Made by a program: the position numbers and the translations under genes. A model generated the notes under the pieces. It worked only from the letters and a program-made list of their open reading frames with translations, had not been told where the DNA came from and did no database searches. From NCBI GenBank assembly GCA_965215505.1, contig OZ244065.1:352001-416000 (forward strand): 64,000 bases of DNA, written 5' to 3'. The number at the start of each line of letters is the position of its first letter. Position 1 is the stretch's first letter. Below, piece by piece: positions 1-64,000 of the stretch. The DNA is from Capsulimonadaceae bacterium. GTDB taxonomy: Bacteria > Armatimonadota > Armatimonadia > Armatimonadales > Capsulimonadaceae.

Positions 1-133
1 AGGCTTTCAGTGCGACCGGAACGCCCCCGCGCGCCAGCGCATACACGGCATGGGTGTAGAGGGCGTCCGCGGCGCCCGAGGCGAGGACGGCATCGGCGCG
101 GGCGAGTCGTTCGGGCGAGACGGTGGGAGTCAT
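1..133 (-). CDS. 5' part of a CDS running off the window edge; possibly serine hydrolase/beta-lactamase family
   Basis: ATG at 133 on the minus strand, open frame MTPTVSPERLARADAVLASGAADALYTHAVYALARGGVPVALKA to the edge; resembles serine-hydrolase N-termini. Confidence 0.4.
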   Translation of the reverse strand, partial: MTPTVSPERLARADAVLASGAADALYTHAVYALARGGVPVALKA

Positions 134-203
134 GGCCTGATGTTCGGGAAAGCCGTCGGTTTCTCCTGCCGCTGTGTATGGGAAGCCCCGGCCATGGAAG
201 CCC

Positions 204-397
204 CCGGCCATGAATGGCCGGGCTACTCGTGAATGAAAGTCGCTCCGCGACTGCGGACAGGGCGGAACAGAAGAAGAGGGCGCGGCGGGGACAAGAGGGC
301 GCGGCAAGCAGCGCCCCTATGGCCCGCACACGTCCGGCCTTGATCTTTAACCGCGGAGCGGTTTCCATTCCAGAGTAGCCCGGCCATTCATGGCCGG
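204..397. repeat. REP-like inverted pair (GTAG-type palindromes)
   Basis: CCGGCCATGAATGGCCGGGCTACTC (204-228) is the exact reverse complement of GAGTAGCCCGGCCATTCATGGCCGG (373-397); a further GGGCGC..GCGCCCCTA palindrome lies near 297-320. Confidence 0.8.
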
Positions 398-512
398 TTC
401 TGTCTTTGCGGGCGCTCAAAGAGGCACAGGTCATCGGCCTGCGGGGGCGGTGGGTGGAAGTGCTGGACGGCGTGGAGCTGCGGCGCATCGCCAGGGCCGA
501 TTGACAGGCCGG

Positions 513-728
513 TCAGTAGCCGCGCCGCGCCGCCCAGACCATCGCGGCCAGGCAGAGGACGCCCAGGCCGGACAGCAGGAGCGGGGACCGGACGAGCGAG
601 GACAGGACGACCAGCGCCAGCCCGGCGATGAGCGCGGGGGCGGCGGACTGCTTCTTGCCGTAGACGAGGCAGCCCGCCCCGACGGTCCCCCAGACCATGG
701 AGGCCAGCAGGAAGTTGATGTCGAACAT
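513..728 (-). CDS. small hydrophobic membrane protein
   Basis: 71 aa, mostly hydrophobic (WGTVGAGCLVYGKKQ); -10-like GACAAT 6 nt upstream of the ATG. Confidence 0.7.
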   Translation of the reverse strand: MFDINFLLASMVWGTVGAGCLVYGKKQSAAPALIAGLALVVLSSLVRSPLLLSGLGVLCLAAMVWAARRGY

Positions 729-768
729 GCCGCCATTGTCGGCGGGCGGCGGACGCTTTTGGAGGGCT

Positions 769-1632
769 TCAGCGGGACGGGACCAGGCGATGGCGGACCA
801 GAGCCGCCGCCTTCTCCAATCCCGTCGTGCGGGCGCGGTGGCGGAAGACGTCGTAGCCGTTCTCCTCGATCTTGTCCAGGATGCGGCTGTAGAGGGTGCG
901 GGCCAGGACGACGGGGAGGCGTCCCTCAGACGGGATGTATTTCATGCCCGTGTCGGCGGACTCGTAGAAGGAGCGGGCGCGGGCGATCTCGAAGCGCATC
1001 AGGGCGATGAACTCGTCATTGACGCAGCCCGCCGCCAGCATGGCCGGGGAGTAGCCGAAGCGTTCCATGTCTTCGAGCGGGAGGTAGATGCGCCCGCGCG
1101 TCGCCCAGTCCTCGCCGATGTCGCGCCAGAAGTTCGTGAGTTGCATGGCAAGCCCCAGGTCATGGGCGGGTCCCAACGCGGCCGGGTCACGCGCGCCGAT
1201 GACGTGGCACATCATCAGGCCGACGACCGAGGCGCTGCCGTAGGTGTAGGTGAGCAGGTCGTCGAAGGTCTGGTAGCGGCTGCGCGTCAGGTCCATCTTC
1301 ATGGCGTCTAAAAAGGCCATCGGGTACTCGGGCGGCATGGAGTGGCGGCGGGCCATGTCCGCGAAAGCGTGCAGGACGGGCAGGTCCGACCCGCCCGTCT
1401 TCAGGGCGTCCAGGGTCGCCTCCCGGTAGTTCTCCAATGAGGCGGCGGGGTCGGAGCCGGGCGGCGGGTTGTCCACGATCTCGTCGGGGTAGCGGACGAA
1501 CCCATAAAGCGCATGGACGCTGCGGCGGACGGCGGGCGGGAAGAACAAGGTGCTGAAGTAGTAGGTCTTCCCGTGGTGGGCGTTCAGCCGTTTCGCGTGG
1601 GCGTAGGCCACATCGAGTTCAGAGAGGGCCAT
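769..1632 (-). CDS. crtB: phytoene synthase
   Basis: ALYGFVRYPDEIVD, YTYGSASVVGLM, LGLAMQLTNFWRDIGED and GRIYLP motifs; downstream of crtI. Confidence 0.93.
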   Translation of the reverse strand: MALSELDVAYAHAKRLNAHHGKTYYFSTLFFPPAVRRSVHALYGFVRYPDEIVDNPPPGSDPAASLENYREATLDALKTGGSDLPVLHAFADMARRHSMPPEYPMAFLDAMKMDLTRSRYQTFDDLLTYTYGSASVVGLMMCHVIGARDPAALGPAHDLGLAMQLTNFWRDIGEDWATRGRIYLPLEDMERFGYSPAMLAAGCVNDEFIALMRFEIARARSFYESADTGMKYIPSEGRLPVVLARTLYSRILDKIEENGYDVFRHRARTTGLEKAAALVRHRLVPSR

Positions 1633-1644
1633 GAGAAAAGCTTT

Positions 1645-3156
1645 CTAATCGAGATCGGCCAGGATGCGTTCGGTGACCAGTTTGGCCCCCAGGCAGACCA
1701 GGGGGACGCCGGTTCCGGGGACGGTGCTGGCCCCGACGAAGTACAGCCCGTCCACGTTGGGTGCCTTGTTCGACGGGCGGAACCATCCCACCTGCAAAAT
1801 GCCGTGGGATAGCCCGAAAGCGGCTCCGTATTTGAGGTTGTACTGGTCGCGCCACTCGTGCGGCGTGACCACCTGCTCCACGACGACGTGCTTGCGGAGG
1901 TCGGTCAGGCCGCGCGCCTCCATCCTGTCATAGACCTTGGCCTTGAAGCGGGCGACCTGGTCGTCGTCCCAGCGCATCTGGTCGGTCAGGTGGGGGATGG
2001 GGACTAGGACGAACAGGTTGTCCCCACCGGGCGGCGCGACGGTCGGGTCGGTCCGGCCCGGCGCGTTGACATAGAACGAAGGGTCGCGCGGCGGGACCTT
2101 GGCGTCGAAGATCTCCTCGAAGTTTCGCTTGTAGTCCGACGACAGGAAGAAGTTGTGGTGCTTCAAGTCCGGGTAGACCCGGTCCGTGCCCAGATAGAGC
2201 ATGAAGGCGGACGACGTAAACGGCGTCTTCTTCCAGTTCGCCTCGGCGAACTTCGCGGGCCGCTCACTCAGGAGGTCGGTGTAGGTGTAGGGCAGGTCCA
2301 CGTTGGAAATGACCAGGTCGGCGGTCACCACGTCGCCGTCCACGCAGACGCCGCGCGCGCGGCCGTCCTTGACCATGATCTGCGTGACGTTCCGGCCCGT
2401 CTCGATCTCGACGCCCAGCTTCTTCGCCACGGCCGCCATCGCCAGCGGCAGCGCATAGATGCCGCCCTCCGGGTAGTACAATCCGTCCTCGGCAAGCTCC
2501 GTGTAGGGCAGCAGCGTGTAGACGGCAGGCGCTTCAAACGGCGAGATGCCCAGATACATGGACTGCATGGAGAAGGCCTGGCGCAGAGCGTCGCTCTGGA
2601 AGAACTGCGAGACGTGCGTGTAGAGCTTGTCCAGGGCGTTGAGCTGGCCGAGCAGTTTGAGGTTGGGGGCGCTGAAGAAGTCGGTCGCCTTGTTGAAGTT
2701 CTTTTCGACGAACTTCTCGCGCCCGATGCGGTACTTCTTCCCGGCGTCTTCGAGGAAGCGGTAGTACCCGGACGTGACGCCCGGCTCGATGCGCTCCAGT
2801 TCGGCGACCATCTTGGGCAGGTCGCTGGACATCTCCATGCTTTTGCCGTCGCCGAAGTGGACCGCGTAGTTCGGCTCCATCTTGATGAGCCGGACCCAGG
2901 AGTCGAAGTCCTCGCCGCAGGCCGCGAACAGGTCGCGGTAGACGTCGGTCATGAGGAGCAGGGAAGGGCCGGTGTCGAACCGGAAGCCCTCCACCTCGCG
3001 GATGTTCGCCCGCCCGCCGACGGTGTCGTTCTTCTCCAAGACCGTGACTTGAAAGCTGCCCGTCGCTTGCAGCCGCATGGCCGTCGCCATGCCCCCGATG
3101 CCTGCGCCGATGATGAGGACGCGTTTGGTGCGCTGTCCCGATTCGTGTGTGACCAT
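1645..3156 (-). CDS. crtI: phytoene desaturase
   Basis: IIGAGIGG FAD-binding motif, GFRFDTGPS, C-terminal LYFVGASTVPGTGVP. Confidence 0.93.
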   Translation of the reverse strand: MVTHESGQRTKRVLIIGAGIGGMATAMRLQATGSFQVTVLEKNDTVGGRANIREVEGFRFDTGPSLLLMTDVYRDLFAACGEDFDSWVRLIKMEPNYAVHFGDGKSMEMSSDLPKMVAELERIEPGVTSGYYRFLEDAGKKYRIGREKFVEKNFNKATDFFSAPNLKLLGQLNALDKLYTHVSQFFQSDALRQAFSMQSMYLGISPFEAPAVYTLLPYTELAEDGLYYPEGGIYALPLAMAAVAKKLGVEIETGRNVTQIMVKDGRARGVCVDGDVVTADLVISNVDLPYTYTDLLSERPAKFAEANWKKTPFTSSAFMLYLGTDRVYPDLKHHNFFLSSDYKRNFEEIFDAKVPPRDPSFYVNAPGRTDPTVAPPGGDNLFVLVPIPHLTDQMRWDDDQVARFKAKVYDRMEARGLTDLRKHVVVEQVVTPHEWRDQYNLKYGAAFGLSHGILQVGWFRPSNKAPNVDGLYFVGASTVPGTGVPLVCLGAKLVTERILADLD

Positions 3157-3217
3157 GAGTGTTCCGTTCTAAACGTGTCCATTATACCCAGATCGCGCAC
3201 ACTCGCCTGTCGGCCTG

Positions 3218-4381
3218 CTATCGTTCCGGCAAGAGCGGGATCGTGAAGCGAAACGTACTGCCCCGGCCGGGCGCGCTCTCGACCTCGATCCGGCCGCCGT
3301 GCGCCTCGACGGCGAGTTTACAGAACGTCAGGCCGAGGCCCGTACTCATGGTGCGCCCTCCCTGGCGTGAGGCCACCTGGCCGAACTTCTCGAAGATGCG
3401 CCCGAAGGCTTCGGCGGGGATGCCCTCGCCCGTATCGCGCACGGAGAACAGCAGCGCCTCCCGCCCCGCGCCGTGGTACGCGGCGACCGTCACCGTGACC
3501 GTCACCGTCCCGCCCGAGGGGGTGAACTTGAGGGCGTTGCCCAAAAGATTGACGAGGACACGGCGCAGCTTGTTTTCGTCGCCCGGCAGCGGGGGCAGGT
3601 CGTCGGCGACCTGCTGGACGAGCCTCAGCTTCTGGCTTTCGGCAAGTGAGGCGACCTGGCTCACGGCGGAGGCCACGAGGTCGGCCGGGGACAGCGCGGC
3701 GTAATCCAGCGGCATGGAGCCGGACTCCAGCTTCTCCACATCCAGCAGGTCGTTGATCATGCCCAGAAGCACCTGCCCGCCGACGACCGCGATGTCCATC
3801 ATCTCCCGCTGGTCTTCGTTCAAGTCGCCGATCATGCCCAGCGTCTGCATCCCGGCGATCACCGACGTCAGCGGCGTGCGGAGGTCGTGGATGATCATGT
3901 GGGTCAGGTCGTCGCGCAGCTTTTCGAGTTCCTGGAGCCGGCGGTAGCTCTCCTGTAGCTCCGAGGTGAAGTGGAGTTCCAGGTCGCGGACGCGCCGCCG
4001 TTCCGTGACGTCCTCCAGGGCCAGCACCAGCAGTTCCGTGTGATTGCCGGCGCGCAGCCGGCGGGCGTTGAGCAGCATCGAGCGCCGCCCGATGGAGGGG
4101 AAGTCGTGTTCCAGCTCGTAGCCGTTGAAGACCGAGCTTTGGGGGATGATGTCTTCGAGGAGTGTCCGCAGGGCGGGGATGTCCCACTGGCCGTTACCCA
4201 GCTCGTAGATGAGGCGGCCTTCGGTTTCCTCCGGGGAGACGTGGAAGGCCTGATAGAAGGCGCGGTTGGCGCTGCGGACGCGCAGCGCGGCGTCGAGGAT
4301 CAGGAGCGGCTCGCGCACCGTGTCCACGATGTTCTGGGCGAAGTTCTGGATGTCCTCAACCAATGGCTTTCGTTGTCTCAT
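3218..4381 (-). CDS. PAS-domain sensor histidine kinase (orphan)
   Basis: PAS (NIVDTVREPLLILD), H-box HDLRTPL, N-box NLLGNALKF, DTGEGIP and GLGL boxes; GGAGG RBS before ATG 4381. Confidence 0.9.
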   Translation of the reverse strand: MRQRKPLVEDIQNFAQNIVDTVREPLLILDAALRVRSANRAFYQAFHVSPEETEGRLIYELGNGQWDIPALRTLLEDIIPQSSVFNGYELEHDFPSIGRRSMLLNARRLRAGNHTELLVLALEDVTERRRVRDLELHFTSELQESYRRLQELEKLRDDLTHMIIHDLRTPLTSVIAGMQTLGMIGDLNEDQREMMDIAVVGGQVLLGMINDLLDVEKLESGSMPLDYAALSPADLVASAVSQVASLAESQKLRLVQQVADDLPPLPGDENKLRRVLVNLLGNALKFTPSGGTVTVTVTVAAYHGAGREALLFSVRDTGEGIPAEAFGRIFEKFGQVASRQGGRTMSTGLGLTFCKLAVEAHGGRIEVESAPGRGSTFRFTIPLLPER

Positions 4382-4531
4382 GGACCTCCACACTCATGGC
4401 AGCCTGCCGCGTCTCACACACGACTTTATGGCTACTCCCGTGTTTTTACATTCCCCTCGTTGTACTCTGGTAAACTAGATGACGTCGGACGGGCGGCAGA
4501 GCAGAACGTGAGAATAGGAGAAAGATCAAGC

Positions 4532-4876
4532 ATGAGCGGCACGAACGGGGGAAACCCCTGGATCGAGATGGTAGAGGGCGTCCGGCGGCGCACGACGGTC
4601 AGTGGGCCGGCCATGTCCCAGATGGTCGTGACCCTGGAAGCGGGGCGGCACCTGCCGGAGCATCACCACGCGCAGGAGCAGATCGTGCATGTGGTCCGGG
4701 GGCGGCTCCGCGTCAACGTCGGCGGCGTGCCGCAGGAGGTCGGGGCGGGGGAGTCTTTGTACCTGGCCGCCGACGTGCCGCATTCGGTGGACGTGCTGGC
4801 GGAGGCCCTGGTGGTGGACACATTCAGCCCGCCGCGCGCCGACCTGCTGGCACAGGACGCGGCGGCACGGGGGTAA
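4532..4876 (+). CDS. cupin domain protein
   Basis: PEHHHAQEQ...GRL and PHSV cupin motifs; AGGAG RBS upstream of ATG 4532. Confidence 0.85.
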   Translation: MSGTNGGNPWIEMVEGVRRRTTVSGPAMSQMVVTLEAGRHLPEHHHAQEQIVHVVRGRLRVNVGGVPQEVGAGESLYLAADVPHSVDVLAEALVVDTFSPPRADLLAQDAAARG

Positions 4877-4892
4877 CAAGACAGGCGGAAAA

Positions 4893-4931
4893 GGAGGGCG
4901 GGGCAGAGGGCGGGGCTTCGGCCCCGCCCTC
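4893..4931. terminator. GC hairpin between convergent genes
   Basis: GAGGGCGGGGC-TTCG-GCCCCGCCCTC stem with UUCG loop; no U-tract on the + strand. Confidence 0.45.
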
Positions 4932-4940
4932 CTCGCTTGG

Positions 4941-6263
4941 CTAGGCGGCGAGCCGGCGGATGACGGTGTGGTAATCGTACTCGGCCTGGAAGAGCGCGCG
5001 GTCGCCCCAGCCGTAGCCGACGCGCAGGGCGTCGCCGACGCGGTAGAGGGAGATGGGGAAGGCGACGCGCTTGGTATCAAACAGCTCCCCCGCCCCCTGG
5101 TAGCAGCGCGGGACGTCGTCGGGCGTCAGGGCGCGCAGGCAGGACTTGACGCGCGGGGCGTCGTTCTCGTCGAAGTCCAGCCAGACAACCCAGCCCTCGT
5201 ACTGCTCCTCGATGTCCGGGTAGGCCGGGTCGTGCGTCTCGGGATGGTCGGGGTTGTTGCGCTCCAGGACGACGTGGATCAGCCCGATGTGGCCGCCGAT
5301 CTCGGGGGCGGGGAGGAAGTTGCTGCCCAGGCCGACCCGGTTCACCCGCGACCAGACCTCCGGGCCGATGGCGTTCGGCAGGCAGTCCACGAAGCCGCAC
5401 AGGCCGTAGCCGCCCAGACCGGCGGGGTCGCGGCTCTCGAAGTACGGCAGCAGCTTCGTCTCGCTCATCGAGCGCGCCCCGATCAGCACCTTGTCCCCGA
5501 GCGGGGAAGGCAGACGCACCGAGTTCTTGTAGGACTCGACGTGCAGCTCGTCTATGGCGTTGCCGACGATCCCCTTCACCCAGACGTTCTCGCCAAGCTC
5601 GGTCAGGAACAGGTCGTCCGGTGTGCCGGACTTGCCCGGCACGAACTCGATGCCGCCGAACAGGTGCTGGAGTTCGAGCTGCGCGGGCCGCTCCTCCGGG
5701 TCGAGGTAGCCGCCGTAGACGCCGACGTCGTGGATGAACAGGCCGTCCGGCAGGACGACCTTGCCCCGGTAGCCCTGGCCGGTCACGAAGAAGCCGGGCC
5801 GGCCGTCGGGCAGCGTGACGGGGGACTGGCGGACGTCCTCCATGATGACGCCCTCCGGGTTGGCGTCGTACCACAGGCTGCCGGCGCGCGGCGGACATTG
5901 CGGGGGGGATGTGCGCGGGCCGCGGATGCGCGTGAAGGGGAACCGCCGGGCCATGTCGTAGACGTTGTGCATGCCGTGCATGGCGTCTTCCGGCAGGTAG
6001 AACAGGATGTTGGTCGAGTACAGCTCGCGCGTGAACGGGTCCTTGATGCGCGACAGGCGAACCGTCACCCCGAAGGTGGCGCGGCCCGTCTCGGCGTCGG
6101 CCCAGGACTGGATGGGGCCGTTGAAGGCCGCCTCCCAGGCTTTGCCCGGCTTGCGCGCCTCGACGCCGAACTCGTGGACGGTGTGCGGGAGGACCTGGAG
6201 GTCCACCAGGGACGGCTTCGATGCATACAGGTGGGGCGAATCCAAAACGGCGCAATCGTTCAT
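4941..6263 (-). CDS. divergent GH130-like beta-propeller glycosidase/phosphorylase
   Basis: AAFNG, MEDVR (cf. EDPR), IGLIHVV..YEGWVVWLD and C-terminal VAFPISL...LRVGYGWGD (cf. VVFP.G..YYG.AD). Confidence 0.55.
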   Translation of the reverse strand: MNDCAVLDSPHLYASKPSLVDLQVLPHTVHEFGVEARKPGKAWEAAFNGPIQSWADAETGRATFGVTVRLSRIKDPFTRELYSTNILFYLPEDAMHGMHNVYDMARRFPFTRIRGPRTSPPQCPPRAGSLWYDANPEGVIMEDVRQSPVTLPDGRPGFFVTGQGYRGKVVLPDGLFIHDVGVYGGYLDPEERPAQLELQHLFGGIEFVPGKSGTPDDLFLTELGENVWVKGIVGNAIDELHVESYKNSVRLPSPLGDKVLIGARSMSETKLLPYFESRDPAGLGGYGLCGFVDCLPNAIGPEVWSRVNRVGLGSNFLPAPEIGGHIGLIHVVLERNNPDHPETHDPAYPDIEEQYEGWVVWLDFDENDAPRVKSCLRALTPDDVPRCYQGAGELFDTKRVAFPISLYRVGDALRVGYGWGDRALFQAEYDYHTVIRRLAA

Positions 6264-6336
6264 GCGGCGAACCTTCTCCCTGCGAAACGCAGGCTCTATT
6301 TCTTGCTTGGTGATGTTATCGGTTTTTCTCCGACAA

Positions 6337-7266
6337 TTAGGAGGGTGGGAAGTCCCATTGTACCACCTGTGCCGCTAGCGTCTGTAACGGGGCGAACAAG
6401 TCAGGGTGAATCAGGGCGGCCAGCATCTCCAGGCTGTCCACGAGGCGCGGGCCGGGCCGGCTGAAGTAGTCGGAGCCGTTGACGACAAAGACCCGCCTGC
6501 CCCGCACGGCGGGCAGGCCCGCGTAGCCGGGGAGCGCCTCCAAAGCGGGCATGTCCTGGGCTGACCGCTTCACGCCGAAGCCGCACTGCGCGATGACGAG
6601 GACCTGGGGGGCGAAGTCCACGATGGACTCCCAAGACACCTGCGTGGACGGTCGGTGCATCCGCCCGATGCCGTCCACGCCGCCCGCGATCTCTACGAGT
6701 TCGGGGTCCCAGTGGCCGCCGCAGAACAGCGGATCGATCCATTCCAGCAGGACGGTCCGGGGCCGCGTTCCCGCCCGGCTTGCCCGCGCGCGGACGGCCT
6801 CGATCCGCCCGCGTAGGCCCGCCAGCAGGCGGTCGGCCTCCGCCTCATGGCCCGTGGCAAGGCCGACCAGGCGGATCGTGTCCAGCACGTCGGCCAGCGA
6901 GTTCGGCTCCAGGTTGAGTACGCGCGGGCCGGGCGGGGGCAGGGAGCGGACGGCGTTCAGCACGCTGTCGTAGGAGACGGCGCAGACGTCGCAGAGCTGC
7001 TGCGTGAGGATGAGGTCAGGCTGTATCCCGGCCAGCAGGTCCCGATCAATCGTGTAGAGCGAGTGGGACTGGTCGAGCTGCCCGCGCACCGCCTCGTCTA
7101 TCGCGCCGCTGCTCAGGCCGTGCGGCAGGACACTGCGCGTGATGACCGGCTTCCGGCCCGCCTCGGGCGGGTAGTCGCACTCGTGCGTGACGGCGGCGAG
7201 GTGGTCGCCCAGCCCGAGCGCGTAAACGATCTCGGTCGCGCTCGGCAGCAGTGATACGATCTTCAT
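6337..7266 (-). CDS. BtuF-like cobalamin-binding protein without signal peptide
   Basis: MKIVSLLPSATEIV, VTHECDYP, PDLILTQQLCDVCAV, FSRPGPRLVDSLE. Confidence 0.85.
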   Translation of the reverse strand: MKIVSLLPSATEIVYALGLGDHLAAVTHECDYPPEAGRKPVITRSVLPHGLSSGAIDEAVRGQLDQSHSLYTIDRDLLAGIQPDLILTQQLCDVCAVSYDSVLNAVRSLPPPGPRVLNLEPNSLADVLDTIRLVGLATGHEAEADRLLAGLRGRIEAVRARASRAGTRPRTVLLEWIDPLFCGGHWDPELVEIAGGVDGIGRMHRPSTQVSWESIVDFAPQVLVIAQCGFGVKRSAQDMPALEALPGYAGLPAVRGRRVFVVNGSDYFSRPGPRLVDSLEMLAALIHPDLFAPLQTLAAQVVQWDFPPS

Positions 7267-7356
7267 GTGTCCCTCTTGTTACCGCCCGCCTCATGGCTCA
7301 AACGCGGGAGGCTCTTGTGTGACAAGAAAAGCGAAAGGCAGAACGGGATAGGAGAA

Positions 7357-7410
7357 GACGAGTGAATGAATTCACTCGCTCCCGTAAGACCTGTCCAGGG
7401 GACAGAAGAA
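7357..7410. repeat. REP family A copy
   Basis: GACGAGTGAATGAATTCACTCGCT..GACCTGTCCAGGGGACAG; recurs near 21471, 21590, 41592 and 41690. Confidence 0.8.
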
Positions 7411-7431
7411 AGACGAGAGGGGGGGTTACTG

Positions 7432-8484
7432 TCAGGCACCTTCCCCTTTGTCCGAGACGCCCGCCTCCTCGAACGTCGCCACGTCGCGCAGGACGGCGGC
7501 GGCGAGGCGGACCAGGGGCAGGGCGAAGGCCGCGCCGCTGGCCTCGCCAAGCCGCAGGCCGAGGTCGAGCAGGGGCGTCAGGCCCAGGGCGTCCAGCAGG
7601 ACCGCATGGCCCGGCTCCGGCGAGCGGTGGGCGGCGATGAAGTAGGGGCGGACGGCGGGGTCGAGCCGGTCGGCGGCCAGCGCGGCGGCCGTCGTGATGA
7701 ACCCGTCGAGCAGGATGGGGACGCGCTTGGAGGCCGCCGCCAGCATGGTGCCGGCAAGGGCCGCGATCTCCAGCCCGCCCAGCGCGGCCAGTATCTCCAG
7801 AGGGTCGGTCAGGTGCCCATGCCGGGCCAGCCCGAGGCCGACGGCTTCCCGTTTTCGCGCCAGCCCCGACTCGTCCACGCCGGTGCCGCGCCCGATGACC
7901 TCGGAAGGGGGGCAGCCCAGCAGAGCGGACGCCAGGGCCGCCGCCGTGGTCGTGTTGCCGATGCCCATCTCGCCGACGAGGGCGATGCCGACCTGTCCGG
8001 CCTCCTCAAACTGCCGACGCCCCACGCCCAATGCCGCGCGGGCCTCCTCAGCGGTCATCGCCGGCCCCTGCGTCCAGTCCGCCGTGCCGGGCCGGACCTT
8101 GGCGTGACGGACGGGCACGTCGGGCGCGAAGTCCCCGGCCACCCCGACATCGGCGACGTACAATCCAGCACCCATCTGGCCCGCCAACGTGTTGATGACC
8201 GCCCCGCCGCGCGCGAAGTTCAGCACCATTTGGGCCGTGACCTCAGACGGGTAGGCGCTGACGCCGCGCGCCGCCACGCCGTGGTCGGCGGCGTAGACGA
8301 AGATGGCGGCGGGGTCAACGTCCGGGATGGTCCTATCCTGGATGCCCGCGAGCTGCACGGTCAGTTCTTCCAGCCGGCCCAGGCTGCCGGTGGGCTTGGT
8401 CAGGCGGTCCTGTCGGGCGCGGGCGGCCAGGGCGGCGTCCTGATCGAAGGGGGGGATCGGGTCGAAGTCGGGCTGTGTCGGCAT
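7432..8484 (-). CDS. cobT: nicotinate-nucleotide--dimethylbenzimidazole phosphoribosyltransferase
   Basis: LTKPTGSLGRLEEL, AADHGV, GEMGIGNTT, LRLGEASGA. Confidence 0.95.
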   Translation of the reverse strand: MPTQPDFDPIPPFDQDAALAARARQDRLTKPTGSLGRLEELTVQLAGIQDRTIPDVDPAAIFVYAADHGVAARGVSAYPSEVTAQMVLNFARGGAVINTLAGQMGAGLYVADVGVAGDFAPDVPVRHAKVRPGTADWTQGPAMTAEEARAALGVGRRQFEEAGQVGIALVGEMGIGNTTTAAALASALLGCPPSEVIGRGTGVDESGLARKREAVGLGLARHGHLTDPLEILAALGGLEIAALAGTMLAAASKRVPILLDGFITTAAALAADRLDPAVRPYFIAAHRSPEPGHAVLLDALGLTPLLDLGLRLGEASGAAFALPLVRLAAAVLRDVATFEEAGVSDKGEGA

Positions 8485-8493
8485 GATAGTCTC

Positions 8494-9270
8494 CTAAGAG
8501 TGGGGCAATGTGGCGATCAAAAGCGTCAATGTCTCGACCAGTTGGTTCGTCGCGCCCAGGCAGTCGCCGGTCACTCCGCCGAAGCGGCGGCGGTAAAACA
8601 AACCCGTCAGCAGCAGGACGGCAAGCGCGCCGCCCAGCAGCCACAGGCCGCGCCAGACGCCAATCAGGGCAACCAGGCAGGCTGCCATCAAGGCGGTCGC
8701 CAGGACCAGCCCGCGCCGGTCGATCAGGGCGGCCAGGCCAGCGCCCAGGCCCTTCGCCCCCCGTGCGTCCGGCAGCCAGAGGGCGAGCGGCAGGGACGAC
8801 CAGCGGGCCAGGACGTGGGCGGCGAGCAGGACGGGCCAGAACGAGTGCGGGGCAAGGGCGGAGAGCGCGGCGGCTTTGAGCGTCAGCACCGCCCACAGGG
8901 CGACCGCGCCGAAGGTCCCGATGCGGCTGTCCCGCATGACTTCCAGCGCCTTCTCGCGCAAGTGCGGGCCGAGCGCGTCACTCGTGTCGGCCAGACCGTC
9001 CTCGTGGAACGCGCCCGTTGTCATCGCCGTGGCGGCGACGGTCAGGGCTGCCCCGGCAAGTGGCGGCAGGGACAACGCCGCGGACCCCAGCCAGGCCAGC
9101 GCGCCGATGCCGCCGACCACCAGGCCGACGACCGGGAAGAAGACCAGCGCCCGCCGCCGCCCGTCGGCGGGCGGGTCGTAGGCGTCGTCAGGGACGAACA
9201 GGATGGGGATGCGCGTCAAAAACTGGACTGCGATCAATGGCCCCCAGAGCCAGCCCGACCAGGCTTTCAT
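8494..9270 (-). CDS. cobS: adenosylcobinamide-GDP ribazoletransferase
   Basis: QFLTRIP, TGAFHEDGLADTSD, MRDSRIGTFG, GGVTGDCLGA. Confidence 0.95.
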   Translation of the reverse strand: MKAWSGWLWGPLIAVQFLTRIPILFVPDDAYDPPADGRRRALVFFPVVGLVVGGIGALAWLGSAALSLPPLAGAALTVAATAMTTGAFHEDGLADTSDALGPHLREKALEVMRDSRIGTFGAVALWAVLTLKAAALSALAPHSFWPVLLAAHVLARWSSLPLALWLPDARGAKGLGAGLAALIDRRGLVLATALMAACLVALIGVWRGLWLLGGALAVLLLTGLFYRRRFGGVTGDCLGATNQLVETLTLLIATLPHS

Positions 9271-9839
9271 GCCGCCCCCGTCTGGGAGGGCTTGACGCGC
9301 AGGGGGATGCCCGCGACAAGCAGGACGACCTCGTCGGCTGCCGCCGCCGCTGCCTGGTTCGCCCGGCCCGCCACGTCCCGCCAGACGCGCCCCAGGGCCG
9401 TTCCGGGGACCATGCCCATGCCGACCTCATTAGACACGAGCAGTACGCGGGCCGGGGCCTCCTGCGCCGCCCGCAGCAGGTCGGCGACGGCGGTTTCGAC
9501 CCCGGCCTCATCCCAGACGTCCGCGTCGCAGTGGGCGGCGTCGCCCGCACGGAGCAGGTGGTTGGTCACGAAGAAGGTCAGGCAGTCAATCAGGATGACC
9601 GGTGCCTCCGACTCCCGGCGCAGGAAATCCGCCACGTCCAGAGGCTCCTCCACCGTCCGCCAGTGGGCGGGCCGGTCGGACTGATGCTTTGAAATGCGGG
9701 CGGCCATCTCGTCGTCGCCCGCCTGCGCGGTCGCGACGAACAGGACGGGACGGCCGCCGGCTTCCCGCTCGGCCATTTCCTGCGCGTGGCGGCTCTTGCC
9801 GGAGCGCGCCCCGCCTAAGATCAACGTCAATCGGCTCAT
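9267..9839 (-). CDS. cobU: bifunctional adenosylcobinamide kinase/guanylyltransferase
   Basis: LILGGARSGKS P-loop, VSNEVGMG, AGRANQ; ATG 9839 overlaps the upstream stop (ATGA). Confidence 0.95.
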   Translation of the reverse strand: MSRLTLILGGARSGKSRHAQEMAEREAGGRPVLFVATAQAGDDEMAARISKHQSDRPAHWRTVEEPLDVADFLRRESEAPVILIDCLTFFVTNHLLRAGDAAHCDADVWDEAGVETAVADLLRAAQEAPARVLLVSNEVGMGMVPGTALGRVWRDVAGRANQAAAAAADEVVLLVAGIPLRVKPSQTGAA

Positions 9840-10699
9840 CTTGCAAATCCTTCCGGGTGCAGCGCCCGCGCGACGGCCAGCAGGCCCAGCCCCAGACGCG
9901 GGCCGGGGCGGTCGGTCAGGTCGCCGGTCAGGGCGAAGACGTGACGCCGCCGGACGGCCCGAAACGATGCCGCGCCGGGGATGTCCAGCGCCTTGTGGTC
10001 CATGCCCGTGAGGATGACGTCGGGCTGGTCCCTCAGCAGCCGCTCCGGCGAGTAGGACGGGTAGCTTACGCCTGCGCGTTCGGCGACGTTGACGCCGCCG
10101 GCCAGCCGGATCAAGTCGCCGATGAAACTGCCGCCCCCCGCCGTCATCAGCGGCTTGTCCCAGACCACGACGAAGACACGCGGATGTGTCCGACCGCGCA
10201 CGGCCCGCGCGACGGCGGCCCGCGCCGCCCGCATCCGTGCCAGGGTGTCCGCCGTCGCTTGTGGCGTCCCGGCCAGCGCACCCAGGGCGGCGACATCCGC
10301 CTCGACCTGAGCGTAAGTCGCCGCCGAGGTGACGTAGACCGGCGCGCGCCACCGCGCCGCCAGCGCGTCCGCCCGCGCGGCTGGCAAGGTCTGGTCCGCC
10401 AGGATGACGAGGTCGGGCCGCAGGGCGAGTATCTTCTCCGCATTGGGCGTCACCGGCCCGCCGACGTGCGGGAGGGTCCGCGCGGCGGGCGGGAAGTCGC
10501 AGTAGACGGTGTCGCCCGCGATCCTGCTTCCGGCCCCGACCGCGTACAGTATCTCGGTCACGCTGGGTGCCAGCGAGACGATGCGCCGAGGCGGGAGCGG
10601 CAGGGAGACCAGCCGCCCAAGGTCATCCGTGACCGTCTGCGACGCGCCCGCCGGGAGTGGAAGGAGCGCGAGGCAAGCCAGAAAGAGGCAGGACCGCAT
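9836..10699 (-). CDS. btuF: exported cobalamin-binding protein (BtuF-like)
   Basis: signal peptide, VTDDLGRLV, RIVSLAPSVTEIL, RPGPRL; inside the cob operon. Confidence 0.85.
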   Translation of the reverse strand: MRSCLFLACLALLPLPAGASQTVTDDLGRLVSLPLPPRRIVSLAPSVTEILYAVGAGSRIAGDTVYCDFPPAARTLPHVGGPVTPNAEKILALRPDLVILADQTLPAARADALAARWRAPVYVTSAATYAQVEADVAALGALAGTPQATADTLARMRAARAAVARAVRGRTHPRVFVVVWDKPLMTAGGGSFIGDLIRLAGGVNVAERAGVSYPSYSPERLLRDQPDVILTGMDHKALDIPGAASFRAVRRRHVFALTGDLTDRPGPRLGLGLLAVARALHPEGFAR

Positions 10700-11541
10700 C
10701 AGGGCGTCCCCCTGCCGTTGAACAGCTCGTCCGTCGTCAGGTCGCCGTCCTCGTCAATGTCGCCCAGACCGAGCGGCGTGAACTGGCTGGCGTTGTAGCC
10801 GTTCATGTAGCCGAACGCCCCGGAGCGGTAGGTCGGGCGGATCGCCTTGACATGGCCGTCCAGCCAGAGGACGTTGCCCGTGCCGTTGTGCAGGCCGTGG
10901 AAGTTCGGAAAGCCGTCGCTCGGCGCATCCAGATACGGGTCGGCTTTGAAGGCGTTCTTCGCCGGGTCGAGCTGCCCGGCGTCGGCCATCTGCACCGTCC
11001 GACTGGGCGCTTGGATGGTCGCGAGCGAAACGGAGCGCGGCTCATAGTTGCCGCCCCCGATGTCCCTGTAGGGCGAGAGGTAGTCGGCGTTGTACCCGTA
11101 CCCGGTCAGGCCGAGGGCGGTGCTGACATTGGCGTCGAGTGACGGGCAGACCTGGATCTGCGAACTCCTCATGTACGGCTGGACCAGCCCCAGGCCCGCG
11201 CCCATGTGGTAGCCAGTGCCGTCCTGAGTCCCCCACCAGGTGACATAAGTGCCGGGAGCCGATCCATCCACGTTGTACGGGACGACGAGTTCGTCGGCGT
11301 CCTGCGAATACATCATGCCGGCCAGGCCGATCTGTTTGAGGTTGGAGGCACACGACGCCCGGCGGGCGTTCTCGCGCACTTTGGAGAAGACGGGGAACAG
11401 GATCGCCGCGAGAATCGCGATGATCGCGATGACGACGAGCAGTTCGATCAGGGTGAACGCTTGGGGAAGCGCCCGGCGGGGGGCCGGGGTGGAGACGAGG
11501 CGACGCCGTGTGAGGGACGCGCCGGGGACGTGGCGAGACAT
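10699..11541 (-). CDS. prepilin-type N-terminal cleavage / DUF1559 (H-X9-DG) protein
   Basis: [40 protein letters not shown] and [15 protein letters not shown]; start taken at ATG 11541. Confidence 0.92.
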
Positions 11542-11605
11542 GGGTGTTTCTTTCCGCCTGTCGCGCGCAGGCAGGAACAGCCGGAAGACTCCTGTCTTCC
11601 GGGCA

Positions 11606-11776
11606 CCTTCGGCTGGCATTCTGGCTGAGCGGCCCGCGTCCCGAGGGACGGAGCCGCATCACAGTTGCGGGACAGCGCCGGAATAGCCTTGGCACTGAAA
11701 CGAGTCAACGCTTCAGCGAGCAAGGCGCACCGGACTTCCCCATTTAAGCGCCGCGTTGACCGCGACGCACCGAGGG
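11606..11776 (-). promoter_or_regulatory. cobalamin (B12) riboswitch
   Basis: minus strand GGTGC..TTAAATGGGGAAGTCCGGTG..ATTCCGGCGCTGTCCCGCAACTGTGA..CAGCCAGAATGCCAGCC; upstream of the cob salvage operon; hairpin at 11581-11602 follows it. Confidence 0.9.
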
Positions 11777-11804
11777 TTGGGGCACGATGTAGTTTTGAAG
11801 TGTG

Positions 11805-11834
11805 AGTATAGCAGGGTGGGGCGGGGGAAGTCAA
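11805..11834 (-). promoter_or_regulatory. sigma70-type promoter for the B12 operon
   Basis: TTGACT-N18-TATACT with extended -10 TG. Confidence 0.65.
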
Positions 11835-12076
11835 GGGGAACCCACCCCGGCGCGAGCGCCGACCCGCCCGAAACGGGAGGGTGGGGTGAGAAGGTTGTTG
11901 GGGGGGTAGCGGGATGAGTGGGGGGCTAGGGGGTTAAGGGGTGTTCCGAAGGGAGGTGGCTGCCCGCGCCCCTTAACAGGACAGCCGCCCACTCATCCCG
12001 CCAAACCTCCCGATCACCCTCCCAGTCCACCTTCCCGTTTCGGGCGGGTCGGCGCTCGCGTCGGGGTGGGTTCCCC
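11835..12076. mobile_element. MITE/REP-like element with ~50-bp terminal inverted repeats
   Basis: 11835-11884 is a near-perfect reverse complement of 12027-12076; inner IR GCGGGATGAGTGGG (11909-11922) / CCCACTCATCCCGC (11988-12001). Confidence 0.7.
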
Positions 12077-13315
12077 CGCCGCCTCGCCCGCCGCCTCGCC
12101 CGCCGCCCACCCGGTACTCCAGGCCGCCTGCAAGTTGTAGCCGCCGACCGGCCCGGCGATGTCCAGCACCTCGCCGCACAGATACAAGCCTTCCACCCGG
12201 CGTGACCGCATCGTGCCCGCCTCCACCTCGTCCAGCGCGACGCCGCCCGCGACCACCTCGCCGCGCTCCAAAGGGACGTGGCGGACCGTGCCGAGCGGCC
12301 AGGCTTTCAGGGTGGAAACCAGCTTGTTCAGCGCCTTCGCGGTCAGGTACGCCCCGCGCGTCTCGGCGGGCACGTCGGCGGCGGCCAGCAGCGGCTCCAA
12401 GAGCCGTGCGGGGACGAACGGGGCGGCCAGGGCACCGACCGTCTTGCGCGGGTTGTCTTTTGCCTGCCGCCGCAGCTCGGCTTGAAGCTCCTCCCAGGTC
12501 AGGCCCGGCGCGAGGTCCGCCTCCACCGCGCTGACCGCCTCCCGCTCGGCCACCTCGCGCGAGACGCCCAGGGCGGTCGGGCCGGAGACGCCCTTGTGGG
12601 TGAACAGCAGGTCGCCCTGCCAGCGCATGAACTCCTTGCCGCCCCCGCCTGCCCGCGCCCGCAGCACGGTGTCGCGCAGGGCCACGCCCGACCACTGCGG
12701 GGCGGCGTCGGCGAGGTACAGGGGAGCCAGTGCGGCCCGCAGCGGCACGACCGTGTGCCCGAGCGACGTCAGCCACGGCCAGCCGTCCCCGGTCGTCCCG
12801 GTGGCGGGGTACGACGAGCCGCCGGTAGACACGATGACGCGCGAGGCCGGCAGCGTCTCCGCCCCGACCTGCACCGCCCGCATCCGGCCCCCTTGGGCCA
12901 CCAGCCCGGTGACGGACGCCCCGTAGCGGATGCTTACACCCGCCTCCTCGACGTGGCGCGTCAGCAATGCGACGACATCCTTGGCGTTTGCCGGCTCGAC
13001 CGGGAAGATGCGCCCGTCGGGCCGCACATAAGTCTCCATGCCCCGGTCGTGCAGGATACGCAGGAAGTCCTGGTTGGTGAACTTGTAAAACGAGGGCTTC
13101 AGGAACCGCGCCTCATTGGGCCGGAACTTCGCCCGCACGTCCTCCATCGGCCCGTCGTGGGTGAGGTTGCACTTGCCGCCGCCGGAGATGAGTATCTTCA
13201 TCCCCAGCCGGTCGTTCTTCTCCAGCAGCGTGACGCGCGCCCCGCACTCGGCGGCCCGCCGGGCGGCCAGCATCCCTGCCGCGCCGCCGCCGATGACAAT
13301 TACTTCCTTTGTCAT
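12014..13315 (-). CDS. HI0933/YhiN(BaiN) family flavoprotein
   Basis: VIGGGAAG, KILISGGGKCNLT, TGGSSYPATGTTGDG, GGYNLQAAWSTG; ATG 13315 overlaps the upstream stop. Confidence 0.92.
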   Translation of the reverse strand: MTKEVIVIGGGAAGMLAARRAAECGARVTLLEKNDRLGMKILISGGGKCNLTHDGPMEDVRAKFRPNEARFLKPSFYKFTNQDFLRILHDRGMETYVRPDGRIFPVEPANAKDVVALLTRHVEEAGVSIRYGASVTGLVAQGGRMRAVQVGAETLPASRVIVSTGGSSYPATGTTGDGWPWLTSLGHTVVPLRAALAPLYLADAAPQWSGVALRDTVLRARAGGGGKEFMRWQGDLLFTHKGVSGPTALGVSREVAEREAVSAVEADLAPGLTWEELQAELRRQAKDNPRKTVGALAAPFVPARLLEPLLAAADVPAETRGAYLTAKALNKLVSTLKAWPLGTVRHVPLERGEVVAGGVALDEVEAGTMRSRRVEGLYLCGEVLDIAGPVGGYNLQAAWSTGWAAGEAAGEAAGEPTPTRAPTRPKREGGLGG

Positions 13316-14133
13316 GGCTTCCATTTCTCGTGCGCGTACTTGTCCAGATGAATGTTCACGCCATGGAACTCTCTATCACGGTCCCCCCCAACCCCGACCT
13401 GGAAGCCGTTCACCGGCAGCGTTAGCTGGACTAGCGAGGGGTCAACATCGTTGAAATCCGACTCCCATGTCCCAACCGTCACACCGTATTTTTGGAGCGC
13501 TTGGGGTGATATGTGGGGTACCCAGCCGCGGACGTAAACCTGACCGTCATGCTTGATGAGGGTCCAACTTTCGGGGGCCCCAGGGGCGTCGGACGAGTAT
13601 GGCTGAAAGCTGCGATTATCCTCATCATAAAAGCATTGCACTGGCTGATTGTCGCCGACCTCTGAGAGCATGACAAGTTTGTTGGAAGCAGTATTGACCA
13701 GCAGGTTCGGGTCCAAGGAGATGGGCTTGGGAATGTTGTTTGGTGCGGGTGCGGCGGTGCTGACGGTTACTGGCTTGGCCGCTTGATGACCCCGCATCTG
13801 TGACAGGCTGTTTTTGCCCAGCCCAAGCCCCAGCAGGATACCTCCCAGGCCAAGCGCCAGCACAAGACGCCCGGCGAGCGGGGGCCGCCGCCGATTGGCC
13901 CTTGTTGGCTCCTGCCGGATTGCCTGCACCTCCGCCAGCACCTCTTCCGGCGTGGTATCCACACCAAGCTGCTGGACGGCCTCACCAATGAAGATCGTAC
14001 CATCTACATTCCGCAACCCGGCGTCTTTCCGCGCCTCGATCCGCGAAAGGGCCAAGGCGAGTTCTTCCGGCGTCACGCGCGCCTGCGCGGCAGGTTGCGT
14101 TTGTGTCTCTGGGTTTTCCTCGTGTTTCAGCAT
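13312..14133 (-). CDS. array paralog 7 (last in transcription): single-TM protein, unassigned family
   Basis: MLKH..RVTPEEL..RIEARK..GTIFIGEAVQQLG; TM; WTLIKHDGQVYVRGW; HLDKYAHEKW. Confidence 0.85.
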   Translation of the reverse strand: MLKHEENPETQTQPAAQARVTPEELALALSRIEARKDAGLRNVDGTIFIGEAVQQLGVDTTPEEVLAEVQAIRQEPTRANRRRPPLAGRLVLALGLGGILLGLGLGKNSLSQMRGHQAAKPVTVSTAAPAPNNIPKPISLDPNLLVNTASNKLVMLSEVGDNQPVQCFYDEDNRSFQPYSSDAPGAPESWTLIKHDGQVYVRGWVPHISPQALQKYGVTVGTWESDFNDVDPSLVQLTLPVNGFQVGVGGDRDREFHGVNIHLDKYAHEKWKP

Positions 14134-14166
14134 GATCAGACTTCTTGCATTAGCCCCAGCGCGTGT

Positions 14167-14318
14167 CCCCGGATTGAAATCCGGGTCTTTGAGAGAGCGA
14201 TTGTCCACCTTCGTGGACACAGGATCAACCACCGGGCCATTTTCCCCCACTAGGCCACATCTTCTGTCCGCGAAGGCGGACATTCGCAAGGCTAAAGCCC
14301 TGGAATTCATTCCAGGGC
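14167..14318. repeat. REP-like palindrome cluster inside the array
   Basis: CCCGGATTGAAATCCGGG, GTCCACCTTCGTGGAC, GTCCGCGAAGGCGGAC, AGCCCTGGAATTCATTCCAGGGCT. Confidence 0.7.
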
Positions 14319-14348
14319 TTCATTATACCTGATGTCTATATGGCGGCG

Positions 14349-15152
14349 TCACGGCCGCCACTTCTCGTTGGCGTGCTGGTCCAGGTGAACACCTACGGCG
14401 TGGAACCAGACCCCGTTCTTGGGCACTGCCGCCAGATCCTGGAGGGGCAACGTGACCGGAATCACCCAGTTTGGCCGGCTCCGGGCGCTCACATCCATGC
14501 CGTCCGTCTCCGGTTGGCTTTGCACCCTCACTGCGAAGCCGTTCTTTTGCGTTACGCCCGGCGTTGTGCGATAGGTCCAGCCACGGACGTACACCTGACC
14601 GTCGTGTTTGATGAGCGTCCAGGGGTTCTGCGTTGCGCTGTTCGGCGTCCATTGGGTGAACACCACCCGCCCATCCACACCCGACATGTCGCAGTGTACG
14701 GGCTGGCCGTCTTTCACTGCCGAGAGGTTGACCAACTTCCCGGAAGCGGTGCTGACGAGTAGATTGGGATCGAGCAGAACCGGCAGGACGTAGGAGCCGG
14801 CGCTCGCCTGCGCCGCCGCCTGACGCCGCATTTGCCATAGGTCGTTCCCGCCCAGGGCAGCGCCCAGGAGGATGCCGGTCAGGCCGAGCGACAGCGCGAG
14901 ACGCCTGCCGAGGGGCATCCGCCTCTTCCGGGGCACGGCCTGCCGACGGCCCGCCTGGACTTCGGCGAGGACTTCCTCCGGCGTCGCCTCCAGCCCGAGC
15001 TGCTGCACGGCCTCGCCGATGGGAATGGTGCCGTCCGCCCGACGCTGGTCGGTGTCCTGCCGGGCCTCGATCCGCGCGATGGCCGCCGCCAATTCCTCCG
15101 GCGTCACGCGGACGCGGGCGGCCGGCTCTTCGACTTGCTCCTGTTTCAGCAT
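14349..15152 (-). CDS. array paralog 6
   Basis: MLKQ..RVTPEELAAAIARIEARQ..GTIPIGEAVQQLGLEATPEEV; TM; WTLIKHDGQVYVRGW; HLDQHANEKW. Confidence 0.88.
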   Translation of the reverse strand: MLKQEQVEEPAARVRVTPEELAAAIARIEARQDTDQRRADGTIPIGEAVQQLGLEATPEEVLAEVQAGRRQAVPRKRRMPLGRRLALSLGLTGILLGAALGGNDLWQMRRQAAAQASAGSYVLPVLLDPNLLVSTASGKLVNLSAVKDGQPVHCDMSGVDGRVVFTQWTPNSATQNPWTLIKHDGQVYVRGWTYRTTPGVTQKNGFAVRVQSQPETDGMDVSARSRPNWVIPVTLPLQDLAAVPKNGVWFHAVGVHLDQHANEKWRP

Positions 15153-15176
15153 GGTCCTGTCCCTGTCTATTGCTTC

Positions 15177-16001
15177 TTACGGCTGCCACTTCTCGTAGGC
15201 GTGTTTGTCCAGATGTAGGTGGGCGAAGTAGAACACGGCGGGCGTGTCCGCCGGCCAGTGCCGGTAGGCGACCCCGTCCGCGAACGTGGTGGGCGTCAGC
15301 CGGAACGTGACGGGCGTGGGATGACTGCCCAGCCCCGGCACCGTCGGGGTGCTGTAAACGGGGATGCGTTCGGCCTGCTTCGCGGCGGCACTGGAAAACG
15401 ACGTGGGAGTCCAGCCGCGCAGGTAAAGCTCCCCGTGATACTTCACGGCCGGCCACGTCATGGTGGAAGCCTCCTGCGGGACCCGCTGCGGCTCGAAGCG
15501 GTACTGCCGACTCATGGCGGCGTAGTTGGCGGCCTCGGCGGAGCAAAAGACGGTGCGGCCTTCGGGCGTCTCGGCCAGCGTGCGGATGACCGGCGACGGG
15601 CCGGACCGGTCCTGCACGAGCAGCTTTGCCCCCAGAGAGGCGTTCGTCTCCCCGAAGAACTGGCTGTTCACGCCGTCCAGGTCAGCTGGCGCTTGGAGCC
15701 AGAACCCGCCCAGCGCGAGCAGCACCCCGCCCACGGCCAGCGCGCCGGCGGCGTGGCCGCGCCGCCCGGTCAGATGCCAGGCCGTGCGCCGTTTGGTCCG
15801 CCTGCGCGCCGCCCGGACCTCCGCCAGCAGGTCGGCCTCCGCGATGTCCAGGCCCATCTCGTTCAATAGGGGCCCGAGGGGCTGCGCGCCCTCCGCCTCG
15901 GCCTGCCGCCGCCTCTCGATGGCGGCCACGGCAACCGCGAGTTCTTCCGGCGTCACGCGGGCGGGCGCAGCCTGTTCTTCGGGTTTGTTGTGTCTCAGCA
16001 T
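15177..16001 (-). CDS. array paralog 5
   Basis: MLRH..RVTPEELAVAVAAIERR; TM; WPAVKYHGELYLRGW; HLDKHAYEKW. Confidence 0.85.
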   Translation of the reverse strand: MLRHNKPEEQAAPARVTPEELAVAVAAIERRRQAEAEGAQPLGPLLNEMGLDIAEADLLAEVRAARRRTKRRTAWHLTGRRGHAAGALAVGGVLLALGGFWLQAPADLDGVNSQFFGETNASLGAKLLVQDRSGPSPVIRTLAETPEGRTVFCSAEAANYAAMSRQYRFEPQRVPQEASTMTWPAVKYHGELYLRGWTPTSFSSAAAKQAERIPVYSTPTVPGLGSHPTPVTFRLTPTTFADGVAYRHWPADTPAVFYFAHLHLDKHAYEKWQP

Positions 16002-16054
16002 GATCGTGTCGTGTTCCTGCCGGCACCGCCGGTATGCCACTCGCCGGCGGCTTG

Positions 16055-16843
16055 CTAGTCGAAACGGTCCTCGAAAGCGTCCCACAGGTGGCCGTCGGTC
16101 TGAACGCCGGAGATCAAAAGTACGGCGCACTTCGGGCCTTCAAGCGACTCGTCACGATGGAACTCCCCGACAGGCAGCGTCACTCTCGATGTTTCAGTCA
16201 AGTCTCCCTGAAAAACAAAACCCGAGGTGGTTGCGCCAAAGTGTTCCTCGGTGTTGGCGATCGCGAAGGGCTTGCTCATCATTTCCGTCTTCGTCGCCTT
16301 GATCGTGTAGGCCTGGACATACGTCTTGCCGCCGTGCTTGATCAGGCCCCAGCGGATTCCCTGGCTAGTCGGATAAACGTGTACCTGTGAGGCGGGTTCC
16401 CCGTCAATGATCTGGTTTAGACCTTCGGTATCCACATAGAACTGCTGCCCGTTGTGTATGCCATCCAGCATGGCCGCCGGACGCAGAATGGCGGCCCTGC
16501 TCGCCTCCCTATGGATGTGAGGGCGCAAGACAAGGCCGCCCATGAGGGCAAGGAGGCCCATCCCCACGCCTGACAGCAGCGCCCGACCCCGGCGGCGCAG
16601 CGTCCAACTTTTCCCCGCCGCTGACTGTGCTGACCGGGCCGCCTCTACCTCGGCCCAAACGGCCTCGGGAGTGGCCGCCAGCCCAAGCTCGCTGACGGCC
16701 TCACCGATGCTGACGGTGCCGCCCGCATCGCCTTCCTGCTTCGCTTCCAGGCAGGCGATGGCGCTTGCCAGTTCTGCCGGAGTCACGCGCCTCTGCGCGG
16801 CAGATTGCATCGGCCCTTCCGGATCTTCGTCGTGTCTCAGCAT
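16055..16843 (-). CDS. array paralog 4
   Basis: MLRH..RVTPAELASAIACLEAKQ..GTVSIGEAVSELGL; TM; WGLIKHGGKTYVQAY; DGHLWD. Confidence 0.85.
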   Translation of the reverse strand: MLRHDEDPEGPMQSAAQRRVTPAELASAIACLEAKQEGDAGGTVSIGEAVSELGLAATPEAVWAEVEAARSAQSAAGKSWTLRRRGRALLSGVGMGLLALMGGLVLRPHIHREASRAAILRPAAMLDGIHNGQQFYVDTEGLNQIIDGEPASQVHVYPTSQGIRWGLIKHGGKTYVQAYTIKATKTEMMSKPFAIANTEEHFGATTSGFVFQGDLTETSRVTLPVGEFHRDESLEGPKCAVLLISGVQTDGHLWDAFEDRFD

Positions 16844-16847
16844 GGTG

Positions 16848-17699
16848 TCAGTGCCAGGGGGTGAGCGTGGTCAGCGGGTCGGGCTGGAAGTCGGGGAGGG
16901 TGACTTCCGAGAAGTCCTCGTTGCCACCCGACTTCTGCAAAGGCGTCTTGTCCACGCGCACGGTGACATTCGTGGTAGTCTCACCCGCCAGCTCGCCCGA
17001 GTTGTCGTCGTTGTAGACATTGAGGGCCTTGCCCCGGAGCGGCTGAAGCGAATCGGTGCTGGCGATGTAGCCGCGCAGATAGACGTGCGGGCCGACCTTC
17101 ACCATCGCCCAGCGGTTGCCGGTCGCGTTCTCGCTGACGGTGATCTGCGCCGCCGGCTTGCCCTCGGAGACCTGGACCAGCGCCGCATCGTCGGCGTAGA
17201 CCTCCCTGCCGTCGGGAATCTGGGCCAGGGGACGAAGGATGGGGGCGGGCGTCGCATGACGCCAGAAATGGGGGATGACGCCGGCCTGGACCAGCACCCA
17301 GCCGATCAGTACGGGCGTGAACAGTCCCCACCACCCCGAGCGGTTTTTGGAACGCGGGGCGGACGACCGCTGCCGCGCCGCCTCCTCCCGGCGCGCGGCC
17401 TTTCTCGCCGCCCGTGCCTGCTGGCGGGCCTGTTCCTGCCGCTCCTGCTCCTGCTGGACGGCGCTCGCCCTGGCCCGCTGCGCCTGCACCTCGGCCCAGA
17501 TCTCGTCCGAGGTCGAGTCCAGGTGCAGTTCGGACACGGCCTGGTCTACCGGGATGGTGCCCGCGAGGCGGCTGGCCTCCGCCTGTTTGCGCGCCTCGAT
17601 GGCCGCCAGAGCCTCGGAGAGTTCTTCGGGCGTGACGCGGGCCTGCGCGGCGGGCAGGGTGGGGGTTTCCGGGGTTTCTTCTGTCTGTTGTCGGAGCAT
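16848..17699 (-). CDS. array paralog 3
   Basis: MLRQ..RVTPEELSEALAAIEARK..GTIPVDQAVSELHL; Q/R-rich linker; TM; WAMVKVGPHVYLRGY. Confidence 0.85.
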   Translation of the reverse strand: MLRQQTEETPETPTLPAAQARVTPEELSEALAAIEARKQAEASRLAGTIPVDQAVSELHLDSTSDEIWAEVQAQRARASAVQQEQERQEQARQQARAARKAARREEAARQRSSAPRSKNRSGWWGLFTPVLIGWVLVQAGVIPHFWRHATPAPILRPLAQIPDGREVYADDAALVQVSEGKPAAQITVSENATGNRWAMVKVGPHVYLRGYIASTDSLQPLRGKALNVYNDDNSGELAGETTTNVTVRVDKTPLQKSGGNEDFSEVTLPDFQPDPLTTLTPWH

Positions 17700-17701
17700 G
17701 G

Positions 17702-19063
17702 TTACCACTTCTCCCAAGCGTGGTCATCGGGCTTCACATCCGATAGGACGGTCTGTTGTAGGAAATCCATGCCGCCGGGCTTCCCGAAAGAGTCGAAATC
17801 CGGCAGTCTTTCGTAGAAGCGCCCGGCCTGCCCATACTGGACGTTTTTCAGGCGCAATGAGATGGGCCTGGCGGCCCCGACCAAGCTCAGTTCCGGCGGC
17901 GCGGGTGAGTTGTACAGGTGCAAAAACGGGCCGGTCAAATCTTTTGGGCTGAGATCACCCGCGACCCAGCCGCGCAGGTACAGCTCGCCACGGTGCTTGA
18001 CGGCGAACCAGCATCTCAGGTAGGCCGGGTGGACGAGGTCAGGCCGTAAGGGTGACACATCCACAGCGTCGAGCGGAGCGCCCGTCAGCACCCCGGAAAG
18101 CTCTTCGTACCCGAGGACGAACATCTTCTCGTCCGGATACGAAGCGATAGACGTTCCACCGGCGGACTTAAACAGCAGTGGGTTCGGCCTGCCGGACAGC
18201 CAATTTCTCTTCATGACCTGCTGGGTCATCCGTGCAGGGACCACAGGCCCCTTCGTGGACATGACGTACCCCGCACGTTCCCAGGCGTGCTGATCGAGAT
18301 GGACATCCGAAACAGTGACCTTCTCGTCCATCTCTCGGAAGAAATTGGGCATATAGCTGGCTGCCTCAAGCGTGCTAAACCGCTCGTAGAAACTGTGATA
18401 CTTCAACGTGTCCAGTCGCAGAGTGACTTCGGCCGGGCGGTTTCCGTTCTCTGGAACCTGCTCATAGTCATCAATGTCCATGGTGCGTCCCGGCAAGGCG
18501 CTCCTCGTAGGCGGGGCTGGTATCCAGCCCCGCAGGTAGACGTGGCCGTCATACTTAACCAGACGCCAACCATCCATCGCGGGGGCGATGCCCTCAAGGT
18601 TCTGCATCCTTACGGTGATCTTCGACGGGTCCACGCCGTAAAGGATTTTCCGCACTTCCTCCCCTGACAGTTCGAAGGGGGAGTTGTCAGGAAAATCGGA
18701 GACGCTGTAAGTGGAGGCCGCCGCTGGATTGGACAGGCCGGTCGTCCTCGGCGGAAGGGCCTGGTGATGACGGAGGAACGTGATGAGGCTGATTGCTGAC
18801 ACGGCAAGCAGGACGCCGACAAGCTGCCAGTGTGGCCGGTGCCGGCTTGAATGAGGTGCGGGCGCTGCCCGGTCGAGAGGCAGGGAAGGATTAACCAGGA
18901 CATAAGCGGCCGTTTCCGACGGTGCAGCCTCGGAGTTCAGCACTAGGGCGGCTTGCGCCTCGTGGACTTGGGTGGTCACGAGGGCGCGCGTCGGCTCCTC
19001 GGGTGTGACCGGGTGCTGGGGGGCGGCTTCTGGTTCCGACAGATGCTCCTCGTGAAGATGCAT
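17702..19063 (-). CDS. array paralog 2 with duplicated C-terminal domain
   Basis: degenerate VTPEE N-terminus; TM; WRLVKYDGHVYLRGW..HLDQHAWER then WFAVKHRGELYLRGW..PDDHAWEKW. Confidence 0.85.
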   Translation of the reverse strand: MHLHEEHLSEPEAAPQHPVTPEEPTRALVTTQVHEAQAALVLNSEAAPSETAAYVLVNPSLPLDRAAPAPHSSRHRPHWQLVGVLLAVSAISLITFLRHHQALPPRTTGLSNPAAASTYSVSDFPDNSPFELSGEEVRKILYGVDPSKITVRMQNLEGIAPAMDGWRLVKYDGHVYLRGWIPAPPTRSALPGRTMDIDDYEQVPENGNRPAEVTLRLDTLKYHSFYERFSTLEAASYMPNFFREMDEKVTVSDVHLDQHAWERAGYVMSTKGPVVPARMTQQVMKRNWLSGRPNPLLFKSAGGTSIASYPDEKMFVLGYEELSGVLTGAPLDAVDVSPLRPDLVHPAYLRCWFAVKHRGELYLRGWVAGDLSPKDLTGPFLHLYNSPAPPELSLVGAARPISLRLKNVQYGQAGRFYERLPDFDSFGKPGGMDFLQQTVLSDVKPDDHAWEKW

Positions 19064-19129
19064 ACCGACATTATAGCAAGGCTGGAAACGGGAAGCAAGG
19101 GGAGCGGTGAAATAACCAGCCGGAGCCGA

Positions 19130-19936
19130 TCACCACTTCTCTTTGAGGTGCCCGTCGGGGACGATGTGGTCGGCGTTGATCAGGGTGTCATTCGACAAAC
19201 TTGGCGGTAGCCGGAAGCCGCTGAGGGGCAGCGTGACGGGGACGGGGTGCAGGCCGGTCGGGACGAAGCTCACGGAGGGATGGACGGTCACGATGGTTGA
19301 CCGCAGAGCGGCGTCGGACATGTCGCCGATCCAGCCGCGCAGGTAGACCCGCCCGTGGTGTTTGATGAGGTTCCAGTGGGCGACGCCAGGAGCAAAATCG
19401 GTCATCTTCACACCTTCGTCCACGGCAGCCAGATCGCAGAGGACAGGCTGACCATCCGGCACCTCCGAGAGAAGCACCATCTTGCCGTCACGCACACGGA
19501 CCAGGAGGTTATTGGGGAGGGCGAGGGGCGCGGCCTGCGGCGCGGCGGGGGCCGTGATGACGGCGACGGCGGGCTTGGCTGGTTCGTCCATGCGGAGGGA
19601 GGCCAGCAGCGCGCCGCCGGACAGCACGAGGCTGAGGGCGACGGCGATGCTAATCCTGAGCCTGTTGGAGAGTGCCTGGCGAGTCCCAGCCTTGCCCTCC
19701 TGCGGGAGCGCCCGACCTGCCTCGATCTCGCGCAGGAGTTCGTCGGGCGTGACGTTCAGGCCGAGTTCCTGCACGGCATCGCCGAGCGGGATGGTGCCGT
19801 CCAGGCCGCCCTGACGCGCTTCCAGGCGGGCCAGGGCGGCGGCAAGCTCCTGGGGGGTGACGCGGACCTGGGCGGCGGGGGTGGTCCTTGCCTCGGGGGT
19901 GGTGCTTGTCTCCGGGGCGTCGTCGTGTCGCAGCAT
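19130..19936 (-). CDS. array paralog 1
   Basis: MLRH..RVTPQELAAALARLEARQ..GTIPLGDAVQELGL; TM; WNLIKHHGRVYLRGW; DGHLKEKW. Confidence 0.88.
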   Translation of the reverse strand: MLRHDDAPETSTTPEARTTPAAQVRVTPQELAAALARLEARQGGLDGTIPLGDAVQELGLNVTPDELLREIEAGRALPQEGKAGTRQALSNRLRISIAVALSLVLSGGALLASLRMDEPAKPAVAVITAPAAPQAAPLALPNNLLVRVRDGKMVLLSEVPDGQPVLCDLAAVDEGVKMTDFAPGVAHWNLIKHHGRVYLRGWIGDMSDAALRSTIVTVHPSVSFVPTGLHPVPVTLPLSGFRLPPSLSNDTLINADHIVPDGHLKEKW

Positions 19937-19957
19937 GGCAGGAACCCTCGGTCGCGG

Positions 19958-21307
19958 TCAGGCGCTTTCCGGCACCGGCTCCGGCTCGTGGCGGGTGAAC
20001 AGCAGGCGGCGGATGCGGCGGCCCGTCACCTCGGCGACCGAGACGTCGAAGCCGTCCAGCCGGGCGGAGGCCCCGTGGCGCGGCGGCAGGCGCAGGGCGT
20101 GGAGGGCGTAGCCGCCGATGGTGTCGTAGTCGTCGGGGTTACTGATCGGCATGCCGAGTGTTTCCGAAACCTCGTCAAGCGCGACCGTCCCGGCCACCGA
20201 GTAGGACCGGCCGGTCTCGTCGAGCGGCACGAGGGGCGGGGGCTGGTCGTGTTCGTCCTGGATCTCGCCGATCAGCTCCTCGATGATGTCTTCCAGAGTC
20301 ACCAGACCCGCCGTGCCGCCGTACTCGTCCACGACGACGGCCTGGTGGGTGTGGCTCTTCTGAAGCTCTTTGAGGAGTTCATCAATCGGCTTGGTTTCGG
20401 GGATGCCGATGATGTCGCGCTTGATAGCGCGGATGTCGGCGTCGGTTTTATTGGCGATTGCCAGCAGGTCCTTGATGTGGATCATGCCGATGACGTGGTC
20501 CCGGTCGCCCTCGCAGAGCGGGTAGCGGGTGAAGCCGCTTTCCACCGAAACCTCGACGTTCCGGGCCAAGCTCCAGGTGGTGGAGAGGTAGACCATGTCC
20601 ACGCGCGGCACCATGATCTCCTTCGCCTGGGTGTGGGCGAAGTCGAAGACGTTCTCCGCGATCTCGATCTCGGACGGCCGCAGCTCGCCCTGCTGGTGGG
20701 AGTGGGCCATGATGGCGAGAATCTCGTCCTCCGAGTGCGCCTGCTCGTGGCCGTCGCCGGGCTGGATGTGCAGGGGCCGGGCGATGGCTTTGGCCGCGCT
20801 TTCCAGGATGAGGATGAGGGGGTAGCCGAGCAGGAGGAACAGGCGCATGGGCCGGGAGACGGCCAGGGCGGTCCGCTCGGTGTGGGCGATGACCCACCAC
20901 TTGGGCAGCAATTCGCCGAAGATGATGTGGAAGAAGGTGATCAGCACGAAGCCGAGGCCGATGGCGATGACGTGGGCCGAGGCGGAGCCGTGCGCGATGC
21001 CCAGGGTGTCGAACAGGCCGCGCAGGAGGCGGGCGACGGCCGGCTCGCCGACCGCGCCCAGGGCGAGCGAGGCCAGGGTGACGCCGAGCTGCGTGGCCGA
21101 AAGGTAGGTGTCCAGCCGCGTCAGGAGGTCCTGCACGGCGCGCGCGGGCACGTTCCCCTCGCCGACAAGCTCGGCGATGCGCGTCTGGCGGATGCGGATC
21201 ATCGCGAACTCGGCGGCGACGAAGAAGGCGTTGAGCGCGACCAGCAGCAGGGTCAAGCCGAGCATGAGGTAGGCCTGGGACTGATTTGATTGTATGTGGG
21301 GGTCCAT
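19958..21307 (-). CDS. hemolysin-family CNNM/CBS/CorC protein (probable Mg/Co efflux)
   Basis: [56 protein letters not shown]. Confidence 0.92.
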
Positions 21308-21470
21308 AGGGTCGCCCGCATCCGCGCTGCGGGCCGCGCTCCCGCCGTACTCTTCAGGAGAGGCTGGCGGAAAGAAATCTTCCTTTCGATATCGCGGTCA
21401 TTGTACCCGGAATCGCAATGGGTTAGGAACAGAAATTCGGAACGAATGTCGTGTGGCGGCTTGCATTCAG

Positions 21471-21691
21471 ACGAGTGATTGAAATCACTCGCTGCGCGCC
21501 GGACCTGTCCAGGGGACAAGGGCGTAATTCTAAGAGGCGGCGTGATTGACACCGCCTGCCGCAGCGTGTTATCTTCAGCGTGTTATCTTCTGTCCCCTGG
21601 ACAGGTCCGGCGCGCAGCGAGTGAATTCATTCACTCGTCCATATGCTCGGCTTGTCCATATGCTCGGCTTGTCCATATGCTCGGCTCGTCC
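21471..21691. repeat. REP family A inverted pair plus 17-bp tandem repeat
   Basis: GACGAGTGATTGAAATCACTCGCTGCGCGCCGGACCTGTCCAGGGGACA and its inverse at ~21591-21639; GTCCATATGCTCGGCTT x3 at 21637-21687. Confidence 0.85.
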
Positions 21692-21747
21692 GTAGGCCCG
21701 GCATGATGGCCCTCGGTCCGAATGCCGCAGCCTCCGCATCCCATCAA

Positions 21748-22749
21748 TCACGAACGGATTTTTAGCGCCTTCCGCACGATCCGTAGGGTCTCGTCGGCCG
21801 CCTCCCTGGCCTGGTCCGCGCCCGCCCGCAGGACGCCGTTTACATAGATAGGATCGGCTTCGAGGGCGGCGCGGCGAGCGCGGAGCGGGGCGAGGTCGGC
21901 GTTGATGATCTCGGCCAGTTCCTTCTTGGACTGCCCGCAGCCACGCAATCCGGCCCGGCACTCGCCCCACTGCGTCTGATAGTTCTCGGGGTCGTAGACG
22001 CGCCGGAGCTTGCAGGCGACGCAGCCCTCGGGAACTCCGGCGTCTGTGATGTGTATTTTGGTGGGCGTCGTGAAGGCCGAGTTGAGTTTCTTGGCCGTCT
22101 GCTTGGGCGTGTCCGCGAGGTAGACGGCGTTGTCATACGACTTGCTCATCTTGCGCCCGTCCATGCCCGGAAGCTCGCCGTTGAACTCGTTGATGACCGG
22201 GTCGGGTTCGGGGAACACGTCCGCGCCGACGATGCGGTTGAAGCGGCGGGCGATCTCGCGCGAGATCTCGATGTGCGCGGCCTGGTCCTTGCCGACCGGC
22301 ACGGCGTGGGCGCGGTAGAGGACGATGTCGGCGGTCTGGAGGACGGGGTAGCCGAGCAGTCCGTAGCTGACCTGGGTGTCGTTGTCTTTAACCAGGTCGC
22401 GCTTCACCTTGTAGGTGGGGATGCGCTCCAGCCAGCCGACCGGCGTCACCATGGACAGCAGCAGGTGAAGCTCGGCGTGTTCGGGGACGTCAGACTGCCG
22501 GAAGATGGCGCACTTGTCCGGGTCCAGGCCGCCCGCAAGGTAGTCCATTGCCGTCTGCCGCGAGGCCGCCGCGAGGTCATAGTCGCCGTCGGCCACGGTC
22601 GTCAGGGCGTGCCAGTCGGCGATCATGCAGAACATCTCGAAGTCATCCTGCCGCTGCACCCAGGGCCGCAAGGCCCCCTCCAGATTGCCCAGGTGTAGGC
22701 GACCGCCGCCGGTCGGCTGCATCCCCGAAAGTAGCCGTGGTTTTGTCAT
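21748..22749 (-). CDS. trpS: tryptophan--tRNA ligase
   Basis: SGMQPTG, HLGN, YPVLQTADI, VPVGKDQ, KMSKS. Confidence 0.96.
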   Translation of the reverse strand: MTKPRLLSGMQPTGGGRLHLGNLEGALRPWVQRQDDFEMFCMIADWHALTTVADGDYDLAAASRQTAMDYLAGGLDPDKCAIFRQSDVPEHAELHLLLSMVTPVGWLERIPTYKVKRDLVKDNDTQVSYGLLGYPVLQTADIVLYRAHAVPVGKDQAAHIEISREIARRFNRIVGADVFPEPDPVINEFNGELPGMDGRKMSKSYDNAVYLADTPKQTAKKLNSAFTTPTKIHITDAGVPEGCVACKLRRVYDPENYQTQWGECRAGLRGCGQSKKELAEIINADLAPLRARRAALEADPIYVNGVLRAGADQAREAADETLRIVRKALKIRS

Positions 22750-23381
22750 GCGTTCCCCGTGAGAAGGCCGTAAAAGAAGGTGATGGGCGGCCCGATGATG
22801 AGAAAGGCGGTGCCCGTGAAGGCCAGCGCGAAGAAGAGCAGCAGGCCAAAGGTCGCCATGAACTTGTCGTAGGCCATGGCCTGCGGCAGCGGCAGCAGCG
22901 CGGACAGCACCTTGGAGCCGTCCAGCGGCGGGATCGGGATCAGGTTGAAGAAGGTCAGGGCGAGGTTGATCCAGATGGCCGTCGTGAGAATGTGGCCGGC
23001 CGAGGTGTCCTGGGCGAACCAGTGCCGCCAGTCGTTCAGGCGCACGATGGCCGTGAAGAACAGGGCCTGCAAGACGTTGGAAAGCGGCCCGGCGGCGGCG
23101 ATCAGCAGGGGGTCCCAGCGGGGGCGGCGCAGGTTGCCGGGGTTGTACTGGACGGGCTTGCCCCAGCCGATGCCGAAGCCGGTGTAGGTCGAGATCGCCA
23201 TCATCAGGGTCCCCATCGGGTCCAGGTGGTCGGCGGGGTTGACCGAGATGCGGCCCTGGGCGCGCGGCGTGTTGTCGCCCAGCCGGTCGGCGGCGAGGGC
23301 GTGGGCGAACTCGTGGATGGTGACCGCGATGACCAGCACCACCATGGTCTGGAGCCAGTGGATGACGACCAGTTGGTCCAT
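22746..23381 (-). CDS. site-2 protease (M50 family)
   Basis: HEFAH, AAAGPLSN, FNLIPIPPLDGSK. Confidence 0.93.
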   Translation of the reverse strand: MDQLVVIHWLQTMVVLVIAVTIHEFAHALAADRLGDNTPRAQGRISVNPADHLDPMGTLMMAISTYTGFGIGWGKPVQYNPGNLRRPRWDPLLIAAAGPLSNVLQALFFTAIVRLNDWRHWFAQDTSAGHILTTAIWINLALTFFNLIPIPPLDGSKVLSALLPLPQAMAYDKFMATFGLLLFFALAFTGTAFLIIGPPITFFYGLLTGNA

Positions 23382-23386
23382 GGGGG

Positions 23387-24712
23387 CTAGACCAGCCGCT
23401 CGGGGATGAGGTCCAGGCTCACCACGTCGTCGAGTGTCTCGCGGCGCGAAACCAGGTCCGCCCGGCCGTCCCGGACGAACACGCCCGCAGGCCGCGGGAA
23501 GCGGTTGTAGTTGGACGCCATGACGGCGTTGTAAGCGCCCGTAGACTGTACGGCCAGGATGTCGCCGGTTTCAAGCGGCTGCGTCCGCGCCTCCTGGATG
23601 AGAATGTCGGTCTCGCAGTGCTTGCCGGCGACGCGCACCGCCTGCGTCTTCGGCTCGCCCGCCCGGCCCGCCGCCTGCACCTCGTAGACCGCATCGTAGA
23701 GCTGCGGGCGCGGGTTGTCGGACAGGCCGCCGTCAATGGTGACGTAGGTGCGCTCGCCCGGCGCTTCGGGGATGGCGACCTTCTTGATGACGCCCACGGT
23801 GTACAGGGTGACGCCCGCCTCGCCGACGAGGCAGCGGCCCGGCTCTTGCAGCAGGGTGGGGGCGGGGACGCCGTACTTCTCCAGGGCCGCGTTCAGGGCC
23901 GTGACGACCGTGTCGGCAAACTCTTCGTAGGTGGGCGGCTTCTGGTCCTCGGTGTAGCGGATGCCCAGGCCGCCGCCGATGTCCAGGTCTTCGGGCATCC
24001 AGCCGGTCGTGTCGGCGACTTTGCGGAGGAAGCCGACCATGATGTCAATCGCCTGCTCGTGCGTGTGGGCGTCCAAAAGCTGCGAGCCGATGTGGCAGTG
24101 CAGGCCGGTGATCTTGAGAGGCGGGGCCGCGCCCAGCGCCTCCGTGACCGCCTCCAGCGCTGCGCCGCTGGCGAGGCTCAGACCGAACTTGGTGTCTTCC
24201 TGGCCGGTGCGGATGCGCCGGTGCGTGTGCGGGTCGATGCCGGGCGTCACGCGCAGGAGGACCGCCTGGGTCTTGCCCTTCTGCTTTGCCAACATGGCGA
24301 GGTGCCGCAGCTCGGGCAGGTTGTCCACGACGACCCGCCCGACGCCGTAGTCCAGCGCCATTTCGAGTTCGTTTTGGCTTTTATTGTTGCCGTGCAGCAG
24401 GACACGCTCCATCGGGAACCCGGCCTTGACGGCGGTGTAAAGCTCGCCCGCCGAGGCGACATCCAGGCTGTAGCCTTCCTGCTCCATGACTTTGCAGACC
24501 GCCATGTTCAGGTAGGCCTTGGAAGCGAACGAGATGTCGTTCTTGGGGTAACGCGCTTCAAAGGCGGCCTTGTACCGGCGGCAGTTGCCGCGAATCTGGC
24601 CCTCGTCCATGACGTAGAGCGGCGTCCCGAACTCGCAGGCCAGTTCGACGCAGTCGCACCCACCGACCTCCAAATGCCCCTGCGCGTTGACGCGCTGGCT
24701 GCCAAGCAGCAT
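23387..24712 (-). CDS. lysA: diaminopimelate decarboxylase
   Basis: FGTPLYVMDE, FASKA, HGNNKS, HCHIGSQ, HCETD, MASNYN; RBS before ATG 24712. Confidence 0.95.
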   Translation of the reverse strand: MLLGSQRVNAQGHLEVGGCDCVELACEFGTPLYVMDEGQIRGNCRRYKAAFEARYPKNDISFASKAYLNMAVCKVMEQEGYSLDVASAGELYTAVKAGFPMERVLLHGNNKSQNELEMALDYGVGRVVVDNLPELRHLAMLAKQKGKTQAVLLRVTPGIDPHTHRRIRTGQEDTKFGLSLASGAALEAVTEALGAAPPLKITGLHCHIGSQLLDAHTHEQAIDIMVGFLRKVADTTGWMPEDLDIGGGLGIRYTEDQKPPTYEEFADTVVTALNAALEKYGVPAPTLLQEPGRCLVGEAGVTLYTVGVIKKVAIPEAPGERTYVTIDGGLSDNPRPQLYDAVYEVQAAGRAGEPKTQAVRVAGKHCETDILIQEARTQPLETGDILAVQSTGAYNAVMASNYNRFPRPAGVFVRDGRADLVSRRETLDDVVSLDLIPERLV

Positions 24713-24786
24713 GGTCCCGTTTCTCCCCGCTATCGCCGTCACGAAAAAGACCCTCGTCACCGGAATGCGGGCGGGGTTTGGGGGAG

Positions 24787-24816
24787 ATTCTAGCATAAAT
24801 GAGGGGAGGAAGTCAA
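24787..24816 (-). promoter_or_regulatory. sigma70-type promoter for lysA
   Basis: TTGACT-N18-TAGAAT with extended TG. Confidence 0.6.
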
Positions 24817-24949
24817 GAAAATGCCTTCTTCCCGCTCAGAGGGGTGTATTGGTGAGGGGAGTGCCGGAAGATCATGAGAGCATCGCGGCGGCAGTGGAGC
24901 AGCGCATATGGGCCAGGCGTGGTACAATCAAGCCGTGTGATGACGTAGG

Positions 24950-25128
24950 GCCGCCACGGGTTGAAACCCGAGGCTGAGAAGTTCCCACCGTCGAAGCGAC
25001 GTAAGACACGGACAGGAGGGCAAGGACACGAGGGCGGGGGGACCCCGCCCCTACGCAGCAACATCTTCCCTCCTTGCGTCCCCCGGACGCTGGGCACTTC
25101 TCAGCCTCGGGTTTCCACCCGTGGCGGC
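24950..25128. repeat. REP-like inverted pair with inner GTAG-type palindrome
   Basis: GCCGCCACGGGTTGAAACCCGAGGCTGAGAAGT (24950-24982) vs near-exact inverse 25096-25128; GGGCGGGGGGACCCCGCCCCTAC between them. Confidence 0.8.
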
Positions 25129-25264
25129 TGTGGACGGGACATGAGCGTGTCGTTCTCACCGCGTCAACCGCACGCCCGATGCCGTCCGACGAGCATCAAG
25201 TCCGGCATTTTTGACAGTGTGTGCCTGGCCGCATCCCGCCGATGATGACGCAAGGAGGAACCCG

Positions 25265-25489
25265 ATGTCAATCACGGACACGATCAGCAAGGCCGCGGCG
25301 ACCGACCCGGTCGTCGGTGTGGCGGTGGCGCGGCAGAGCGAGAACAGCGCCATCCTGGCGGGCCTGCAAACCGGAGACACGGCGACCTCGGCCCTGCTCG
25401 GGGCGCTCAACGGTCAGGCGCTCGAAGCGAACCAGATGCTCGCGAGCCTGACGCCGAATGTCGGCCAGAATGTCAACACCAGCGCCTAA
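25265..25489 (+). CDS. small protein with YjfB-like C-terminus
   Basis: AGGAGG RBS; ends PNVGQNVNTSA. Confidence 0.7.
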   Translation: MSITDTISKAAATDPVVGVAVARQSENSAILAGLQTGDTATSALLGALNGQALEANQMLASLTPNVGQNVNTSA

Positions 25490-25510
25490 AACTCCCAGAG
25501 AACATTGCCA

Positions 25511-25852
25511 ATGTCCAGCGTAAAACCAACCCCACCCGTCGCCGCGCCTGCGCCGGCGAACAGCTACCCGAAGCACTCCTCCGCCCCAGCCGCCCCGCCG
25601 AAGCAGCCCCCGGCACCCACCTACAGGCAGCAGGCACACGCGGCGGCCACGCCTCCTGCGGCGGAACGACGCCATGCCGCCCCCGCCACGGCGACCACCG
25701 CGCTCTCCTCGGAGGCACTTTCCAGCACGGACGTTTCCTATGTCGAGTCGCTCATGGGGGCCATCCCCGCGCAGAAGATGGAAGAGCTTCTGCTGAAAAC
25801 CGGCGTCCCCATCCCCGCTAACCTGGGGCCGAACATAGACACGGCGGCCTGA
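25511..25852 (+). CDS. Pro/Ala-rich small protein with YjfB-like C-terminus
   Basis: ends ANLGPNIDTAA, the same motif as the upstream gene. Confidence 0.65.
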   Translation: MSSVKPTPPVAAPAPANSYPKHSSAPAAPPKQPPAPTYRQQAHAAATPPAAERRHAAPATATTALSSEALSSTDVSYVESLMGAIPAQKMEELLLKTGVPIPANLGPNIDTAA

Positions 25853-25903
25853 GAGTCGCGCCGGAGGCGTCACATCCGGGGCGTCTTCGGCTATAATCAC
25901 CTC

Positions 25904-26977
25904 ATGGACACTTCTGCCGCGATGATGGAGGCCGGGCCGCCTCCCGCCGACGCCCCCCTGACCGATCAACCCATAACGGATCAACTCGTGCCTGCCCTGG
26001 AGGCCGCGCTGGCGGCGCGGGCCGACCGCTTCGACGCCCGGCACGAGGCCGCCTTCCGGCTCTTCAGCGGCTGGACGGAGGGCTGCCCGTCCCTCGTCGC
26101 CGACCTGTACGGCCAGACCCTAGTGCTGCACAACTACGCCGAGCCGCCCGACGCCGCGGAGGAGCAGGTCGAGCGGGCGGCCCGGTTCTACCGGACGCGC
26201 CTCCCCTGGCTGAGTGCCGTCCTGGTGAAGATGCGCTACGGCAGCACGGAGGACGCCAAGAAGGGCGCGCTGCTGTGGGGGACTTCGCTGACCCGGCGCG
26301 TGCGGGAGAACTGGGTGTGGTACGCCGTGGACCTGCGGCTCAACCAGGACGCCTCCTTCTACCTGGACACGCGCAACCTGCGCGAATGGGCGAAGGCGAA
26401 CCTGGGGGGGAAGACGGTGCTGAACACCTTCGCGTACACGGGCAGCCTGGGCGTGGCGGCACTCGCGGGCGGGGCATCCCGCGTGGTGCATCTGGACCTG
26501 AAGCGGGCCTTCCTGAACGTCGCCAAAGATTCCTATTTACAGAACGGGTTCCCGATCAGCACGGCGGACTTCCTGGCGGGCGACTTCTGGCCGCAGATCA
26601 GCCACCTGAAACGGGAAGGCGCGCGCTTCGACTGCGTCGTCGTTGACCCGCCGCTATTTTCGCGCACGCGGCATGGGACGGTGGATCTAGTGGAGGCGGG
26701 CCAGCGCGTCATCAACAAGGTGCGCCCGCTGATCGCCGACGGCGGCTATCTAGTCACCATCAACAACGCCCTGTTCGTCAGCGGGGCGCAGTACATGGGG
26801 ATGCTGGAAGGGCTGTGCGCCGACGGCTACCTCTCCATTGAGGCCCTGCTCCCCGTCCCACAGGACTTCATCGGCTACGCGGGCGCGGACACTGCCGCCC
26901 TGCCCGCCGACCCCGCTCCGTTCAACCACCCCACCAAGATCGCCGTCCTCCGCGTCCGGCGCAAGGACGCCGCGTGA
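25904..26977 (+). CDS. class I SAM-dependent methyltransferase (RlmI/RlmK-like)
   Basis: FYLDTRNLR, VLNTFAYTGSLGV, VVVDPP; TATAAT 6 nt before the ATG. Confidence 0.88.
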   Translation: MDTSAAMMEAGPPPADAPLTDQPITDQLVPALEAALAARADRFDARHEAAFRLFSGWTEGCPSLVADLYGQTLVLHNYAEPPDAAEEQVERAARFYRTRLPWLSAVLVKMRYGSTEDAKKGALLWGTSLTRRVRENWVWYAVDLRLNQDASFYLDTRNLREWAKANLGGKTVLNTFAYTGSLGVAALAGGASRVVHLDLKRAFLNVAKDSYLQNGFPISTADFLAGDFWPQISHLKREGARFDCVVVDPPLFSRTRHGTVDLVEAGQRVINKVRPLIADGGYLVTINNALFVSGAQYMGMLEGLCADGYLSIEALLPVPQDFIGYAGADTAALPADPAPFNHPTKIAVLRVRRKDAA

Positions 26978-26983
26978 GCCGGT

Positions 26984-27637
26984 CTACGGGTCGGGGGAGG
27001 CGCTATCCACCTTCTTCCGCCGGTCGTCGCGGCTCTGCATGACGACGTAGGAGACGGGTCCGAGCCAGTAGAGTACGAGGCTGATGGTCGGGCTGACCCA
27101 GGAAAGAAGAACCGCCGCCAGGTAAATGGCGGCCGCTCCGAGAGTGCGAGTGGTACCCGCGCGCACAAACCGGGGGTCGAGGGGCGCGTCGGTCAGCCGG
27201 CCGCTCCGCGTGGCATAAGTCCAAAGGAGCTGGAGCGAGAGGCTGGTCAGCACCAGGCTCAGGCCGTAGACGGCGACCGCCGTCCGGTCATGGCGGAACT
27301 GCCCCAGAAGCCCTGCCGTGAAGGGGATGAAGGCGACGCACATCAGGAACAGGTTGTTGATCCACAGCAGTGTCCGGTCGGCGCGCTTCAGCGGGTGCAG
27401 CATCAGGTGGTGGGCGACCCAGTAGACGCCGATGATGACGAAGGAAAGGGCGTAGGAAAACAGCTCGGGCCAGAGGTGCAGCAGGCGGCCCGGAAGCTGT
27501 CCGGCCGTCGTCGTCGCGGGGTCGGGGACCCGGATGTCCAGCACCAGCAGCGTGACGGCGATGGCGAACACGCCGTCACTGAAGGCCGAAATCCGCTCCT
27601 TGCCAAGCCCCCCTGTCTCCTCGTCGTCCTGGCTCAT
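26984..27637 (-). CDS. TMEM175/DUF1211 family potassium channel
   Basis: RISAFSDGVFAIAVTLLVL signature, YWVAHH. Confidence 0.92.
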   Translation of the reverse strand: MSQDDEETGGLGKERISAFSDGVFAIAVTLLVLDIRVPDPATTTAGQLPGRLLHLWPELFSYALSFVIIGVYWVAHHLMLHPLKRADRTLLWINNLFLMCVAFIPFTAGLLGQFRHDRTAVAVYGLSLVLTSLSLQLLWTYATRSGRLTDAPLDPRFVRAGTTRTLGAAAIYLAAVLLSWVSPTISLVLYWLGPVSYVVMQSRDDRRKKVDSASPDP

Positions 27638-27653
27638 GCCTGCCGTTTCCCTC

Positions 27654-28613
27654 TCAGGGGACAAGGACGATCTTGCCGCGCGCCCCGGACGCCATGACGG
27701 CCTGGTGGGCATGGGGGGCGTCGGCCAGGGGGATCTCCTGCGAGATGACCGGAGACAGTGTGCCGTTCGCCAGCCCCGCGCCGACGGCGGCGTGGAGGCG
27801 GGCCGTCTCGCCCTCGGTGGCGTTCGCGAGGCTCATGCCCAGGACGGCGGCGTTCTTGACCATCGTCAGGCGCGGGTCTATCTCCACCGGTCCCCGGCTG
27901 CCGATGACCACGACGCGGCCATTCTGCGCCAGCGCGCCCAGGTCTTTGGCGAGGTTGACGTTCGCCAGCATCTCCAGCACGATGTCCACGCCCTTCCCGC
28001 CGGTCAGCGCCTTGACCTCGTCCAGATAGCCTTCTTTGGTGTGGTCCAAAACGTGCTGCGCTCCCTGCTCGGCGACCAGCCGCCGGCCCGCCTCGCTCCC
28101 CGCCGTGCCGAAAACGGTCAGCCCGCCCGCCCGCGCGATCTGGACGGCGGCCAGCCCGACGCCGCCGCTCGCGCCGTGGACCAGCAGATTCTCACCGGGC
28201 AGCGCCTTCGCGCGGTCATACAGGCCGTAATAAGCGGTGTAGTAGGGGACATGGACGGCGGCACCCTGGGCGAAGGACAGCCGGGGCGGCAGGGGCCGCA
28301 CCTGGGCCGCCGTGCAGAGCGCCTTCTCGGCATAGGCCCCGGTGATGGTGCCGGCCAGATAGACGCGGTCGCCCGGTTTGACGGCGGTGACGCCTGCGCC
28401 GACCGACTCGACCGTTCCCGCCGCGTCCGAGCCGGGCGTGTAGGGGAGGGGACGCTTGCCGTAGTTCCCCGACCGGATGTAGGTGTCCACGGGGTTGACG
28501 CCGACCGCCTCCACCGTCACCAGGACCTGGCCGGGACCCGGCTCCGGGTCGGCGATCTCTTCCACCCGCAGGGCCTCCGGCCCGCCGAACTCGTGGACTC
28601 GAATGGCTTTCAT
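27654..28613 (-). CDS. NADPH:quinone reductase (zeta-crystallin family)
   Basis: MKAIRVHEFGGPE, GVNPVD, VHGASGGVG. Confidence 0.92.
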   Translation of the reverse strand: MKAIRVHEFGGPEALRVEEIADPEPGPGQVLVTVEAVGVNPVDTYIRSGNYGKRPLPYTPGSDAAGTVESVGAGVTAVKPGDRVYLAGTITGAYAEKALCTAAQVRPLPPRLSFAQGAAVHVPYYTAYYGLYDRAKALPGENLLVHGASGGVGLAAVQIARAGGLTVFGTAGSEAGRRLVAEQGAQHVLDHTKEGYLDEVKALTGGKGVDIVLEMLANVNLAKDLGALAQNGRVVVIGSRGPVEIDPRLTMVKNAAVLGMSLANATEGETARLHAAVGAGLANGTLSPVISQEIPLADAPHAHQAVMASGARGKIVLVP

Positions 28614-28706
28614 CTCTCCGAAACCTCCCTCGCACATGACGTGGCTGCACTCGGTGCAACGCCTCTGATGTACCCAAAAGCGTACCCGTTGGCATCGGGG
28701 GCGGCG

Positions 28707-30038
28707 TCAGAACTTTGTCGTCGGGAAGGAGGGGAGATAGCCCTCGTTGGCGGCGAACATTTCCTCGGTCATCTGCCGGATCTCGGCCAGGGAGAGGACG
28801 GCGGAGGTGAGCGGGTCATAGCAGATGGCGTGGAAGATCGCGCGGGCGTCGCCCGTCAGGCATCCTTCCACCGCCATCTCCTCGCTGCTGACGGTCGTGT
28901 TGACGAGCGCGGCGCACTGAGGGGGCAGCCGACCGGCGTGGATGGCCGCTAGTCCCCGCTTGCTCGCGACGACGGGGACCTCGACGCAGCAGTCCGGGGG
29001 GAGGTTGTCGATCAGGCCGTGATTGGCGACGTTACCGTTGAACTCGAACAGGGTGCCGTCGCCGATCAGGCCGTTCAGGATGGGAGCGGCGTACTCATTG
29101 CCGCGCTTGAGGTCGATCGGCTCCTCGCGGGCGAGCCAGTCCCGCGTCTCCTGCTGCCAGGAGGCTTCCCGGCGCTCGGACCCCTTGACGGCGTAGGCGT
29201 ATTCGCCGGGGTTCCAGCCGGTGCCGGGCAGGCAGTACTTCTCGATCAGGTCCGGGCGCTTGCGGAACCAGGCGTTGTACTCGGAGGCGTGGCCGCTGGA
29301 CTCGGTGACGTAGTAGTCCAGGTTCAGGAACATCTCGTTGCGGACGATCTCCTCGTTGTAGATGTCCGGCTTGGCGACGGCCTCGCGCAGCAGGGGGTAG
29401 GCGTCCCGGCCGTTCCACTCATAGGTGAGGTAGAAGGCCTGATGGTTGATCCCCGCGCACAGGTAAGTGACCTCGTTCATGGGTGCCCCGATCCAGCGGG
29501 CCAGCATGGCGGCCGTCCCCTGGACGCTGTGGCACAGGCCGACGGCGGGGACGCGCGACTCGCGCTGGATGGCCCGGCAGAGCAGCACCATCGGGTTGGT
29601 GTAGTTGAGCAAATAGGCGTCCGGGCAGAGCCGCTCCATGTCCCGGCAGATGTCCAGGATGGCGGGGATGGTGCGGAGCGCCCGGAAGATGCCGGACGGG
29701 CCGCGCGTGTCCCCGATGTTGATGTCCACGCCGTACTTCTTGGGGATTTCGACGTCGTTGCGCCAGACGGAGAGCGGGGACGTCATGATGGTGCAGAGGA
29801 CGGCGTCCGCGCCGTCGAGCGCCGCCTGCCGGTCCAGGTGCGCCTCGACCTTGGCGGGGTAGCTGCCCTGGGCGACGATCTTGCAGACGGCGGCGCGGGC
29901 GAATTCTAGCCGCTCGGGGTCCACGTCCATCAGGCAGATCGTGCCGTCGGCCAGCGCGGGGAAGGTCAGCAGGTCGCGCACGAGTCCGCGCGTGAATCCG
30001 AAGCTGCCCGCCCCGATAAAGGTAATCTTCTTTCCCAT
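28707..30038 (-). CDS. melA: GH4 alpha-galactosidase
   Basis: [48 protein letters not shown]. Confidence 0.88.
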
Positions 30039-30054
30039 GCAACGGCCCTCGTGA

Positions 30055-30948
30055 TTATTTGGTGCCCTTGGCCGGGACGGCCGGGTCAAGGATGTTGTTG
30101 TCGCCCATCCAGTCCGCCAGCCGCTGCGGCCAGTTCTTGATCGTCGTCAGCTTCGACCGGGTGCCCATGTTGAAGGCGTGCGCGCCTTTGGTGAAGACGT
30201 GGACCTCGATGGGAAGCCGGGCGGCCCGGTACAGGCGGAAGATGTCAACGACCGCGTTCGTGTGGTCGTCGTCGTTGGCGACGAGCAGGAAGGCCGGCGG
30301 CGCGTCGGGCCGCAGCGCCGACGGGATGCCCGCGCCGCCCGGATAGACCTCCGCGATGAAGTCGGGCCGCGCGCTGACCCGGTCTGTCGGGTCCGGGGCG
30401 GCCGCGTCACCGGCGGTCTCGCCGAAGGCGGTCATGGAGACGACCTCGCCGCCCGCCGAGAAGCCGACCATGCCGATCCGGTTCGGGTCCACCCCCCACT
30501 CCGCCGCCCGGCTGCGGACCAGGCGCATGGCGCGCAGGCCGTCCTGGTGCGGGTGGGTCATGTTGTAGACGGACCCCGGCTCGCGCGGCAGGCGGTACTT
30601 GAGGGCGAAGGCCGCTACGCCGATGCTGTTGAAGTACTGCGCCGCCGCGATCCCTTCGGGCACGAACCCGAGTTCGCTGAAGCCGCCGCCGGGACACAGG
30701 ATCACGGCCGCTCCGGTGGCCTTCGCCCTCGGGGGGAGGAAGACCGTGAGCGACGGGTTGTTGACGTTTTTCACCCAGTAACTCGCAGCCAGCTCGGGGA
30801 TGTCCTTCCGCCCCTCGAAGCCGGGAGCGCCATTGGCCCACAGATGGATCACCGTACCGGCACTCGCCGGCGGCGTCTGCTGCGCCCTTACAGGCATGAC
30901 GGTTGTTAGAAAGGCCAGACCGATCACGGCCAGGAATAAAACTCGCAT
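30055..30948 (-). CDS. secreted alpha/beta hydrolase (carbohydrate esterase-like)
   Basis: signal peptide, CPGGG, GFSAGG nucleophile motif, GAHAF. Confidence 0.85.
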
Positions 30949-30966
30949 CGTGTCACCTCGCCGAGA

Positions 30967-32370
30967 TCAGATTCGGAGCCGGTCTGTAGAATCCCCGAAC
31001 CGTTCCAGGTGCTTCAGGCCCATCCGGTCGGACAGGCTCAGGAACAGGTTGCAGGCCGGGGTGGAGCTGTACTTGGTGTAGCCCGCCGGGGCCAGGGTGC
31101 CGCCGCCGCCCCCCGCCAGCACGATGGGCAGGTTGGTGTGCGTGTGCTGATTGCCGTCGGAGTTCCCGCTGCCGTAGACGATCATCGAGTTGTGCAGCAG
31201 CGAATTGCCGTCCGGGTCTTTGATGCCGTCCATTTTGGTCAGGAACTTGGCGAACTGGTGCGCGTACCAGAAGTCTATTTTCGCCACTTTCGCGATGCGG
31301 TCGGGGTCGCCCTGGTGGTGCGACAGGTCGTGGTGGCCCTCGGGAATCCCGATCTGGCTGAAGGAGCGGTTGTCGCCGTCGTGCGCCAGGCAGAAGGAGG
31401 CGACGCGGGTGGAGTCGGTCTGGAAGGCCATGACCATCAGGTCGAACATGATGTCCACATACTCGGCCTGATCGGACGGGACGCCCTCGGGAGTCTCGGC
31501 GGCCGGGTCCGGGGCGGTCCCGTGCATCTCCGCCGTCTGGATGCGCGCCTCGATCTCACGCACCCCGGTCAGGTATTGATCGAGTTTCCCCTTGTCATTG
31601 ACCGACAGCCGCCTCTGCATGCGGCGCGCGTCGTCCAGCACGAAGTCGAGTACGGAGGTCTGGGCGAGCAGGTGCCGCCGGCTGATCTTCGCGCGCTCCC
31701 CCGGCAGTCCCGTCCCGAAAAGGCGCTCGAAGGCCAGGCGCGGGTTGGCTTCCGCCGTGACGGGCGTGGACGGCGAACTCCACGAGATGTCGTATTGGTA
31801 CGCGCAGGCGTAGTCCGCATCGCAGGCCGAGGCTTTGCGCGTGTCGTCGCAGGTCAGCTCGAGCGACGGGAACCGCGTCAGGTGGCCCACCTGGCGGGCC
31901 ATCAGTTGGTCGATGGAGACGCCGAGGTGGATGTCGGTGGCGCTCTTGTTCGGCCTGGCCCCGGAAAGGAAGACGCAGTTGGCGCGGGCGTGGTCGCCGC
32001 CGCCGTCGGCCCCCCCGATCGCCAGGGCGTGGTCCAGGCCGCCCAGCACACGGACGACGTCCCGCACCTGCTCCAAGGGCTGGAGGGTGGCACTCAGCTT
32101 GAAGTCCGCCCCGGTCGCGCCCGGCCAGAAGTTCGGCTGGATCGCGCCGTTTGGGAAGTAGACGAAGGCGGTGCGGAGCGGTGCCCCGCCGGCCGTCGTC
32201 GCCAGGCCGCCCGCGCCCGTCGCATCCGCCGCGAGCGCGGTCGCCGGGAACAACGACTGGAAGGCCGGCAATGCCAGGCACGCCCCCGCGCCCCGTAAAA
32301 AGTGGCGGCGGCTGAAGGCGGCGCTGCGCTGGGCGGCAAGGTCTGCGTCCAGGGTGGTTCTGTCTGTCAT
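30967..32370 (-). CDS. DUF1552 (HXXSHH) protein
   Basis: SRRHFLRGAG Tat-like motif, YFPNG, AFQTDSTRV, GHHDLSHH. Confidence 0.9.
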   Translation of the reverse strand: MTDRTTLDADLAAQRSAAFSRRHFLRGAGACLALPAFQSLFPATALAADATGAGGLATTAGGAPLRTAFVYFPNGAIQPNFWPGATGADFKLSATLQPLEQVRDVVRVLGGLDHALAIGGADGGGDHARANCVFLSGARPNKSATDIHLGVSIDQLMARQVGHLTRFPSLELTCDDTRKASACDADYACAYQYDISWSSPSTPVTAEANPRLAFERLFGTGLPGERAKISRRHLLAQTSVLDFVLDDARRMQRRLSVNDKGKLDQYLTGVREIEARIQTAEMHGTAPDPAAETPEGVPSDQAEYVDIMFDLMVMAFQTDSTRVASFCLAHDGDNRSFSQIGIPEGHHDLSHHQGDPDRIAKVAKIDFWYAHQFAKFLTKMDGIKDPDGNSLLHNSMIVYGSGNSDGNQHTHTNLPIVLAGGGGGTLAPAGYTKYSSTPACNLFLSLSDRMGLKHLERFGDSTDRLRI

Positions 32371-34949
32371 GACTTTCGCTGTTCCCTTCTTGAATTGATC
32401 CGAAGTGTTCGAGATTCCTGGGATATTTTCCGTCCTGGCGGCGAGGCCGTCCGGGTTCGATCTGCGGCGGCGACCGGAGACGGCTTCCGGCATCTTTGAA
32501 AGGGCGACGACTCGATGACGCCCGTCACGAGCGCGGAGAACCGCCCGTCGTCCCCCTGCATCCGTGTCACGATGCGATCCACCGTTTCCACGTCGTAGTC
32601 TTCGAGGCCGCGCCCGAGGGCGTAGGTGAGCAGCTTCCCGCTCAGGCAGCGGTAGAACTCGGTGCGGTGCCGCGTTGCCAGAATCCGTTTCAGGCCGCGA
32701 ATGTCTTTGAAGGACTCGCCGGTGACCAGTGTGCCGCCCGCCTCGATGGGCCGGCCGAACTCGTGGTCGCGCCACAACCCGAGCGCGTTGAAGTTTTCCA
32801 GGGCCAGCCCCGGCGGGTCGAGCCGCTCATGGCAGGAGGCGCAGGCCGGGTTGCTCCGGTGCAGGGCCAGCACTTCCCGCAGGGTCGGCTTGTGGTCCGT
32901 CAATCCCGCCGCCGCGGCCTCCAGGGGCGGGATGTTCGGCGGCGGGGGCGGGGCGGGAGCGCCAACGATGTTGTCCAGGATGAACTGGCCCCGCTTGACC
33001 GGCGAGGTGCGCGTCGGGTTCGATGTCACGGCCAGCACGCTGCCCATGGTCAGCACGCCGCCGCGCGGGCAGCCGGCGGGCAGCGTCACCATGCGTAACT
33101 CGTCGCCGGTCACGCCCAGCTCGGGGAGGCCGTAATACTGCGCCAGGCGCGCGTTGAGGAAGGTGTAGTTCCCGTCGAGCAGTTCGAGGACGCTGCGGTC
33201 CCCCCGGACGACGTGCCCGAAATACAGGTCCACCTCGCGGTGCAGGTCCTTCCGCAGCGCCCCGTTCAACTCAATGCGCGGGCGGCCGTAGGCACGGCCC
33301 TGACCGCCGCCCGCCGGTGCCGCCGCAGGATCGCGCTCACGCGCCATCACGGCCCAGGCATTGATCGGCACCGTCTCGATGTCCCGCGTTTGCAGCCATT
33401 GCCCGCTGAAGTTCTCGACCAATGCCTCCGAGCGGCGGTCGCGCAGCATCCTGCCCACCTGCGCGTCAAGATTCTTCCGCAATTGTCCCCGCTCGGCGAG
33501 CCGGAACAGCTCGTCATCCGGCATGGACGACCACAGGAAGTAGGACAGGCGCGAGGCCAGGGCGTACTCGTCAACTAGCGCATACCGGCCGTGGTCCGGC
33601 GTGGCGGCGACCCCTTCTTCGCGGAACAGGAACCGGGGCGACGCCAGGACGGCCACCATCGCCTGTGCCACGCCAGCCTCGAAGGTCTGGCCGGGCTGGG
33701 TGTAGACGCCCTCCGCCAGGCCCACCAGACGCTCCACGGTCGGCGCATCCACGGGCCGCCGGTACGCCCGGCGCGTGAACCCGCCGAGCAGTTCGCGCGC
33801 GTAGGCGCGGCGTTCCGGGCCGCCGGCCGGCACGGGCTTGGGGAAGAAGGTCCGGTAGGCGGCAGGCTCGACCTGATAGTCCGCGCCCTTCGGACCCCGC
33901 AAGGTCACCTTGTTGATCCGCATCGTCAGCGAGCGGACCTGCTCCACGCCGGGCGTCAGCGGCTGCACCTCGAACGTGAGCGTGTGCGCGCCCGCCTTCC
34001 ATGCCTGATCGAAGACGTAGTGCAGGGGCTTGCCGCCTTCGCGCGTGAAGTCTCTGCGGAACAACTCCTGCCCGTCCGCCGTGAAGATCAGCCGGCACCG
34101 GTTGTAGTCGAACTTGTTGTCCACATAGTTTTCGTTCGCGGCCAGGTCCAGGACGAGCTGATAGTCGCCGGGATGTCCGGCCTGCACCGTGTGCGAAACC
34201 GTGGCCGGCTCGTAGTAGGATAGAGAACGGGGGCCGCCGGCCTTCCCCGTGGGAGCCTGGGCACCCGTCCCGGTGAAATCCGACCCGAGGATTTCCGTCT
34301 CCGCCTGCACCCTGGGGGCCGTCGGCACCGCCTGCGAGACGATGGCCTGGGCGGCGTTCAGGTACTTCTCCATCAGCAGGGGCGAGATGGTCAGCACGTC
34401 GCTGAGGTCATCGAAGCCGTGTCCCGCCTCGTCCGGCGGGAACTCCGTCTGCGTGTCGTAGTCCACCCCGATCAGGTCGCGGACGGTGTTCCGGTACTCG
34501 ACCCGGTTCAGGCGGCGGACGGTCACGCGCCCCGGATCGGGATCGGCGGGATCAATGCGGTAGACGCAGCTCTTGATGAGCTGCGCGATGCGTTCCTTTT
34601 CGGCTGCCGTCGGCTGGGGCATGTCCGCCGGGGGCATGATGCCGCTGCGAAGGTTATCCAGGACCCGCCGGAAGAGTTTGCGGTTCGCCGGCAGGGCGGG
34701 GTCGGCGGCTAGTTGATCGAATGCCACGTTGCCGGACTTTACGGCGCCGGAATGACAGGCATAGCAATACGTTTGGAGGAGCGGCTGGACGCCGTGACGG
34801 AACTGCGCCGCCCCCGTGCCGCCCGCCGCGACCGGACGGGGGGCGGGCTTGGCCGGTTTGGGAGGCTTCGCCGCCAGGGCCAGGGTCGAGAAGAGGCCCA
34901 CGGTCGAGAAGAGCGCGACCCACGAGCAGGTTGTCCGGTTCCTGAACAT
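32367..34949 (-). CDS. DUF1592/DUF1588/DUF1587 planctomycete-type cytochrome c protein
   Basis: signal peptide, CYACH and CASCH heme motifs, RRLNRVEYRNTVRDL, LASRLSYFLWSSMPD, RTSPVKRG. Confidence 0.9.
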   Translation of the reverse strand: MFRNRTTCSWVALFSTVGLFSTLALAAKPPKPAKPAPRPVAAGGTGAAQFRHGVQPLLQTYCYACHSGAVKSGNVAFDQLAADPALPANRKLFRRVLDNLRSGIMPPADMPQPTAAEKERIAQLIKSCVYRIDPADPDPGRVTVRRLNRVEYRNTVRDLIGVDYDTQTEFPPDEAGHGFDDLSDVLTISPLLMEKYLNAAQAIVSQAVPTAPRVQAETEILGSDFTGTGAQAPTGKAGGPRSLSYYEPATVSHTVQAGHPGDYQLVLDLAANENYVDNKFDYNRCRLIFTADGQELFRRDFTREGGKPLHYVFDQAWKAGAHTLTFEVQPLTPGVEQVRSLTMRINKVTLRGPKGADYQVEPAAYRTFFPKPVPAGGPERRAYARELLGGFTRRAYRRPVDAPTVERLVGLAEGVYTQPGQTFEAGVAQAMVAVLASPRFLFREEGVAATPDHGRYALVDEYALASRLSYFLWSSMPDDELFRLAERGQLRKNLDAQVGRMLRDRRSEALVENFSGQWLQTRDIETVPINAWAVMARERDPAAAPAGGGQGRAYGRPRIELNGALRKDLHREVDLYFGHVVRGDRSVLELLDGNYTFLNARLAQYYGLPELGVTGDELRMVTLPAGCPRGGVLTMGSVLAVTSNPTRTSPVKRGQFILDNIVGAPAPPPPPNIPPLEAAAAGLTDHKPTLREVLALHRSNPACASCHERLDPPGLALENFNALGLWRDHEFGRPIEAGGTLVTGESFKDIRGLKRILATRHRTEFYRCLSGKLLTYALGRGLEDYDVETVDRIVTRMQGDDGRFSALVTGVIESSPFQRCRKPSPVAAADRTRTASPPGRKISQESRTLRINSRREQRKS

Positions 34950-35164
34950 AAAGATCACTCTCCGTCGGTCCTGGGAGGAAACGTGATGCCGACCATTGAA
35001 ACACTCCTAAATGTCTGGCCCCGGCCTCTGCTGTTTCTCGGCTATTGCAGCGTTGTGAACATTTGGATTATATTACTCCCATTTACACCGGAAATGCGTC
35101 CGATTAAATCGCTCCTTTTTCCGGTATAGTAAGTTCTACAAGCGGTCTGTTCGGGAGGGAAGCG

Positions 35165-36001
35165 ATGTACGAGGAAGAAATGAACCGTCAGGGCTTCGTG
35201 TTCCTATCCGGCCAGCCCGGAGTGATGGCGGAATTGCATCGCCACAGGGAGGTGGAAGTCAACCTCGTGGTCGAGGGGGAGATGGAGTACCTGTTCGGGG
35301 GCCGCCGCGTGGCGATCCCCGAGGGTCAGCTTGCGGTCTTCTGGGCGACGATTCCCCACGGCGTGGTGCGGACCGCAGCCGCGACGCGCGCCCACTGCAT
35401 TCACCTCCCGCTGGTGCGCTTCCTTCAGTGGCAAGTTTCCAGCGATCTGGTACACCGGCTCCTGAACGGGGAGATTGTGCGCGAGCCGGACGCGGCATCG
35501 TTCCCGCGCGACCGGGCGCTGTTCGAGCAGTGGCGTCAGGACGTGCGGGGCGCTTTCCCGGATGCCTGCCGCGTGGTGCTGCTTGAACTGGAGGCCCGGC
35601 TGCGACGCCTCGGGTGGGGCATCGGGACGACTTCCGGCGGCGAGCGCCCGAACACGGACGCGGCGATGCCGCGCGACCAGGGGGTGGACCATGTCGAGCG
35701 GATGGCCGTATTCATGTCCGAGCGTTATCAGGAGCGGCTCACGGCGGACGACATCGCCGGCGCGGCTGGGCTGCACCCCAAATATGCGATCACCCTGTTC
35801 CGGGGCCACTGCGGCATGACGCCGGCTGAGTACCTTACTCAGCAGCGTCTCTCGCAGGCACAGCGGCTGCTGGCGACCACCGACGCCAAGGTGGTTGACA
35901 TCGCCTTCACCGCCGGCTTCGGCTCGGTCAGCCAGTTCTATGAGGTGTTCACGCGCGTCTGCGGCCAGACCCCGAAGGACTTCCGCGCTTCCCAGAAGTG
36001 A
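35165..36001 (+). CDS. AraC-family regulator, MelR-like
   Basis: HRHREVEVN cupin, FWATIPH, C-terminal AraC HTH (IAFTAGFGSVSQFY); divergent from the melA-containing operon. Confidence 0.88.
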   Translation: MYEEEMNRQGFVFLSGQPGVMAELHRHREVEVNLVVEGEMEYLFGGRRVAIPEGQLAVFWATIPHGVVRTAAATRAHCIHLPLVRFLQWQVSSDLVHRLLNGEIVREPDAASFPRDRALFEQWRQDVRGAFPDACRVVLLELEARLRRLGWGIGTTSGGERPNTDAAMPRDQGVDHVERMAVFMSERYQERLTADDIAGAAGLHPKYAITLFRGHCGMTPAEYLTQQRLSQAQRLLATTDAKVVDIAFTAGFGSVSQFYEVFTRVCGQTPKDFRASQK

Positions 36002-36029
36002 GCGCGACGCCTTGCAAAAACCACGACCT

Positions 36030-36332
36030 TCAGGCGTCCGGGTCGGGCTGAAGGCGGCCGGAAGCGTCCGGCGCGAGCATGAGCTGGTCCACATAGCACC
36101 AGCCCCAGTCCTCGCCGGGCTGGAACGACTGCATGATCGGGTGCTGTGTCGCATGGAAGTGTTTGGTGGCGTGCTTGTTCTTGGACGAGTCGCAGCAGCC
36201 GACGTGGCCGCATTCCAGGCAGAGCCTCAGATGGACCCAGGCGTCGCCAATCTTCAGGCACTCCTCGCAGCCCTGCGGCGTGCGCGGCTCGACATCGCGT
36301 ATCTGGTCCAGGTGTGTGCATTCGGTCGGCAT
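36030..36332 (-). CDS. UBP-type zinc-finger protein
   Basis: CTHLDQI..GCEECL..WVHLRLCLECGHVGCCDSSKNKHATKH..WGWCYVD; AGGAG RBS. Confidence 0.9.
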   Translation of the reverse strand: MPTECTHLDQIRDVEPRTPQGCEECLKIGDAWVHLRLCLECGHVGCCDSSKNKHATKHFHATQHPIMQSFQPGEDWGWCYVDQLMLAPDASGRLQPDPDA

Positions 36333-36366
36333 GGCGGTTGCTCCTTGGTGACGTATTTTACCCCAC

Positions 36367-37113
36367 ATGAAGAGTGATGTCGAAACGATGACGGACGCCG
36401 ATCTGCTGGCCGCGTGCCGGAAGCGGCCGTGGGAGCGACGCATGGCGGGCGCGGGCTGCGGCCTCGCACTGGCCGGCGGCGTCCTGGCCGCCTGGGCGAT
36501 CTGCCGCCTCCTGGGTGGTGCCGCCTGGCCGCTCGCCGTGATCGCCTTCTTCGCCGTCGGCCTGACCGTCACGGTGAAGGTCAGCGGCCTCGCCGACTAT
36601 CGCTCCCGGCGGCAGCAGGCGGAGCTGCGCCGCCGGCATGAGCCGCCGGACTTTGAGGCGGCGGTGGGGCAGGCGGAGGCAGACATGGAAGGCCATGCTG
36701 GACCCGACTGGGTGCTGCTCCTGCGCGGGCGCGGCCTGCCGCACGGGCGGACGATCGAGGTCCGAATCGAACTCCGGCAGTCCGCGCCGCCGGGCGGCCA
36801 CATCAGCGTTCATGCGGCCGGTGACATCAATTTTCATCGAGACGAACCGCTGCCGGTCGAGCGGGGGGCGGGGGACTTAGACGCCCAGGATTGCGAGCGC
36901 CTTTTGGCGCTCCTGCCGGACTTCGTGGCCCACAGCGCGGAAACGATCCCGGACTTCGTGTTTGACGGCTTCCCATGCCGGGTGGCCGCCGTGCAGCGGC
37001 AGCCACGGGTGACTGTCAGGGCCGGCTGCAATCTCATGGGCATCTCCGAGAAATTCGCGGCGCATCCCACGCCCTTGCTGATGCGGAAGATGCTGGAATT
37101 AGCCGGGCGGTGA
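36367..37113 (+). CDS. hypothetical membrane protein (2 TM)
   Basis: 248-aa ORF with two N-terminal hydrophobic helices. Confidence 0.6.
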   Translation: MKSDVETMTDADLLAACRKRPWERRMAGAGCGLALAGGVLAAWAICRLLGGAAWPLAVIAFFAVGLTVTVKVSGLADYRSRRQQAELRRRHEPPDFEAAVGQAEADMEGHAGPDWVLLLRGRGLPHGRTIEVRIELRQSAPPGGHISVHAAGDINFHRDEPLPVERGAGDLDAQDCERLLALLPDFVAHSAETIPDFVFDGFPCRVAAVQRQPRVTVRAGCNLMGISEKFAAHPTPLLMRKMLELAGR

Positions 37114-38490
37114 GGACCCAGGCGGCGTGATCGGCAGGCGCACCTGGAAGCGCGTATCGCCCGGCTCGGACGTGACGCGCAGGTCGCCGTGGTGCCGCGC
37201 GACGACGATCCGGTAGGCGGTGTCCAGGCCCAGCCCGGTGCCCTCGCCGACGCCTTTGGTGGTGAAGAACGGGTCGAAGATGCGGCCCTGGATGTCCTCG
37301 GGGATGCCCGGCCCGTCGTCGCCGATCTCGACCAGGATGCAGTCGTCTTCGCGCGCCGTCCGCACGAACAGTTGGCCCTTGCCGCCCAGCGCGTCCAGGG
37401 CGTTGTCCATGAGGTTCGTCCACACCTGGTTCAATTCGCTGCCGTAGGCGGTGATGCGGGGCAGATCGGGCGCGTAGTCTCGGACGACCTTGACCCCGCC
37501 TTTGCATTTGAATTGGAGGATCGTCAGCGTCGTCTCCAAAGAGGCGCGCACGTCCACCTCCTGCGAGGGGGCCTGGTCCATGTAGGAATAAGCCTTGATG
37601 GCCGTCACCAGGTCCGAGATGCGGTCCGCGCTCTGCTCCACCGTCCGCAGCAGGGCCACCGCCTCCAGGCTGGAAGCAAGCCAGGCGATGCCGGCCGCGA
37701 GGGCGGCATCGTCCGGGAGCTGTGCGGCCAATGTTTCCAGGCTCTCCTCGGTCAGCCCGCCCTCCGCAAGCGCACCGGCGAGCGCACTTCCCTCGGGAAC
37801 ATCACGCGCGTCCAGCCAGTCCGCCAGGGCGTCTTCCCGGTCGCTCAGGGCGAGCGAGTCAAGGGTGGGCGGGGCGGCCTTGCCCTGCACGTCCAGGAGC
37901 CGTTCCTTCTGGCCTTCGGACAGGCAGCTTTCCCCCAACGCGAAGGCGGACCGCTGCACCGTCACCAGGGCCTCGCGCAGACGGGCCGCCGCCCGGCGGG
38001 CCGCCGCGGCGGGGTTGTTCAGCTCGTGCGCCAGGCCCGCCGACAGCTTGCCCAGTGCGGCCATCTTCTCGCGCTGCTGCCCCAGCGCGTCCGCCTCGGG
38101 CCGCCGGTGGGCCATGACGGCGAGCATGTCGCCCGCGATGCTCGGGCAGGCGACGATGATGTCCTTGAAGTCGCCCGCGCGGAGCCGAAGGACGCGCGTC
38201 GCGGCCGTCGCCCGGCCGGTGGCGATGGACGGCTCCCCGCTGAACATGGACAGCGCGCCGCTGTACTGGCCCGGCCCGTGTACGACCAAGAGCGCGTCCT
38301 CGCCCGCGATCCTCCGGGTGACTTTCAGGCCGCCCTCCAGGATGACATAGAACTCGTGTTCCGGCTCCCCTTCCGTGAACAGCGCCTCGCCCTGTCCCAG
38401 AGTGACCTCGCGCCCGAGCGGGAGCAGGCAGCGGACCGCCTCCTCGGACAGCCTGGGGAACAGGTTCTCGTGCTTCGTTTCGGCGCTCAT
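37099..38490 (-). CDS. cNMP-binding-domain histidine kinase
   Basis: N-terminal cNMP fold (LFTEGEP..FYVILEG), AGLAHELNNP, NQVWTNLMDNA, FFTTKGVGEGTGLGL. Confidence 0.92.
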   Translation of the reverse strand: MSAETKHENLFPRLSEEAVRCLLPLGREVTLGQGEALFTEGEPEHEFYVILEGGLKVTRRIAGEDALLVVHGPGQYSGALSMFSGEPSIATGRATAATRVLRLRAGDFKDIIVACPSIAGDMLAVMAHRRPEADALGQQREKMAALGKLSAGLAHELNNPAAAARRAAARLREALVTVQRSAFALGESCLSEGQKERLLDVQGKAAPPTLDSLALSDREDALADWLDARDVPEGSALAGALAEGGLTEESLETLAAQLPDDAALAAGIAWLASSLEAVALLRTVEQSADRISDLVTAIKAYSYMDQAPSQEVDVRASLETTLTILQFKCKGGVKVVRDYAPDLPRITAYGSELNQVWTNLMDNALDALGGKGQLFVRTAREDDCILVEIGDDGPGIPEDIQGRIFDPFFTTKGVGEGTGLGLDTAYRIVVARHHGDLRVTSEPGDTRFQVRLPITPPGSSPPG

Positions 38491-38494
38491 CGGG

Positions 38495-40153
38495 TCACCG
38501 CACTTTCGCCAAATACTGATGCACGAACTGGACCGCGATGGCCCCGCCGCCGACCGCAGACGCCACGCGCTTGACGGACTGGTGCAGCACGTCGCCCGCG
38601 ACGAAGACGCCCGGCACGCTCGATTCGAGCAGGAACGGGTCGCGGTCCAGCGGCCAGTCGGCGGGCCGCTTGCCGCTCTGCATCAGGTCCGGGCCGGCCA
38701 GGATGAAGCCGTTCTCGTCCCGCTTCAAGACCCCCTCCAGCCAGTCCGTGCGCGGCTGCGCGCCGATGAAGATGAAGATGGCCCGCGTCGGGACGACCTC
38801 GCTCTCGCCCGTGTCCGAGTGCAGGATCGTCACCCGCTCGAGCTGCGTGTCGCCCTCCGCCTCCGTCACCTGCGCGTTCAGCCAGACTCGGACCGTCGGC
38901 TGCGCCCGGATCTCGTCCACGAGGTACTGCGACATGCCTTTCTCCAGCGAGTCGCCACGAACCAGCAGCGTGACGCACTTGGCGTACTTCGCGAAATAAA
39001 GGGCGGCCTGCCCCGCCGAGTTCGCCCCGCCGATCAGGTACACGTCGTCGTCCTTGCACGAAAGCGCCTCGGTCATCGCCGCGCCGTAGTAGACGCCCGC
39101 CCCGGTCAGCCGGTCCAGGCCCGGCACGTCCAGCTTGCGGTACGAGACGCCGGTCGCGATCAGCAGGGCGTGGCAGCTCACCTCGGCCCCGTCTCCGAGT
39201 GTCAGGATGCGGTACTGGTCCTGGAGGCGCAGCTTCGTCACCTCCTGCGACAGTATCTCCACCCCGAACCGCTGCGCCTGCGTCACCGCCCGCCGGGCGA
39301 GGTCCGCCCCGCTCAGGCCGGTCGGGAAGCCCAGATAGTTCTCGATGCGCGAGCTTGTCCCGGCCTGACCGCCCGGCGCCTCCCGCTCCACCATCAGCGT
39401 TTTCAGGCCCTCCGAGGCCCCATAGACGGCGGCGGCCAGTCCGGCGGGTCCTCCGCCGACGATGATGAGGTCATAAAACGGCTGCCCGGCCGACGTCTTC
39501 AGGCCGACCTTCGCGGCCAGCGCGGCGTTGTCGGGGTTAGACAGCTTCTCGCCGCCCGTGAGGATGACGATGGGCAGGGCGGGCGCGTCCGCGCCTTCGT
39601 AGAGGCTGCACGCCTCGGTGTCCGCCTCGATGTCCTGCCACTCGTAGGGGACGTGGTTGCGGGCGAGGAAGTCCTTGACGCGGTGCGAGTCCGAGGACCA
39701 CCGGTTGCCGACCACGCGGACGCCCCCATACGGGGCGCGGTAGTTCGCCTTCCAGTCGTCCAGCAGGTCGTCCAGGACGGGGTAAAGCTCCTGCTCGGGC
39801 GGGTCCCAGGGCTTCAAGAGGTAGTAGTCGGTCTTGACCTTGTTGATCGCCTTGATGGCCGCCTCGGTGTCGGCGTAGGCGGTCAGCAGGACGCGCTTGC
39901 AGTCGGGGTAGATCTTGATCGCCTGCTCCAAGAAGTCCACGCCGCCCATGCCGGGCATCCTCTGGTCCACGACCAGCAGGGCGACCGGCTCGTCACGCTC
40001 CTTGAGCTGGTTCAAGGCGTCCAGCGCGGGCTGCCCGCCCTCCGCGCTGAGTATCCGGTAGTCCTTGCCGTACTGCTTCCGCAGGTCGCTCTTGACGAGG
40101 CGCAGCACGTCCGCGTCGTCGTCCACCGCCAGTATCGTCGGTTTGGCCGCCAT
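38495..40153 (-). CDS. response regulator-thioredoxin reductase-like fusion
   Basis: receiver (AVDDD, DQRMP, LLTAYAD, KPW) plus GGGPAG, IENYLGFP, GGANSAGQ, VFVAGD. Confidence 0.92.
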   Translation of the reverse strand: MAAKPTILAVDDDADVLRLVKSDLRKQYGKDYRILSAEGGQPALDALNQLKERDEPVALLVVDQRMPGMGGVDFLEQAIKIYPDCKRVLLTAYADTEAAIKAINKVKTDYYLLKPWDPPEQELYPVLDDLLDDWKANYRAPYGGVRVVGNRWSSDSHRVKDFLARNHVPYEWQDIEADTEACSLYEGADAPALPIVILTGGEKLSNPDNAALAAKVGLKTSAGQPFYDLIIVGGGPAGLAAAVYGASEGLKTLMVEREAPGGQAGTSSRIENYLGFPTGLSGADLARRAVTQAQRFGVEILSQEVTKLRLQDQYRILTLGDGAEVSCHALLIATGVSYRKLDVPGLDRLTGAGVYYGAAMTEALSCKDDDVYLIGGANSAGQAALYFAKYAKCVTLLVRGDSLEKGMSQYLVDEIRAQPTVRVWLNAQVTEAEGDTQLERVTILHSDTGESEVVPTRAIFIFIGAQPRTDWLEGVLKRDENGFILAGPDLMQSGKRPADWPLDRDPFLLESSVPGVFVAGDVLHQSVKRVASAVGGGAIAVQFVHQYLAKVR

Positions 40154-40215
40154 GTGTGTCTCCTGAGTCTATTCCAACGCGGAACCCGCTCCGCCGCCGC
40201 CCTGTTAACATTGCC

Positions 40216-40710
40216 ATGAACACCCGCCGCATCGAACCCGCTCCCGGCCAGGAGTCCGTCTGGGACTACCCGCGCCCGCCGCGCCTCGAGGACACCGACA
40301 AACACATCCAGGTCGTCTTCGGCGGCGTGGTCATCGCCGAGACGCGCCGCGCCAAGCGCGTCCTCGAAACCAGCCACCCGCCCGTCTACTATCTGCCGCC
40401 CGAAGATGTCCGCCTGGAACACTTCACCCCCGCGCCGGGCAAATCCTTCTGTGAATGGAAGGGTATGGCGAGCTACTACACGATCACGGCGGGCGACAGG
40501 CAGGCCCCGTCGGCGGCCTGGTATTACCCAAATCCGACTCCCGCCTTCGCCCCGCTCCAGAACTACATCGCCCTCTATCCGGGCCGCATGGACGCCTGTT
40601 TCGTGGACGGCGAGCGCGTGACGCCCCAGCCCGGCGAGTTCTACGGCGGCTGGATCACCTCAGGCGTCGTCGGCCCCTTCAAAGGCGAGCCGGGGACGAT
40701 GGGCTGGTAG
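40216..40710 (+). CDS. DUF427 protein
   Basis: ESVWDYPRPP, LETSHPPVYY, CEWKG, FYGGWIT. Confidence 0.9.
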   Translation: MNTRRIEPAPGQESVWDYPRPPRLEDTDKHIQVVFGGVVIAETRRAKRVLETSHPPVYYLPPEDVRLEHFTPAPGKSFCEWKGMASYYTITAGDRQAPSAAWYYPNPTPAFAPLQNYIALYPGRMDACFVDGERVTPQPGEFYGGWITSGVVGPFKGEPGTMGW

Positions 40711-40778
40711 GCACACTTGATGCTATGACACACAGGTCATGGGAAAAGGCCCGCGCGTTTGCGCGGGCCTTTCGATTG

Positions 40779-41261
40779 TCATACTCCCCGGTGCGGCTGC
40801 ATCTCGTCCTCGATGGTCCGACGCAGCTCCATCAGCCGGACAGCGTACCGCTCCAGCGCCGCCTCTTCCTCCGTCCGTGGCACCCAAGGCGTTACGCCCA
40901 TGAGCTTGCCTTCATCGTCCATGGCGACGAAGATGATGATGCAGTGCGTCGTCTCCTGAAAGTGCCCGTCCCGAGGGTCGCCCGCGCTCACGTCCACCGC
41001 GACGTGCATGCTGGTCCGTCCCGTGTAGATGATGCGCGCCCGCACCTCCACCATGTTCCCGATCAGGATCGGCTTATGAAAACGGATGCCGCCGACGTAT
41101 AGCGTCACGCAGTAGTGCCCGCTCCAGCCGACCGCGGAGGCATAGCCGGCCTGGTCAATCCACTTCATCACCGCCCCGCCGTGGACCTTGCCGCCAAAGT
41201 TCATGTCCGTCGGCTCGGCCAGGAAGCGCAGGGTCGTCTCGTGTTGGCGTTCTGTTTGCAT
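40779..41261 (-). CDS. acyl-CoA thioesterase (hotdog fold)
   Basis: PTDMNFGGKVHGGAVMKWID, YTGRTSM. Confidence 0.9.
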   Translation of the reverse strand: MQTERQHETTLRFLAEPTDMNFGGKVHGGAVMKWIDQAGYASAVGWSGHYCVTLYVGGIRFHKPILIGNMVEVRARIIYTGRTSMHVAVDVSAGDPRDGHFQETTHCIIIFVAMDDEGKLMGVTPWVPRTEEEAALERYAVRLMELRRTIEDEMQPHRGV

Positions 41262-41273
41262 GGGGTTAGAGGC

Positions 41274-41474
41274 TCAATCAGATTTGTCACCGAACATACC
41301 CCCGTCGCGACCTTCGCGCAGGAAGTCACGCCCGGTAGACTTGGGGTTCATAAACTGTGCGCGCGCATCTATCTCGCGCAGGATCGCCATGCGCGGGTCG
41401 TCGCCCGGCTGCTCCGGCGGCAGGCCTGTCTCTATCGGTTTAGTTTCTGCCCGTGGGTCCGGCGTGGTGGTCAT
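41274..41474 (-). CDS. small hypothetical, antitoxin-like
   Basis: 66 aa; ends DFLREGRDGGMFG. Confidence 0.45.
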   Translation of the reverse strand: MTTTPDPRAETKPIETGLPPEQPGDDPRMAILREIDARAQFMNPKSTGRDFLREGRDGGMFGDKSD

Positions 41475-41497
41475 AGTAATAGTCCCCCGTCTCTGCC

Positions 41498-41740
41498 CCC
41501 GGATTGAAACCGGGGATTGTCACGACACCGAAAGGGCAGGGCCGAAAGGGCAGGGCCGGAAGGGCAGGGCCGGAAGGGCAGGGCCGGAGAGGACGAGTGA
41601 TTGAAATCACTCGCTGAGGGGGACCTGTCCAGGGGACAGAAGAGGGAAATAGGTCGAGCGCCGCCGTCCTGCTCCGTCCTGTCCTCTTGTCCCTTGGACA
41701 AATCCTGCCGGAGCGAGTGATTTCAATCACTCGTCCTCTC
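41498..41740. repeat. REP cluster: palindrome, 14-bp tandem x4, REP family A inverted pair
   Basis: CCCCGGATTGAAACCGGGG; CCG(A/G)AAGGGCAGGG x4 (41528-41583); GACGAGTGATTGAAATCACTCGCT and its inverse. Confidence 0.85.
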
Positions 41741-41804
41741 CTGTCCTCACTTGCCTCAATCGGCGCGTAGCATCAGACATCAATACTGGGCGCATCGTCT
41801 CCAT

Positions 41805-42020
41805 TCACGACTCGTCAACAACCACGCCCGCTTCCGTCTCGATTAGCTTCGCGGAGGGCCAGGTGTCGGGCAGACCCCGCTTGGCCCTCTGCTCCGCCAG
41901 AGACTGAGCCCGCGGCTTCTCCCGCCCGGCTTCCGCCGCCCCCATGGCTTTCCTGACGCCCGTTGCGATTTCCTCGTCTTGCCGTGCCTGCGCCTCCAAA
42001 GCCTTGACAGTGATGGTCAT
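41805..42020 (-). CDS. small antitoxin-like protein
   Basis: AAGGAG RBS; EEIATGVRKAMGAAEAGREKP resembles antitoxin C-termini. Confidence 0.5.
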   Translation of the reverse strand: MTITVKALEAQARQDEEIATGVRKAMGAAEAGREKPRAQSLAEQRAKRGLPDTWPSAKLIETEAGVVVDES

Positions 42021-42086
42021 AATGGCTCCTTCTTAGGGCAATATACCCGGTGGGCGGGGGCATCTGCCCCGCATCCCCTTCTGGCC

Positions 42087-43262
42087 TTACGGCGTCACCG
42101 GCTCCCACTTTTTCGACTCGGCGGATTTCGTGATGGTGTCCAGGAGGACGTTGTTCAGATACCCGTCGCGGAAGTTCGGGGTGGGGTTCTCGCCCCTGCC
42201 GATGGCGGTGAAGGCGTCGAAGAGCAGGTTGGTGAAGGTGTGTTCGTAGCCGATGTTGTGGGCGGCGGGCCAGTAGTGGCCGGTGTAGCGGTCCTGCCCG
42301 GCCGTGACGGTGACGGTGCGGAAGCCGTTCGTGCCGGCGTGGGTGTCCTCGGTGTAGATCTCCAGCTCGTTGGGGCGCTCGGCGTTGAAGACCAGGCTGC
42401 CCTTGCTGCCGTTGATCTCGAAGCGGTTGTGGTTCTTGCGGCCCAGCGCAAAGCGGGTGGCTTCAAAGGTGCCCAGGGCACCGTTCTCGAAGCGGGCGAG
42501 GGCCAGGGAAGCGTCGTCCACGTCCACGACGCCCATGACGTCGGAGGCCTTGCCGCCAAGCCGGTCGTCGGACTCGGCAAGCTCCGGGCGCTGCTTGATG
42601 AAGGTCTCCAGCAGCCCGCTGACCTCTGAAATCTCGCCGACGAGGTAGCGGGCGGTGTCCAGGCAGTGCGCCAGCAGATCGCCGTGCGAGCCGCTGCCTG
42701 CCGTGTCCTTCTGGAGCCGCCAGACCAGGGGGAAGTCCGGGTTGACGATCCAGTCCTGCAAAAACAGCGCGCGCCAGTGGTAGACCTTGCCGACAAGGCC
42801 CTCATCAATGAGCTGCCGGGCGAACGAGACGGCGGGGTTGGCGCGGTAGTTGAACCAGACCATGTGCTTGACGCCCGCCGACTCCACCGCCTCCAGCATC
42901 CGCTTGGCCTGTTCGGAGGTGTTGCCGAGCGGCTTCTCGCAGAAGACGTGCTTGCCGGCCTCGGCGGCGGCGATGGCGATCTCGGCGTGCATGTTGCCGG
43001 GTGCCCCGATGTCGATGATGTCAATGTCGTCGCGGGCGATCAGCTTGCGCCAGTCCGTCTCGTAGCCCTCCCAGCCGAAGGTTGCGGCTGCCTTGCTCAC
43101 CCCGGCCTCGTCGCGCCCGCAGAGCGCCTTCATCACGGGCTTGACTTCCAGCTCGGGGAAGAACCGCCCCACCTGCCGGTAGGCGTTGGAGTGCGCCTTG
43201 CCCATGAACTTGTAGCCGATCATGCCCACGTTCAACGTCTTTGTCGGGGTCTGCGCTGCCAT
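42087..43262 (-). CDS. Gfo/Idh/MocA oxidoreductase
   Basis: VGMIGYKFMGKAH, CEKPL, GSHGDLLAH; GGAGG RBS. Confidence 0.92.
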   Translation of the reverse strand: MAAQTPTKTLNVGMIGYKFMGKAHSNAYRQVGRFFPELEVKPVMKALCGRDEAGVSKAAATFGWEGYETDWRKLIARDDIDIIDIGAPGNMHAEIAIAAAEAGKHVFCEKPLGNTSEQAKRMLEAVESAGVKHMVWFNYRANPAVSFARQLIDEGLVGKVYHWRALFLQDWIVNPDFPLVWRLQKDTAGSGSHGDLLAHCLDTARYLVGEISEVSGLLETFIKQRPELAESDDRLGGKASDVMGVVDVDDASLALARFENGALGTFEATRFALGRKNHNRFEINGSKGSLVFNAERPNELEIYTEDTHAGTNGFRTVTVTAGQDRYTGHYWPAAHNIGYEHTFTNLLFDAFTAIGRGENPTPNFRDGYLNNVLLDTITKSAESKKWEPVTP

Positions 43263-43293
43263 GTGAATCCTCCTGGGTGCCTGTGCTCGGTTC

Positions 43294-43330
43294 AAAAGAA
43301 ACGGCCCGCCGAAACGGGTTCGACGGGCCG
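43294..43330 (-). terminator. intrinsic terminator after the PPIase gene
   Basis: CGGCCCGTCGAA..TTCGGCGGGCCG followed by TTTCTTTT on the minus strand. Confidence 0.65.
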
Positions 43331-43341
43331 GGGCGGGTCGG

Positions 43342-44421
43342 CTAGGGGGCCGGCTGCGGCGCGGGCATGACGCGCATTCCGCCGGCGGGCGGCGCGGGCG
43401 CGAATGTCGGGGCGTCCCCGAGGTAGTCCACGATCTTGGCCCGGTTCCGCAGGGCCTGGATGTAGGGGCCGAACGCCGTCTGGATCTCCTTCTGGCGGGC
43501 CGCCGTGGCGGCGTCGGCGAACCGCTTGGCGTCGGCGGGGAGCGGGGCCGCGCTGGTGCTGTCTATCTTGATCAGGTGGTAGCCGTACTGCGACTTCACC
43601 GGGGCCGGCGTGACCTCGCCGGGCTTCAAGGCGAGGGCGGCCTTGAGGAAGGTGGGGTCGAGCGGCGTGGGCGGGCTGACAAGCCCGCTGGCGTCGATGA
43701 TGCCCAGGTCGCCGCCGTTGGTCTTGCCGGACGGGTCCTCGGTGTATTTGTCGGCGACATCAATGAAGCTCGCGCCGCCCTTCAGCTCGGCCTGGGCTTT
43801 GGCGACGATCGCCAGCGCCTCGGCGTCGGTGTGCGGCTTCGCGCCCCCGCCGACGGGGACGGTCGCGATCAGGAGGTGGCGGGCGTGGTATTCGAGCGGC
43901 GCGGAAGTCGGCTTCAGCGTCTTGAGGACCAGCGCCTCCGCCTTGAGCTGGGTCGTCTGGAGGTCTTTGAACTCCGCCAGTGTCTGGTGGTGCGCCGCCA
44001 GGTAGGCGTCCAGGCCGCCCGGATAGGTGGCGGCCTGCTGCCGGACCTGGGCGATGCGGGCGTTGATCTGGGCGGGCGTCACGACGACGTGCTGCCGGAC
44101 GGCCTCCTGGCTGATCAGCTCGACGAGGATCATCTGGCCGACGATCTGCGCGCCGACGGCCTTCAGGGCGGCCGAGGCGACCTTGGAGCGGGAGATCGGC
44201 TTGCCGTTGACGATGGCGGCGACGCCCGCCGGGGCCGCCCCGCGCGAGGCGAGTGCGGCGGTCGGGAACGCCGACGGCGGCGGGGGCGGCGGGGGCAGGT
44301 CCGGGACCATCGGGGTCTGTGCCAGGGCAATGGGAGCGGCGGCCAGCGCCAGGGCGACGGCGGCGGGCCAGCGCGGGAAGCGACGTGTCAAAATAGAGGG
44401 TCCCCTTTCACGGCGCATCAA
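43342..44421 (-). CDS. PrsA/SurA-like parvulin peptidyl-prolyl isomerase (start uncertain)
   Basis: signal peptide, HARHLLI, KYTEDPSGKTNGGDLG, PVKSQYGYHLIK. Confidence 0.88.
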   Translation of the reverse strand: MMRRERGPSILTRRFPRWPAAVALALAAAPIALAQTPMVPDLPPPPPPPSAFPTAALASRGAAPAGVAAIVNGKPISRSKVASAALKAVGAQIVGQMILVELISQEAVRQHVVVTPAQINARIAQVRQQAATYPGGLDAYLAAHHQTLAEFKDLQTTQLKAEALVLKTLKPTSAPLEYHARHLLIATVPVGGGAKPHTDAEALAIVAKAQAELKGGASFIDVADKYTEDPSGKTNGGDLGIIDASGLVSPPTPLDPTFLKAALALKPGEVTPAPVKSQYGYHLIKIDSTSAAPLPADAKRFADAATAARQKEIQTAFGPYIQALRNRAKIVDYLGDAPTFAPAPPAGGMRVMPAPQPAP

Positions 44422-44556
44422 ATCGTGGGTGTGAGACGCGCCGCAGTTTCCTACGGAAATCTTGTCCCACTATGTTACAACAAAAGGCCGCCGCCGTCAA
44501 GGCTTGGCCGCCGTTATGCCGGCAGGATTACCGTTTTTGCGTGTTCTGGGGTAGCT

Positions 44557-44572
44557 TGGCATAATCCCTGCA
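44557..44572 (+). promoter_or_regulatory. sigma54 (-24/-12) promoter candidate
   Basis: TGGCATAATCCCTGCA with canonical GG-N10-GC spacing, upstream of a PEP-CTERM gene. Confidence 0.55.
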
Positions 44573-44638
44573 TTAGAGTGAAGTGTCATAAGACATAGTT
44601 TAGACATAGTTTTCGTTTCCTGAAAGGCAGTACCAACC

Positions 44639-45424
44639 ATGAGCATCGTCAAGAACACCGTCACCCTGAACGCCGCCAAGGCCTTCCGCGCCGTGGCCGC
44701 CAGCGCCGCCCTGACCCTCGCCGCGGCGGGCGCGTCCCTCGCCTGGTCCGTCCCGGTCGGCACGACGATGGTGTCGAGCTGCACCCAGAACGGCACCCTG
44801 AGCAACGGCAGCCTGTTCACGCTCTACACCAACATCTACCAGACCGGCAGCACCTACACCACGCAGTACGACCTGCGGAACGTCAACGACGCGGCGGGCC
44901 TGATCGGCATGGACGCGAACTTCGGCTATGCCGCCGCGAGCGGCGAGACCCTCTTCTTCGGCGACGCCCCGAACGCGAGCGGCATCGTCTACCACGACGG
45001 CTCGGTCGGCAGCTCCATCACGAACAACGGCAGCATTGACTACAACACGCACACGGCGACGATGCAGGCCTACACCCAGAACGGACAGGTCATCTGGCAG
45101 CCGACCTGTGGCACCCTGAACGCGGGCCAGGACAGCTTCTCCCAGTTCGGCTTCAACAACAAGGACCAGTACGGCACCTTCGGCTACCTCTACGTCCAGA
45201 CGACCGCCAAACCGGTCCAGAACACCATCTATGTCGCCGACAAGAGCGGGGCCTACGGCAGCGTCACCGACTGCGCCGGTGCCCCCTGCGGCAGCACGAC
45301 CTCCGGCACCCCGTCGCCAGCCGCCGTGCCGGAGCCGGCCCCCGTCGCCTCCATGGGCCTGGGCGGCCTGGGCGTCCTCGGGCTGCTCCTGCGCGCCCGC
45401 AAGCGGACCGTGAAGGGCGCATAG
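44639..45424 (+). CDS. PEP-CTERM sorting-signal secreted protein
   Basis: signal peptide; Thr/Gly/Asn-rich body; VPEP-hydrophobic helix-RARKR C-terminus. Confidence 0.9.
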   Translation: MSIVKNTVTLNAAKAFRAVAASAALTLAAAGASLAWSVPVGTTMVSSCTQNGTLSNGSLFTLYTNIYQTGSTYTTQYDLRNVNDAAGLIGMDANFGYAAASGETLFFGDAPNASGIVYHDGSVGSSITNNGSIDYNTHTATMQAYTQNGQVIWQPTCGTLNAGQDSFSQFGFNNKDQYGTFGYLYVQTTAKPVQNTIYVADKSGAYGSVTDCAGAPCGSTTSGTPSPAAVPEPAPVASMGLGGLGVLGLLLRARKRTVKGA

Positions 45425-45437
45425 GGCGCACCGCACG

Positions 45438-45475
45438 AAAAGCCGCTGCCTCTTTCAGAGGCAGCGGCTTTGTTC
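45438..45475. terminator. bidirectional intrinsic terminator
   Basis: AAAAGCCGCTGCCTCT-TTC-AGAGGCAGCGGCTTT between convergent genes. Confidence 0.8.
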
Positions 45476-45496
45476 TGTCGGGCGTCTCGCAGGCTC

Positions 45497-47164
45497 TCAG
45501 ACCCCCTCGGACGCCGCCAGGTCGCCCGACACGGACTGGAGGCGGACGCTGCCCGTCCCCGCGCCCAGCTTGCCCGCCGCGTGCTTCTCGGTCAGGGTCG
45601 TCTCGGTCAGCGGCAGGCTCAGGGCCAGGCTGCCGCTGGTCGTGTTCATCTCGACCCGCGTGTCCGACCCGGCGGGCAGGACGAGCCGCAGGTCGCCGCT
45701 GACCGTCGTGCCGGCGAACGACCCCGAGAACGGGCCGGCGGGCTGCCAGCGGGCGTCCCCGCTGACCGTCAGGAGCGAGACGGCGGGGCTGTCCGCGCCC
45801 GACGCCTCCACGTCCCCGCTGACCGTCTTCACCGTCAAGGCCCCCGAAACGTCCCGCAGGACGGCGTCGCCGCTGATCGTCTCGACATGCACCTGCTCGG
45901 CCCGCAGGTTCGAGACCTCGGCCGACCCGCTCTGCGTCCGGGCCAGCGCGCGTGTCCCGCCCCCGCCGTCCGAGACGCGCACGTCGCCGCTGGACGACTC
46001 GAAGGAGGCCGTGCCGGTCACCTGCGCCTTCCGGGCGACGACGTCCCCGCTGCGGCTGGTCAGGCTGATCGTCCCGCCGGTCAGGCGCTCCGCCCGGATG
46101 TCGGCGCTGGCCGTCTCCACCAGCAGGCTTCCGGCGGGCACGTTCCAGCCGGTGACGCGGACCGCGCCCGACGCGCTGTTGATCTTCGTCTCGCCGCCCT
46201 CCGCCGCCCACGGCTCGGTGACGGCCAGCGCGCCCGAAACCGTCCGCGCCGTCAGGGCGCTTGATGCGCCCGACACGGAGACGGCCCCGAAAGTTGAAGA
46301 AACCTCCAGCGCGACCAGGCGCGGGACGCGGATCTCGTAGTCCACAGTCAGCCGGTCGCGGGCGTCCTGGGGCGCGGCGACGCCGATCTTGCAGCGCCCG
46401 TTCTCCACCTGGTTCGTCAGGAACACCTGCTGGAGCAGGACGCGCGCGTCGGCCTCCGACCCGGCCCAGGCGGTTTTGGTGACGACGGCCTGGGCCGCGC
46501 CCTCGGACCCCTCGACGCCGATGACGGTGATGTTCCCGTACTTGTTCTCCAGGATGAGCCGGTCCGCGCCGGTCCAGGTGAAGGTCGCCTGGCTCGTCTC
46601 GCTCGCCTCGGGCTGGTTCGCCGTGTTGGCGGGCTGCTCGCCGCGCGACGAGTCGCCGCCGACGTCAAAGCTGAAATCGAACTTCATCGCCTTGCGGCCT
46701 TCGCGGGCCGCCTTCTTGGCCTCCTGCCCGGCCTGCCGTGCGGCCGTCTTTGCCGTGCGGAGGGCGTCGTTCTTAAGCGAGTTCAGGCCGCGCATGGCCT
46801 CATCCACGGCCTTGTTGATCTTGCCCAGGTCGAGGTCGGGCTTGTGCAGGTGGTCCATCATCTTGCCGGCGAAGGCCGCCGCCTGGCCCGCCGCCTTGGC
46901 GGTCTGGGCGGCACCCAATTTGCCCTGCAAGTCGCCCAGCTTCCCTTGCAGCTCGGCCAGCTTCGCCTGCATGGAGGCCATGGCGACGGGGTCCGGGATG
47001 TGCGGCGGGGGTGGGGGCGGCGCGACGGGCGGGGGCGGCGCGGCGGGGGCCGGGCCGGACGCCGCGCCGGTCTCGCGGACGGCGCGCAGCAGCGAGTCGG
47101 CCTGCTCGGCCGTGATCTTGCCCTCGCGCAGCATGTTGAGAATCAGGATGCTTTCTTCGCTCAT
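45497..47164 (-). CDS. SHOCT-like + DUF4097 beta-repeat protein (YvlB/LiaX-like)
   Basis: ILNMLREGKITAEQADSLL N-terminus; many TVSGD repeats. Confidence 0.85.
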   Translation of the reverse strand: MSEESILILNMLREGKITAEQADSLLRAVRETGAASGPAPAAPPPPVAPPPPPPHIPDPVAMASMQAKLAELQGKLGDLQGKLGAAQTAKAAGQAAAFAGKMMDHLHKPDLDLGKINKAVDEAMRGLNSLKNDALRTAKTAARQAGQEAKKAAREGRKAMKFDFSFDVGGDSSRGEQPANTANQPEASETSQATFTWTGADRLILENKYGNITVIGVEGSEGAAQAVVTKTAWAGSEADARVLLQQVFLTNQVENGRCKIGVAAPQDARDRLTVDYEIRVPRLVALEVSSTFGAVSVSGASSALTARTVSGALAVTEPWAAEGGETKINSASGAVRVTGWNVPAGSLLVETASADIRAERLTGGTISLTSRSGDVVARKAQVTGTASFESSSGDVRVSDGGGGTRALARTQSGSAEVSNLRAEQVHVETISGDAVLRDVSGALTVKTVSGDVEASGADSPAVSLLTVSGDARWQPAGPFSGSFAGTTVSGDLRLVLPAGSDTRVEMNTTSGSLALSLPLTETTLTEKHAAGKLGAGTGSVRLQSVSGDLAASEGV

Positions 47165-48153
47165 CGGGTAACCTCCAGGGTACTTCGTCGTGGATCCGGT
47201 CTTAATCGTGGGGACGGCCGGGGCCGCCACTGCCCCCGCCGCACGGCTTGGCGCAGCAGCAGCAGCCCGGCCGCCGTGCTGATGACGAGGCAGACCACGC
47301 TGGCCTCCGGCCCGAACGGCCCGCCGGCGAGGGGGAATGGGCCGGCAACGTGGGACCGCAGCAGTGAGTAGGAGGGGCTTGGGGTCAGCCCCGAGTCGGT
47401 GGTACCGTAGACGGCACTCTCAAAGAAGTTCCAGCCCCAGTGCATGCCGATCGGCAGCCACAGCTGGCGCGTCAGCAGGTAGCCCGCCGTCATCAGGATG
47501 CCGGCTTCAAACACCAGGAAGACCGGCCCCGCCAGCTTCTCGGCGGGCGTCGCGCCCGCAATGGGGTTCAGCAGGTGAACCAGGCCGAACGCGACGCCCG
47601 AGCCGGCCAGCGCGATCCCGGTCCCCCAGCGCGTTTCCAAAGTCTGAAAGAGGTAGCCGCGAAAGATCGTCTCCTCCGTGACCGCCACGGCCAGGAACAG
47701 GAAGAGTGGCACGAGGGGCCGGAAATGGGCGTTGACCCCGCCGACGTGGTACGCACCGGTCACGATCAGCGCGCCGATGACCAGCGAAAAGAGGCCGCCC
47801 CCGATCAGCAGGCCCAGGCTGGTGTCTCGCGCCAGCCCCCGCCGCCCTATCCCGGCGTCCTCGAACGTCCGCCGGTCCGCGAAGCGCACCATGATGAGGA
47901 ACGCGGCGAGGGCGGCGACCGCCGAAACCCCCTCAGCGGCCAGCGCCCCGACCTCACTCGTCGGGTCGAACGGGACGTGCGCGATCAGCAGGAACGGCGC
48001 CAGCGGCACCGCAAGCGCCACACAGAGAACGGCCAGCAGGCCCAGGAATGCCAGGATGCGCGTAACGGGCGAGTCCCAGACGCGCCTCCCGAGGCGGGGC
48101 TTGACCGTCACAGGGTCCGAAGTGTCATGGGCCGAAAGCGTCTCGTTATCCAT
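47161..48153 (-). CDS. CPBP (CAAX/Abi) intramembrane protease
   Basis: EETIFRGY, FGLVH, HWGWN. Confidence 0.9.
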   Translation of the reverse strand: MDNETLSAHDTSDPVTVKPRLGRRVWDSPVTRILAFLGLLAVLCVALAVPLAPFLLIAHVPFDPTSEVGALAAEGVSAVAALAAFLIMVRFADRRTFEDAGIGRRGLARDTSLGLLIGGGLFSLVIGALIVTGAYHVGGVNAHFRPLVPLFLFLAVAVTEETIFRGYLFQTLETRWGTGIALAGSGVAFGLVHLLNPIAGATPAEKLAGPVFLVFEAGILMTAGYLLTRQLWLPIGMHWGWNFFESAVYGTTDSGLTPSPSYSLLRSHVAGPFPLAGGPFGPEASVVCLVISTAAGLLLLRQAVRRGQWRPRPSPRLRPDPRRSTLEVTR

Positions 48154-48165
48154 GTCGTTTGCCGT

Positions 48166-48393
48166 TCACAGGCACGCGAAGCTGACCAGTGCGGCGAGGG
48201 CGGTGGCCGCCATCAGCAGGAGGATGCCACCTTCATAAAGCCTGTCCAAAGACGCGCGCTTGGCCGGGGCCGCCGGCTTCCGCGAGGACGCCGCAGGCGA
48301 CTCCGCGGGCCACTCGACCAGGCGAAGGTGGCCGCGCTCCCTGGTGCGGGGAATCGCCCCGCTCGTCTCCTCAGTATGCTGCGTCACTGCCAT
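48166..48393 (-). CDS. small protein with C-terminal TM helix
   Basis: GAGGAG RBS; in operon; hydrophobic C-terminus. Confidence 0.6.
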   Translation of the reverse strand: MAVTQHTEETSGAIPRTRERGHLRLVEWPAESPAASSRKPAAPAKRASLDRLYEGGILLLMAATALAALVSFACL

Positions 48394-48403
48394 GGATGTC
48401 TCC

Positions 48404-48829
48404 TCAGTTGCCGCTCTTGGGTCCGTCGGTGGAAAGGTCCTGCAAGGCGGTCAGGCCCGCGTCGGCGTCCATCGTGCCGTCCTGGATGGCGGCCAGTATC
48501 TCGCGCCGCCGGGCGGCCTTTTCTTCTGCCGTCATCGCGGCGGGCTGCGTGTGCCGGCCCTCATTCGAAAAGTCCAGCGCGTTCAGCAGGGCGTCCAGCC
48601 GACCACGGACGGTCGGATAGGAAATGCCCAGGGCGGCCTCCACGTCGCGGATGACGCCCCGGCAGCGCAGGAACGTCTCCAAGAACCGGAGCTGCTCCGC
48701 GTCGAGGTTGCGGTACGGCGCAAGCGCGAAATGCCCCCGCATCTGCACCCCGCAGCCGAGGCAGCTCGCTTCGGTGACTTCCAACGTCCCGCTGCAAAGC
48801 GGGCATTTGTTCGGCAAGGCTTGTGTCAT
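48404..48829 (-). CDS. DUF2089 zinc-ribbon/HTH regulator
   Basis: CPLC..CLGC, FLRCRG..LGISYPTVRGRLD, C-terminal SHOCT-like segment. Confidence 0.9.
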   Translation of the reverse strand: MTQALPNKCPLCSGTLEVTEASCLGCGVQMRGHFALAPYRNLDAEQLRFLETFLRCRGVIRDVEAALGISYPTVRGRLDALLNALDFSNEGRHTQPAAMTAEEKAARRREILAAIQDGTMDADAGLTALQDLSTDGPKSGN

Positions 48830-48846
48830 TTGTTGTTTCCTTTGAT

Positions 48847-48875
48847 ATTATGCGATAGATTATTGAAAAAGTCAA
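48847..48875 (-). promoter_or_regulatory. sigma70 promoter of the DUF2089 operon
   Basis: TTGACT-N17-CATAAT in an AT-rich patch. Confidence 0.7.
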
Positions 48876-48937
48876 TAACGATATTAATTATTTTAACTTT
48901 TTCTCATGCGCCTACCCTTTGCGAACGGGGCGGGGCA

Positions 48938-48966
48938 TTGACGCCGTTTGTCCGGCCCGCTATAAT
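48938..48966 (+). promoter_or_regulatory. sigma70 promoter, probably giving a leaderless transcript
   Basis: TTGACG-N17-TATAAT, 5 nt before ATG 48972. Confidence 0.75.
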
Positions 48967-48971
48967 GAGTC

Positions 48972-50291
48972 ATGCGCTTGACTTACCGCCTCGTCCTGCT
49001 CCTCGCGCTCGGCGCGCTGCCGCTCCTGTTCGAAGCCCGCGCGTCCTGGGTGCTGACCGCTGTGCTGGTCTATAACGCCCTCCTGGCCGCCTGCACGCTG
49101 GCCGACTTCCTGGCCTCCCCCGCGCCCGACAAGGCGGTCAGCCTGACGCGAACCGTGGACGAGAAGCTGGCGCTCGGGGCGCAGAACGCCGTCACCATCG
49201 AGGTGCGGAACCGGACCGACGCGCCGCTGGCACTGACCATCCGGGACCTGCCGCCGCCGACCTTCGGCCTGGACCGGGCGGTCGAGGGCCGGATGTCGCT
49301 GCCGGCCGACCCGCGCCCCGTCCGCTTCGTCTACCACGTCACGCCGCCCGCCAAGGGCGACTTCACTTTCGGCGACCTGTACTTCCAGTATCCGGGCAGG
49401 CTCGGCCTGATCCGCCGGCAGGCGGTCGCGGTCGCCCGAAGGTCCGTCAAGGTCTACCCGAACCTGGTGGAGACGGCCAAGTACGAGCTGCTGGCCCGGC
49501 GGGGCCGCTTGCAGCAGCTCGGCATCCGCGCGGCCCGGATACGCGGCGGCGGGTCCGAGTTCGAGAGCCTGCGCGAGTACGTCCCCGGCGACGAGTACAA
49601 GAAGATCGACTGGAGCGCGACCGCCCGGCGGGGCAAGCTGATCTCGCGGCAGTACGAGGCCGAGCGGTCGCAGAACATCATGCTGCTGCTGGACACGGGC
49701 CGGAACATGCTCCAGAGCATCCAGAAGATGGCGAAGCTGGACTACGTCGTCAACACCGCCCTGATGCTGGCCTACGTCGCCGCCGCCTCCGACGACAAGG
49801 TGGGCCTGATGGCCTTTGACGCCGACATCCGCGCCTACCTGCCGCCCGCCAAAAGCAAGGCCCAGGTCTACGGCATATTAGAAAGCCTCTACAACCTGGA
49901 AGCGCGCATGGTGGAGACGGACTACAAAGCCGCCTTCCAGAACCTTTCCACCCGCTGGCGTCGCCGGTCGCTTGTCGTCCTGTTCACCGACCTGGTTGAC
50001 CCGGACTCGTCGGTGCAGATGCTGGATGCCGTGCCGATGATCTCCGACCAGCACCGCGTCGTCTGCGTTACGGTGAGTGACCCGAACATCCTCGCCGCCG
50101 CCAGGAGCGTCCCGACCGACAGCGCGGGCGTCTACCGCAAGGCGGTCGCCACCCAGGTCTTGCAGGAGCGCCGCGCGGCCATTTCGGTCCTGAAGCGGCG
50201 CGGGGTTTGGACGATAGACAGCCCGCCGGAGGAGTTGAGTGCGGACCTGATCAACCATTATCTGGACTTGAAGGCGCGTTCGATGATTTAG
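48972..50291 (+). CDS. DUF58 (vWA-like, MoxR-associated) protein
   Basis: GSEFESLREYVPGD..IDWSATAR, LLLDTGRNM. Confidence 0.9.
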   Translation: MRLTYRLVLLLALGALPLLFEARASWVLTAVLVYNALLAACTLADFLASPAPDKAVSLTRTVDEKLALGAQNAVTIEVRNRTDAPLALTIRDLPPPTFGLDRAVEGRMSLPADPRPVRFVYHVTPPAKGDFTFGDLYFQYPGRLGLIRRQAVAVARRSVKVYPNLVETAKYELLARRGRLQQLGIRAARIRGGGSEFESLREYVPGDEYKKIDWSATARRGKLISRQYEAERSQNIMLLLDTGRNMLQSIQKMAKLDYVVNTALMLAYVAAASDDKVGLMAFDADIRAYLPPAKSKAQVYGILESLYNLEARMVETDYKAAFQNLSTRWRRRSLVVLFTDLVDPDSSVQMLDAVPMISDQHRVVCVTVSDPNILAAARSVPTDSAGVYRKAVATQVLQERRAAISVLKRRGVWTIDSPPEELSADLINHYLDLKARSMI

Positions 50292-50293
50292 AG

Positions 50294-50485
50294 GCCGCCC
50301 TGCTTCCGCTCGCGAACCCCCTTCGCGTCCAGCCCCTGCTTTTCACCGGGACGAGCCTGTCCGGCGGGGAGTCCGGCGACCGGCAGCGGGTGGGCCGGCG
50401 GTTCAACCTGACCGCGGCGCTCTCTGACCATGAGCGTCACGACTGCCCCTGATGCGAGAGGACTATTGACGAAATCGCGGGCGGC
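50294..50485 (-). ncRNA. structured ncRNA candidate (6S RNA-like rod)
   Basis: ends GCCGCCC/GGGCGGC pair; further pairings with G-U on the minus strand; 192 nt; TAGAAT upstream at 50501-50506. Confidence 0.4.
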
Positions 50486-50494
50486 TGTTATAGT
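50466..50494 (+). promoter_or_regulatory. sigma70 promoter for the GH26 gene
   Basis: TTGACG-N17-TATAGT. Confidence 0.6.
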
Positions 50495-50543
50495 GTTGGC
50501 ATTCTACGCCGAGAGGTCCGGTGTCCGGCCAAGGAGGTTGTTG

Positions 50544-51842
50544 ATGCGATCCCGTTCCCCGATTTCCAGGTGGTGCCGGGCGGCGCTGCCGCTGGTCCTG
50601 GCCGCCGTGGCCGCCGGTGCGGCGGCCCAGACGCCCCCGGTCGTTCCCGCGCCCGCCGCGCCGCCGGTCGTCCCCCAGGCCGCGCCGACCCCGGCGGCGT
50701 GGGCCGACCCGCACCCCGACATCCCCTACCTGCCGAAGCCCCGCGCCGTGGCCGCCGACGCCTTGGTGGAACACCCGCCGGTCACGGCCGACGCCTCCCC
50801 CGAGGCGCGCGCCCTGCTGCACATGCTCTACCAGGTTTCCGGCAAGCACACCCTCAGCGGCCAGCACAACGACTCCGCCCATCCGGGGGCCAACACCGAC
50901 ATCGCCGCCCAGATCACCGGCAAAAGCCCCGCCGTCTACGGCGAGGACTGGGGCTTCGGGGCCGACGCCGCCGCCCGCCGCCATGACGAAGTCAAAGAAC
51001 TGATCGCCCAGTGGCGGGCCGGGCACGTCGTCGCCCTCTGCTGGCACGAGCCGCCGCCCACCATGGACGAGCCGGTTTCCTTCAAGGGCGAGATCCAGAG
51101 CCGCATCACCGACCGGCAGTTCAATGACCTGCTGACGCCCGGCACGCCGCTTTACAAGCACTGGTGTACGCAGCTCGACGCCATCGCCGAATGCCTCAAG
51201 GAGCTACAGGACGCGCACGTCCCCGTCCTGTGGCGTCCGCTGCACGAGATCAACGGGGACTGGTTCTGGTGGGACGGGGTGCGCGGGGACGCGGCCCACG
51301 GCTCCAAGCAGCTCTACCGCCAGGAGTTCGACCGCCTTGTCCACTACCACCACCTGACCAACCTGGTCTGGGTGTGGAACCCCGACCGGCCCGAGCGGGC
51401 CGACCGGCAGTTCGTGGACTACTTCCCCGGCAGCCAGTATGTGGACGTGCTGGCCCTGGACTGCTACAACGTCTACAAGCAGTCCTACTACGACGACCTG
51501 AACGCCCTGTCCGACGGCAAGGTGCTGGCGATCGCCGAGACGTATGTGCCGCCGACGCTTGCGGTCTACAAGGCCCAGCCCAAGTGGGCCTACTACATGC
51601 GCTGGTCGCCCAACACCCGCCAGCTCCAGCGGATGCTGGCGAACCACCAGGAGCAGCAGGCGGCGGACACGTTCGCGGGCATCCTGATGCGCTCCGACCA
51701 GCCGACGCCGCCCAACGCCCTGTCGGGGGCGGAGCTGCGCGCCATCCTGGACAGCCCGCGCCTGATGAGCGTCGGCGACCCCGCCTACACCCAGGCCCTG
51801 AACCCCGTCCGCGCCGCCGCCGCCCTGTCCCCGCTCCCCTGA
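50544..51842 (+). CDS. secreted GH26 glycoside hydrolase (beta-mannanase-like)
   Basis: AGGAGG RBS, signal peptide, LSGQH, WRPLHEINGDWFWW, YFPG..YVDV, IAET. Confidence 0.88.
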   Translation: MRSRSPISRWCRAALPLVLAAVAAGAAAQTPPVVPAPAAPPVVPQAAPTPAAWADPHPDIPYLPKPRAVAADALVEHPPVTADASPEARALLHMLYQVSGKHTLSGQHNDSAHPGANTDIAAQITGKSPAVYGEDWGFGADAAARRHDEVKELIAQWRAGHVVALCWHEPPPTMDEPVSFKGEIQSRITDRQFNDLLTPGTPLYKHWCTQLDAIAECLKELQDAHVPVLWRPLHEINGDWFWWDGVRGDAAHGSKQLYRQEFDRLVHYHHLTNLVWVWNPDRPERADRQFVDYFPGSQYVDVLALDCYNVYKQSYYDDLNALSDGKVLAIAETYVPPTLAVYKAQPKWAYYMRWSPNTRQLQRMLANHQEQQAADTFAGILMRSDQPTPPNALSGAELRAILDSPRLMSVGDPAYTQALNPVRAAAALSPLP

Positions 51843-51961
51843 CCCGTACAAGCGGCTGACCGGCGCGGGGGCGTCTCCGGGGCAACGCACTTCTAGGATG
51901 AAGGCGAGACACCGCCACCCGGAGGCTCATGCAAGAAGTCTACCGTTCGAGGGGGGACATC

Positions 51962-52501
51962 ATGGACAAAGCACAGTTCTGGCGATTGATAGAAGACGCC
52001 AAAGACAAAAGCGGCGGTGAGTGCGAGGAACAGGCTGAACGGATAGAGGCAGCCTTAGTCAAGTTGCCTCCCGAGGAGATTATTGCCTTTGACCGCATCC
52101 TGGATGAACTCCGCGATAAGGCTTACCGCTGGGACCTGTGGGGCGCAGGGCAGTTAATCAACGGCTTCTGCTCCGACGACGGCTTTGAGTATTTCCGGTG
52201 CTGGATCATCGCGCAGGGGCAGACTGTCTATGAAAACGCACTTGCTAATCCTGACAGTCTAGCGGATGTCGTTGAACCCGGTTTTGATGACGCCGAATGT
52301 GAAGCGCTTCTTTATGTCGCGGGGACAGCATACGAGGCAACCACTGGGCAGGAAATCCCCTACTTCGGCACCCCGCAGCCTGATGCAAACGGTAACTATA
52401 CGGTCCCTGAACCGGCAGGCCCAAAGCCGGACGATGATAACGCCATGGATTTGTATCCGCGCCTGTGGGCGAGGGCTGAGGCGCAAGCTGAAGGAGCGTA
52501 A
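51962..52501 (+). CDS. DUF4240 protein
   Basis: MDKAQFWRLIE, LWGAG..CSDDGFEYFRCWIIAQG. Confidence 0.85.
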   Translation: MDKAQFWRLIEDAKDKSGGECEEQAERIEAALVKLPPEEIIAFDRILDELRDKAYRWDLWGAGQLINGFCSDDGFEYFRCWIIAQGQTVYENALANPDSLADVVEPGFDDAECEALLYVAGTAYEATTGQEIPYFGTPQPDANGNYTVPEPAGPKPDDDNAMDLYPRLWARAEAQAEGA

Positions 52502-52505
52502 CCAT

Positions 52506-54023
52506 ATGAGAGAGATCAGCCTGCGCTTGAGCCTCCTACTCCTCGCCCTCCTCCTTTTCGCCCCGTGCCTGCCTCTCCGCGCCCAGGCCCCGCTCGACGA
52601 TGGGCGCGTCATGCTGCAAGGGTTTTACTGGGAGTCGCACCGCTTCGGCCACCCCGACAAGTACCCGCAGTTCGGGACGAAGCACTGGTACGAGATCGTC
52701 CGCGCAGATGCCGCCGACATCCAGCGGGGGCGGTTTGATTTGGTCTGGCTGCCGCCGCCGTGCTATGCAGGCGACAACAGCGCGGGGTACAACCCGAAGC
52801 AGTATTTCAAGCTGGACAACGACTACGGCACGTTCGCGCAGCAGCGCGCCTTGCTGACGACATTGCGGCAGGACGGCGTTGAGCCGGTGGCCGACATCGT
52901 CATCAACCACCGGGACGGCGACAAGACCTGGACGGACTTCAAGAACCCCGACTGGGGCCTGTGGTCCATCTGCGGCGACGACGAGGCGTTCTCGGACCCG
53001 CGCTCCAACGCCTTCAACACGCCGGTCGCCTTGCGGGGTGCGCCGGAGGAGGCTCCCACCCCTTACGGGGCCGACAAAACCACCTACGCCTACCCCGACT
53101 TCCGCGACGTTGACCACACCAACCGGCAGGTGCGGCGCGACATCCTGCGCTATTTGCTGGAACTGAAATCGGCGGGGTATCGCGGCTGGCGCTATGACAT
53201 GGTGCAGGGCTACCACGCCCACTGGCTCGCCCTCTACAACAGGCGGACGCAGCCGACCTTCTCCGTCGGCGAGTACCAGTGGGACCGGGAGAGTGAGCAG
53301 CGCGGGTGGTCCTGGTGGACGGCGACGACGCCCGGTACTCTCGCCACGTCCAGCGCCGTGTTCGACTTCACCACGATGTTCAGCCTGAAGGACAGCAAGG
53401 GCAACTATGACGCCCTCTACGCGCACGGCCACGGCCTGGGCCTGATGGGCGACACGACCGATGGCGTTGCCTGGAAGCAGCGGGCGGTGACGTTCCTGGA
53501 GAACCACGACACCGGCTACCGCACGCAGGACGACGGGACGCCCCAGCCCGGTCACGAGTTCGACAGCTTCGCCAACACCTGGGAGGTGGAGCAGGGCTAC
53601 GCCTACGTCCTGACCCATCCCGGCGTCCCGTGCGTCTACTGGAAGCACTATTTCGAGTGGGGGCAAGACCTGCACGACAAGATTGCGGCGCTCATCAACG
53701 CCCGCAAGGTCGCCGGCGTCAACGCCGGCAGCGCCCTCTTCCCGCAGGACAACGCCCGCCGCAGGGGCGTCTACGCGGCCTTCGTGCAGGGCAAAAATGG
53801 CGCGCTCTACGTCCGCATCGGCGGCAGTGACGCCGACTGGCAGCCGTCCAAATCGGGCCATACCGGCGCCCGCGAGTACGCGGCGGGGACTGGCTGGAAG
53901 GTCTGGGTGGCCCTGCCCGGCAACCCGCCCGTCCGTCAGGCCCCCCTCCCGGCGGCCCTGCCCGCCCCGCCGCCATACCAGAGCGGCGAGACGATCCAGG
54001 TCCCGGAGGCGTGGCTGGACTGA
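52506..54023 (+). CDS. secreted GH13 alpha-amylase
   Basis: MLQGFYWES, VWLPPP, ADIVINH, GWRYDMVQGY, VGEY, FLENHD. Confidence 0.9.
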   Translation: MREISLRLSLLLLALLLFAPCLPLRAQAPLDDGRVMLQGFYWESHRFGHPDKYPQFGTKHWYEIVRADAADIQRGRFDLVWLPPPCYAGDNSAGYNPKQYFKLDNDYGTFAQQRALLTTLRQDGVEPVADIVINHRDGDKTWTDFKNPDWGLWSICGDDEAFSDPRSNAFNTPVALRGAPEEAPTPYGADKTTYAYPDFRDVDHTNRQVRRDILRYLLELKSAGYRGWRYDMVQGYHAHWLALYNRRTQPTFSVGEYQWDRESEQRGWSWWTATTPGTLATSSAVFDFTTMFSLKDSKGNYDALYAHGHGLGLMGDTTDGVAWKQRAVTFLENHDTGYRTQDDGTPQPGHEFDSFANTWEVEQGYAYVLTHPGVPCVYWKHYFEWGQDLHDKIAALINARKVAGVNAGSALFPQDNARRRGVYAAFVQGKNGALYVRIGGSDADWQPSKSGHTGAREYAAGTGWKVWVALPGNPPVRQAPLPAALPAPPPYQSGETIQVPEAWLD

Positions 54024-54057
54024 GGGAGACGATTAAGGAATGCGAACACATTCCAGA

Positions 54058-54137
54058 AGGGCGAACACAAGGTTCGCCCCTACGTCCGCACATCCGGCCC
54101 GCCTACCCCGTAGGGGCGAACCTTGTGTTCGCCCTTC
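54058..54137. repeat. GTAG-type REP inverted doublet
   Basis: AGGGCGAACACAAGGTTCGCCCCTAC / GTAGGGGCGAACCTTGTGTTCGCCCT. Confidence 0.85.
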
Positions 54138-54227
54138 CTGTATCCCCCTCCCAAATCTTCTCTGTTCGCTTTCCGTGCCCGCTGTCCATGTATAAGCAGA
54201 AGGCCAGCAGGAACGGAAAGGAGAACC

Positions 54228-55742
54228 ATGCAGGACGACAAACTACTCACCCAGTACGCGCGTGACGGCTCCGAAGCCGCCTTCGGCCAGCTCGTCGCGC
54301 GTCACCTCACCCTGGTCTACTCCACCTGCCTGCGTGAGACCGGCTCGCCCTCCCAGGCCGAGGACGCGGCCCAGGTCGTCTTCCTGCTGCTCGCCCGCAA
54401 GGCCAAGTCGCTGCGCGCCGGGCCGAGCCTGGCGGGGTGGCTCTACAACGCGGCCCGGTTCGTCGCCAAGGATGTCCGCAAGCAGGAGGCGCGGCAGCGT
54501 CTGCGGGAGGAGGCTGTGATGCAGGAGGTGACACACCGGCAGGAACCGTTTACCCCGGAGTGGGAGGGCATCGAGCCGCTGCTGAACGACGCCCTCTCCA
54601 TATTGAGGCCGGGAGATCGCGAGGCGATCCTGCTGCGCTTCATCGAGGGCCACAGCCTGGCCGAAACCGGCGCGGTCCTGGGCCTGTCCGAAGACGCTGC
54701 CCGGATGCGCGTCACGCGGGCTATCGAGAAGATGCGCCGCCACCTGACAGCACACGGGGCCGCCGTCACGGGCGTAGTTCTGACCGGCTATCTGGTCTCC
54801 GAGGCAGCGCGGCCCGGCCCGGCTGATGCTGCTGCTATCACTCAGGCAACGCTACAGGCTGTTGCCACAGGTCCCACTGCAAACGTCCTGCTGCTCTCGA
54901 AAGGGGTGTATCAGACAATGAAAATCATCAAGGTCAAAATCGCGGTTCTCGCTGCCGTGCTGGTATCGGTCGGCTCTGCCCTTCCTCCTCTTGCCCGAGC
55001 CATTAGTCCGCACAAAGCAAGTGTGGAAATGGCCGCCGCGCCCGTGCCGCAGAGTGTCCCCGTCCCGCCCGTGCCGCAGGCTGAACCCATTGCCCCAGCC
55101 CCGAAGGCTGGACCCACCGCGCCTGCGCCGCAGGCTGAACCCATTGCGCCTACGCCTCAGAGTGAACCTGCCGCGCCCACGCCGCAGGCTGAACCCGCCA
55201 CGCCTGCACCTCAGAGCGAACCCGTTGCTCCGGCACCGCCAGCTAGACCCGTTGCTCCCGCACCGCAGGCTGAACCTGCTGTCCCATCCTCAAAATCTCC
55301 CACCGCAGCCGACGTGGACCTCTTGCAAGCGATGGAGCACTACCGACTTGTCATCGTGGGATACCGGGCTGGGGCTAACACTTCTGCCGACCTGAGCGAA
55401 GCTACGCTTGCGCTGGCCGAAGCTCGCCTGCGTGTCGCCCAAAGCAAGCCGGACGAAGTCTTACAGAATCTAGAAACCATCGAGGCGCAGCGGGCAGAGA
55501 TGCTAAGGCTCGCCACGGTTGGCTACCGGGCGGGGGCAGCGGGTTATACTTCCGCTAATGTGAAGAAGGCAAACGTGGTGCTGATCGAGGCTAAAGTGCG
55601 TGTGAATCTCTACAAAGCGGTTATGTCCCAAAGCGGAGCCGATTTGAAGCAGTCAGTGGACGCGGCGGTGGCGGACCTACAAGCCGCCCGAGACCAATAC
55701 GCGGACGTACAAGAGGGCAGCGCAAAGAGCGGTGCGAGATGA
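54228..55742 (+). CDS. ECF sigma factor with TM, Pro-rich linker and helical C-terminal extension
   Basis: AFGQLVARH, AEDAAQVVFLLL, LAGWLY, region 4 SLAETGAVLGLSEDAARMRV; TM; AAGGAG RBS. Confidence 0.88.
   Translation: MQDDKLLTQYARDGSEAAFGQLVARHLTLVYSTCLRETGSPSQAEDAAQVVFLLLARKAKSLRAGPSLAGWLYNAARFVAKDVRKQEARQRLREEAVMQEVTHRQEPFTPEWEGIEPLLNDALSILRPGDREAILLRFIEGHSLAETGAVLGLSEDAARMRVTRAIEKMRRHLTAHGAAVTGVVLTGYLVSEAARPGPADAAAITQATLQAVATGPTANVLLLSKGVYQTMKIIKVKIAVLAAVLVSVGSALPPLARAISPHKASVEMAAAPVPQSVPVPPVPQAEPIAPAPKAGPTAPAPQAEPIAPTPQSEPAAPTPQAEPATPAPQSEPVAPAPPARPVAPAPQAEPAVPSSKSPTAADVDLLQAMEHYRLVIVGYRAGANTSADLSEATLALAEARLRVAQSKPDEVLQNLETIEAQRAEMLRLATVGYRAGAAGYTSANVKKANVVLIEAKVRVNLYKAVMSQSGADLKQSVDAAVADLQAARDQYADVQEGSAKSGAR
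55047..55289 (+). repeat. 27-bp coding tandem repeat (PQ[A/S]EPxAPA, about 9 units)
   Basis: 9-aa units PQSVPVPPV, PQAEPIAPA, PKAGPTAPA ... PQAEPAVPS. Confidence 0.85.
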
Positions 55743-55820
55743 GCCACATGCGGGGCTTGACCACGCTTTAGATACCACCATGCCTTCTCAATCAAGGCTA
55801 TCATCAGGTACAATGGGCGC

Positions 55821-56642
55821 ATGGGTTCGACCTTCACCGTCCATGCACTCGCCTCCGGCTCCTCGGGCAACGCCACCCTCGTTCGCGCGGGCGATGTGTC
55901 CATCCTGATTGATGCGGGGATCGGCATGAGGAAGCTGACGGCGGCCCTGGCGAAGCAGGGGCTGGCACCAAGCGACCTCAGCGGTGCGGTCATCACGCAC
56001 GAACACTCGGACCATGTGCAGAGTGCCCACGCGCTGTCCAAGCGGCACGGCGTCCCGCTGATCGCGAGCGAGCGGACACTGACGGCGTTCTACCGGCGCA
56101 AGACGCAGTCGCCGCACCTGATCCTGCCGGTGGGGGACCGGTGGCGGGTGGGGGATTTGGAGATCGAGACGTTCCCCGTGCCGCACGACGCCGCCGACCC
56201 GGTGGGCATCAACGTCGTCCACGTCCCCAGCGGGCAGAAGGTCAGCCACTTGACCGATCTGGGGCACGTAACGGAGACGGTCCGGCGGGCCATCCGGGGG
56301 GCGCACCTGCTGGTCTTGGAGGCGAACCACGACGTTCACCGGCTGCGCGGAGGCGACTATCCGGGCCACCTGAAGGCGCGGATTTTAGCCGACACCGGCC
56401 ACCTGTCTAACGAGGCCGCCGGCCATCTGCTCTGCGAACACGCCCTGAACCACGGGCCGCACACGGTCTGGCTGGCCCACCTGTCCAAAGAAAACAACAC
56501 CCCCAAGCTGGCGCTCGGCTACGCCAAAGCCACCGTCGCCGTCGAGACGAACTGCCCCGTCGTCTTCGACGTCGCCAAGCGCGACTCCCCCTCCGCGCTG
56601 TGGACGCCGGGCCGCTCCTCCCTCCAGCTCAGTCTCTTCTAG
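55821..56642 (+). CDS. MBL-fold metallo-hydrolase (YycJ/WalJ-like)
   Basis: ASGSSGNA, THEHSDH, VPHDA, LEANHD, GHLSN. Confidence 0.9.
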   Translation: MGSTFTVHALASGSSGNATLVRAGDVSILIDAGIGMRKLTAALAKQGLAPSDLSGAVITHEHSDHVQSAHALSKRHGVPLIASERTLTAFYRRKTQSPHLILPVGDRWRVGDLEIETFPVPHDAADPVGINVVHVPSGQKVSHLTDLGHVTETVRRAIRGAHLLVLEANHDVHRLRGGDYPGHLKARILADTGHLSNEAAGHLLCEHALNHGPHTVWLAHLSKENNTPKLALGYAKATVAVETNCPVVFDVAKRDSPSALWTPGRSSLQLSLF

Positions 56643-57549
56643 ATCCCGACAGCATCTTCTCGGCGGTGTCCAGGTTCTTGCGGTACTGCGCCCTGCCGGG
56701 GGCCAGTGCGACGGCCCGGCGGAAGTAGCCTGCGGCCTGGGCGACGCGGTGCTGTTCGCCGAGAGCGGCTCCAAGCCCGTCCAGGGCGTCGGCGTCGGCG
56801 GGGCAGAGGCGCAGGGCGGCGCGGAAAGCGGCCTCGGCCTCCGCGCCCCGGTTGAGGCTGGCGAGACTCGCGCCCAGGCCCTCGAAAGCGGGCGTGCTGC
56901 TGGGGTCGAGTGCGAGGGCAGACTTGAAGGCCGTGACGGCCTCCTCGTAGCGCTTGAGGTCCAGCAGGGTGTCGGCCAGGTTCTGGACATAGATGGCCCG
57001 GCCCGGCATCAGCCGCACCGCCTCCTGATACTGGGGCGCGGCCTGCTCGTATCTCTTCTGCGAATACAGGGCGTCCCCGAGGTCGTTGCGGTAGGTCGCG
57101 ATGTTCGGCTCCTGCTGGACGGCCAGCAGGTATTCCGCCTCGGCATCGTCGAAGTGCCCGGCTTTGTAGTCAGCGTCGCCCTGACGGACGTGCCGCGCGG
57201 CTGCGGCCACTGCCGTCTCGCCCGGCGGGATGTGAAATGACGGAGGGTGCGCGACGAGCGCCCAAGCCAGGCCGACCACGGCCACCAGGGGGAGGCCGCG
57301 CCGCGCGGCACGGCTCACGCGCTCGCGCCGGAGGCGGGCAGCCCCGGCCGCCCGGCCCAGACCGGCGCGGACGGACTGGAGCTGATCGCGCACCTCCTCG
57401 GTCGTCATCCCCGTGGCTTCGGCGATGTCCGCAATGGTCGGCAGGGATTGCGCTGCGACCTCCCGCCGCTCCGCGTCCGCCCAGCGGTTGAAAAGCAGCC
57501 GCTGCTCCTGCTCCGTCAGCCGCTCTTCCGGCCCCTCAAAGGTCTGCAC
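56629..57549 (-). CDS. membrane-anchored TPR protein
   Basis: N-terminal PTIADIAEATG, TM, several TPR repeats. Confidence 0.85.
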   Translation of the reverse strand: MQTFEGPEERLTEQEQRLLFNRWADAERREVAAQSLPTIADIAEATGMTTEEVRDQLQSVRAGLGRAAGAARLRRERVSRAARRGLPLVAVVGLAWALVAHPPSFHIPPGETAVAAAARHVRQGDADYKAGHFDDAEAEYLLAVQQEPNIATYRNDLGDALYSQKRYEQAAPQYQEAVRLMPGRAIYVQNLADTLLDLKRYEEAVTAFKSALALDPSSTPAFEGLGASLASLNRGAEAEAAFRAALRLCPADADALDGLGAALGEQHRVAQAAGYFRRAVALAPGRAQYRKNLDTAEKMLSGSRRD

Positions 57550-57583
57550 CTGGTGGCTCTTCTTTCTTGCCGCCCTGATCCTG

Positions 57584-58579
57584 TTATTCGGCGGTCAACT
57601 GCCACGGCAAAGTGGGATACTTCCGCATCATGGCATCGATGCCGATCCGCCGGGTTTCTTGCGCCAGGGCCAGGTTCTTACGGAAGGTGTCGCGGCTCGG
57701 GTCTAGGGCCGCCGCCTGCCGGAACTGGGCGGCGGCCTCGGCCCAGCGTTCCTGGATGGCGAGGGCGAAGCCGAGTTGGTTGGCGATGTCGGCGTTCTCG
57801 GGCGACAGCCGCTGGGCCGTGCGGAGTACCTTCTCGGCCTCGGCGGAGCGGTCGAGCATGTTCAAGCAGACGCCCAGACCTTCATAGGCGGGGGCCGAGC
57901 CGGCGTCGAGGTTGATGACCGTCCGGTAGGCTGCGGCGGCATTCCCGTAGCGCTTCATGAGCCGGTAGTCTTCCGCCAGCTCCAGGGCGTAGTCGGCCCG
58001 GTCGGGCATGGTCTGTACGGCCTTCTGGAACTGCGGCAGAGCCTCGGCGTACTTCTGCTGCGACAGGAGCGCCTCGCCCAACTCGGAGCGGGGGGACGCC
58101 GCCCCCGGCTCCAGCGCGGCGGCCATCTGGAACTGGCCTTCCGCCGCCCGGTATCGCCCGGCGCTTGACTGCTGCTGTCCCTGCCGCTCGTGCCACGCGG
58201 CGGTCGCGGCGGTGTCCTTCAGCCCGACGACGCCGAAGTTCGGCCTCGCGACGCCCAGCCAGACGATGCCGAGGCCGAGCGCCGCCCAGCCGGCACGCCG
58301 TACCCCGATGGAAGCCCTTTTCTGCACTTCCTGGTGCCGGGATCGGGCAACTTCTGCGGCACGGACCCGCTCGGCACGCAAGGCCTCAAGCTCGCGCCGG
58401 ACATCGTCCGCCGCTGCCCCGGTGGCCTCGGCGATGTCGGCCACGGTCGGCTCCGACTGCCTTGCGGCGGCACGACGCGCCGCGTCCTCCAGGCGGGCCA
58501 GGAGCGCCCTCTTCTCGCCCCGTTTCAGCCGCGCTGAGGCCGCCTGGTCGGATAACTCGGGCTGCGTGAATCGTTCCAT
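57584..58579 (-). CDS. membrane-anchored TPR protein, paralog of the downstream gene (start uncertain)
   Basis: PTVADIAEATG, TM, TPR repeats, shared ending F/YRKNL. Confidence 0.85.
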   Translation of the reverse strand: MERFTQPELSDQAASARLKRGEKRALLARLEDAARRAAARQSEPTVADIAEATGAAADDVRRELEALRAERVRAAEVARSRHQEVQKRASIGVRRAGWAALGLGIVWLGVARPNFGVVGLKDTAATAAWHERQGQQQSSAGRYRAAEGQFQMAAALEPGAASPRSELGEALLSQQKYAEALPQFQKAVQTMPDRADYALELAEDYRLMKRYGNAAAAYRTVINLDAGSAPAYEGLGVCLNMLDRSAEAEKVLRTAQRLSPENADIANQLGFALAIQERWAEAAAQFRQAAALDPSRDTFRKNLALAQETRRIGIDAMMRKYPTLPWQLTAE

Positions 58580-58687
58580 TGCCAGAAATATACCCTGATT
58601 TCGTGGCCGGCTCACAGGAAGGAATCCCGCCGCGTCCCGGTGAATATTGCTTTTGTCGTAATAAATACATCTTCGGAGGGTGAGGCA

Positions 58688-58936
58688 ATGAGTCTGGACG
58701 ATTTGCAGCGCGAAATCCTGAAAGTGACGAAGCTCGGCGGCATGGCGCGTGTGCCGGAGGAAATGGTCATGGAGGCGATGGACTGCCCGGACGAGGCGGA
58801 GTGCCGGCAGCAGATGGAGGGCTGGATCGCCGACCTATGTTCGGAGTACCACCTGACGCGCGATCAGGACAAGGACATGCTGGGTCAGTGCGAGCTGCTC
58901 TTCACGCACACCGACCCGCACTACATCGAAGCCTGA
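58688..58936 (+). CDS. small acidic hypothetical protein
   Basis: GAGG RBS; 82 aa MSLDDLQREILKVTKLGG... Confidence 0.65.
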   Translation: MSLDDLQREILKVTKLGGMARVPEEMVMEAMDCPDEAECRQQMEGWIADLCSEYHLTRDQDKDMLGQCELLFTHTDPHYIEA

Positions 58937-59016
58937 CAAAACCGGGCGGCAGGAAAAGAGCCTCGTGGCGGCGAAACAGGTCCCAAGACTTACTCGACGC
59001 CATGAGGTAACTTATC

Positions 59017-60009
59017 TTGACACCCATCACTTCCGGCCCCATCGGCTGGGGCATCCTCGGACCCGGCAGCATCGCCCACCAGTTCGCCACGGGCCTCCAG
59101 TCCGTCGCCGACGCCAAGCTGGTCGCCGTCGGCTCGCGCTCCCAGGAGAAGGCGGACGCCTTCGCCGACAAGTTCGGCATTGCGAAGCGTCACGCAAGCT
59201 ACGAGGCGCTGGCCGCCGACCCGGACGTCCACGTCATCTACATCTCCACCCCCCATCCGCAGCACAAAGAGGCGGCCCTGCTTTGCCTGGAACACGGCAA
59301 GGCCGTCCTGTGCGAGAAGCCCTTCACCGTCAACGCCAAAGAGGCCGAGGAGGTCATCGCGTCGGCGCGGGCCAAAGACCTGTTCGTCATGGAGGCGATG
59401 TGGTCCCGCTTCTTCCCCGCCATGGCCCACGTCCGCAAGCTCATCGCGGACGGTGCCATCGGCGAGGCGCGGATGCTCCAGGCCGACTTCGGGTTCCGGG
59501 CAGGCGTCAACCCAGACAGCCGCCTATTCAACCTGGCGATGGCCGGCGGCGGCCTGCTGGATGTCGGCGTGTACACCGTCTCGCTGGCCTCCATGCTCTT
59601 CGGCACGCCCACCGACATCACCGGAGTCGCCCAGATGGGCGAGACGGGCGTGGACGAGCAGGCCGCGATCTCGCTCAGATACGCTGGCGGCCAGGTCGCC
59701 GCGCTGACGACCGGCGTCCGCATCAACACCCCGCACGAGGCTTTCATTCTGGGCACGGACGGCATGATCAAGCTCCACGCCCCCTGGTGGAAGCTCGCGA
59801 AGATCACCGTCACTGCCAGTGGCAAGAGCGAGGAGATGGACCTGCCTTACGAGGGCCAGGGCATGAACTACGAGGCCGCCGAAGTGGGAGCCTGCCTGCG
59901 GGCGGGCAAGAACGAGAGCGATACGCTGCCCCTGTCCGAGACGCTGTCCATCATGAAGACTTTGGACACCCTGCGCGGGCAGTGGGGCCTGAAGTACCCG
60001 ATGGAGTAA
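59017..60009 (+). CDS. Gfo/Idh/MocA oxidoreductase
   Basis: WGILGPGSIA, CEKPF, MEAMWSRF, GGGLLDVGVY. Confidence 0.92.
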   Translation: MTPITSGPIGWGILGPGSIAHQFATGLQSVADAKLVAVGSRSQEKADAFADKFGIAKRHASYEALAADPDVHVIYISTPHPQHKEAALLCLEHGKAVLCEKPFTVNAKEAEEVIASARAKDLFVMEAMWSRFFPAMAHVRKLIADGAIGEARMLQADFGFRAGVNPDSRLFNLAMAGGGLLDVGVYTVSLASMLFGTPTDITGVAQMGETGVDEQAAISLRYAGGQVAALTTGVRINTPHEAFILGTDGMIKLHAPWWKLAKITVTASGKSEEMDLPYEGQGMNYEAAEVGACLRAGKNESDTLPLSETLSIMKTLDTLRGQWGLKYPME

Positions 60010-60016
60010 AACCACC

Positions 60017-60589
60017 ATGACCGCTACCGTACAAGCAAAGCCTGCCGTTCATACGGCGCAAGACCTGGAGCGCCTATCGGCGCAGGGGCATCACTACGAA
60101 CTCATCCGAGGAGAACTCCGCTCCATGTCACCCAGCGGTGGCCCACACGGCAAGGCGTCTAGCCGCGTCTCGTTCTACGTTAATGGCCTTGTATACGCCG
60201 AGGAGCTAGGAGAGACATTCGCTGCCGAAACCGGCTTTTTCCTCGAACGTGCCCCGGACACGGTCAAGGCACCGGACTTTGCCTTCGTCGCCTCCGGGCG
60301 GCTGCCGGACCCTCTCCCAGAAGGCTACGTCCCCCTCGTGCCGGACCTGGCGGTAGAAACGCGCTCGCCCAACGACACGGCGCGCGAGGTCGCGGAAAAG
60401 GTGGAAGAGTGGCTGTCGGCGGGGGTACGGCTGGTCTGGGTCATCGAACCCCGCAAGCGGACGATCACGACATTTCGCGCGGGGCGCGCGCCGCAAGTGC
60501 TGGGCGTCAGCGATATGTTGGATGGCGAAGACGTGCTGCCGGGCCTGTCCGTGCCCGTCGCGCGCATCTTCCCGCCGCGCCGGAATTAG
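60017..60589 (+). CDS. Uma2 family (PD-(D/E)XK-like) protein
   Basis: YELIRGEL, APDFAFV, PDLAVETRSP, GVRLVWVIEP. Confidence 0.9.
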   Translation: MTATVQAKPAVHTAQDLERLSAQGHHYELIRGELRSMSPSGGPHGKASSRVSFYVNGLVYAEELGETFAAETGFFLERAPDTVKAPDFAFVASGRLPDPLPEGYVPLVPDLAVETRSPNDTAREVAEKVEEWLSAGVRLVWVIEPRKRTITTFRAGRAPQVLGVSDMLDGEDVLPGLSVPVARIFPPRRN

Positions 60590-60607
60590 ATTAGGAGACA
60601 TCGCACC

Positions 60608-62548
<1,941 letters not shown>

Positions 62549-62554
62549 CACGCC

Positions 62555-62953
62555 ATGACCGTCACCATTGACCTACCGCCGGACGTGGAAAAGCGGGTCA
62601 AACAGGCCGCCGATTTGGAGGGCGTGGACGTTCCCACCTTTATGCGGGAAGCGACCCTCTCACGCCTGCTGCCGTCAGGCCCGCCTCAACTGCTGAACGA
62701 TACTGACTTGCTGGAATGTATCAACAATGGCTTCCCGGAAACCTTTTGGGACCGCTTCCGCGCACTAGTCGCCCTCTCCCATGCCGGGACGCTCACGCCG
62801 GAAGAACACAAGGAGTTGATCGCACATGCCGAGCAAACGGAAAACCGTGATGCCGAACGTCTGATGTACCTGATCGAGCTTTCCAAGAGGCGCGGCGTCT
62901 CAGTTCAATCGCTGATGGCCGAACTCGGGCTGCATCCGGTGTCATTCGATTGA
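62555..62953 (+). CDS. antitoxin-like protein
   Basis: RHH-like MTVTIDLPPDVEKRV; GTLTPEEHKEL; ELSKRRGVSVQSLMAELGL; overlaps the HNH gene. Confidence 0.65.
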   Translation: MTVTIDLPPDVEKRVKQAADLEGVDVPTFMREATLSRLLPSGPPQLLNDTDLLECINNGFPETFWDRFRALVALSHAGTLTPEEHKELIAHAEQTENRDAERLMYLIELSKRRGVSVQSLMAELGLHPVSFD

Positions 62954-63378
62954 GACGCAGCGTGGCCGAGACTAGGCGACTCGTCGCCGAACGCGCGAAC
63001 AACCTGTGCGAATACTGCCGCTGTTCGTTCGGCTTCTCCTCCAGTCCCTACGCCGTGGAACACATCAACCCGCGCGCGGGCGGCGGCACGAACGACTTGG
63101 ACAACCTGGCGTGGTCCTGCCAGGGGTGTAACGGCCATAAACTGACCGCGACGGCGGCAGAGGACACGGCGACAGGCGGACGCGCCGCGCTTTACAACCC
63201 GCGCCGACAGCGATGGAGGGAACACTTCGAGTGGAGTTCGGACGGGCTGACGGTGTTCGGCATCACCCCGACCGGCAGAGCGACTGTTGTTCGTCTCCAT
63301 CTCAATCGCGAGAGCGTCATCAGCCTGCGGAAAGCACTCGTTGCTTTCGGCGTGCATCCACCGGACGACTGCCCCTGA
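62950..63378 (+). CDS. HNH endonuclease
   Basis: CEYC, EHINP, NLAWSCQGCNGHK, YNPRRQRWREHF. Confidence 0.88.
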   Translation: MRRSVAETRRLVAERANNLCEYCRCSFGFSSSPYAVEHINPRAGGGTNDLDNLAWSCQGCNGHKLTATAAEDTATGGRAALYNPRRQRWREHFEWSSDGLTVFGITPTGRATVVRLHLNRESVISLRKALVAFGVHPPDDCP

Positions 63379-63392
63379 TGTGAGGACAGACC

Positions 63393-63668
63393 GTGAACGA
63401 GTTGACTTTCCTTGTCACAAAAAACTCCGAGGGCGGCTACACCGCCCGCGCGCTCGGCCACTCCATCTTCACCGAAGCTGACACGCTGGACGCCCTGCGC
63501 GCCAACATCCGCGAGGCCGTCCAGTGCCACTTTGAAGACGGGGAAGCGCCTGCAACCGTCCTGCTCAAAACAGAGGCGCGGTAGGCCATTGAGGTCGGCC
63601 TGGCGGACAGCATCGCCGGGCGCACGATGAGCGTGGGGGAAGTGCGGGCGCGGTTTGGCATGGCCTAA
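63393..63668 (+). pseudogene. HicB-like antitoxin interrupted by an in-frame TAG
   Basis: EGGYTARALGHSIFTEADTLDALRANIREAVQCHF; after TAG 63582-63584 the frame continues AIEVGLADSIAGRTMSVGEVRARFGMA to TAA 63668. Confidence 0.55.
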
Positions 63669-63809
63669 GCCATGCCTTGAAAGGCACGGCTACACGGCGC
63701 AGACGCCAGGAATCCACCGCTTCGCGGGGATCAGAAAGAACACTCCGAGTGCCGCGAAGCGGTACTTCCTGGCCGAAGGCCGATTAGCCGTGCCTTTCAA
63801 GGCATGGCT
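63668..63809. repeat. REP-like inverted pair
   Basis: AGCCATGCCTTGAAAGGCACGGCTA (63668-63692) / TAGCCGTGCCTTTCAAGGCATGGCT (63785-63809). Confidence 0.85.
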
Positions 63810-63842
63810 CACGCGCATCAGCGGGCGTTCCGCCAGCGACGA

Positions 63843-64000
63843 TCAAGCGGCGGAACGCACAAAGCCTTTGTAGCGAGTGCCCTGGAATGTCAGCGTCCCG
63901 GCATCGCCCTCGGCCAGCAGGCCGTACTCGCGCCCGGACAGGCCGAACTCCTTGCGCTCGCCGCCCACCTCGAACGTGACATAGTACGACGTGCTGACCC
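63843..64000 (-). CDS. 3' end of a DUF2500 family protein
   Basis: STSYYVTFEVGGERKEFGLSGREYGLLAEGDAGTLTFQGTRYKGF, stop at 63843. Confidence 0.75.
   Translation of the reverse strand, partial: VSTSYYVTFEVGGERKEFGLSGREYGLLAEGDAGTLTFQGTRYKGFVRSAA

Follow-up and report, generated by a model that had tools for sequence, protein, structure and literature searches.

The array and its flanks

The window analysed here is a 64,000-nt stretch of a Capsulimonadaceae genome (contig OZ244065.1), and at positions 13312–19936 of its minus strand it carries seven co-oriented ORFs, which we number g1 to g7 by coordinate (Table 1). A profile built from g1–g7 matches every gene with E-values of 1e-76 to 1e-112, confirming the proposal of a first-pass annotation that the seven are paralogs of one undescribed protein family sharing a single architecture. 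They are nevertheless well diverged, with pairwise identities of 27–52% between g1 and the other members. The array is tightly packed: g7 starts 21 nt past the stop codon of the CNNM gene, the end of g1 overlaps the start of the yhiN-like gene by 13 nt, and intergenic gaps are 2–66 nt with one exception of 215 nt. A neighbouring gene at 10702–11619 carries an N_methyl domain (Pfam).

Table 1. Positions of the array genes, the parts of the reference protein and the flanking genes in the window
Feature	Position	Strand	Description
yhiN-like gene	12014-13324	-	Downstream flank, HI0933/yhiN-like flavoprotein; fixed array boundary
g1	13312-14133	-	Type-B paralog, 273 aa from MLKH; ORF extends to 14310
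g2	14349-15152	-	Type-B paralog, 267 aa; reference protein
g2 ectodomain	14352-14801	-
g2 TM	14844-14900	-
g2 N-domain	about 14937-15152	-
g3	15177-16001	-	Type-B paralog, 274 aa from MLRH
g4	16055-16843	-	Type-B paralog, 262 aa; C-terminal motif degenerate
g5	16848-17699	-	Only type-A paralog of the array, 283 aa
g6	17702-19063	-	453 aa, two ectodomain copies, divergent N-domain, MHLH start
g7	19130-19936	-	Type-B paralog, 268 aa
CNNM gene	19958-21307	-	Upstream flank, CNNM/CorC-type transporter (CNNM + CBS + CorC_HlyC); fixed array boundary

Six of the seven genes begin with ML(K/R)(H/Q), g6 being the exception, and across the family the N-domain opens with ML(K/R)H(E/D). The longest ORFs of g1, g3 and g5 reach further upstream (332, 317 and 289 aa), but the family alignment supports the ML start in all three. 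The sequence motifs described in the first-pass annotation are present, with the qualification that g5 lacks DxHAxEKW and that g4 and g7 have a degenerate form of it. At the DNA level, the W..YLRGW hairpin forms a 45-nt repeat with seven copies that are 64–89% identical to the reference copy. The single type-A protein, g5, is distinguished by a VYNDDNSGEL motif and by a long charged linker ahead of its TM helix. A promoter/terminator scan returned seven terminator-like sites versus 7.1 in shuffles, which is shuffle level. A TATAAT box lies 7 nt before the ATG of g6, whose transcript may therefore be leaderless. The locus is found in 19 sequencing runs of nine studies, none of which is listed as an RNA run.

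Architecture and predicted fold

The proteins have a common layout: an N-domain of ~70 aa is followed by a basic patch and a single TM helix rich in Gly, and a linker of variable sequence then leads to an ectodomain of ~140 aa. The N-domain is conserved and acidic (net charge −2 to −8) and is predicted to form three helices, whereas the ectodomain is predicted to be all-beta. A single C-terminal domain per protein, as originally described, is correct for six of the genes; in g6, the profile of the seven finds a second ectodomain match. Family proteins contain one to three copies of the ectodomain, and relatives of 500–560 aa exist in which two or three are joined in one chain.

Each protein has one hydrophobic 19-mer (Kyte–Doolittle 1.55–2.10), with three to seven Lys and Arg residues in the 15 positions before it and zero to four after it. 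By the positive-inside rule, this predicts type-II single-pass membrane proteins with the N-terminus inside and the C-terminus outside. An AF2 full-length model for g2 places helices at residues 18–40, 45–52 and 58–72 in the N-domain and a further helix at 81–116, followed by about 11 strands with pLDDT above 90; the isolated ectodomain is modelled with a pLDDT of 86 and a pTM of 0.80. Column entropy is 1.59 bits in the N-domain and 2.47 bits in the ectodomain. Within the variable domain, the polar residues K182, H183, Y188, R190, D258 and E263 are conserved family-wide, and they could reflect one common ligand rather than many. A complex prediction for the g5 (A) and g4 (B) ectodomains, run without controls, gave an uninformative score of 0.00.

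Neither domain resembles anything in the collections that we searched, in agreement with the first-pass annotation, which recognised neither. A Pfam scan of all seven proteins (E ≤ 1) finds no family at its cut-off (best E 0.03). The best hit of a PDB sequence-profile search has an E of 0.28, and NCBIfam and PHROGs give no match. PADLOC-DB 2.0 yields 0 defence families at E ≤ 1 for g1–g7, and the ESM Atlas contains no usable match to either the full-length protein or the N-domain. Fold searches recognise neither domain, and for the AF2 ectodomain model they give no clear relative among solved structures; should this model be right, the ectodomain would be a candidate new fold. Pfam likewise finds no family in 33 relatives of odd architecture. 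A search for the N-domain among proteins of 469–2000 aa was negative; this null is weak evidence, because family members of 500–560 aa exist. In none of the array proteins do we recognise an output, enzymatic or ligand-binding domain. The titles and abstracts available on Capsulimonas contain nothing on this protein family, and a literature search for tandem membrane-protein paralogs in Armatimonadota returned nothing.

Distribution and genomic context

The family is limited to a subset of the Armatimonadota, with members in 24 of the 301 genomes sampled. In Capsulimonadaceae, the array always lies between the CNNM and yhiN-like genes, with the same flanks as in the window at all 19 loci, from two genera. 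These loci are not independent, because their flanks, 64–93% identical to those of the window, mark them as close kin. The comparison of array size across relatives that had been suggested shows that content varies from one to seven genes. Typically, a locus contains a conserved A gene in single copy together with one B gene. At 17 of the 19 loci there is exactly one A gene that is intact, beside one to five B genes, and the complete genome L017 has a B gene without an A gene. The array of the window is the largest of the 19, with one A gene, five B lineages and the two-ectodomain form. All 19 syntenic loci are free of toxin, secretion-system, prophage and mobile-element genes. We also considered a link to a site-2 protease, but the M50 gene (22749–23381 in the window), between the decarboxylase gene and trpS, occurs only in the window, L017, L034 and L013 (the last cut by a contig end), so that the linkage is not a consistent one.

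Elsewhere in the phylum, members from other families do not lie beside CNNM, and across the distinct contexts of these distant relatives no gene recurs beside them. Two arrangements place a family member among chaperone genes: hrcA–family member–grpE in L035 and L052, and family member–rpoZ-like–Hsp70–dnaJ–prmA in L040, L041 and L043. In the genome of the window, the rpoZ–Hsp70–dnaJ, grpE and hrcA genes lie megabases away from all eight N-domain genes. A consensus for the CIRCE-type heat-shock operator has zero matches in the window and also zero in the hrcA-bearing L035, a null that is uninformative. The eighth N-domain gene of this genome (L028:7940-8734) encodes the N-domain and TM helix joined to DUF3060 (E 9e-7), and P0263 has the same arrangement.

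Exchange of ectodomain cassettes

Comparison of the syntenic loci shows that the TM helix, linker and ectodomain of B genes form an exchangeable cassette behind a constant N-domain. Over 36 species pairs, identity is 83–97% for CNNM and 84–96% for TrpS, but 50–82% for A and only 36–73% for B. Between species whose flanks are 96–97% identical, the N-domains of B proteins are 81–90% identical and their ectodomains 22–23%. In the L016/L023 pair, for example, the N-domain is 81% identical (dS 0.46) and the ectodomain 23% (dN 1.04). The boundaries are sharp: over the B N-domain, DNA identity stands at ~0.87; it falls to 0.35–0.45 from there to the stop codon and is back at 0.88–0.92 in yhiN, so that the drop is bounded precisely by the N-domain and the start of yhiN. 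The division into a constant cytoplasmic module and a diversified extracytoplasmic one, proposed from the window alone, is thus borne out both by column entropy and by replacement of the ectodomain as a unit.

Replacement is also seen among near-identical strains, where the g6 slot (17723–19129) is occupied by a different sequence of 1,992 nt; the corresponding joint, 17722 to 19130, is found in three of four runs (X4, X5 and X9). In two of the four (X5 and X7), a copy of the N-domain region of g4 stands in place of the 5′ part of g1 (13731–14111), a chimera that represents gene conversion in other strains.

Phylogeny and selection

The first-pass annotation envisaged a repertoire built by duplication. 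A recent duplication burst within this genome is ruled out by the tree, in which the nearest relative of each window gene, g1 and g2 excepted, lies at the locus of another species. Thus, g3 groups with L018_2, L019_2 and L021_2, g4 with L030_5, L023_2 and L033_2, and g7 with L014_2 and L013_1; g1 and g2 fall in one sub-clade, where g1 is sister to L014_3of3.

Between orthologs, omega is 0.18–0.35 (0.18–0.28 for g5 and its ortholog L013_4of5), compared with 0.11–0.17 for the flanks. Selection is purifying over the whole gene, and positive selection at that level is not demonstrated by these values; the diversification is one of allele and cassette turnover, not of dN/dS above 1. Given open reading frames and omega values below 1, we reject decay into pseudogenes. 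We also considered recent gene conversion as the source of N-domain conservation within the window and dropped it, since dS in this domain is 0.70–2.46 among the paralogs and purifying selection is therefore the better explanation.

Comparison with known systems

Several well-known systems combine a constant and a variable module. RsgI-type and other bitopic anti-sigma factors have a constant cytoplasmic N-domain, a TM helix and a variable outer sensor, with several paralogs per genome, and the array proteins resemble them in their predicted type-II topology, in having a small helical N-domain that is conserved and cytoplasmic, in the diversity of their extracytoplasmic domains and in occurring as multiple paralogs. 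Unlike anti-sigma factors of the RsgI, zf-HC2, RskA and FecR types, however, g1–g7 match no anti-sigma model of Pfam (E ≤ 1) or NCBIfam, none of the 21 neighbouring ORFs scanned (772–30089) has a Sigma70-type Pfam domain, and the genes are arranged in tandem rather than each paired with a sigma gene.

The comQXP and agr loci define specificity groups ('pherotypes') through a hypervariable sensing part between conserved flanks. The array resembles them in having a hypervariable part between highly conserved flanks, a conserved cytoplasmic part and alleles far older than the species split. It differs in keeping several alleles in tandem per genome and in lacking HisKA and HATPase_c in g1–g7 (Pfam); we find no histidine kinase, peptide precursor or processing gene.

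A third parallel is with CdiA-CT, Rhs and LXG proteins, polymorphic C-terminal-domain systems with arrays of orphan cassettes. A constant N-terminal part with an exchangeable C-terminal cassette, sharp recombination boundaries and tandem variants are common to both. The array proteins, on the other hand, are small and membrane-anchored, have no toxin or secretion domain (Pfam, NCBIfam, PADLOC) and retain their own N-domain in every copy, and no small immunity ORF follows each gene in the short gaps of the array.

Type IV pilin and pseudopilin sets likewise combine a conserved N-terminal module with a C-terminal domain that is variable and beta-rich, and comprise several paralogs, as the array does, but g1–g7 have no N_methyl (Pfam) and carry a folded cytoplasmic domain of ~70 aa ahead of the TM helix. 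Finally, the two DUF3060 (PF11259) proteins share the N-domain and TM helix with the array proteins, which do not contain DUF3060 (Pfam). To our knowledge, this domain has no known function, and the entries listed by a literature search on it include nothing related.

Possible functions of the array

Our preferred reading, to which we give a probability of roughly 0.4, is that the array supplies a polymorphic repertoire for recognition outside the cytoplasm, carried on one shared cytoplasmic dock. The ectodomains would be recognition or binding modules that differ from copy to copy, and the N-domain, the same in all, would connect each of them to a single partner in the cytoplasm, so that different ectodomains would feed, or be held by, the same inner component. 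Like the topology, the binding function, the shared partner and any signalling are inferred. Points against this reading are the absence of a recognisable output, enzymatic or ligand-binding domain, the lack of a recurrent gene neighbour among distant relatives, a gene-wide omega below 1 and the polar ectodomain residues conserved throughout the family. If an outer membrane is present, the ectodomains would be periplasmic and the range of things that they could recognise would be limited.

The strongest competitor, though an unlikely one, is a protective repertoire in which the ectodomains neutralise periplasm-acting toxins of competitors or block phage entry, the N-domain merely anchors or oligomerises, and the array accumulates specificities. 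Sharply bounded, cassette-wise exchange of the outer part, replacement at the strain level, a copy number of one to seven and several old lineages side by side are all features known from immunity-gene arrays and exclusion proteins. The absence of toxin, secretion-system, prophage and mobile-element genes at the 19 loci and of matches in PADLOC and PHROGs argues against this explanation. A strongly conserved cytoplasmic domain of 70 aa is also unexpected for a simple immunity protein, and the single conserved A gene is left unexplained.

A structural, hetero-oligomeric envelope complex is an explanation that we consider somewhat less probable still. An invariant A chain would pair with alternative B chains in a membrane-anchored scaffold for, e.g. 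capsule, S-layer or cell–cell contact, and the variation would reflect co-evolution with a surface or partner rather than signalling. The near-constant single A gene beside variable numbers of B genes, the Gly-rich TM helices and the fusion of two or three ectodomains in g6 and the relatives of 500–560 aa are consistent with this arrangement, the fusions hinting that ectodomains act side by side. L017, however, has B without A in a complete genome, and capsule or S-layer genes are not linked to the array in the window.

A link to proteostasis is improbable; in this reading, the conserved N-domain would be a docking site for the Hsp70 system or for the regulator of that system and would couple envelope state to the heat-shock response. 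The idea comes from the family members inside chaperone gene clusters in two other families of the phylum, but both arrangements may stem from one ancestral placement; other distant members have unrelated neighbours, the chaperone genes of the window's genome are remote from its N-domain genes, and no J-domain or GrpE-like features are detected (Pfam). A role as accessory or regulatory subunits of the adjacent CNNM/CorC-type divalent-cation transporter is very improbable despite the close spacing and the invariant gene order, because the 19 loci are close kin, members in the phylum's other families lie away from CNNM, and hypervariability with copy-number change is unexpected for a subunit of a transporter that is 81–93% conserved.

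Returning to the recognition repertoire, a more specific and distinctly speculative version would make the CNNM–yhiN interval a variable-receptor locus. Here, an invariant A chain would combine with interchangeable B chains of a previously unseen beta fold, recombination at the conserved N-domain would move the cassettes from strain to strain, and all chains would report through one new docking domain, giving strain-specific recognition (self/non-self, signal or competitor sensing).

What the window holds, then, is two unnamed domains in a locus that resembles recognition or specificity loci in its constant inner part, exchangeable outer cassette and old tandem alleles, and its novelty would concern the protein family, its fold and the way in which the locus behaves. 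With such sharp boundaries, the cassettes should be simple to swap in experiments. We know of very few cultured members of the Armatimonadota and of almost no molecular biology in the phylum; if the recognition reading is true, the array would be a first entry point for studying how these bacteria of soil and plant surfaces distinguish strains, competitors or signals.

Array genes and protein architecture

The region 13312–19936 contains seven ORFs in one orientation on the minus strand (see table), with starts trimmed to those backed by the family alignment. The first-pass annotation's seven co-oriented paralogs are borne out by these ORFs, by a profile built from all seven that matches every gene (E 1e-76 to 1e-112), with a second ectodomain match in g6, and by paralogy at the DNA level, e.g. 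a 45-nt repeat in 7 copies with 64–89% identity to the reference copy. The other array proteins are 27–52% identical to g1. Six proteins begin with ML(K/R)(H/Q), as originally described, and g6 begins with MHLH. The proposed order of N-domain, basic patch, single TM helix and C-domain also holds: each protein has one hydrophobic 19-mer with 3–7 K+R in the preceding 15 residues and 0–4 after, and N-domain net charge ranges from −2 to −8. The positive-inside rule would put the N-domain in the cytoplasm and the C-domain (ectodomain) outside.

The genes are closely packed, with gaps of 21 nt from the CNNM-type transporter gene to g7 and then 66, 2, 4, 53, 24 and 215 nt; g1 and the start of the yhiN-like gene overlap by 13 nt. 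None of the seven starts is preceded by an obvious Shine-Dalgarno-like sequence. Before g6, a TATAAT hexamer ends 7 nt short of the ATG; g6 may therefore be transcribed from a promoter of its own, giving a leaderless mRNA.

Coordinates of the array genes and other features (window positions unless a locus is named)
Feature	Position	Strand	Detail
g1	13312-14133	-	273 aa
g2	14349-15152	-	267 aa
g3	15177-16001	-	274 aa
g4	16055-16843	-	262 aa
g5 (type A)	16848-17699	-	283 aa
g6	17702-19063	-	453 aa
g7	19130-19936	-	268 aa
Region with TATAAT hexamer	19064-19085	-	
Peripla_BP_2 gene	9839-10699		
DUF1559/N_methyl pilin-like gene	10702-11619		
Cobalamin riboswitch	11594-11789	-	46 bits; gathering score 31.5
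CNNM-trpS spacer element	21463-21701		inverted repeat
M50 peptidase gene	22749-23381	-	site-2-protease family
Eighth N-domain gene	L028:7940-8734	+	G000:C1:4631939-4632730
Broken family genes	L025:8983-9843; L032:10940-11859		
Family genes between hrcA and grpE	L035:6835-7821; L052:7285-8013		f2
Family genes beside rpoZ-like gene	L040:6831-7916; L041:6843-7781; L043:7457-8305		f8

The view that both domains are unrecognized is upheld. Pfam gave no family at cut-off for g1–g7 (best E 0.03), NCBIfam, PADLOC and PHROGs gave no significant match, and a 113-sequence family profile reached only E 0.28 against all PDB chain sequences; the ESM Atlas, queried with the whole protein and with the N-domain, returned no usable match. 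An AF2 model from the 113-row alignment places N-domain helices at 18–40, 45–52 and 58–72, the TM segment inside a long helix (81–116) and about 11 strands with pLDDT above 90. For the ectodomain modelled alone (pLDDT 86, pTM 0.80), Foldseek found no structural neighbor in the PDB at E<=1e-3, and none was found in BFVD. The results of a full-text literature search included no published description of the family.

The array locus in relatives

The order trpS–CNNM–array–yhiN-like occurs in 19 loci, counting the window and L018, whose contig ends just inside yhiN, with flanks 64–93% identical to those of the window. Array size is not fixed: one locus has a single gene, 11 have two (the first split in one locus), three have three (one with a split gene), one has four, two have five and only the window has seven. 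Two family genes, in L025 and L032, are broken, with their N and C parts in different open frames, and are probably frameshifted pseudogenes, so family copies can decay.

In a maximum-likelihood tree built from 56 full-length members, with 10 rows left out as fragments or N-only, two clades stand apart. Type A comprises 17 rows, one per locus and including g5, on shorter branches; type B comprises 27 rows (support 96/96) in at least six sub-lineages, with g7, g4, g3 and g1/g2 in four different ones. Because genes of other species are closer to the window's B genes than the array neighbors are, and g6 sits on a long branch beside a relative of two-domain size, the seven genes are, on the evidence of the tree, old lineages kept together. 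The tree rules out a recent duplication burst, and the original proposal of an array built by duplication gives way, on the tree and the cassette comparisons, to an array of old cassettes that have been kept and exchanged.

Cassette-like exchange of the ectodomain

Over 36 pairs from nine two-gene loci, identity is 83–97% for CNNM, 84–96% for TrpS, 50–82% for the A gene and 36–73% for the B gene. For L016/L023 and L015/L023, the flanks are 96–97% identical and the B N-domains 81–90% (dS 0.46–0.48), whereas the B ectodomains are 22–23% identical, with dN ~1.0 and dS of 2.18 or saturated past computing. Sliding DNA identity between L016 and L023 is 0.81–0.91 in CNNM, 0.74–0.88 over most of the A gene and 0.87 in the B N-domain core, falls to 0.35–0.45 from the N-domain end to the B stop codon, and is 0.88–0.92 from the first comparison window of yhiN onward.

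Strain-level events appear in contigs from four public runs with near-identical copies of the window's array. Three of the four, from three studies, have a contig that connects 17722 to 19130 across 1,992 other letters; a different sequence occupies the g6 slot in these. In two, the 5′ part of g1 (13731–14111) gives way to a copied N-domain region of g4 (16635–16808) plus 172 other letters. Since the contigs are metagenomic, assembly chimeras among paralogs keep some residual probability, against which stand joint sides of 174–255 letters and recurrence of the joints across studies. All four strains also carry, compared with the window, a 6-nt insertion (two codons) in g5 at 17240, just after the TM segment.

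Selection and conservation

By Nei-Gojobori counts, the window's flanks have dS of 0.41–0.62 and omega of 0.11–0.17 against L013/L014. Clear ortholog pairs give omega of 0.18–0.28 (g5/L013_4) and 0.25–0.35 (g7/L013_1, g7/L014_2) in both domains, and omega approaches 1 only in two distant-gene comparisons, g5 with g3 (1.14) and g5 with L014_1, a basal type-A gene (0.95). The ectodomains of g1 and g2 differ from their nearest L013 genes by dS of 1.7–2.2, values much higher than in the flanks and in line with ectodomains that predate the species split. N-domain dS among window paralogs is 0.70–2.46, which argues that N-domain conservation within the window reflects purifying selection rather than recent conversion. 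Column entropy is 1.59 bits in the N-domain, 2.99 in the TM and linker and 2.47 in the ectodomain, where conserved residues group in a W-x-L-I-K-H-x-G-x-x-Y-x-R-G hairpin, VTLP and a C-terminal D..E.W. The first-pass picture of a constant inner and a diversified outer module thus stands with respect to entropy and cassette exchange, but the ortholog omegas indicate purifying selection on both.

Distribution and surroundings

The family is rare and bound to its lineage. Among 1.84 billion cluster representatives, 441 match at E<=1e-3 and 118 of these at E<=1e-30; a 5.8-billion-protein collection yielded 133 family proteins, none of which carries a precomputed Pfam domain or is named as anything but ‘hypothetical protein’. 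Titles of public contigs encoding relatives read Armatimonadota, Armatimonadales, Capsulimonadaceae or Chthonomonadaceae. Phylum-wide, matches at E<=1e-5 are found in 24 of the 301 genomes sampled, by family f1 13/18, f2 3/14, f8 5/17, f7 1/7 and f11 1/31, with none in the remaining sampled families; 22 of 23 other genomes of the window's genus have the family. Forms of 500–560 aa with two or three ectodomain copies exist. One N-domain-only match apart from the array is present in most of the genus's genomes; in the window's genome this eighth gene, 37 nt upstream of typA/bipA, encodes N-domain, TM helix and DUF3060, as does P0263. Its occurrence with a different outer domain marks the N-domain as a cytoplasmic module that can be reused.

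Several other features surround the array. The small M50 peptidase gene overlaps the trpS start two genes upstream; of the syntenic loci, only the window, L017, L034 and L013 (cut by the contig end) have it between the decarboxylase and trpS genes. The CNNM–trpS spacer contains an inverted repeat whose 56-nt arms are 91% complementary and separated by 72 nt; three direct repeats at 17-nt spacing come after it. In all four runs, contig depth at 21386–21746 far exceeds neighboring bins, with many joints; the element is probably multi-copy and MITE-like. The cobalamin riboswitch lies upstream of the pilin-like and Peripla_BP_2 genes.

Possible functions

We tentatively favor, at a probability of about 0.4, the reading that the ectodomains are a polymorphic set of recognition modules outside the cytoplasm that share one constant dock inside it. 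This reading fits the strongly constrained cytoplasmic module reused with another ectodomain, the outer cassette swapped with sharp boundaries, the old alleles retained in tandem, the one invariant A gene and the intact frames under purifying selection. A protective repertoire, for immunity or exclusion, is an unlikely alternative, and a structural A/B envelope complex somewhat less likely again. A stress role linked to Hsp70 is improbable: family genes lie between hrcA and grpE in two f2 genomes and precede rpoZ-like, Hsp70, dnaJ and prmA genes at three f8 loci, a lead to a possible partner rather than evidence for one, but these chaperone genes are far from all eight N-domain genes in the window's genome, and at 21 loci in more remote relatives no single gene neighbors all the family members. 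That the proteins are accessory subunits of CNNM is very improbable. Bitopic anti-sigma factors, pherotype loci, polymorphic C-terminal-domain systems and pilin sets are alike in some respects; none matches as a family, since the hallmarks looked for were absent.
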